A stretch of DNA of 24,415 bases from positions 1 to 24,415 of IMG/VR virus record IMGVR_UViG_3300002092_000189. One strand, written 5' to 3'. Numbering within the stretch: position 1 is the stretch's first letter; every line of letters starts with the position of its first letter. Positions 1-24,415 of this stretch are shown here, one piece after another. This DNA comes from a virus (taxonomy: Duplodnaviria; Caudoviricetes). The position numbers and the translations under genes were made by a program. Below the pieces are notes generated by a model. That model was not told the origin of the DNA and did no database searches. It was given only the letters and a program-made list of their open reading frames with translations.

Positions 1-46
1 GCTAGGTATTTTTGCCAATCGGCATACGTATATTGAGCAAGATAAC

Positions 47-355
47 TCATTGTGCCTCCGCTGTTTCAAATAAGCTTACAGGTATTGGATCATCCATGTC
101 AACATATTGAAGTTCAATAACACGCTCACGATTTCGCTCGATTGTTTGTGTTGGATCATCAAACCAAGTTGATGTGAGAGATATCACAGATGAATTAGGA
201 TTAAGTAACTTAAGGGAAAACCCTAAGCCATCCATTAAACCACTGTGATATGCGCGGCTGTGTTGGTGCTCATCGTAATGAAGTTCAGCGTGTTCTTCTA
301 GTATTTGTTGCTCTATTGCAGCAATTACTTTTTTACGCTTAAGTTTTTTACTCAT
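47..355 (-). CDS. hypothetical phage protein (102 aa)
   Basis: ORF track; start overlaps the stop of the upstream ORF (ATGA coupling). Confidence 0.7.
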   Translation of the reverse strand: MSKKLKRKKVIAAIEQQILEEHAELHYDEHQHSRAYHSGLMDGLGFSLKLLNPNSSVISLTSTWFDDPTQTIERNRERVIELQYVDMDDPIPVSLFETAEAQ

Positions 356-603
356 ACGAATGATTTTCCAATGATGGATATAACCTGTGGGTTATATACC
401 TTACCTGTTTTCCAATGAGGCATTGTTTTATGATCCCAACGACCACCGGATGCTTTCCAAGCCTCACGCTTTTCATGGCTTTTAAGAGTACGGCCTTTGA
501 CGTGGGTGAAGTTTGTCTTCTCCATTAGTGCTAGCCCTGGGTTTTTCTTATTTGCTTTGCCATTTTTGCGGTTATCATTCGTACCGCCTTTTGCCTTTGC
601 CAT
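352..603 (-). CDS. small basic hypothetical protein (83 aa, MAKAKGG...)
   Basis: Start moved to ATG 603, which has a GAAAGGGG RBS; Lys-rich. Confidence 0.7.
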   Translation of the reverse strand: MAKAKGGTNDNRKNGKANKKNPGLALMEKTNFTHVKGRTLKSHEKREAWKASGGRWDHKTMPHWKTGKVYNPQVISIIGKSFV

Positions 604-631
604 TACTGGCCCCTTTCGGTAGGTTATTTGG

Positions 632-790
632 TTATATTGGTAGTTGTTCAAGCAAAGTATCTATGATTACAATACGATCATTATATTCATTTGTTTGTTC
701 AACTATTTTATAGTGTTCTAAAGATAAGACAGCCGTTGATAGAGCTACTCTTATCTCGTGTAACTGTTCCTGATTAATATCTATTAACAT
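632..790 (-). CDS. hypothetical protein (52 aa, MLIDINQEQ...)
   Basis: GGAGGG RBS before ATG 790. Confidence 0.6.
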   Translation of the reverse strand: MLIDINQEQLHEIRVALSTAVLSLEHYKIVEQTNEYNDRIVIIDTLLEQLPI

Positions 791-938
791 AGGAACCCTC
801 CACACTATTGTGCAGAGTAATGATGTCATCGTTCCATAACATCAATGCTTCTTTTTTGGTAAGCCCATGAAATAACTGAGCTTCAAGTAAGAAAAGTAAT
901 TGGTCTATCCTTTTATTTTGTTTGGTTGTTGCTGTCAT
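774..938 (-). CDS. hypothetical protein (54 aa, MTATTKQNKRIDQ...), not in ORF track
   Basis: Translated by hand; GGAGAAAG RBS; fills the gap in the operon. Confidence 0.55.
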   Translation of the reverse strand: MTATTKQNKRIDQLLFLLEAQLFHGLTKKEALMLWNDDIITLHNSVEGSYVNRY

Positions 939-1176
939 AAATAACTTTCTCCAGTTCTACATCCATAAGGATGTCTTTGATATCATCTTTGTTTTCAGCA
1001 CATGCTTTATTCATTATGTCTAATACATTAGACAAGAATTTAGGGTTGGCCCAAGCACCTCTGGCTGGTTCATCTATTACAACTATACAACCTTCAGGAA
1101 CGTCTATAAAATGTTCTGTCCACACTATACTTCCTGTGTCATCGTATTGGTATGAACCAATTAATTGGAGTGCCAT
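913..1176 (-). CDS. hypothetical protein (87 aa)
   Basis: ORF track; TAATG coupling to upstream mini-ORF. Confidence 0.7.
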   Translation of the reverse strand: MALQLIGSYQYDDTGSIVWTEHFIDVPEGCIVVIDEPARGAWANPKFLSNVLDIMNKACAENKDDIKDILMDVELEKVIYDSNNQTK

Positions 1177-1298
1177 TAGTTAATATCTTTACATACTCGA
1201 TCGTGTAATTTATAAAACAATGCATCAACTACACGAATTTTCCACCATATTGACCACCATTTATTATGGTTGTACATTTTGCATATCAATTTACTCAT
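1176..1298 (-). CDS. small Trp-rich protein (40 aa, MSKLICKMYNHNKWWSIWWK...), not in ORF track
   Basis: Strong AGAAAGGA RBS; its TAA overlaps the next ATG. Confidence 0.65.
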   Translation of the reverse strand: MSKLICKMYNHNKWWSIWWKIRVVDALFYKLHDRVCKDIN

Positions 1299-1324
1299 GG
1301 TATTCCTTTCTACTATCTATGTTC

Positions 1325-1756
1325 ATAGATAGTAAAAGACACACGATATTATTTGCTGAATACCGGAGGACTCAGCTCACAGGCCCTATTGCGTTGTGGA
1401 AGTCTATTAATAATGGGTGTTGCAACAACCACTATTAACTCCACGCTTACTATAAGAGGAATTTAGACCCCCCTGGGTATCTCAACCTTATAGTCCGTCC
1501 TGATCTTGCTTTTGCTGGTCCCTGTATTTACCTAAACTCAACTTAATACAGATTGCAGATCCAGTTGGCATAGCAAACCTATACCGCGTGCCTTTTACCA
1601 CCTATGCGGGCGATTGTTTATGTTGGAGCAGTTTAGCCTTGTCATACTCAGGACAGGTAACAGGTATACCCCGATGCTCACGGGCCGTGTTTTACCTCAG
1701 GTCTCGTCAGACCAACCATATTTTGTATCGCTGTACAAATTAATATGTGTTTACAA
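1325..1756 (-). ncRNA. candidate structured non-coding RNA
   Basis: No credible ORF; hairpins at 1396-1444, 1449-1494, 1515-1564 and 1700-1713; H-type pseudoknot at 1626-1657. Confidence 0.5.
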
Positions 1757-2044
1757 CTATGCTAGTAAGTTGTGGATGTCTTTCATTGGTATGATTTTAT
1801 CCACTGGGTCCGGCCAATTAATCCAACCTTCTGGTTGGTCTTGACCTTCTTCACGCCAAGGCAAGATACGTACAGCATAGGGAATATTTTCTAACCCTAC
1901 TTCTTGGTTGCCTTCACCATTTTTAAATGCTTTAAGCGTAGCATCATAGATTTCATCTATGCTATTGCCTGCTTCTACATCCATAATGACTTGTGTAGCA
2001 ACCATAAGAGCCACACGATGTGTGTAAGCTGTTTGCTGTGACAT
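1757..2044 (-). CDS. hypothetical protein (95 aa)
   Basis: AAAC repeats plus AGAAAGGAG RBS. Confidence 0.8.
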   Translation of the reverse strand: MSQQTAYTHRVALMVATQVIMDVEAGNSIDEIYDATLKAFKNGEGNQEVGLENIPYAVRILPWREEGQDQPEGWINWPDPVDKIIPMKDIHNLLA

Positions 2045-2079
2045 AGGTATTCTCCTTTCTTGTTTGTTTGTTTATGTAT

Positions 2080-2475
2080 GGTGTGCATGTTTTATAGACC
2101 ACATGCTCTGTGTCTGTTTTGATGCATACCGTCTCTATACAGTACTTAAACGTAGACAACATAGTGATGTACCCACGAAGTTACATCGAGTATGAAGGGT
2201 CCGGTCCAGGGGGTCGGATACATCTAGTAGCGACACCTATTTTCATAGGGTTAGCGTTCGAAGCCTTAGCACCTGCCATTCCTTTCCCATCTTTTCCTGC
2301 GAGTCTGTATGACTTGGGTTGTCTATACAACCCAGTAAGAATAGGCACGTGCCTCCTATTCTTACTGCATCATATAGATAAGTCGGGGGGAGCCTACCCT
2401 CACAGGCTCTAACCCCCGACCTATTTGCTTGGTGGATTCCGGCACCAAGCTCCCTCACTAAATACTAGTTAGTAT
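2080..2475 (-). ncRNA. candidate structured non-coding region (run of hairpins)
   Basis: Stems TGGGTTGT/ACAACCCA, CAGTAAGAATAGG/CCTATTCTTACTG, GTCGGGGG..GAGCCT/AGGCTC..CCCCCGAC, GCTTGGTG/CACCAAGC; strand inferred from context. Confidence 0.45.
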
Positions 2476-2478
2476 CTA

Positions 2479-2769
2479 TTATTTCTTTGGCCTACCATTT
2501 TCAAAGTCCCAGTTTTCAAACTCATCAACAATAGTTGTAATGTATGCCGCTAATTTTTTGGCATCTTCTAAACCAATGTCAAACATGCTAGTAATCATTC
2601 GGTCTTTAGGTTTACCTATTTCAATACGCAGACTAATAACAGGGCCTTTTTCATCTTCCCAATCACCATTAAACTCTAATAGTGTGGGTACGTGTTCTTC
2701 CCAAGGTATAAGATAAGCTTCCTTATCTTTTAAAGATACAGTTTGATTGCCCGATATCATTTTACCCAT
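2479..2769 (-). CDS. hypothetical protein (96 aa)
   Basis: ORF track; operon context. Confidence 0.7.
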   Translation of the reverse strand: MGKMISGNQTVSLKDKEAYLIPWEEHVPTLLEFNGDWEDEKGPVISLRIEIGKPKDRMITSMFDIGLEDAKKLAAYITTIVDEFENWDFENGRPKK

Positions 2770-2896
2770 TTTTTTGTTCCAATATTTTGCCTAGAAGGTT
2801 AAGCATTTCTAACTCAGCCTGTAAAACATTAAGCTTTGTTTGTATAACAACAAGACGTGCTTTTATATCTTTTAAACTTTCTATATCTTCAGGCAC
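2762..2896 (-). CDS. small coiled-coil protein (44 aa, GTG start), not in ORF track
   Basis: Hand translation MPEDIESLKDIKARLVVIQTKLNVLQAELEML...; AAGGAAG upstream; fills the gap. Confidence 0.55.
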   Translation of the reverse strand: MPEDIESLKDIKARLVVIQTKLNVLQAELEMLNLLGKILEQKNG

Positions 2897-3137
2897 TTTT
2901 CTTCCTTTCCATTTCATATGACATAAAGGATATATATCCTATGCCTTTGTATTCTTTGCCACCCCAAATGCCATACAGCCCCGGAGTAGTCTCAGCATAT
3001 GATTTACATGCTGAAAGCAATGGACAAGCCTTGCATATAGCAATGGCTAGTTTCTTATTTGGATCAGCCTTACCTGATGGGAAGAATATCTCCCGGTCAG
3101 TTTGAGCACACAACTGCGTGCCATTTAGAAAGTCCAT
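2889..3137 (-). CDS. whiB: WhiB-family Fe-S transcription regulator
   Basis: C..D.E.FFP...AIAICKACP...C...YGIWGG: four Cys plus the G[IV]WGG turn. Confidence 0.95.
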   Translation of the reverse strand: MDFLNGTQLCAQTDREIFFPSGKADPNKKLAIAICKACPLLSACKSYAETTPGLYGIWGGKEYKGIGYISFMSYEMERKKSA

Positions 3138-3239
3138 CTACTGTCTCCAATCTGAATCTTGTTGGTCGATTTGATACTGCTTATTGATTAGGTATGCAAC
3201 ACCAGCCATACCTATAATGAATAGACCTACGAATAACAC
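3138..3239 (-). CDS. small membrane protein (33 aa, GTG start), not in ORF track
   Basis: GAGGAG RBS; hydrophobic MLFVGLFIIGMAGVAYLI. Confidence 0.55.
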   Translation of the reverse strand: MLFVGLFIIGMAGVAYLINKQYQIDQQDSDWRQ

Positions 3240-3412
3240 ATCTCCTCCTCTCTCAGCAATTCAACTGCCAAACTTTCGGGGGATTTTTCGGGGGAACTTA
3301 CTGTGATTACACGCTTTGTGTAATGGGTATATGACATAGCCACAGTACAACCACAAGGCTTCTTAACAGTCACCTTTGTAGTTGTAGTAATGAACTCGAG
3401 GGTATTAGTCAT
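3227..3412 (-). CDS. hypothetical protein (61 aa)
   Basis: AAGGAGG/GAGG RBS. Confidence 0.65.
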   Translation of the reverse strand: MTNTLEFITTTTKVTVKKPCGCTVAMSYTHYTKRVITVSSPEKSPESLAVELLREEEMCYS

Positions 3413-3428
3413 ACCTCAACCTCCTTCT

Positions 3429-3505
3429 ACTCTCATAGAGAGTGGATAACACACAGGATTATCTTTACGCCAGCACTTGGCAACCTATATGTTATCCACA
3501 GCCTA
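3429..3505 (-). repeat. stem-loop repeat unit A (16-bp stem, 26-nt loop)
   Basis: Arms 3442-3457 and 3484-3499 pair 16/16 on the minus strand with 2 G-U; followed by ACUCUC-UAU-GAGAGU. Confidence 0.85.
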
Positions 3506-3539
3506 TGAAAACAAATAAAAAAAATCGGGGGGAACTGTT

Positions 3540-3797
3540 TTACCTACCAGAACTCTTACCATTCAATAAATCAGGAGAGTCAACAGATACATAGGTAAAA
3601 CCCTGCTTAGGCATAAGAATAAGACGATACCCAGAGCGAGCCTGACTAATGCCCTTGGATACACAATCTTTAGACATACAATAGGGATAACCAGCCTCAT
3701 ACCTCGCTTGAGGTACAGGCTGCTCACAATAGATACAACAAAGAGCGTTGTCTAAGGCTTCTAGACAAGGCTCTGAGTCACAACATTGGCATTTCAT
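3540..3797 (-). CDS. Cys-rich protein with DksA/TraR-like C4 zinc finger
   Basis: CIYCEQPVPQARYEAGYPYC...C resembles CxxCxxxIPxxRxxA..C..C; AGGAGG RBS. Confidence 0.65.
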   Translation of the reverse strand: MKCQCCDSEPCLEALDNALCCIYCEQPVPQARYEAGYPYCMSKDCVSKGISQARSGYRLILMPKQGFTYVSVDSPDLLNGKSSGR

Positions 3798-3814
3798 AAT
3801 GACCTCCTAGTTAT

Positions 3815-3932
3815 ACTCTCCAGATAGAGAGTGAGAGACACACAGGACATAGATTGATTACATAGACTTACTCATACTGTTGGCTGCAGCCTCAATGACG
3901 CAATAACCTGTGTGCCTTCCACTAACTACCTA
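3815..3932 (-). repeat. stem-loop repeat unit B (16-bp stem, 60-nt loop)
   Basis: Arms 3831-3846 and 3907-3922 pair 15/16 with 2 G-U; 5' AGGUAGUU, 3' CUCUC..GAGAG hairpin. Confidence 0.85.
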
Positions 3933-3933
3933 C

Positions 3934-4043
3934 CCTCTCTGATAGAGAGTGATAGATACATAGGCTGTTGAATATGGATGCTACATCTAATCGCAGAGCC
4001 ACATCACACTTTGGAGCACCTATGTACCTATCACAAACTACCT
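3934..4043 (-). repeat. stem-loop repeat unit C (16-bp stem, 54-nt loop)
   Basis: Arms 3949-3964 and 4019-4034 pair 16/16 with 1 G-U; same flanking motifs. Confidence 0.85.
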
Positions 4044-4049
4044 GATAAT

Positions 4050-4316
4050 AGATAAGCCACCAGCCTCCCAACCTGGTCTTACCGTTAGGTAAGCAATTCG
4101 GCTAGATAGCCAGTGGCTTATCTTGGACATAGTGGTACTAAGAATTCACTCTCCTGCTGGCATACCACAATTCCGCATCTCCAACTAGCCACCAGTCTAT
4201 TATTCCCTTACGGGTGCTGGTGCTGTGCGGGTATCGTGGCAATTACTGCCCCCGTCTATATCCACAGTAGAACTATGGACATAGATAGAGGCAGGGGACA
4301 CCGAAGTGCCCCCTGC
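4050..4316 (-). ncRNA. candidate structured RNA downstream of the 189-aa gene
   Basis: 11-bp stem 4050-4060/4113-4123; stem 4132-4168; long hairpin about 4247-4293; C(UUCG)G hairpin 4291-4316 with no U-tract. Confidence 0.65.
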
Positions 4317-4334
4317 TACTATTATAGAAACTAC

Positions 4335-4904
4335 CTACTTAGTAGATAGTTCCTTTTCACTCTCCTTAGGTGTTTCCACCTTGCCGAGATATTGTTCCTT
4401 TAACGCTTCGAAATCTGCTTGAAGCGTAAGAAACGAGGTGTCTGCCTTGGTAGTTTGTACCATAGGCACAGCACGAGCCTTCTTAACAGCCTTGTGAACT
4501 GCTTCGATGGCTTCGATAGTAGACACACCATTAAGGTTGTCTTCATCAGCCTGCTTCTTGTCTTCTTGCTCGACAAGTTTAGCGACACGCTTAAGTTCTG
4601 CTTCCATAGCAACAAGGTCTGCTAAGACCTTAATGCGGTGGTAGTTAGCGCCAAGGAACAGCGCATTAAGTGTGTCTACATCTATCTGAGGACATACAGA
4701 CTTGATGTAACCGCCGAACGCTTCACCCGCTTTAGTAGTTCCTTTCAGACCTACGGCAAGCGCGTGTGCGTGGGTAATAGCCTTGTCTGCGGAGAATACT
4801 TCCGCATACCTAGACATCCACGCAGAGGACGAGTTCATATGCTCATTAACGCAGGCGGTAAGACTAGCCTGTGATGATGCGCTTAGTTGAACTAGAGCAC
4901 TCAT
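4335..4904 (-). CDS. hypothetical helical protein (189 aa), first gene of the leftward arm
   Basis: AGAAAGG RBS; Ala/Lys/Glu-rich; no family recognised. Confidence 0.85.
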   Translation of the reverse strand: MSALVQLSASSQASLTACVNEHMNSSSAWMSRYAEVFSADKAITHAHALAVGLKGTTKAGEAFGGYIKSVCPQIDVDTLNALFLGANYHRIKVLADLVAMEAELKRVAKLVEQEDKKQADEDNLNGVSTIEAIEAVHKAVKKARAVPMVQTTKADTSFLTLQADFEALKEQYLGKVETPKESEKELSTK

Positions 4905-5005
4905 TTAGATACCTTTCTCGGGGACAGGACTTTCCTGCCACCGCCCCTACTATCTAGCCTTGCGACTAGATAGCAGGAACGAGAGCAGGAGAGTGAATTC
5001 CTTTC
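4905..5005 (-). promoter_or_regulatory. structured 5' leader of the 189-aa gene
   Basis: 14-bp GCAA-tetraloop hairpin 4946-4977; GGCAGG/CCUGUC hairpin; UCUCG/CGAGA closing stem overlapping the RBS. Confidence 0.65.
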
Positions 5006-5074
5006 CCTAGCGGACCGAGTATTACCCCTTCCGCTTCCGCGCCCCTTATGGTTACGCTTACCTATGTATTAATG

Positions 5075-5170
5075 CCCCCCACCCTTAACGCCCGCCGAGC
5101 CCCCAGATTGACGAGGCGAGACGAACTAGCAGCTCTGTGGCGGGATAGACAGTGGCCTAAAAGGTGGGGG
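5075..5170. repeat. GC-rich nested inverted repeat at the strand-divergence point
   Basis: CCCCCACC 5076-5083/GGTGGGGG 5163-5170; CCCGCC 5091-5096/GGCGGG 5139-5144; GAGC/GCTC. Confidence 0.6.
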
Positions 5171-5187
5171 TGTGATATTTTTCACAC
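5170..5187. promoter_or_regulatory. CRP/GlxR-type palindrome
   Basis: gTGTGA-tatttt-TCACAc, exact TGTGA-N6-TCACA consensus. Confidence 0.55.
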
Positions 5188-5261
5188 TTGGGTTAAATAA
5201 GGCAGTGGCTTGAACTATCTATGATCATAGTGTTGCTGGAGTAAAAATTGGCGGGTAGCTG

Positions 5262-5267
5262 TACAAT
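5262..5267 (+). promoter_or_regulatory. -10 element, leaderless transcript
   Basis: TACAAT 6 nt before ATG 5274, no RBS. Confidence 0.6.
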
Positions 5268-5273
5268 CACAGC

Positions 5274-5771
5274 ATGGCAAAAGATTTCATAGGTCACAAC
5301 ATAGGTCCAGATGAGGCTAACAAGAAGCTCAACATTGGTGCAGCTATGTATGGCTTTGCTGACCCTGCATTCCGTGATCAACAAGATGACCCATCGGAGG
5401 GTTACACCTCTGATCTATTTGGGGATGGGTGGGAACAGATGCCTGCTCCATCAACTGGTAAGCGGCGCAGAGCGCTATGGATTGGCTACCATCGGGGTAT
5501 GAAGATGCTGGTTATTATCTTTACAACCAAGACTAGTACAAAAACTAGAAAAACCGGTAAGCCTGCAGGAACAAGAGTGTTTTATGGAACAGTACAGCCA
5601 TGGTGGAAGTACGAAGATGTAGATTTAGAGATGTGGGAAGAGCTGGTTGGCTATCATTCAACTGGGGAATGGCTAAAGTTCTCTGGTGTTGAAAATGGAA
5701 ACTACTCTGCTACACGTAAAGAAGAATTAGATAACCTTACTCAAGACTACAAGAATTCTTTAAGATCTTAA
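5274..5771 (+). CDS. KTSC-domain protein
   Basis: RALWIGYH...LVIIF...YEDVDLEMWEELVGYHSTGEW matches the KTSC pattern (GY..L.v.F..Y.dV..e.yeel...S.G). Confidence 0.75.
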   Translation: MAKDFIGHNIGPDEANKKLNIGAAMYGFADPAFRDQQDDPSEGYTSDLFGDGWEQMPAPSTGKRRRALWIGYHRGMKMLVIIFTTKTSTKTRKTGKPAGTRVFYGTVQPWWKYEDVDLEMWEELVGYHSTGEWLKFSGVENGNYSATRKEELDNLTQDYKNSLRS

Positions 5772-5779
5772 TAAACTGC

Positions 5780-5785
5780 TATAAT
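5780..5785 (+). promoter_or_regulatory. -10 element, leaderless transcript
   Basis: TATAAT 6 nt before ATG 5792. Confidence 0.7.
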
Positions 5786-5791
5786 TAAAAT

Positions 5792-6496
5792 ATGGATAAG
5801 AAGATAAAATTCATAGCTGCATCAGAAATGGTCTATGATAACGAGGATGCTCCTATTCCAGCATCGCAGGGTATACCTGATTGGTATCGTAACTCTCCAG
5901 CTAAAACAACTCATGCAAATGCTAAGTTTGGTAGAGATATGTCTACTCTTAAAGCTTGTACTCCTTTTCTAGATTCAATCACAGCTGGATACTTTCTTAC
6001 TGCTCCAGATGATATTTTTGTATCTACAAAGCCAAATGGGGAGAAAGAGTTTACTTACCTGCTACCTACAACTAATACCTTTGAGCAAGAATCTGAAGGT
6101 CGTGTTGGATACCTACCAGTACCAGCTGGATACCATAAGAATATTTGGCGGGCATCGTTATACCCATCTATAGAGACTCCAGAGGGATATAGCACATTCT
6201 TCCTACATCCTATAAATAGATTTGATCTACCCTTTCTAGCTATCTCTGCAATAGTAGATACAGATAAACCTCTATCAACAGCAGCGGTCTCATTCTACAT
6301 AAGAGAAGATTTTGAAGGAGTAATCCCTAAAGGTACCCCAATGCTCCAAGTTATCCCATTTAAGAGAGATAATTGGAAGTCAGAGGTAAAACCACCCTAT
6401 TCTGAGAAAGAGAACAAAGAAATACAGGATTCTCTGATGAACCAAGGAAATCGTAATTATTTAAAGAAATACTGGCATAAAAAGACATATCGCTGA
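5792..6496 (+). CDS. DUF6065-like protein
   Basis: IPDWY..TLKACTPFLD..AGY..HPINRFDLPF..GTPMLQVIPFKR motifs, common in aquatic phages. Confidence 0.7.
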   Translation: MDKKIKFIAASEMVYDNEDAPIPASQGIPDWYRNSPAKTTHANAKFGRDMSTLKACTPFLDSITAGYFLTAPDDIFVSTKPNGEKEFTYLLPTTNTFEQESEGRVGYLPVPAGYHKNIWRASLYPSIETPEGYSTFFLHPINRFDLPFLAISAIVDTDKPLSTAAVSFYIREDFEGVIPKGTPMLQVIPFKRDNWKSEVKPPYSEKENKEIQDSLMNQGNRNYLKKYWHKKTYR

Positions 6497-6567
6497 TTTA
6501 TAGACTATAATTATAATAGAGCTGCCAAATGGAGCTCATTTACTAGTTATCGTCTAAGGAGATAATT

Positions 6568-7080
6568 ATGGCTAATATGCCCATGCCCGGAAACCCTAAA
6601 GACCCATTCAGAGATCGTTACCCAGATCCATGGTCTAAGGAATATCCAAAAATCACAAAACCAGAAGTTCTAACTATCACATCCCTCTTTCCTCAGTTTA
6701 ATCGCTGGGCAATCGGATTTGATCCAATGTTAGATACCTTCAAACAAGTAGCCGCAAATGCAAAGACTGCTGGTTATCCCCCATACAATATCTACAAGAG
6801 TAAGGACACATACGTCCTAGAACTGGCTGTAGCAGGCTTTGCTAAGGAAGATATCAAAATCTCCGTACAAGAGCTCACACTGACCGTAGAAGGCGAATTA
6901 GGGGTACCACAGGAGGAAGCTATCCATAAGGGAATTGCAACTAGAGACTTCAAACAAGACTTCGTATTAGCGGAGTATGTAGTTGTCAAGGGTGCAGAGC
7001 TCAAAGATGGATTGCTACGCATTACACTTCAGCAGGAACTTCCAGAAGAGAAGAAAGCAAAGATTATCGAAATCGCATAA
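6568..7080 (+). CDS. Hsp20/IbpA-like small heat-shock protein
   Basis: YPPYNI..LELAVAGF..HKGIATRDF..GAELKDGLL..IEI; TATAAT at about 6506 and AAGGAG RBS. Confidence 0.95.
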   Translation: MANMPMPGNPKDPFRDRYPDPWSKEYPKITKPEVLTITSLFPQFNRWAIGFDPMLDTFKQVAANAKTAGYPPYNIYKSKDTYVLELAVAGFAKEDIKISVQELTLTVEGELGVPQEEAIHKGIATRDFKQDFVLAEYVVVKGAELKDGLLRITLQQELPEEKKAKIIEIA

Positions 7081-7100
7081 TCTCTGCTAGAATAGTAATA

Positions 7101-7164
7101 GAGCTCTAGTAGGTACCGCATCCCTGTTTAGAAACGATGGTATGCATTGGGCCAGCTAGAGCTT
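7101..7164 (+). ncRNA. small stem-closed element between promoter and tRNA
   Basis: AGCTCTAG...CTAGAGCT stem starting about 7 nt after TAGAAT (7088-7093). Confidence 0.4.
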
Positions 7165-7167
7165 TAT

Positions 7168-7240
7168 TGACCTTTAGCTCAGCCGGCAGAGCGCTCGACT
7201 GTTAATCGAGTTGTCCCTGGTTCGATCCCAGGAAGGTCAG
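7168..7240 (+). tRNA. tRNA-Asn (GTT), CCA not encoded
   Basis: Acceptor TGACCTT/AAGGTCA; anticodon arm CTCGA-CTGTTAA-TCGAG; T-loop TTCGATC. Confidence 0.97.
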
Positions 7241-7288
7241 CAATCGTGTAGTTACACCAGTAGCTGCCCGCCGAAGATTTGGAAAGTT

Positions 7289-7492
7289 ATGGATATGTTT
7301 ATTGGATATTTAGGAATGGCAGCAGGTATGTTGCTAATGTGGTTATGGCTGACTGAAGGGTCGCCTTATGCCCGTAAAACAAAAAAGGATAAAAATATAG
7401 TTAACGTACTTTGCTACCATTGTGGCCGTATGTATAAGACCGGGCATGAAAATGTACGTACATCTAACTATTGCAATAATTGTAGGGATTAA
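7289..7492 (+). CDS. small membrane-anchored protein with CxxC..CxxC
   Basis: Start moved to 7289 because the longer ORF overlaps the tRNA; N-terminal TM helix. Confidence 0.65.
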   Translation: MDMFIGYLGMAAGMLLMWLWLTEGSPYARKTKKDKNIVNVLCYHCGRMYKTGHENVRTSNYCNNCRD

Positions 7493-7493
7493 T

Positions 7494-7661
7494 ATGCCAA
7501 AGTATGATTATAAGTGCGATAAGTGTAACTCTGTTATTGAGATTACCCGATCCTTTGATGAGGACAGTTCACCTATGTGTACTAGCTGTAATTCCACTAT
7601 GGTTCGTCAATGGAGTGTTACTCCCGCAATATTTCGTGGTGGAGGCTGGGGAGGTAAGTAA
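7494..7661 (+). CDS. FmdB-family zinc ribbon protein
   Basis: MPKYDYKCDKC...CTSC...R......IFRGGGW. Confidence 0.9.
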   Translation: MPKYDYKCDKCNSVIEITRSFDEDSSPMCTSCNSTMVRQWSVTPAIFRGGGWGGK

Positions 7662-8086
7662 TGTCAGATAGATATCGGGCTAAGAGGTTTATGCCTTCAG
7701 TTGACCCAGATAACTATGCTGCTATTGCTGCTTCTTTAAAGCAGGACCGTGAACGTAGCCGACTCTGTGGACCTGGCTATGAAGAGATTTACGCCCCTCA
7801 ATCTGATCCGTTAAGGCCTAGAGCCCAGAAGTGCTGTTATAACCCAACTACTGAAACCCTAGTTATTGTAATGACAGACCCCGGCGTCGGTGGTAGACCT
7901 AGATATTCTTGGATCCAGTATGATATGGTTTACCCTGAAATGTGGGAAGAATTAAAATCTGGCACATCTACCAATGAGTTTGTTACCCAAGCTCTTAGTG
8001 GTTGGCCTTGGTTAACAACTTCATTTGGACAATTACCGCGTACACGCTCTGAAACTTTTGAAATGGGTTTCCAAGAGTACTTATGA
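7661..8086 (+). CDS. KTSC-domain protein (paralogue of 5274..5771)
   Basis: RA...YNPTTETLVIV...YDMVYPEMWEELKSGTST. Confidence 0.75.
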   Translation: MSDRYRAKRFMPSVDPDNYAAIAASLKQDRERSRLCGPGYEEIYAPQSDPLRPRAQKCCYNPTTETLVIVMTDPGVGGRPRYSWIQYDMVYPEMWEELKSGTSTNEFVTQALSGWPWLTTSFGQLPRTRSETFEMGFQEYL

Positions 8087-8113
8087 TAGGCTAAGTCTCT
8101 ACGAGAGGGTAAG

Positions 8114-8680
8114 ATGACAACATTAGTAGCTATTCAAGGTGACGGTTGGTCTGTCATTGGGTGTGATAGTCGTGCATCTAGTGAAGATGGTCGTTATATG
8201 AACTTAGCAACCCCAAAGATTGTAGATAACAACGGAATACTTATTGCTGTATCTGGTGCCTCCCGTGGTGGAAATATTACACAATTTGGTTGGAAACCAC
8301 CAAAACCTCGCGTTAACGAAAATTTAGATTATTTTGTAACAAATAAGTTTATACCCCAAATGCGTGAGGCTTTTATTAAATCTGGTTATGATGCCAAAGA
8401 TGATGGCGATGCTGCCGGTCATGACTCAAGCCTTATAGTTTCTATACGCGGCGTTCTATACCCTATCTTTGAAGATTACTCGTGGGATCGTGAAGCCCGA
8501 AACATTTACTACGCAGGTAGTGGTGGAGATGTAGCTCTTGGTGCTTTAGAGGCTTTAGAGTATTCTAAGACTAAGACACCAGAGGTTGCCGAAAAAATTC
8601 TTCGTAAGGCTATAGAGATTGCCTGTAAACATGACATATATTCAGGTGGAAAAATCATTACACACATACAAACGGCGTAA
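8114..8680 (+). CDS. HslV/proteasome-beta-like Ntn protease
   Basis: M-TT N-terminus, IGCDSR, K33-equivalent (PKI), GSGG, D..SGG. Confidence 0.9.
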   Translation: MTTLVAIQGDGWSVIGCDSRASSEDGRYMNLATPKIVDNNGILIAVSGASRGGNITQFGWKPPKPRVNENLDYFVTNKFIPQMREAFIKSGYDAKDDGDAAGHDSSLIVSIRGVLYPIFEDYSWDREARNIYYAGSGGDVALGALEALEYSKTKTPEVAEKILRKAIEIACKHDIYSGGKIITHIQTA

Positions 8681-8750
8681 TCCTTAATATTATAGTCCCG
8701 TCCCTAAGTGCACCGGGACGATAAACCCTCTATATAGAAAAGGTAAAATA

Positions 8751-10100
8751 ATGGCCACAAATATTGAAGGCAATACCCTTGAATCGTGGACAGTTTACTC
8801 TGGTAATCCAAAGACTGGAAATACTAGCGCAACTGTAACAACGACTTCATCAACATATGCAAACGCAATGTTGAACAGCGTAACAACATCTACATCAACT
8901 GGAAACGTTGCAGTTGATTTTGTATGGAAGAATCACGCACTTCAGCCAAACGATGTGCGTACCGCAACAACTGTAGCATCTGTTTCTGCTGCTGATAGCA
9001 CAGTCTACCCAGGCTATATTCAGTTCACAACTTCAGCTGCTCACGGCTTTACCCAAGGACAGAACGTATCAATTTCTGGTATTCCAGAAAAAGTTATTGG
9101 TGCTGTTGGATCCCTTGGAAATCCGATTAACTTTACTCAAGCTAACATTGACTCTGTACCAAGCTCAACAACATTCACAATTCAGTCTAACTTGCCTGCT
9201 TCATTGACAGGTTTGTCTGCTACTGCTACAACTGTTTCAGAGACAACATACACTTATGGTGGAACAGATAATGCACAATGGACTAGCGCTTCAACTTTAG
9301 CTTCAATGGATTTGGACTTCACAAAGGGTTACCACGAAATTATTGAGTCTAACTACTCAGGTTATCCATCATTTACTGCAGGATCTGCAAAGCTTATGGT
9401 TACAGCTGCTAAGGGCGACGGAACAACCGTTACTTACACAGCTCAATCAATCGGAACTGTCCCAGCTTCTCTAGTCGGACAAAACGTAAGCATCACAGGT
9501 TGCTCAACCTCTGCATTCAACCTTTCAAACGTTACGATCGCATCAGCTACTGCTTATCAGTTCACAGTAACTAACTCAGCTGGTTCAGGCGTATCAATCA
9601 CAGGACAAAATGCAATTGCACAACTTGGTGCTGGTGCTTCTGATTCTGATGGTGCATACGTTTCAGGTGCCCCATTCGTAACAGTTCCAAACGTTATTGG
9701 TCTTACAACTGCAAATGCTCAGGCAGTTCTTGCAGCTGGCGAGTTCACAGTAACAACAGCATCTGGCGTAACTCCAGCTATCTCTAACGTAGCTCTCACA
9801 AGCAACGTTGCTACAATCACTACTGCTGCAGCCCACGGCTTTGCAGTCGGTGACCTTGTTACTGTTGCAGCTGTTACAGCCACAACTGTTAACGCAACAC
9901 TCGTTGCTATTGCAACAGTTCCTACAACAACTACCTTCACTTACGCTAAGACAGCTACAAACGTTGTTTCAGCTGCGGACACAGGTACTGTTAAGGTCCC
10001 AGCACGTTTCAGCACCATCAAGACTCAGTCTGTTGCTGCCGGAACTGCTTCAAAGGCAATTGGAGCTGCAATTACAATCACACCTTACGCAGCTTCCTAA
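8751..10100 (+). CDS. Thr/Ala-rich virion-surface protein with repeated beta domains and a C-terminal PASTA domain
   Basis: TTxAAHGF..G..V repeats; VTVPNVIGLT..AQAVL and TIKTQSVAAGT..GAAITIT; strong RBS; own terminator. Confidence 0.75.
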   Translation: MATNIEGNTLESWTVYSGNPKTGNTSATVTTTSSTYANAMLNSVTTSTSTGNVAVDFVWKNHALQPNDVRTATTVASVSAADSTVYPGYIQFTTSAAHGFTQGQNVSISGIPEKVIGAVGSLGNPINFTQANIDSVPSSTTFTIQSNLPASLTGLSATATTVSETTYTYGGTDNAQWTSASTLASMDLDFTKGYHEIIESNYSGYPSFTAGSAKLMVTAAKGDGTTVTYTAQSIGTVPASLVGQNVSITGCSTSAFNLSNVTIASATAYQFTVTNSAGSGVSITGQNAIAQLGAGASDSDGAYVSGAPFVTVPNVIGLTTANAQAVLAAGEFTVTTASGVTPAISNVALTSNVATITTAAAHGFAVGDLVTVAAVTATTVNATLVAIATVPTTTTFTYAKTATNVVSAADTGTVKVPARFSTIKTQSVAAGTASKAIGAAITITPYAAS

Positions 10101-10116
10101 GTTTCGTAAACAAAAC

Positions 10117-10144
10117 AGCCGGGAGTTCACACTCCCGGCTTTTT
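10117..10144 (+). terminator. intrinsic terminator
   Basis: AGCCGGGAGT-tcac-ACTCCCGGCT followed by TTTT. Confidence 0.9.
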
Positions 10145-10165
10145 GCTTTAGTGAGATAATAACGT

Positions 10166-10435
10166 ATGACTTACACTAAGAAAGAGCATCGCCAGTTTAA
10201 GGTGCCTAAAAAAGACCCAGCTACTGTGGGAAGACTTGGTGGAGGCTATCCAGTCCAAGCCAATGATTGCTGGCAAGACGCTTATGGTGTAGGATTTACC
10301 GGTATAGGAAACTATGGCGGGTCAAGTATGGACTCAACCTCAAGCCAAGGGATGGATGCAGATGACACAGGTACTGGAGCAGGACCAACAGGAGATGCAG
10401 CGGGCGGAGCAATCGCAGGGTCGAATTCAGTGTGA
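10166..10435 (+). CDS. hypothetical Gly-rich protein
   Basis: ORF track; possible leaderless start after GATAAT. Confidence 0.6.
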   Translation: MTYTKKEHRQFKVPKKDPATVGRLGGGYPVQANDCWQDAYGVGFTGIGNYGGSSMDSTSSQGMDADDTGTGAGPTGDAAGGAIAGSNSV

Positions 10436-10577
10436 TAGCTGCTCAGCTAGAGCAACGGTCATATCTATTCTTCCTTTTGGAGAATTAGCCTTTTGTATGC
10501 ACCACTATAATCAAAACGCTCAAGCACTTACAGACCGAGGCGGAATTGCTAAACTTTTGCCTGTAACTGAATACTAA
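10356..10577 (+). CDS. small zinc-binding protein of actinobacterial type (DUF7455-like)
   Basis: CDSCSARA...GELAFCMHH; start uncertain. Confidence 0.7.
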   Translation: MQMTQVLEQDQQEMQRAEQSQGRIQCDSCSARATVISILPFGELAFCMHHYNQNAQALTDRGGIAKLLPVTEY

Positions 10578-10590
10578 GATCGGAAACTCT

Positions 10591-11397
10591 ATGAATTTTG
10601 GCAAAGGCGGACAAAATATTGTCCAATCCGGAAACAATAACCCGAATATATTTAAGGGAGCCGGTGGATTTTTTGGAGCCCTTCTTAATCAAAAACTACG
10701 TATCCAAGAGCGTGATTATCACCGCACAAAAGATGAAGAGTCTCGCATTCGTGTTAACAAAGCTAAAGATGAATCAGGTTTAAGAACTAGGGCAATTGAA
10801 AAAGCTATTCAAGGACCTCTTGCGTCAATGTACTATGATCATGCATTTGAAACTTTAGGTGAAGACCACCCAGATGTTCTTGATCCAAAGAAAGATGCAA
10901 AAGCAGATGATTATAAACGCCCTGAATTTGCAAAAGCAGTTTTTGAACGAGGATTAACGTCCGGTAAGCACGGAGTATATCCTGCTCAAGTCCCTGCAAG
11001 TATTTCACAAATTGAAGGTTGGAAAAAGTACAACGAAGAAAAAGCGGCAAAACTTGGTAGCAGAAAAACTGATACTAATGGTAACAAAGTAGATACTTCT
11101 GCCGCTATTGCTTCTTCTCCAGTTGGTGGATTTAACCCAAAGGAGTCAGACATTCAAGAGTCTTTGTATGCTAATAATAATCCAAACTATTTCCCATTTG
11201 AATCTACTGCAGGTTCTTCTGGAAACTTTAGTCCAACAAAATTTAATAATGATGAGCAGCCTACCTTTAGTGAAACAGATGCAGACGAGATTCGCGCAAA
11301 CAATAAACAAACACCTTTTGATACAAAAGAAGGCTACAAAGAACGTACAGCCCATCTAACAGATGGTATTAATGATGGCAAAGGCGGAAATAAATAA
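10591..11397 (+). CDS. hypothetical protein (268 aa), possible internal virion protein
   Basis: Long ORF; hydrophilic; GAGGFFGA stretch. Confidence 0.75.
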   Translation: MNFGKGGQNIVQSGNNNPNIFKGAGGFFGALLNQKLRIQERDYHRTKDEESRIRVNKAKDESGLRTRAIEKAIQGPLASMYYDHAFETLGEDHPDVLDPKKDAKADDYKRPEFAKAVFERGLTSGKHGVYPAQVPASISQIEGWKKYNEEKAAKLGSRKTDTNGNKVDTSAAIASSPVGGFNPKESDIQESLYANNNPNYFPFESTAGSSGNFSPTKFNNDEQPTFSETDADEIRANNKQTPFDTKEGYKERTAHLTDGINDGKGGNK

Positions 11398-13787
11398 TGG
11401 CCGGTCAGTTTGATAAGTTTATAAAAATACTTGGTAATGGTGCTAAGCCAGATAGAGTAGTAGGTACTTGGAAAAAGAACGATGCTGGAATCAAACCAGG
11501 AACCCCAGTTACTATGGCTATTGATGCACCAGATTACACAGCAAACGTAGATCCTAACGGTGAAGTAAAACAAACTCCTCCAAAGAAAATATCACAACGT
11601 GCAGCTCGTTATGCATCTATGCGTTTAGGCAATGTTAGATCTGAAGGTAAATTAAAACGTATTGATACTTCACGGGCAGGAGTTAATTCTGAAAATCCTC
11701 GTCCTCTTCCTGATTTAAGTGATAGTGTTGTACAACGTGGTGCTAACCCTAAATATCTTGCTGCAGATGTTCAAAGAGAAAATGAAGATGCAGCGGCACG
11801 TACTGAAGCAGATAGAAGTAAATCTGGTGTAATTCGTGAAGATTTAACTGGTGAAGATGCATTTAATACTTCGGAAGAATCTAGTGGTTCTACTATTCGT
11901 TCTATCAACGGTGTTACCTATGATATGAATGAGTGGAAGAATGGCACAGGTTTTGTAGAAAAAGATAGACGACCTGAACGACCTTCAGCATCAGAGCTTC
12001 AAGGAGCTACATGGGCTGGATCACAGCCTGAAGCCAAAGCCCTTTCTAAAGGAAAAGAATACAAGCCTGCAACAAAAAAAATCTCTGATTACAAACCAAC
12101 TAAATCAAAAGGCGATATTGCATCTCAAAAAGCAGATGAAAATTTACTACGAGGCAATCGTCTTTACGAACAAAGCGAAGCTGAAAAAGAAGCGGATAAA
12201 AGAACCGGCCCAAGAAGAAAACCACGTGTAGAAAAATTTGATAAACCATCTGAAGTTATTGGTTCTGAAGCAGTTACTGAAGTACAAGGGCCAGAAAAAC
12301 AATATGTTGAAAATGATCCTGAAAAAATGTTGGGACACCTTAGTGATGAAGACTATAATGCTCGCGCAGAAAATGCCGATATTCTAAGTACAACTATGCG
12401 TGAAGTTCAACCAGAAGGTCCTGCTCGCCCTGTAGTATTAGGACATGTTCCTGTAAGAGCTCCAGGTCAAGCGGCTGACGCTGTAAAACCAACAGTTAAT
12501 GTTCGAGGAAATGTAGTACCTCAAACTGCACTGAATACTCACGGAAATATGCCCGTAGATAGAACACAGGCAGATGAAGAAAATAAATCTCTTCTTGAAA
12601 ATAAAATTCCTGCTACAAGTCCTACTGTAGTTGATCAAAACGTAAGGCCTGCTTCAGCACAAAGCGGCAACACGCCTGAGCGTATGGCAGTATTTGCAGC
12701 AATACGTAACAACTACTCTGCATCTTTAGCCAAAGAGAATAAAACTTTGACTACTGTTCCCGAAGACGTTTTAGAGACTGCAAAAGCTATTGGTAGGGCG
12801 CACCCTAATAATCTTACTGAAGATTACATGAGTACCCCAGAATTTCTAGGATCAGAACATGTTGCAAAAGCAAAAGTTGCACATGCTTTTAATGTTCATC
12901 ACCTATTAGGTACTGATAGAGATCCTTTAGCAAAGTATCTTGGTAAAAATAAAATAACAGCAAAAAGTCGTTTATCTTATTTATATAAAGTTGTTGATAG
13001 AAATGCTCGTGGAAATCCTGAAGTAGTTCCTGGAGAATTTGAAACTTTTCGTGGCCATGTTGTTGCTGGATTAAGCCCTCAAGCAGCTTTACGTGCTCTT
13101 AAGAAAAATTTAACTACCAAAGTAACAATTGGTGGTAAATCACCTACTTTGGCAGAGCCAGCACCTATTGCCGGTGTAAAAACTCTTTCATCGGAAGCAA
13201 GTCGCATAGTTCATGCCTCTACAACAACAAATATAATGCATCAACAAGAAAAAGCTAGAAAAAGAGTTATGCGTAATACTAATAATGAAGGTGCTATTCC
13301 TTCAATAAAAGATTTAAAGGCAGCTCATACAGCCGGACATATTGATGAAGCAGAAGCTATGGATTTAAATCCAAAATTAGAACGTCTTGAAAAATCTACA
13401 CCTAAGTTTACTGAAATTTCTCAAGCTCATTCTGAAGGCCATATTACTGAAGAAGAGGGTAAAGAATTAAATCCAAACTGGAATAAAAATGTAGGCCAAC
13501 AATTCCAGGGTGTTGGAACACCTGCTGCTCCTGATGCTAGATTTGGAAGAGTAAACGTTCGCCAAATTGGTGAAGAAGCTACTTCAGCTGGCATGCGTGA
13601 CCTTAATAAACGAGAAGAAATTAATAAGGCAACAAAAGTACCAAAAACTGATGACTCTAGATCACTTTTTTCTAATACTGAAGAAGCTGAGCAAATCCCA
13701 ACAAATGCCGATACTTATTCAGAAAATATGCTTAAGAAACTTAATCGCGGACCAAAGCGTATGACTGAAGTTGCAGATGAGTCCTAA
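11397..13787 (+). CDS. large, mostly disordered hypothetical protein (796 aa)
   Basis: Long ORF; TAATG coupling; charged/Pro-rich; two C-terminal AH..GHI.E.E...LNP repeats. Confidence 0.85.
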   Translation: MAGQFDKFIKILGNGAKPDRVVGTWKKNDAGIKPGTPVTMAIDAPDYTANVDPNGEVKQTPPKKISQRAARYASMRLGNVRSEGKLKRIDTSRAGVNSENPRPLPDLSDSVVQRGANPKYLAADVQRENEDAAARTEADRSKSGVIREDLTGEDAFNTSEESSGSTIRSINGVTYDMNEWKNGTGFVEKDRRPERPSASELQGATWAGSQPEAKALSKGKEYKPATKKISDYKPTKSKGDIASQKADENLLRGNRLYEQSEAEKEADKRTGPRRKPRVEKFDKPSEVIGSEAVTEVQGPEKQYVENDPEKMLGHLSDEDYNARAENADILSTTMREVQPEGPARPVVLGHVPVRAPGQAADAVKPTVNVRGNVVPQTALNTHGNMPVDRTQADEENKSLLENKIPATSPTVVDQNVRPASAQSGNTPERMAVFAAIRNNYSASLAKENKTLTTVPEDVLETAKAIGRAHPNNLTEDYMSTPEFLGSEHVAKAKVAHAFNVHHLLGTDRDPLAKYLGKNKITAKSRLSYLYKVVDRNARGNPEVVPGEFETFRGHVVAGLSPQAALRALKKNLTTKVTIGGKSPTLAEPAPIAGVKTLSSEASRIVHASTTTNIMHQQEKARKRVMRNTNNEGAIPSIKDLKAAHTAGHIDEAEAMDLNPKLERLEKSTPKFTEISQAHSEGHITEEEGKELNPNWNKNVGQQFQGVGTPAAPDARFGRVNVRQIGEEATSAGMRDLNKREEINKATKVPKTDDSRSLFSNTEEAEQIPTNADTYSENMLKKLNRGPKRMTEVADES

Positions 13788-13969
13788 TGTCTCGATCAGA
13801 GGTTTTTTCTTCTAAACCGCGTGAAGTTAAGGTCTTTAAAGATCTACGCCATAATGCACGAGAAGCTGCAGAGGATCTAACCGGTCTTAAGCCTGATCAA
13901 GCTGATGACTCACACGTTATCACACGCCAAAAATCTGGTCGTGGTGCTAGTGGTGAATCGAGTAATTAA
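13787..13969 (+). CDS. hypothetical protein (60 aa)
   Basis: TAATG coupling at both ends. Confidence 0.7.
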   Translation: MSRSEVFSSKPREVKVFKDLRHNAREAAEDLTGLKPDQADDSHVITRQKSGRGASGESSN

Positions 13970-14259
13970 TGGGACGAAAGCGTAAAGAACTTTACTTTGG
14001 TGCTAAAAGCGGCAATGGGTTTCCTCGTATCCGCATGTCTATATCTGATAGAAATTCTAACGCTGCGCGTCCCTGGAATCATCCAGATGTAATTAAAGCT
14101 TCAGAAGCTTATGGTGTAAACTTAACTAGCCACAAAGATGTAGCCTCTCATGAAGATAGGTTAGAGGCTGCGGGAAATTTAAAACCTAGTGAACGTATGA
14201 CTTGTGTACAATGTGGTAGATTTAATAAAGAGTGCGGATGCACAGAGGAGTGGAAATGA
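13969..14259 (+). CDS. hypothetical protein with C-terminal CxxC..CxC
   Basis: Coupled ORF. Confidence 0.7.
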   Translation: MGRKRKELYFGAKSGNGFPRIRMSISDRNSNAARPWNHPDVIKASEAYGVNLTSHKDVASHEDRLEAAGNLKPSERMTCVQCGRFNKECGCTEEWK

Positions 14260-14519
14260 CAACTAAAAAGAAATCTGCTGCTTGGACTCGTAAAGAAGGC
14301 CAAAACCCTAATGGTGGGTTAAATGCTAAAGGACGTGCTTCTGCTAAAAAAGAAGGACACGATCTTAAAGCTCCTAGCAAAGACCACGGTAACAAACGTC
14401 ATAAATCTTTCTGTGCTCGTATGAAAGGCATGAAAGCTAAAAACACTGGAAGTAAAGCGGCTCGTGATCCAAACAGCCGTATTAACAAATCTCTACGTGC
14501 ATGGGATTGTAGCTGCTAA
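14256..14519 (+). CDS. DUF6321-like basic protein
   Basis: AWTRKEG.NP.GGLN..RHKSFCARM.G..DPNSRINKSLRAWDC; GAGGAG RBS. Confidence 0.8.
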   Translation: MTTKKKSAAWTRKEGQNPNGGLNAKGRASAKKEGHDLKAPSKDHGNKRHKSFCARMKGMKAKNTGSKAARDPNSRINKSLRAWDCSC

Positions 14520-14544
14520 TGGCCACTAAGAAAAAAGGTAACTA

Positions 14545-15081
14545 ATGGCTGCTGCGCCAGGAAATAGAGGGGAAAGACCAGACTGTAGGTTTTGTGATAG
14601 GCCTGCCACTCAACTGGCGCACCCAGGGTATAAAGAGCTAAATCATAAGCATTTAAAAGAAATACGTCAACCCGCAGCACTTCGTAGATCTCCCGAACAT
14701 GCGGTATGTGACTCTCATTTAGACTCATATAATAATATTGCGGCTATTAGAGTCGGTCTTATGCCAGAACCAAAATCAGAGGTCTCGTGCCGAGACTGTG
14801 GTGAAAAAATGCGTAATCTTGAAATGGATAGCCATGCTGATCTGCATAAGTTAGGAAGAGAGGCGCACAGTATGGCTTTAAAGGAAAAACTTAACAACTC
14901 GATAGAAAATTTAAATAATATGATCAAGCAGGATTGGGAATCCCGTGTAGCAAGAGTAGAACAGCTTCGAAATCTGAGTATTCAACTAACTAATCATCAA
15001 GACAAACTAGAAACAGAAATAGAACAGAGTCATAGAAAAGATAGGCCTAATACAGGGGAAGATTATGGGGACCACTACTAA
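14545..15081 (+). CDS. hypothetical protein with Cys/His zinc motifs and coiled coil
   Basis: CRFC..CDSH; CRDC-x11-H-x3-H. Confidence 0.7.
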   Translation: MAAAPGNRGERPDCRFCDRPATQLAHPGYKELNHKHLKEIRQPAALRRSPEHAVCDSHLDSYNNIAAIRVGLMPEPKSEVSCRDCGEKMRNLEMDSHADLHKLGREAHSMALKEKLNNSIENLNNMIKQDWESRVARVEQLRNLSIQLTNHQDKLETEIEQSHRKDRPNTGEDYGDHY

Positions 15082-15380
15082 TGACAACTAAGAAAAAAGA
15101 AGTAGCTGGCGGTAAAGAGTATAAAGGTTCTGCTGCTAATGGCGGCCGTAAAATTATTGTTGAGCACTACAAAGATTCAGCTGGTAAGTGGCACACTACC
15201 TCTAAGAACGCTGCCCGTGCTAAGTATGAGAAAAAAACAGGTAAGAAGTTACCACGAAATGTTGACGTGGACCATAGGAATAACAACCACGATGATGATT
15301 CTACCGGAAACCTGCGCCCGCTTTCTCACGGTAAGAATACCGCTAAAGAAAACAAGCGCAGGGCCGGCAAGAAATCTTAG
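15081..15380 (+). CDS. small basic HNH-motif protein
   Basis: DVDHRNNNHDDDSTGNLRPLSHGKN. Confidence 0.75.
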   Translation: MTTKKKEVAGGKEYKGSAANGGRKIIVEHYKDSAGKWHTTSKNAARAKYEKKTGKKLPRNVDVDHRNNNHDDDSTGNLRPLSHGKNTAKENKRRAGKKS

Positions 15381-15892
15381 ACCGAGGGTACTGCTTTTAA
15401 CCAATATTGAACTACTCCACTATATTTTTCATTTTTACCGGCTCTCCATGCTGTCCAATTTTGACCCCCAGCAGACATTTTAAAGGCTATCTGGGCGTTA
15501 GTGACCGGATCATATAGGTCATCGGCTGAACTAAGCTTATACTGGCTTATACGGGCTTTTAAAGGCCCATACAGATTGATCTGAAAGATGCCATAAGAGC
15601 TATCCCCAGTTTTGGCATTGCCATTATGGGATCTAGGATTTCCGTGGGATTCTTTCATAGCAACAGCCCAAGCAGTTTTTAAACCTTGGCCTCTAAAGCC
15701 GGTTAGGCGTAAAAGGTCATATACCTGAACTTTGGTGAGTTTTTTCATTCCTGAATACTTTAAGACGGGGTCTACGCACGTGGGGACCACTACTGCCTTA
15801 ACAGCATTAGCTGTTGATGTTAGGGTATTTGTTAGCGTTAACATGAATGCACACGCTATTACTATTAGTTTTCTTTTTCCATTAAAATGCAC
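15377..15892 (-). CDS. secreted lysozyme-like/lytic transglycosylase (Rpf-like)
   Basis: Signal peptide; AWAVAMKES catalytic Glu; SYGIFQIN; L.DP..NAQIA; W.AW; AGGAGA RBS. Confidence 0.9.
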   Translation of the reverse strand: MHFNGKRKLIVIACAFMLTLTNTLTSTANAVKAVVVPTCVDPVLKYSGMKKLTKVQVYDLLRLTGFRGQGLKTAWAVAMKESHGNPRSHNGNAKTGDSSYGIFQINLYGPLKARISQYKLSSADDLYDPVTNAQIAFKMSAGGQNWTAWRAGKNEKYSGVVQYWLKAVPSV

Positions 15893-16039
15893 ACTATCTC
15901 CTAGGCTAGAAAGCCAACCCGAATCTCAATCTATCTGTCACATAGATGGAAATAGCTCAGCGTCTGTATGCCAAGCTAGTTGCAACTCTTTTGTTTCGTT
16001 GTTAGTGTTGGGGAGGTTTATTTCCCTATATCTATCCTA
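15893..16039 (-). promoter_or_regulatory. promoter and about 135-nt structured leader
   Basis: TAGGAT at 16039-16034; hairpins at 16026-16011, 15978-15953, 15947-15929 and 15920-15903. Confidence 0.55.
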
Positions 16040-16121
16040 TCAGTAAATACAGGGTTGGCGCAACCACCAAACCTAAATATGGTGTAAGATAGATCACACA
16101 ATAGTTAAAAAGGGGCAAAAT

Positions 16122-16403
16122 ATGAGAATAGTACAAAGAATTGTTACAAAACAAGGTCATGTTGTTCCATCTAGTTCTTATGCTCCACGAGGACCATTTC
16201 CAGCAGAAATATTTATAGAGCCGGAAATTATTACAGATTACAGACCATTTGATGATGAACATCCTAGAGGCGCTACTGCACAGAATGATTTTAAATCTCC
16301 TAAGCTCTTTCGTTGTAGAGACTGCACTGTGATAGTATTAGAGCATGAAGTACCAGATCACTGGTGCGAGGAAACGGGCAAACAAGATGGCGAAGACGCA
16401 TGA
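16122..16403 (+). CDS. hypothetical protein with CxxC..HxC
   Basis: ORF track; AAGGGG RBS. Confidence 0.75.
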   Translation: MRIVQRIVTKQGHVVPSSSYAPRGPFPAEIFIEPEIITDYRPFDDEHPRGATAQNDFKSPKLFRCRDCTVIVLEHEVPDHWCEETGKQDGEDA

Positions 16404-16680
16404 TGTTGGGAAGTTTTACTGGCATTTAATGACGTATCCAGTAAAGCCACCCGTAGTTTTAGAAAGAGCAGAAACTCAAGAAATTGACGGGCAGTATCGT
16501 TTTGGTAAGGGTTGGTGTTTAAGACTTCCATTAACACGAAAGTCTATTGTTATGGGTAAATGGATTAAAACATATAGTGAAAGTGAAGCGTTAACTGTTG
16601 CCATCAATGGTAGACGTATGGATAAAGAAGAAATTGACTGGGACGTTATTAGATTTGGGGCATCATATGAGGATATTTAA
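16387..16680 (+). CDS. hypothetical protein (MAKTHDV...)
   Basis: ORF track; start adjusted. Confidence 0.7.
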   Translation: MAKTHDVGKFYWHLMTYPVKPPVVLERAETQEIDGQYRFGKGWCLRLPLTRKSIVMGKWIKTYSESEALTVAINGRRMDKEEIDWDVIRFGASYEDI

Positions 16681-16906
16681 ACGTAGGAGTAAAACTGTAA
16701 AAGAATTAACTAAAGTTCAACGTCGGGTAAATTCTCTTCCTACACCAGAATTACTTACATGGACCGATCAAATTATGTATTCTATAGGCCGTAATTTATC
16801 TGCCTGGCAAAAAACTCAGTATAAAGATAATTTAGCAGAGGCACGTTTAGGGGCAGAATCTTTAAACGCCATTTTAGATACTTTAAGTGAAAGACATACT
16901 CTGTGA
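16667..16906 (+). CDS. small helical protein upstream of TerL
   Basis: GTGA overlap with TerL start; start adjusted. Confidence 0.7.
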   Translation: MRIFKRRSKTVKELTKVQRRVNSLPTPELLTWTDQIMYSIGRNLSAWQKTQYKDNLAEARLGAESLNAILDTLSERHTL

Positions 16907-19236
16907 CCAATATTGAGTTTGATGAGCTAGAACCAGAAGATTTTGATGAGTTTGGTAATGTATTATCCGAAGAAGTTGAAGATGATGGTTTAGACGAACT
17001 TTCTAAAGAATTTGTAAAAGTTCTTATAGAAAAAATTATGGACTTTATGAAAGTCCTTGTTGGTCACGAACTGCATCCTTATCAGCAACCTTTAGCTCGT
17101 AGACTTATTGAATCAGTGATTATTAACGATGGTGAAGAAATTACTGCTCTTGCCTCTCGTCAGTCAGGTAAATCAGAAACTATTGCCAATACAGTAGCAA
17201 CCCTTATGATTATTCTTCCACGCCTAGCTAAGATGTATCCAGAGCTATTGGGTAAATTTGGTGACGGAATTATGGTGGGAATGTTTGCCCCAGTTCAGTC
17301 ACAGGTAGAAACCCTCTATTCTCGTACAGTATCTCGTTTAACTAGTGAATTTGCTCTAGATGTACTTGGTGATCCTGAAATTGACGATATGGTCTCTAAA
17401 ACTCCTGGAGTAGTAAGAAATATCCGCCTTAAAAATTCTGGCTCATCTCTTATGATGATGACAGCAAACCCACGAGCCAAAATTGAATCTAAGTCCTTTC
17501 ACCTCATAATTATTGATGAGTGTCAAGAGGCTGACGATTTTGTGGTTGCTAAATCAATTTCACCTATGGGCGCATACTACAACGCCACTATGGTTAAAAC
17601 AGGTACTCCGACTACACATAAAAACAACTTTTATAAAGCTATCCAATTTAATAGACGTAGGCAGACTAGCCGCAACGCAAAGCAAAACCATTTTCAATGG
17701 GATTGGAAAGATGTTGCAAAAGTAAACCCTAACTATGAAAAGTTTATTAAAAAGGAAATGCTGCGCATTAGTGAGGACTCCGATGAGTTCCAGCTGTCGT
17801 ACAACTGCCTTACTCCAGACACTAAAGTACTTACTAAAGACTTGCGTTATGTAGAAATAGGCTCAGTACAGGTAGGGGATGTTTTAGTAGGGTTTGATGA
17901 GGAGTCTCCTACAAAGGGGGCGCACAGAAAGATACGTGAAACTACGGTAACTAAGGCAGAGCGGATCCTTCGTCCTACCTACGAGATTGCGTTATCTGAT
18001 GGAACTGTAGTTAAAGCTTCGGATGGACACTTATGGCTAGTATCAACAGCGGGTCGCCGCACTGTGTGGAAGCGCACAGATGAGCTAGCTTCTACCGACC
18101 GCATCTTCAAGATATTTGATAAATGGGATCATATTGAGGACTATCGTACGGGGTACTTAGCCGCAGCTTTTGACGGCGAAGGTCATTTTTCTAGGCAAGC
18201 AATGCTTGGGTTCTCTCAACGTGATAACGTAATGCTGAAAAAGGTAAGAAAGTATTTAGACGAACTAGGGTTTAATTACTGGGAGCGCCACGAAACAGGA
18301 ACCAATAATGATGTAACTGTACTTCACATTGCTGGCGGTCGAGCAAGCATGTCTCGATTTTTAGGGCAAATTCGCCCTGAGCGGTTACTTCAAAAGGTTA
18401 ACCTTAATTCTTTTGGCTCTATCGGTCGCCATGACTTTGTGGGTCAAGACTTTGAGCACCCGTTAGTGCTATCAGTAGAGTCTGTTGGAGAGAGGGAAGT
18501 TGTTGCCCTTGAGACTACAACTCAAACCTTTATTGCAGAAGGTCTTGCCTCTCATAACTGCAAATGGCTTCTTGAACGAGGAATGTTCGTTACATCTAAT
18601 ATTATGGAAGATCTCGGGGATACTTCCCAAGAGATTGTTAAATCATGGCATAGATCCCCAGTAGTAGTTGGAATTGATCCAGCTCGTAAAATGGACTCAA
18701 CAGTTGTCACAGTAGTGTGGGTAGACTGGGACCGTCCAGATGAATATGGTTATTATGATCATAGAGTATTAAATTGGCTTGAAATGCAGGGTGATGACTG
18801 GGAAGAACAGTATTTTCAAATTCAACAGTTCCTTTCAGCATACGATGTGCTTGCTATAGGAATTGACGCCAATGGTGTTGGTGATGCAGTGGCCGGAAGA
18901 TTAAAAGTATTGATGCCTCGTGCAGAAGTTATTCCGGTTACATCTAGCCCTACTGAGCAGTCTAAACGGTGGAAACACTTACAGGCATTGATACAGCGCC
19001 AGATGGTCTCATGGCCTTCCCATGCTAAGACTCGTCGTTTACGTATTTGGAAAAAGTTTTACCAGCAAATGACGGATGCTGAAGTTCAGTACAAAGGCCC
19101 TAACTTTTTAGTAGCTGCTCCAGATGAGGTACACGCCCATGATGACTTTGTAGACTCATTGTCTTTGGCATGTTCCCTAACACAAGAACTAGTTATGCCG
19201 ACAATTGAAGTTTCTGCAAGTCCCTTTTTCACGTAG
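16903..19236 (+). CDS. terL: terminase large subunit containing an intein
   Basis: Walker A SRQSGKSE; Walker B LIIIDE; TGTP; nuclease VGIDPA and HDDFVDS. Confidence 0.95.
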   Translation: MTNIEFDELEPEDFDEFGNVLSEEVEDDGLDELSKEFVKVLIEKIMDFMKVLVGHELHPYQQPLARRLIESVIINDGEEITALASRQSGKSETIANTVATLMIILPRLAKMYPELLGKFGDGIMVGMFAPVQSQVETLYSRTVSRLTSEFALDVLGDPEIDDMVSKTPGVVRNIRLKNSGSSLMMMTANPRAKIESKSFHLIIIDECQEADDFVVAKSISPMGAYYNATMVKTGTPTTHKNNFYKAIQFNRRRQTSRNAKQNHFQWDWKDVAKVNPNYEKFIKKEMLRISEDSDEFQLSYNCLTPDTKVLTKDLRYVEIGSVQVGDVLVGFDEESPTKGAHRKIRETTVTKAERILRPTYEIALSDGTVVKASDGHLWLVSTAGRRTVWKRTDELASTDRIFKIFDKWDHIEDYRTGYLAAAFDGEGHFSRQAMLGFSQRDNVMLKKVRKYLDELGFNYWERHETGTNNDVTVLHIAGGRASMSRFLGQIRPERLLQKVNLNSFGSIGRHDFVGQDFEHPLVLSVESVGEREVVALETTTQTFIAEGLASHNCKWLLERGMFVTSNIMEDLGDTSQEIVKSWHRSPVVVGIDPARKMDSTVVTVVWVDWDRPDEYGYYDHRVLNWLEMQGDDWEEQYFQIQQFLSAYDVLAIGIDANGVGDAVAGRLKVLMPRAEVIPVTSSPTEQSKRWKHLQALIQRQMVSWPSHAKTRRLRIWKKFYQQMTDAEVQYKGPNFLVAAPDEVHAHDDFVDSLSLACSLTQELVMPTIEVSASPFFT
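17806..18558 (+). mobile_element. intein (251 aa) with a single LAGLIDADG-like domain
   Basis: N|CLTPDTKV; block B ASDGHLW; YLAAAFDGEG; FIAEGLASHN|C. Confidence 0.95.
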
Positions 19237-19268
19237 TACTTCTACTCTAGGCATGATACGCTTTACCT

Positions 19269-19847
19269 ATGAATATATGTATAGTAGATGAATGTAATAA
19301 TAAAGTGTTCGGCCACGGATACTGTAATATGCATTACAAGAGGTGGAAAAAGAGCGGGGATCCAGGACCAGCAACTACTTTAAAAAGAACTGGGTGCTCA
19401 GTAGTAGGGTGTCTAGAACCCCATTGTGGGCTAGGTTTCTGCAATACTCATTGGTCTAGGTTCAAAGTAACTGGAAAAGTTCCTACTACTCCTATACGAA
19501 GATTTGGAGAGGAAAAAGACGGGTGTCCTAGACTCTTTTGCAGAGAAAAGATATCAACAAAGGGGTTATGTCAACGGCACTATTCTAGATTAACGTTGTA
19601 TAAGACCTATCAAAAGGACTTTAATTGGGATTCTTATGATGCTTTGTGGGACTTCCAAAAAGGACTGTGTGGAATTTGTGGCTCTGAACTAATGTGGGAT
19701 TCCAAATTAACCCATGTAGATCATGATCACGAGACCGGGGAAATACGTGGATTGCTATGCAGTATATGTAATCAAGGTTTGGGATCATTTAGAGATGACA
19801 TAGAGTTACTAAGATCTGCTGTTAAGTATTTAAAAAAGTATCTTTGA
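19269..19847 (+). CDS. free-standing Endonuclease VII-family HNH endonuclease with three N-terminal Cys/His repeats
   Basis: CGIC..HVDHDHETGEIRGLLCSICNQGLG; three C-x4-C..G.C..H repeats; TACGCT 6 nt before ATG. Confidence 0.9.
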   Translation: MNICIVDECNNKVFGHGYCNMHYKRWKKSGDPGPATTLKRTGCSVVGCLEPHCGLGFCNTHWSRFKVTGKVPTTPIRRFGEEKDGCPRLFCREKISTKGLCQRHYSRLTLYKTYQKDFNWDSYDALWDFQKGLCGICGSELMWDSKLTHVDHDHETGEIRGLLCSICNQGLGSFRDDIELLRSAVKYLKKYL

Positions 19848-19923
19848 TTAACCGTACAAATGCCTAAATAGAAGCGAGAATTGTGCCCGAGGACCTCAAT
19901 CCCAACCCTATAGGAGAATAAAA

Positions 19924-20331
19924 ATGGCAGTAGAAAATATCGCCCCAACACCTCAGTTTCCTGAGCGTCCGGGCAACTCTTACGAGCGTAAGATGTCAAT
20001 GGCAATGCCAGGCCTTCGTGGCCCACTTCGCTTTGAAGAAGGTATTGCAACAGACACAGATGTACCAAATGATTTCCAACTTGGTTTGGATCAAGGTTAT
20101 GACACTCCAGAAGGACGTCCTAACCACAATGTAAATGTAATGGAAAAGTATGCAGATGAAACAATGCGTGAACGTGCTCACGTTGGTTCTGCTGCATGGG
20201 TAGAAGCTCCAACATACCTAGGCGAATTTGCTCAAGGTAACTTTGGAGATCACTCAACAGTCGTTATCGAAGAGGTTGTACGCAATGGCTCACGTCAAGA
20301 GCGTATGAACCCAGCTTCAGTCCTAGACTAA
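19924..20331 (+). CDS. hypothetical head-module protein (135 aa)
   Basis: AGGAG RBS; position between terL and portal. Confidence 0.85.
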   Translation: MAVENIAPTPQFPERPGNSYERKMSMAMPGLRGPLRFEEGIATDTDVPNDFQLGLDQGYDTPEGRPNHNVNVMEKYADETMRERAHVGSAAWVEAPTYLGEFAQGNFGDHSTVVIEEVVRNGSRQERMNPASVLD

Positions 20332-20407
20332 AAAATACGATAGACTATACCGGTCTTCAGCTCTGTACCCCTTTCTCCGGAGCTGAAGACCTATATAGGA
20401 GGAGACA

Positions 20408-20674
20408 ATGGCACAACCTAGTAATCCAAAGTTGTACAACATGTTATTAGCGCAAGCTAAGGCCAGATTTCCTTCGCACAAACCAAATGGCTTAAGTTTT
20501 CCAGCAGCTAAATGGTTTGGGCAAGAATATGCAAGAGAAGGTGGAGGTTTTGTAGATTCCATTAAACAAGTGGATCCAAAGCTAAGAGATTTTAAAGAAG
20601 AAGATATTAAAAAAGAAAAACGTAAAGAAGCATTAGAAAAAAAGAAAAAGAAACAATCAGGTTTCGTCGTTTAA
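20408..20674 (+). CDS. basic hypothetical protein (88 aa)
   Basis: AGGAGG RBS; preceded by TAGACT and a 12-bp hairpin at about 20352-20391. Confidence 0.8.
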   Translation: MAQPSNPKLYNMLLAQAKARFPSHKPNGLSFPAAKWFGQEYAREGGGFVDSIKQVDPKLRDFKEEDIKKEKRKEALEKKKKKQSGFVV

Positions 20675-20707
20675 GTTGGGGGCAACTATGAAGTCAGGAT
20701 GTAATCA

Positions 20708-22423
20708 ATGAGCGGTGGTATGGATTTCTCACCTCCCAGTTATAGGGCGGCGTCGTCTGACTTAACCATCTCCATTTCACCATTAGGTTTGGTGGAACTT
20801 GCCGATGAAGAGTTTGAAGTACACGGTCCACGTCTAAACCGTTACTCACTTAACTGGGCTATGTATCTTGGTCATCACTGGTCTTATCGCCGTGAAATTG
20901 GCGAATCACAAATGGTGTACAACTATTACCGTGCCTTTACAGATTTTATTATTAACTTTACATTTAGCCGTGGAGTATCATTTCGCAGCCCACAACAGAC
21001 CGAAGCTATTATCCCGGACGTATTAAAGCGTGTATGGGAAATTGATAACGATAAGCACGGCATTCTATGGGAAATGGGACAACAAGGCGGAGTATCCGGA
21101 GATTGCTTTGTTAAAGTAGCTTATGAAGAAGCTTACGAAGATTCTACAGGTCGCCCTCACAGAGGACGTATCCGTATCCTTCCTCTTAACTCTTCTTTTG
21201 CATTTCCAGAGTTCCACCCGCATGACCGTTCTCGCCTAATTCGTTTTAAACTAAAGTACCGCTTTTGGGGAACTTCAGTTGAGGGAACACGCCAGGTATA
21301 CACTTACACCGAAATCTTGACTGATGATCGCATTGAAGAATACATTAACGACGAGCTCATTGACTCTCGTCCAAATCCAATTGGCGTAGTTCCAGTCATT
21401 CATATTCCTAACGTACGTGTTTCAGGTTCCCCATGGGGCCTTAGTGATTGTCATGATCTTATTACGCTTAACCGCAACTACAATGAAGTCGCAACTGATA
21501 TAGCAGATATTGTTAATTATCATGCTGCTCCAGTTACAGTTATTACCGGTGCTAAAGCATCTTCTCTTGAAAAAGGTCCTAAGAAAGTTTGGGCAGGTCT
21601 TCCTAAAGAAGCACAGGTCTTTAACCTTGAAGGTGGCGGACAGGGGTTACAAGGCGCCCTAGAATATCTAAAAGTTGTTAAGACAGCTATGCATGAAATG
21701 GTTGGCGTACCTGAAACTGCTCTTGGTCAAGTACAGCCTATTTCCAACACTTCCGGTGTTGCCCTTGCTATTCAGTACCAGCCTCTGATGAATCGCTACC
21801 ACCAGAAGCTAGTACAATATCAGGAGGGCCTACGCCGTATCAATGAGCTAGTTCTTTTAACACTTGCGTTTAAAGAACCAGAAGTTTTTATCTATAACCC
21901 AGAGGTTAACGGTCCTATTAAACCAGGTCAACTTACAAAACTTGATCTAGCCAACCCTATTACTTATGAGTCAGTTGTTCATATGCCACCTCCACTCCCA
22001 TTGGATAAGCTCATTGTTCTCAATGAAATCCAACAAAAGATGAATATGAACTTAGAAAGCCGTGAAGGTGCTTTACGTCAACTTGGTGAGGAATTTCCAG
22101 ATGAAAAACTTGCCGAAATTCGTGCAGAACTTATTGCGGATGCAAAGGCAGATGGCGCTATTGCTCTTGTTAAGCAGCAGATAAATTCAGCAATCACATC
22201 GCTTACTGGTATGATGCCTGATGGAACTCTTCCTCCGGGTGCAGAGCCTGGCGATGGAACTGGCCCTGGCCCAATGGGACAACCTGGTGTTATATCTCCA
22301 TTTGAAGAGCAAACAATTACAGAACTTCAGCAAGAAATGGTTGTAGAAGCTTACGGATCTCGTATCCCAGCGCAGACTGCTAACACGCAAACTGATACAC
22401 CCAACTCTGAAGAAAACCAATGA
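20708..22423 (+). CDS. portal protein (SPP1 gp6-like)
   Basis: Size and position; GDCFVKV, NPIGVVPVIHIPN, WGLSD, SGVAL motifs. Confidence 0.9.
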   Translation: MSGGMDFSPPSYRAASSDLTISISPLGLVELADEEFEVHGPRLNRYSLNWAMYLGHHWSYRREIGESQMVYNYYRAFTDFIINFTFSRGVSFRSPQQTEAIIPDVLKRVWEIDNDKHGILWEMGQQGGVSGDCFVKVAYEEAYEDSTGRPHRGRIRILPLNSSFAFPEFHPHDRSRLIRFKLKYRFWGTSVEGTRQVYTYTEILTDDRIEEYINDELIDSRPNPIGVVPVIHIPNVRVSGSPWGLSDCHDLITLNRNYNEVATDIADIVNYHAAPVTVITGAKASSLEKGPKKVWAGLPKEAQVFNLEGGGQGLQGALEYLKVVKTAMHEMVGVPETALGQVQPISNTSGVALAIQYQPLMNRYHQKLVQYQEGLRRINELVLLTLAFKEPEVFIYNPEVNGPIKPGQLTKLDLANPITYESVVHMPPPLPLDKLIVLNEIQQKMNMNLESREGALRQLGEEFPDEKLAEIRAELIADAKADGAIALVKQQINSAITSLTGMMPDGTLPPGAEPGDGTGPGPMGQPGVISPFEEQTITELQQEMVVEAYGSRIPAQTANTQTDTPNSEENQ

Positions 22424-22530
22424 TTTAACCTGACAAATCACTAATAATTTGTCAGGCTATATACCAAACCAACCCGCAGGTCATCGTGGCATTAAATCGG
22501 ACAACGACCTCTTAACCTAAAGGAACAAGC

Positions 22531-23304
22531 ATGTCAGAAACAACATCACCTGTTGTTGATAGTGCAGTGGCCCAAGAAGCATTTGCTTCTGAAGTTAATG
22601 GCACAGCATCATCAGCACAGCAAGAAATCGTACCTCCTGTTGCAGATGCAAAATCAGGATATACAGAAGTAGATCTTCAACGAGTTCGTGAACAAGAGAA
22701 ATCAAAGCTTTATCCTCAAATTGATTCACTAAAAGAAGAAATTAATCTACTTAAGAAAGACCGCGAAGCGCAGCTTGCAGAAGCTACCCGCATTGCAAAA
22801 GAGAAAGAAGAAGCAGCTCGTAAGTTAGCAGAATCTGAAATGGATGTTCGTTCACTTCTTGAAAAGAAGGAACAAGAATGGGCAGCCCAACTCGAAGAAA
22901 TTCGTCAAGAAGGTGCTCGTAAAGATGCACTTCTAGAACGTGAACGTCAGTATGCTGAACTTAGTGCTTATCGTAATCGTCGCCTTGCTGAAGAGCAAGA
23001 CAATATTATGCCTGAGCTTGTAGATCTAATCTCAGGAAATAGTCAAGACGAAATAGAACAAAGTATTACCGGACTTAGAGAACGTTCGTCTAAGATCTTG
23101 GAATCGGCGCAGCAGGCTATGCAGTCAGCTCGTCGTGATATGAAGGGCACAAGTACTACTTTGCCCCCAACCATGGAAAACAATTCGGGTCAACAACAGT
23201 TCACAGCGGATCAAATTGCCGCAATGTCGGTTACTGAATACGCAAAATACAGAGATCGTTTGTTCCCAGGAGCAAGCAATCAAAATAAGGGAATCTTCGG
23301 GTAA
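22531..23304 (+). CDS. capsid scaffolding protein
   Basis: Coiled coil; C-terminal IAAMSVTEYAKYR; directly before the capsid gene. Confidence 0.85.
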   Translation: MSETTSPVVDSAVAQEAFASEVNGTASSAQQEIVPPVADAKSGYTEVDLQRVREQEKSKLYPQIDSLKEEINLLKKDREAQLAEATRIAKEKEEAARKLAESEMDVRSLLEKKEQEWAAQLEEIRQEGARKDALLERERQYAELSAYRNRRLAEEQDNIMPELVDLISGNSQDEIEQSITGLRERSSKILESAQQAMQSARRDMKGTSTTLPPTMENNSGQQQFTADQIAAMSVTEYAKYRDRLFPGASNQNKGIFG

Positions 23305-23357
23305 GAAATTACCTTTTAAAACCAACCTAACATATATGAATAAGGAGTAATACCGAC

Positions 23358-24415
23358 ATGGCATCAGCCGTTACAGGTACCGGCAATCTAGCCGCAGCAC
23401 CTACCGCGTATTCTGGTTCTAACAGCCAGCTTACACAAGCAATTCAGACCATCTGGTCTAAGGAAATTCTTTTCCAGTCAATGCCGATTCTACGCTTCGA
23501 ACAGTTCGCTGTTAAGAAGACAGAACTAGGCGTCGCACCTGGTCTACAGATCAACTTCATGCGTTACAACAACCTAGGCTTCGCAGCTCCATTGGTTGAA
23601 GGCGTACGTATGTCAACAAACGCATTGACTGCACAACAGTTCTCAATCACTGTTGCTGAGCACGGATATGCAATTGCAGTATCTGAGCTTCTACTTAACG
23701 CATCATTTGATGATGTTATGGCATCAGCTTCACGTCTTCTTGGACGTAACATGGCTCTCTACCTTGATGGCCAAGCTCGTGACACACTTATGGCTGCATC
23801 TTCAGTCATCTACGGTGAAGATCGTTCTAACCTCTCAGCAGTTAACAACTGGTATGCATACGGAACAGCAGCTACATCACGTGCTTCTCTTACCGGTGCT
23901 TCATACCTTTCAACACGTACCGTTAAGGACGCTGTAGAAACACTAGCAACCAAGAACATCCCTCGGTTAGGTGAGACCTACGTTGCATTCGTGCATCCTC
24001 ACCAATCACGTCGTCTTCGTGACAATCCTGAGTTCATTGAAGTAACAAAGTACGCAGCTCCAGGAAACTTCATGCTCGGTGAAATTGGTCGTCTATACGA
24101 CACAGTATTCATTGAAACAACACAGATCTCTAAGGTAGTAGACGGTGGCGGTAGCAACTATACTGCTGATACAGCTGTTGCTCCAGGATCAATTGTTTAC
24201 CCAACTGGTGGAGGATACACATCCCCTGCTACAGCTGTAGGTAACGCAACAGGTACTTCAGGAACATCTGCTCGTAACGATCGTTACTCAGCAATCTTTA
24301 TTGGAGACAACGCATTCGGTCACGCTATCTCACTTCCAGTTGAGCTTCGTGACGGCGGTATTCTTGACTTCGGTCGTGAGCACGCTCTTGCATGGTACGC
24401 AATCTACGGTCTTGG
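23358..24415 (+). CDS. major capsid protein, N4-gp56-like (3' truncated; absent from ORF track)
   Basis: TAAGGAG RBS; open to window end; MASAVTGTG..WSKEILFQSMP.LRFEQFA..HPHQ..GEIG..DFGREHALAWY. Confidence 0.92.
   Translation, partial: MASAVTGTGNLAAAPTAYSGSNSQLTQAIQTIWSKEILFQSMPILRFEQFAVKKTELGVAPGLQINFMRYNNLGFAAPLVEGVRMSTNALTAQQFSITVAEHGYAIAVSELLLNASFDDVMASASRLLGRNMALYLDGQARDTLMAASSVIYGEDRSNLSAVNNWYAYGTAATSRASLTGASYLSTRTVKDAVETLATKNIPRLGETYVAFVHPHQSRRLRDNPEFIEVTKYAAPGNFMLGEIGRLYDTVFIETTQISKVVDGGGSNYTADTAVAPGSIVYPTGGGYTSPATAVGNATGTSGTSARNDRYSAIFIGDNAFGHAISLPVELRDGGILDFGREHALAWYAIYGL

Follow-up and report, generated by a model that had tools for sequence, protein, structure and literature searches.

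Conserved phage RNA cassettes with exchangeable inserts, best read as RNase III processing sites

Introduction

The early RNA of phage T7 contains five RNase III signals (PMC3867540), and signals of the R1.1 type offer the closest described counterpart to the elements reported here. They are irregular hairpins that are repeated between early genes, that combine an internal loop with an upper stem of 11 bp or more, and that rely on the enzyme of the host (PMC1540722, PMC3867540). The E. coli enzyme needs a helix of 11 bp and a 4-bp proximal box abutting the scissile bond, for which G-C, A-U/U-A, A-U and A-U/U-A are the optimal pairs; minimal substrates derived from R1.1 close in a tetraloop (PMC1540722). 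The RNase III of Aquifex prefers A-U, G-C and A-U at box positions 2-4 (PMC3074117), and that of B. subtilis is described as cutting stems that are closed over long distances (bioRxiv 2023.03.12.532304).

Two further phage systems bear on the present locus. UG27 arrays consist of structured units in which conserved motifs surround variable sequence and which are gained and lost between relatives; these units share one fold and a length of ~135-167 nt (bioRxiv 10.64898/2026.09.22.753630). The PeSL elements of T4-type phages are repeated before small variable early genes and are likely recombination linkers, every PeSL carrying a sigma-70 promoter and a terminator (PMC2839356).

Here we describe units in which a constant stem scaffold encloses a variable insert, the cargo. 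They were found in a virus record of 24,415 bases, a fragment of a larger phage genome, and this whole stretch is called the window throughout. The units share with the T7 signals their place between genes that are presumed early, the irregular hairpin with its internal loop and long upper stem, pairs that resemble a proximal box, and a predicted reliance on the host enzyme. They differ in that inserts of 23-237 nt, falling into 32 clusters, take the place of the tetraloop, that these inserts are exchanged between positions and phages, that some tandem units occur without genes, and that a covarying alternative hairpin on the 3' side would cap the downstream piece. Conserved motifs around variable sequence, and the gain and loss of units, are shared with UG27, but the cargos vary in fold as well as in length, and they mostly lead genes.

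The initial annotation of this DNA, made from the sequence alone, had read three such units as a processed small-RNA array and had set them apart from CRISPR. CRISPR arrays consist of direct repeats and unique spacers of near-constant length, whereas the hallmarks of TIGR-Tas systems are a Nop-domain protein and box C/D motifs in dual repeats. Both systems, like our units, place variable sequence between constant flanks; our units nevertheless differ in their inverted arms, in inserts that range from 5 nt or less to 237 nt, in recurring insert families, and in the lack of matches above chance in the sequences searched. The inverted arms uphold the view that this is not a CRISPR locus, and Cas1, the cas gene looked for, is absent from all five complete relatives.

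Materials and Methods

Loci were collected by way of the neighbouring 85-aa gene described below, from an upstream motif, from scaffold patterns and from the genomes of four relatives. Two scans with scaffold patterns yielded a full unit in 27 of 47 and in 22 of 119 loci. Arms were chosen by a profile score together with Watson-Crick pairs only, so that G-U pairs received no credit. Once 58 antisense readings had been discarded, 75 units were left; six more, being antisense chimeras or false pairings, were removed by eye, which gave the 69 distinct units analyzed here. Divergent scaffolds are excluded from these 69.

Results

Units in the window

The window encodes WhiB, Hsp20, a proteasome-type subunit, terminase, portal and major capsid proteins. 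Its major capsid protein is 69-72% identical to those of the Streptomyces phages Alone3, LuckySocke and BRock. Five complete relatives have genomes of 99-102 kb, and one of them carries genes for a contractile tail, DNA polymerase A and RecA. The metagenome runs that contain the stretch are from freshwater or lakes, three of them possibly its source, and in one run from a fourth study 29 of 30 bins were covered. An actinobacterial host is inferred because a WhiB-family gene is present, and we consider this probably a freshwater phage of an actinobacterium. Genome contigs searched with the phage Hsp20 gave 13 distant loci, not one of which carried an actinobacterial label; blastn of positions 1200-5300 against cultured phages gave no match, and no copy of the scaffold occurs in the 64 kb examined of Streptomyces phage Alone3 (116 kb). 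Elsewhere in the window, the gene for the terminase large subunit (16903-19236, plus strand) is split by an intein-like segment carrying a LAGLIDADG domain, which the 525-aa homolog of the relative G001 does not contain.

Each unit comprises a lower stem, a small internal loop, an upper stem formed by two 16-nt arms that enclose the cargo, and a mini-hairpin at the 3' end. The units belong to a leftward run of small genes that, judging from gene content, is presumed to be early. The features are as follows.

1312..1610, minus strand: unit D; arms 1598-1583 and 1347-1332, mini-hairpin 1333-1312, start codon at 1298
2889..3137, minus strand: WhiB-family gene, part of the leftward gene run that holds the units
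3227..3412, minus strand: 61-aa ORF led by unit A; in relatives the same scaffold, with other cargo, leads its homologs
3429..3511, minus strand: unit A; lower stem, arms 3499-3484 and 3457-3442, mini-hairpin 3443-3429
3483-3458, minus strand: cargo of unit A, 26 nt, a 5-bp hairpin with a 10-nt unpaired tail
3797-3540, minus strand: 85-aa Cys-rich ORF led by unit C, ribosome-binding site 3808-3802; homologs at 15 related loci
3815..3931, minus strand: unit C; 5' strand of the lower stem, arms 3922-3907 and 3846-3831, mini-hairpin 3832-3815; variants of the unit in lake contigs
3906-3847, minus strand: cargo of unit C, 60 nt
3932..4045, minus strand: unit B; 5' strand of the lower stem ~4045-4038, arms 4034-4019 and 3964-3949, mini-hairpin 3950-3932
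4018-3965, minus strand: cargo of unit B, 54 nt, with a homolog in locus L192 (86% over 105 nt)
4041..4120, minus strand: three-part motif GGCYACT ... ACCAGGT-N20-TRTTATCAGG, single copy, abutting unit B
6568-7080, 7168-7241 and 8114-8680, plus strand: Hsp20 gene, tRNA-Asn(GTT) and proteasome/HslV-type subunit gene

The three minus-strand units with loops of 26, 60 and 54 nt that had been described between 3429 and 4043 were recovered at these coordinates, and 20 mononucleotide shuffles of the window contained no full unit. The 3' halves of units A, B and C constitute the repeat family D6, and unit C follows directly downstream of unit B. Unit D (1598-1332), with a structured insert of 235 nt, is a fourth unit that the earlier description lacked. 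In units A-C, an AGGUAG segment forms the 5' strand of the lower stem and pairs with a CUAU segment behind the second arm; an internal loop of 2-3 nt separates this stem from the 16-bp upper stem, so that each unit forms an irregular helix of ~26 bp. The 48 arm pairs of the three units include 42 Watson-Crick pairs, five G-U pairs and one A-C. On the minus strand each of the three folds 10-13 kcal/mol lower than its own plus strand, with z-scores of -6.7 for A, -4.3 for B and a marginal -1.8 for C. Units A, C and D each lie 29-33 nt upstream of a start codon that is provided with a ribosome-binding site. The 85-aa ORF behind unit C matched no Pfam or PHROG family.

The scaffold family in related phages

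The 69 units share the lower stem, the small internal loop, the 16-bp upper stem, in which an A-C mismatch is fixed, and the 3' mini-hairpin. Among 55 distinct arm pairs, 97.3% of the cells are paired, against 84.0% (at most 86.4%) in 500 partner swaps, and 15 of the 16 stem positions show changes on both sides. Stem position 5 is A-C in 38 of 56 cases; outside this position, 71 G-U pairs stand against 12 A-C. An excess of this kind suggests that the coding strand acts in single-stranded form, RNA being the simplest candidate, and the claim that the arms vary while pairing is kept, with G-U pairs on the minus strand, was thereby confirmed on a larger set. Lake contigs likewise contain three changes in an arm of unit C that retain pairing.

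A start codon was found for 60 of the 69 units, always on the strand of the unit itself, and 47 units lie 27-36 nt upstream of it. For six of the 69 the next element is another unit (two 'O8' ORFs that overlap the next unit being ignored in this tally), which agrees with the earlier view that the units are not only gene leaders. The four relatives examined have true units in one cluster only, with one or two canonical copies per genome.

The covariance models of Rfam 15 returned only tRNAs at the gathering threshold, apart from weak scores for miRNA hairpins (E 0.17-0.42), so that the presumed novelty of the family stands with respect to Rfam. Possible resemblances to the L10 leader, ToxI, CIRCE, sarcin-ricin/loop E, the Y RNA stem, the hammerhead or a group I intron found no support, since even at E 10 no such Rfam family was placed on the units. 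Among the papers listed by literature searches, none appeared to describe the scaffold family, and six supplementary files of the structured-RNA catalogue PMC10690425 contained none of four scaffold motifs or two sample identifiers. As judged by these comparisons, the units are a real, conserved and uncatalogued family of RNA cassettes.

Two exclusive pairings on the 3' side

At least six of the seven pairs of the lower stem are formed in 49 of 58 flank pairs, with some G-C/C-G swaps, and pairing is modestly above that of swapped partners (6.2 vs 5.6 of 7). In 64 of the 69 units the mini-hairpin begins within the final CAC, at its A (46) or C (18); usually it precedes a ribosome-binding site. 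Compensatory variants occur among its 20 distinct versions, a set drawn from 52 of 63 candidates by a filter that credits both G-U pairs and the mini-hairpin itself. In the tandem arrays of loci L074, L083, L103 and L048, the junction between units is itself a mini-hairpin; the divergent scaffolds L302, L304 and L305 lack it.

The mini-hairpin and the lower stem draw on identical 3' bases, and the two pairings exclude each other. That both are kept would be expected if cleavage close to the upper stem's base released the 3' strand for refolding.

An A/C-rich stretch, CCAACAYAAACA, recurs beside units in L007, L066 and L074 and at ~1625-1608 of the window, often between the mini-hairpin and the ribosome-binding site.

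Fit to RNase III

Beside the predicted cut, the helix of a unit comprises the 16-bp upper stem, the internal loop and a lower stem of at least 7 bp, and thus exceeds the 11 bp that the E. coli enzyme needs. At stem positions 7, 6, 5 and 4, respectively, 49 of the 55 distinct arm pairs have G-C, 44 have A-U/U-A, 37 have A-C and 28 have A-U. This is close to the optimum of the E. coli proximal box and is suggestive at most, the register having been picked post hoc among several. The Aquifex preference fits stem positions 8, 7 and 6; the rules compared are those of E. coli and Aquifex and are perhaps not those of actinobacteria. The distal-box preference is not clearly present in the scaffold stems.

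With an overhang of 2 nt, the 3' cut would fall either directly behind the A of CAC or directly in front of this triplet. These predicted cuts would lie one base to either side of the start of the mini-hairpin, neither of them exactly on its first base. Large inserts should be no obstacle, given the cutting of stems closed over long distances by the B. subtilis enzyme. No RNase III gene was found in any of the five complete relatives, so that the enzyme would have to be that of the host.

Cargo diversity and conservation

Five of the 69 units are empty, with a loop of at most 5 nt, which indicates that cargo is dispensable. The 64 non-empty inserts, of 23-237 nt, fall into 32 clusters, including 18 singletons. 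Ten cargo clusters occur in front of homologs of the 85-aa gene, one cargo family is found upstream of six different genes, and the gene of unit A has three different cargos in three phages. Loops thus turn over between relatives on a constant scaffold, as had been anticipated. The further statement that the loops are unrelated remains true within this genome but fails across phages, because there they recur as families.

Loose ends at the arms of unit B in lake contigs run on into another cargo family, although such short matches may come from more distant relatives. Between close strains, units are gained and lost beside small variable genes. The decoupling of cargo from gene and the loss of units may reflect a shuffling of the PeSL kind; in contrast to PeSL, a consensus scan of the sigma-70 type found neither promoter nor terminator at the units, and the promoter-like motif upstream is single-copy.

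All eight aligned copies of the cargo of unit A are 26 nt long. The inner hairpin is 100% paired, one position showing four pair types, and none of 500 shuffles reached its covariation score. Unpaired positions are identical in 72 of 80 cases (90%), as opposed to 153 of 316 (48%) at four-fold sites of the same five phage pairs, a difference inflated by the recruitment of members through similarity. A cargo A pattern that does not demand pairing matched eight loci in IMG/VR, all of them between complementary arms and two of them on new contigs. From these alignments, cargo A is under selection, as an insert family conserved with compensatory changes.

Conservation takes other forms in other inserts. 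The cargo of unit D has eight distinct aligned versions with invariant blocks, some cargos have conserved internal loops, and several families consist of a hairpin with a conserved unpaired tail of 10-20 nt. In a second cargo family, pairing is also 100%, and its covariation is not above that of shuffles (96/500). The pattern of the F1 cargo matched 39 IMG/VR loci, nine inside a scaffold and 30 unrelated and chance-like.

Neighbouring elements

The three-part motif next to unit B keeps a fixed spacing (39-41 nt, then 20 nt) in four of the five complete relatives and may be a promoter-like or terminus-related DNA site. A similar motif occurs in two otherwise unlike loci, L036 and L044, and its last part is found ~300 nt from the right end of Alone3.

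Positions 1716-1626 (minus), which immediately precede unit D, hold a conserved non-coding, RNA-like element that was aligned in 15 loci. It has one or two hairpin modules, the loops of which can pair with a segment behind a TAAA linker in the manner of a pseudoknot; it adjoins a tRNA in L002 and L004 and has no Rfam match. Long hairpins free of the scaffold occur on the minus strand at 4920-5000 (z -8.0), 4240-4345 (z -8.5), 2310-2390 (z -5.8) and 4124-4050, and all four regions are conserved in relatives. Three loci (L033, L039 and L041) carry a 201-nt insert with a different, perfect 14-bp stem and no mini-hairpin, at most 3 kb from the upstream motif; this is possibly another large RNA.

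Discussion

The scaffold and its covariation, the strand bias, the position before genes, the two exclusive pairings and the exchange of cargo are results of sequence comparison, and on this basis the units are best read as phage RNase III processing sites with exchangeable RNA cargo, at least part of which is selected. RNase III sites had earlier been offered as a simpler alternative to a small-RNA array. Since most units stand 27-36 nt before a start codon and some carry no cargo, such sites are probably the mechanism of the scaffold itself, and do not compete with it. We assign a probability of about 0.5 to the full account, in which host RNase III sites release inserts as small RNAs and let the downstream 5' end refold, and in which the conserved cargos serve as decoys in trans.

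According to this account, the units would be transcribed within one early polycistronic RNA. Host RNase III would cut at the base of the 16-bp stem, at most 1 nt from the first base of the mini-hairpin, and each insert would be released as a small RNA closed by its stem. The downstream piece would refold so that a mini-hairpin caps its 5' end immediately ahead of the ribosome-binding site, this hairpin would protect the mRNA, and cargo would be swapped by recombination between near-identical arms. Conserved cargos may then act in trans as decoys of host RNA-binding proteins, in which a paired support presents a short unpaired motif. The plan that recurs, in which a support covaries and a short unpaired motif is conserved, suits protein binding better than guiding, and this is what leads to decoys; the decoy step is nonetheless the weakest part of the explanation, and our confidence in it is low.

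The strongest competitor, which we regard as unlikely, supposes plain sites of the T7 type that mature the downstream mRNAs only, the apical loop being a functionless safe harbour for recombining inserts. It accounts well for the 47 of 69 units before start codons, for the five empty units and for the 18 singleton clusters, as well as for the weak average folding of the cargos, the median z of which is -0.7 (38% below -1 and 6% below -2, n=63); those of B (z -0.4) and C (z +0.8), folded alone, do no better than chance. The conservation of cargo A with compensatory changes is harder to reconcile with a functionless loop, as are tandem units with no gene between them and the retention of a 235-nt cargo in eight distinct versions with invariant blocks.

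The small-RNA array had been proposed to carry guide or antisense sequence, and of that proposal the constant scaffold with variable cargo is borne out. Excised cargos acting as guide or antisense RNAs against transcripts of the host or of rival phages now seem improbable to us, in spite of the families in which a hairpin bears a conserved 10-20 nt unpaired tail, and of one lake contig in which the 5' arm of unit B is followed by 28 other letters and then by the last 31 nt of cargo C with three changes, a 3' part retained behind a different 5' part (with the reservation, again, that short matches may come from more distant relatives). Against four relatives and the window, the longest exact matches of 54 cargos average 12.2, compared with 12.1 in shuffles, and the patterns of cargos B and C have no match in IMG/VR. 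Cargo lengths, moreover, vary, and none of the effector families tested is present. Among the five complete relatives, the Nop domain (PF01798), the TROVE domain of Y RNA/Ro60 systems (PF05731) and reverse transcriptase (PF00078; the window itself is a 24-kb fragment) are all absent, although the distant relative Alone3 has an annotated TROVE-domain gene. Judged by these partner genes, the units are not a TIGR-Tas, Ro60, UG27 or retron system.

Somewhat more doubtful still is a role of the cargo in cis, as a sensor (an aptamer or protein-binding site) that tunes the cleavage of its own stem and through it the expression of the next gene. The two exclusive folds of the scaffold do adjoin the ribosome-binding site, and some cargos do conserve internal loops. 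Neither cargo nor downstream gene, however, is tied to the other, the predicted cut is separated from the cargo by the 16-bp stem as an insulator, and tandem units lead no gene.

We can largely set aside elements acting as DNA (attC-like sites, miniature inverted-repeat cassettes or PeSL-like linkers, with a strand bias that stems from hairpins of single-stranded DNA), for although units adjoin small variable genes, are gained and lost between close strains, and G-T pairs can be tolerated on one strand of single-stranded DNA too, the five complete relatives have no integron-type tyrosine integrase (PF00589), the 100 longer ORFs of one relative include no transposase, the start codons of 60 of 69 units lie on the strand of the unit, there is one cluster per genome, and the cargos themselves covary as structures.

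Returning to processing sites with exchangeable cargo, a bolder extension is that these phages use host RNase III as an excision tool comparable to Drosha, so that one stem would deliver, at the start of infection, dozens of RNA decoys traded among phages against RNA-binding proteins of host defence or regulation. We put this forward tentatively, and would not bet on it. Phage early regions have been mined for small anti-host proteins; if the present reading is right, they also hold a shuffled repertoire of small RNAs. The scaffold would then mark the exact ends of ~30 candidate RNA families in lake phages, the hosts of which are probably actinobacteria, and each family could be synthesized and tested directly in pull-downs. 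On the plain reading, too, the units provide a natural set of 55 variants of a processing site with a refolding cap, which may be informative on the rules that actinobacterial RNase III follows.

Follow-up and report, generated by a model that had tools for sequence, protein, structure and literature searches.

A covarying leader-trailer helix, possibly a processing stem, around a gene that is predicted to occupy the terminal repeat of freshwater phages

Bacterial pre-rRNA is an RNA whose leader and trailer pair into RNase III processing stems. In the early region of phage T7, the site R1.1 is described as carrying a 4/5-nt internal loop (PMC6121014), and cleavage at T7 sites such as R1.1 as maturing and protecting T7 mRNAs (PMC8708148). 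A 14-bp pairing of the 5′-UTR with the 3′-UTR is reported for B. subtilis hbs mRNA (PMC5737220), and in hok tac/fbi of plasmid R1 a metastable local 5′ pairing is described as being replaced by pairing with the 3′ end (PMC9841398). With respect to phage ends, read coverage of BRock defines a direct terminal repeat of 221 bp (PMC7453282). Structures of this kind are already known; new features of the locus described here are that the helix is conserved around four ORF families, that the leader hairpin is interchangeable and includes a tRNA-like form, and that a predicted terminal repeat holds one gene. A literature search yielded no description of this element or of such termini, subscription papers and supplements being outside its scope.

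The window, meaning the whole stretch of DNA that was analysed, is a phage contig of 24.4 kb. It carries genes for WhiB, an HslV-like peptidase and a portal protein, and its large terminase-like gene (16903-19236) seems from the translation to contain an intein. The sequencing runs containing it were freshwater DNA runs, and no RNA runs were listed among them. The closest annotated relatives by portal protein (55-56% identity) are the Streptomyces phages pSt2308, GiJojo, BRock, Alone3 and LuckySocke, so the host is likely to be an actinobacterium. Genes lie mostly on the minus strand to the left of about position 5,100 and mostly on the plus strand to the right of it, and the minus (early) arm begins with a 189-aa ORF. 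This ORF and its flanking sequences, the unit considered here (Table 1), had no relatives in annotated phages by DNA or protein search and none in GTDB genomes. A consensus scan of the mRNA strand at the unit found no sigma-70 promoter and no terminator; hairpin D, not called by that scan, is nevertheless a possible terminator.

Related loci were collected by protein searches, which gave nine, and by three DNA-pattern scans for trailer motifs, which gave more; the distant ones were recovered via hairpin B and not via the long-range helix. Repeats of the same contig were dropped, as were L001, L009 and L042, each identical over the unit to another locus, and the remainder was 20 distinct loci including the window. 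The window and L002 have the same X, and L016 and L026 the same X and Y2, so that the independent lineages number fewer than 20. These loci represent four ORF families at the same genomic position, namely A (12 loci), B (five), C (one) and D (two), and the families are weakly alignable (hhalign E 0.0035 for A-B and 0.03-0.5 for the other three pairs tested). A 39-nt insertion in stem C was observed to be nearly identical in the window (4185-4225) and in the L004 trailer, despite only 45% identity between their proteins, which suggests module exchange.

Table 1. Features of the unit and its surroundings in the window. Long-range helix, X:Y2.
Feature	Position	Strand	Remarks
Predicted direct terminal repeat	4075..5113	.	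about 1,039 bp, edges ±2; from motif spacing, palindrome depletion and a contig end
GGCCACTG, outer copy of likely terminase-site motif	5150..5157	minus	36-37 nt outside predicted right end
G-run TAAGGGTGGGGGG, likely end/packaging motif	5075..5087	minus	conserved in 12 aligned family-A loci
Short match "a"	5056..5064	minus	pairs with 4086-4094 only in window and L002
Small 5′ hairpin P1	5041..5055	minus	GGGC(A) arm predicted to swap to UGUCC behind Y2 in full-length RNA
X, leader strand of long-range helix	4984..5000	minus	pairing extends to 5002
Leader hairpin L, GCAA loop	4940..4983	minus	two-sided change in 10/14 pairs, 12 loci
Y1 (GGCAGGA)	4933..4939	minus	pairs with inner X or Z
Z	4923..4929	minus	closes hairpin H2 with Y1 once X is taken
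Shine-Dalgarno-like GAGAAAGG	4912..4919	minus	outside both leader folds
189-aa protein	4335..4904	minus	all-helical, no known family
Trailer hairpin A, UUCG loop	4291..4316	minus	
Trailer hairpin B	4254..4288	minus	best-conserved sequence; 5′ arm used to find distant loci
Trailer stem C	4163..4245	minus	variable tip
Y2, trailer strand of long-range helix	4142..4158	minus	complement of X, covariation
Hairpin D	4050..4123	minus	holds three short matches and inner motif AGCCACTG (4118-4111)
16-bp helices	4034-4019:3964-3949, 3922-3907:3846-3831, 3499-3484:3457-3442	minus	each followed by ACTCTCTAT..GAGAG element

An earlier note on this DNA had reported that a 17-mer in the trailer is complementary to the leader, and this was confirmed at 17 of 17 positions (4142-4158 against 4984-5000). 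The match is the longest exact inverted one in the 24.4-kb window, the runner-up being 13 nt. Between 3800-4330 and 4850-5100, regions that were picked after the fact, five exact complements of at least 9 nt were counted against 0.33 expected, and among 5,000 dinucleotide shuffles none reached five complements and none gave a match above 13 nt. The hairpin at 4132-4168 that had been drawn around the 17-mer is indeed predicted, but as only one of two trailer states (P 0.37, versus 0.57 for a state with a longer stem C).

A leader-trailer helix of 15-21 bp, X:Y2, was found at the same relative places in all 20 distinct loci, using search windows anchored by hand from an unanchored helix scan and inspection. 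The unanchored best-helix scan itself placed X:Y2 on top in 18 of 20 loci (not in L002 and L017), with a score that failed to beat every shuffle in seven of the 20 (15 shuffles each). When pairs were counted in fixed columns of a MAFFT alignment, loci other than the window showed 6-13 of 17, the Y2 columns being out of register; alignment-free duplexes and per-locus registers, which lean toward pairing, were used instead. The mean duplex energy of a locus's own X and Y2 was −29.1 kcal/mol, compared with −13.4 for swapped pairs (−19.7 within the same family and −9.0 between different families), and 100,000 permutations within family A never gave a mean as strong as the observed one. Among close relatives, the own pair was outdone by a swapped pair in some rows, the row rank being above 1 for 7 of 20 loci. 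With the register chosen per locus, 127 of 132 cells in the 12 family-A loci were paired and seven of 11 columns showed two-sided change; the X:Y2 letters of families B, C and D are unrelated. Compensatory change in both 17-mers, the first check that had been proposed for this contact, is thus present in related loci. G-U pairs in the helix number 27 on the mRNA strand versus three on the opposite strand, and the mRNA-strand duplex is the more stable one in 17 of 20 loci. Full-length folds predicted X:Y2 in each of the 15 loci tested (of 20), with a mean pairing of 0.49-0.98, and in families B and C the helix contains a central internal loop. X is positioned 80-96 nt ahead of the AUG and Y2 20 nt ahead of hairpin D, leaving the pairing outside the ribosome site. 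Judged by comparative sequence evidence, the 17-mer is a genuine contact at the RNA level, joining the 3′ region to the leader, and it is the only one of the four reported complements that holds up. End-proximal genes of three cultured relatives showed no consistent leader-trailer helix (scores 29-43 at varied positions, scored with no shuffles). A second, 13-bp partner for the leader segment was seen in the L017 trailer at +10..+22, directly after the stop codon.

The other three complements exist as described, i.e., 4100-4109 with 4950-4959 (10/10), 4086-4094 with 5056-5064 (9/9) and 4073-4084 with 4856-4867 (11/12), but the idea of a set of loop-presented antisense contacts is not supported, these matches being unconserved. 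They lie mostly in stems (unpaired probability 0.12-0.38) rather than in loops; nor are the pairings free of nesting, since the 5056-5064 match encloses the 17-mer helix and at least those two are nested. Only the window and its closest relative have the short matches, one of which is disrupted in a close strain. In L002, 8 of 9 pairs of the 5056-5064 match are kept, with one compensatory change, and the AAGC that it requires is absent from 10 of 12 aligned loci; judged by eye, some loci lacking AAGC could pair GGUUGUAAC with another hairpin D tip, where a weak contact may exist. The 4950-4959 match is complete only in the window and reaches 4-8/10 in other loci; in L025 the leader arm is unchanged, yet only 5/10 are paired, and in the close strain four of the ten trailer bases differ, the link of that trailer to the leader contig being uncertain. 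The coding-region match is 11/12 in L002 as in the window and 5-8/12 in ten others.

The leader was found to have a local alternative to X:Y2. Y1 matches only the inner half (six bases) of X, and 5-6 of six X:Y1 pairs are present in 11 of 12 family-A loci; in L007, CCUGC/GCAGG has changed to CCAAC/GUUGG in X, Y1, Z and Y2 together. Nascent folds of family A have inner X locally paired in nine of nine loci (P 0.51-1.00), whereas in full-length folds this local pairing drops to at most 0.30 in eight of nine. A local partner for X appears in both minimum-energy folds of family D, with ensemble values of 0.59 and 0.00, and the alternative is weak in families B and C (0.00-0.32). At the place of hairpin L, families B and D have a 12-bp stem with a tRNA-type T-loop (L016, L026, L033, L039, L041, L035 and L036), in contrast to the plain tetraloops of family A, the window included. 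The T-loop-bearing leaders are candidate substrates of RNase P or RNase Z. The T-loop stem of L035 and L036 is split 6+6 with a short insert resembling a D-arm, and ACGCC follows. Motif-level similarity to RNase P and to group I and group II was also considered and dropped, as it was not kept across families. On the trailer side, the stem of hairpin D covaries within family A. A strong hairpin behind Y2 in the trailers of families B and D keeps CCC(C)UUC in its loop; this loop is complementary to the own gene's Shine-Dalgarno sequence in L016 and L026, with no covariation in the others.

Phage records give repeat lengths of 197 bp for GiJojo, 344 for LuckySocke, 197 for Alone3 and 221 for BRock. 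In all four of these cultured phages, TAAAGGT(A/G)GGGGG starts 27 nt inside the outer end, GGCTACTG ends 36 nt ahead of the inner boundary, and an ACTG-ending motif (exact GGCTACTG in two, GATACTG in two) ends 37 nt ahead of the outer end. In the lake loci, GGCYACTG was observed to end exactly 62 nt ahead of the G-run in 19 of 19 scored loci (L026 unscored), compared with 64 nt in the cultured phages, and an inner motif copy ends 35-36 nt ahead of the conserved, boundary-like (A/C)C(C/A)|AG or AAGC|AG in 19 of 19. The end motifs and spacing common to cultured phages with known ends thus lead to a predicted repeat at 4075-5113 that encloses the whole 189-aa gene and both UTRs; across the lake loci, predicted repeats measure 943-1,082 bp. 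The lake phages are like BRock (Borockvirus), GiJojo, LuckySocke and Alone3 in having these motifs at nearly the same spacing and head-to-head gene arms at the junction. However, the first early gene of the cultured Streptomyces myoviruses lies well outside their 197-344-bp repeat, whereas the repeat of the lake phages is predicted to hold one gene with paired UTRs. Two other readings, an RNA-primed origin at the G-run (of the kind described in PMC7157519) and a cos site, were dropped because the motif matched known genome ends. CATAGATAG is often seen ahead of GGCYACTG and is possibly a second packaging-protein site, and a conserved inverted pair, CTATGATCATAGATAG and CTATCTATGTCCATAG, flanks the gene at 5215-5238 and 4265-4288.

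Seven 4-bp (restriction-type) palindromes, chosen because they are absent from the predicted repeat stretch of the window, were counted in all 20 loci, and their densities were 3.9/kb within the predicted repeats, compared with 7.6 to the early side of them and 25.6 to the late side. The palindrome gap of the window runs from 3885 to 5131 and ends 18 nt outside the predicted end. Over the 1.9 kb from 3195 to 5131, the one at 3885 is the only tested palindrome, and further left than about 3,200 the density is back to normal. For a related strain, one contig has its end at 5113, and read depth was higher inside the predicted repeat in two runs of one study, in which strains are mixed; together these are a weak hint in the same direction. 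Since the palindromes vanish at the repeat edge, the 189-aa gene is likely the first gene injected, and we infer that the right end enters the cell first and that a promoter lies inside the repeat. Hairpin D, in which the short matches are found, extends across the repeat's predicted inner edge at 4075, which the earlier note had not mentioned and which explains part of its sequence conservation.

The 189-aa protein was found to have 70 homologues in a near-length search, none named beyond "hypothetical". A confident all-helical structure model was obtained from 77 sequences (pLDDT 87.7), although the model did not lead to a known fold: a VIA fold search of 48,161 PDB chains gave no match (best Z 5.7), Atlas matches were to unnamed clusters (0.89-0.90), and Pfam, PHROGs, PDB sequences and BFVD held no match. 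The unit proteins are soluble and 167-189 aa long, with a highest 19-residue hydropathy of 0.8-1.4 and no membrane segment. A suggested protein-plus-guide module is not borne out, as the only target within the 24.4-kb window is the RNA's own leader, the sole exact complement of at least 14 nt there, and the protein has no nuclease-like match in these searches. Its position would suit a role in host takeover or anti-defence.

Among the explanations considered, the one favoured, tentatively and with slightly less than even confidence, is that X:Y2 serves as an RNase III-type processing stem for the mRNA of a gene that, by prediction, occupies the terminal repeat and is injected first. It fits best the constant length of the helix combined with free sequence, the internal loops, the extra 16-bp helices downstream and the match of Y1 to inner X only. 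A length that is kept while the sequence turns over completely is what would be expected for a shape-reading enzyme. The RNase III substrate length usually quoted is about two helical turns, and at 15-21 bp X:Y2 is shorter. The helix is like the pre-rRNA and T7 R1.1 stems, as the cited T7 accounts describe the latter, in being a variable-sequence helix at RNA borders, in a phage early region and with an internal loop in some versions. However, the T7 sites in those accounts are local hairpins between genes, whereas X:Y2 is a two-part helix around a protein gene; unlike rRNA stems, it is shorter and has a covarying local alternative, and its cleavage is a prediction only.

If X:Y2 is a processing stem, the right end would enter first and be transcribed from the promoter within the repeat, and in the nascent leader X would be parked on Y1. 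Y2, made about 750 nt later, could invade via the free outer half of X, upon which Y1 would fall back on Z. Host RNase III would then cut the finished helix and free a one-gene message capped by hairpin L on the 5′ side and hairpins A-C on the 3′ side, and after 3′ trimming the inner X half could re-pair with Y1, sealing the 5′ end. When a product cut in mid-helix was folded, inner X was paired with Y1 at P above 0.5 in just two of the 15 loci, so this resealing step would need further trimming. The outcome would be to set the amount and lifetime of the pre-early message, with no on/off switching of translation.

The same covariation data would equally be produced by a helix that stays uncut and, as a clasp, shields the leader and the 3′ end from single-strand nucleases, the main rival explanation, which we consider somewhat unlikely. 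If the transcript ends at hairpin D, a possible terminator that lies 20 nt behind Y2, a cut would have little to separate, and an uncut helix would explain the data equally well. The pairing resembles that of hbs in size and place, in linking the two UTRs of a single mRNA outside the ribosome site and immediately ahead of a terminal hairpin, and hbs pairing restricts RNase Y cleavage in vivo (PMC5737220). Unlike hbs as presented in that report, X:Y2 occurs in phages, is longer, is conserved across four ORF families and has a nascent alternative fold. A second, short outer helix between the P1 arm and the UGUCC behind Y2, predicted with P above 0.5 in six of nine family-A folds (not the window's), would also suit a clasp. 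However, shielding leaves unexplained both the central internal loops of families B and C and the match of Y1 to only the inner half of X, and the recurrence of 16-bp helices further downstream points to an early transcript that is processed.

A wider reading, quite unlikely in our estimation, takes the whole repeat as a self-contained first-strike cassette. Its transcript would fold stepwise, from P1 and X:Y1 to X:Y2 together with Y1:Z, giving an RNA body in two parts that is not closed until the gene has been transcribed in full. This body, in two of four families a tRNA mimic, would act with or upon the helical protein as a timer or as a decoy against defences during the first minute of infection. 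It is likewise improbable that the leader and trailer form one folded domain, apart from the coding sequence, that acts as a protein-binding site or tRNA-like decoy. An ordered set of hairpins is kept around four weakly aligning ORF families, hairpin B is conserved in sequence, and the 12-bp T-loop stem of families B and D would agree with such a domain. Nevertheless, family A has plain tetraloops instead, DNA end motifs explain part of the sequence conservation, and the protein is near neutral (pI 6.0) and has no known RNA-binding fold. The element also had no ARAGORN match and no match to described Rfam families, among them tmRNA, RNase P, introns, C4 and GOLLD: an Rfam scan of the window returned only a tRNA at 7168-7240, and among eight related loci only tRNAs scored above the gathering score, although the 570-nt ORF in the middle of the element could hide a split match.

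The earlier note had compared the locus with the fold-back inhibition of hok mRNA, in which the trailer would refold the leader and turn translation of its own gene off or on. One part of this comparison stands, in that the 17-mer displaces local leader pairing. The topology is that of hok (PMC9841398), metastable local pairing being replaced by 5′/3′ pairing, and the nine of nine nascent family-A folds with inner X locally paired and the four segments that covary in L007 agree with it. The other part, control of the Shine-Dalgarno sequence, does not. The long leader hairpin, which had been said to close over the ribosome-binding site, ends just 5′ of GAGAAAGG (4919-4912). In equilibrium predictions for 15 loci, Shine-Dalgarno accessibility fell by more than 0.1 in four, rose by at least 0.09 in three and stayed within 0.05 in eight; with no consistent change, a hok-like translation switch is unsupported, although a kinetic effect would escape predictions of this type. 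Hairpin H2 forms in both states in family D. Thus, unlike hok as that source describes it, neither predicted state sequesters the Shine-Dalgarno sequence, the product is not a small membrane toxin and no antisense RNA or gene was identified, which leaves a switch of this type distinctly improbable. A role at the DNA level, through pairing that forms in single-stranded DNA while the terminal repeat is duplicated or with the arms as inversion sites, is very improbable: the helix does lie inside a predicted repeat that must be copied at packaging, and G-T pairs are tolerated in single-stranded DNA, but the arms are imperfect and differ between loci, gene orientation is identical in every locus inspected, UUCG, GNRA and T-loops are RNA motifs, and the repeats of the cultured relatives are 197-344 bp long and gene-free.

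Conserved 5′/3′-UTR helices in bacterial-type mRNAs have few tested examples, and the present element offers 20 natural variants and a short construct, making the question of whether such a helix is cut, protects or times directly testable. For an uncultured clade of lake phages, the matching end motifs predict exactly where the genome terminates and which gene is likely to be injected first; the fast-changing protein of that gene, with its unmatched fold, is a good candidate for anti-defence or host takeover in Actinobacteria.

Ahead of the downstream early genes, three 16-bp helices with variable inserts were observed on the minus strand of the window (3442-4034), and they occur in related loci as well. 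Like the ESAS of cluster K mycobacteriophages, as outlined in PMC3203893, they are 16-17-bp imperfect inverted repeats ahead of a start-associated motif, whereas their spacers are 26-60 nt in the window, compared with mostly 4-13 in ESAS, and the sequence differs. On the plus strand, GGCGGGTAGCTGTACAAT at 5243-5273, 6 nt ahead of the ATG of a 165-aa gene, resembles a leaderless promoter, and the similar AAAAATCGGGGGG is found at 3520.
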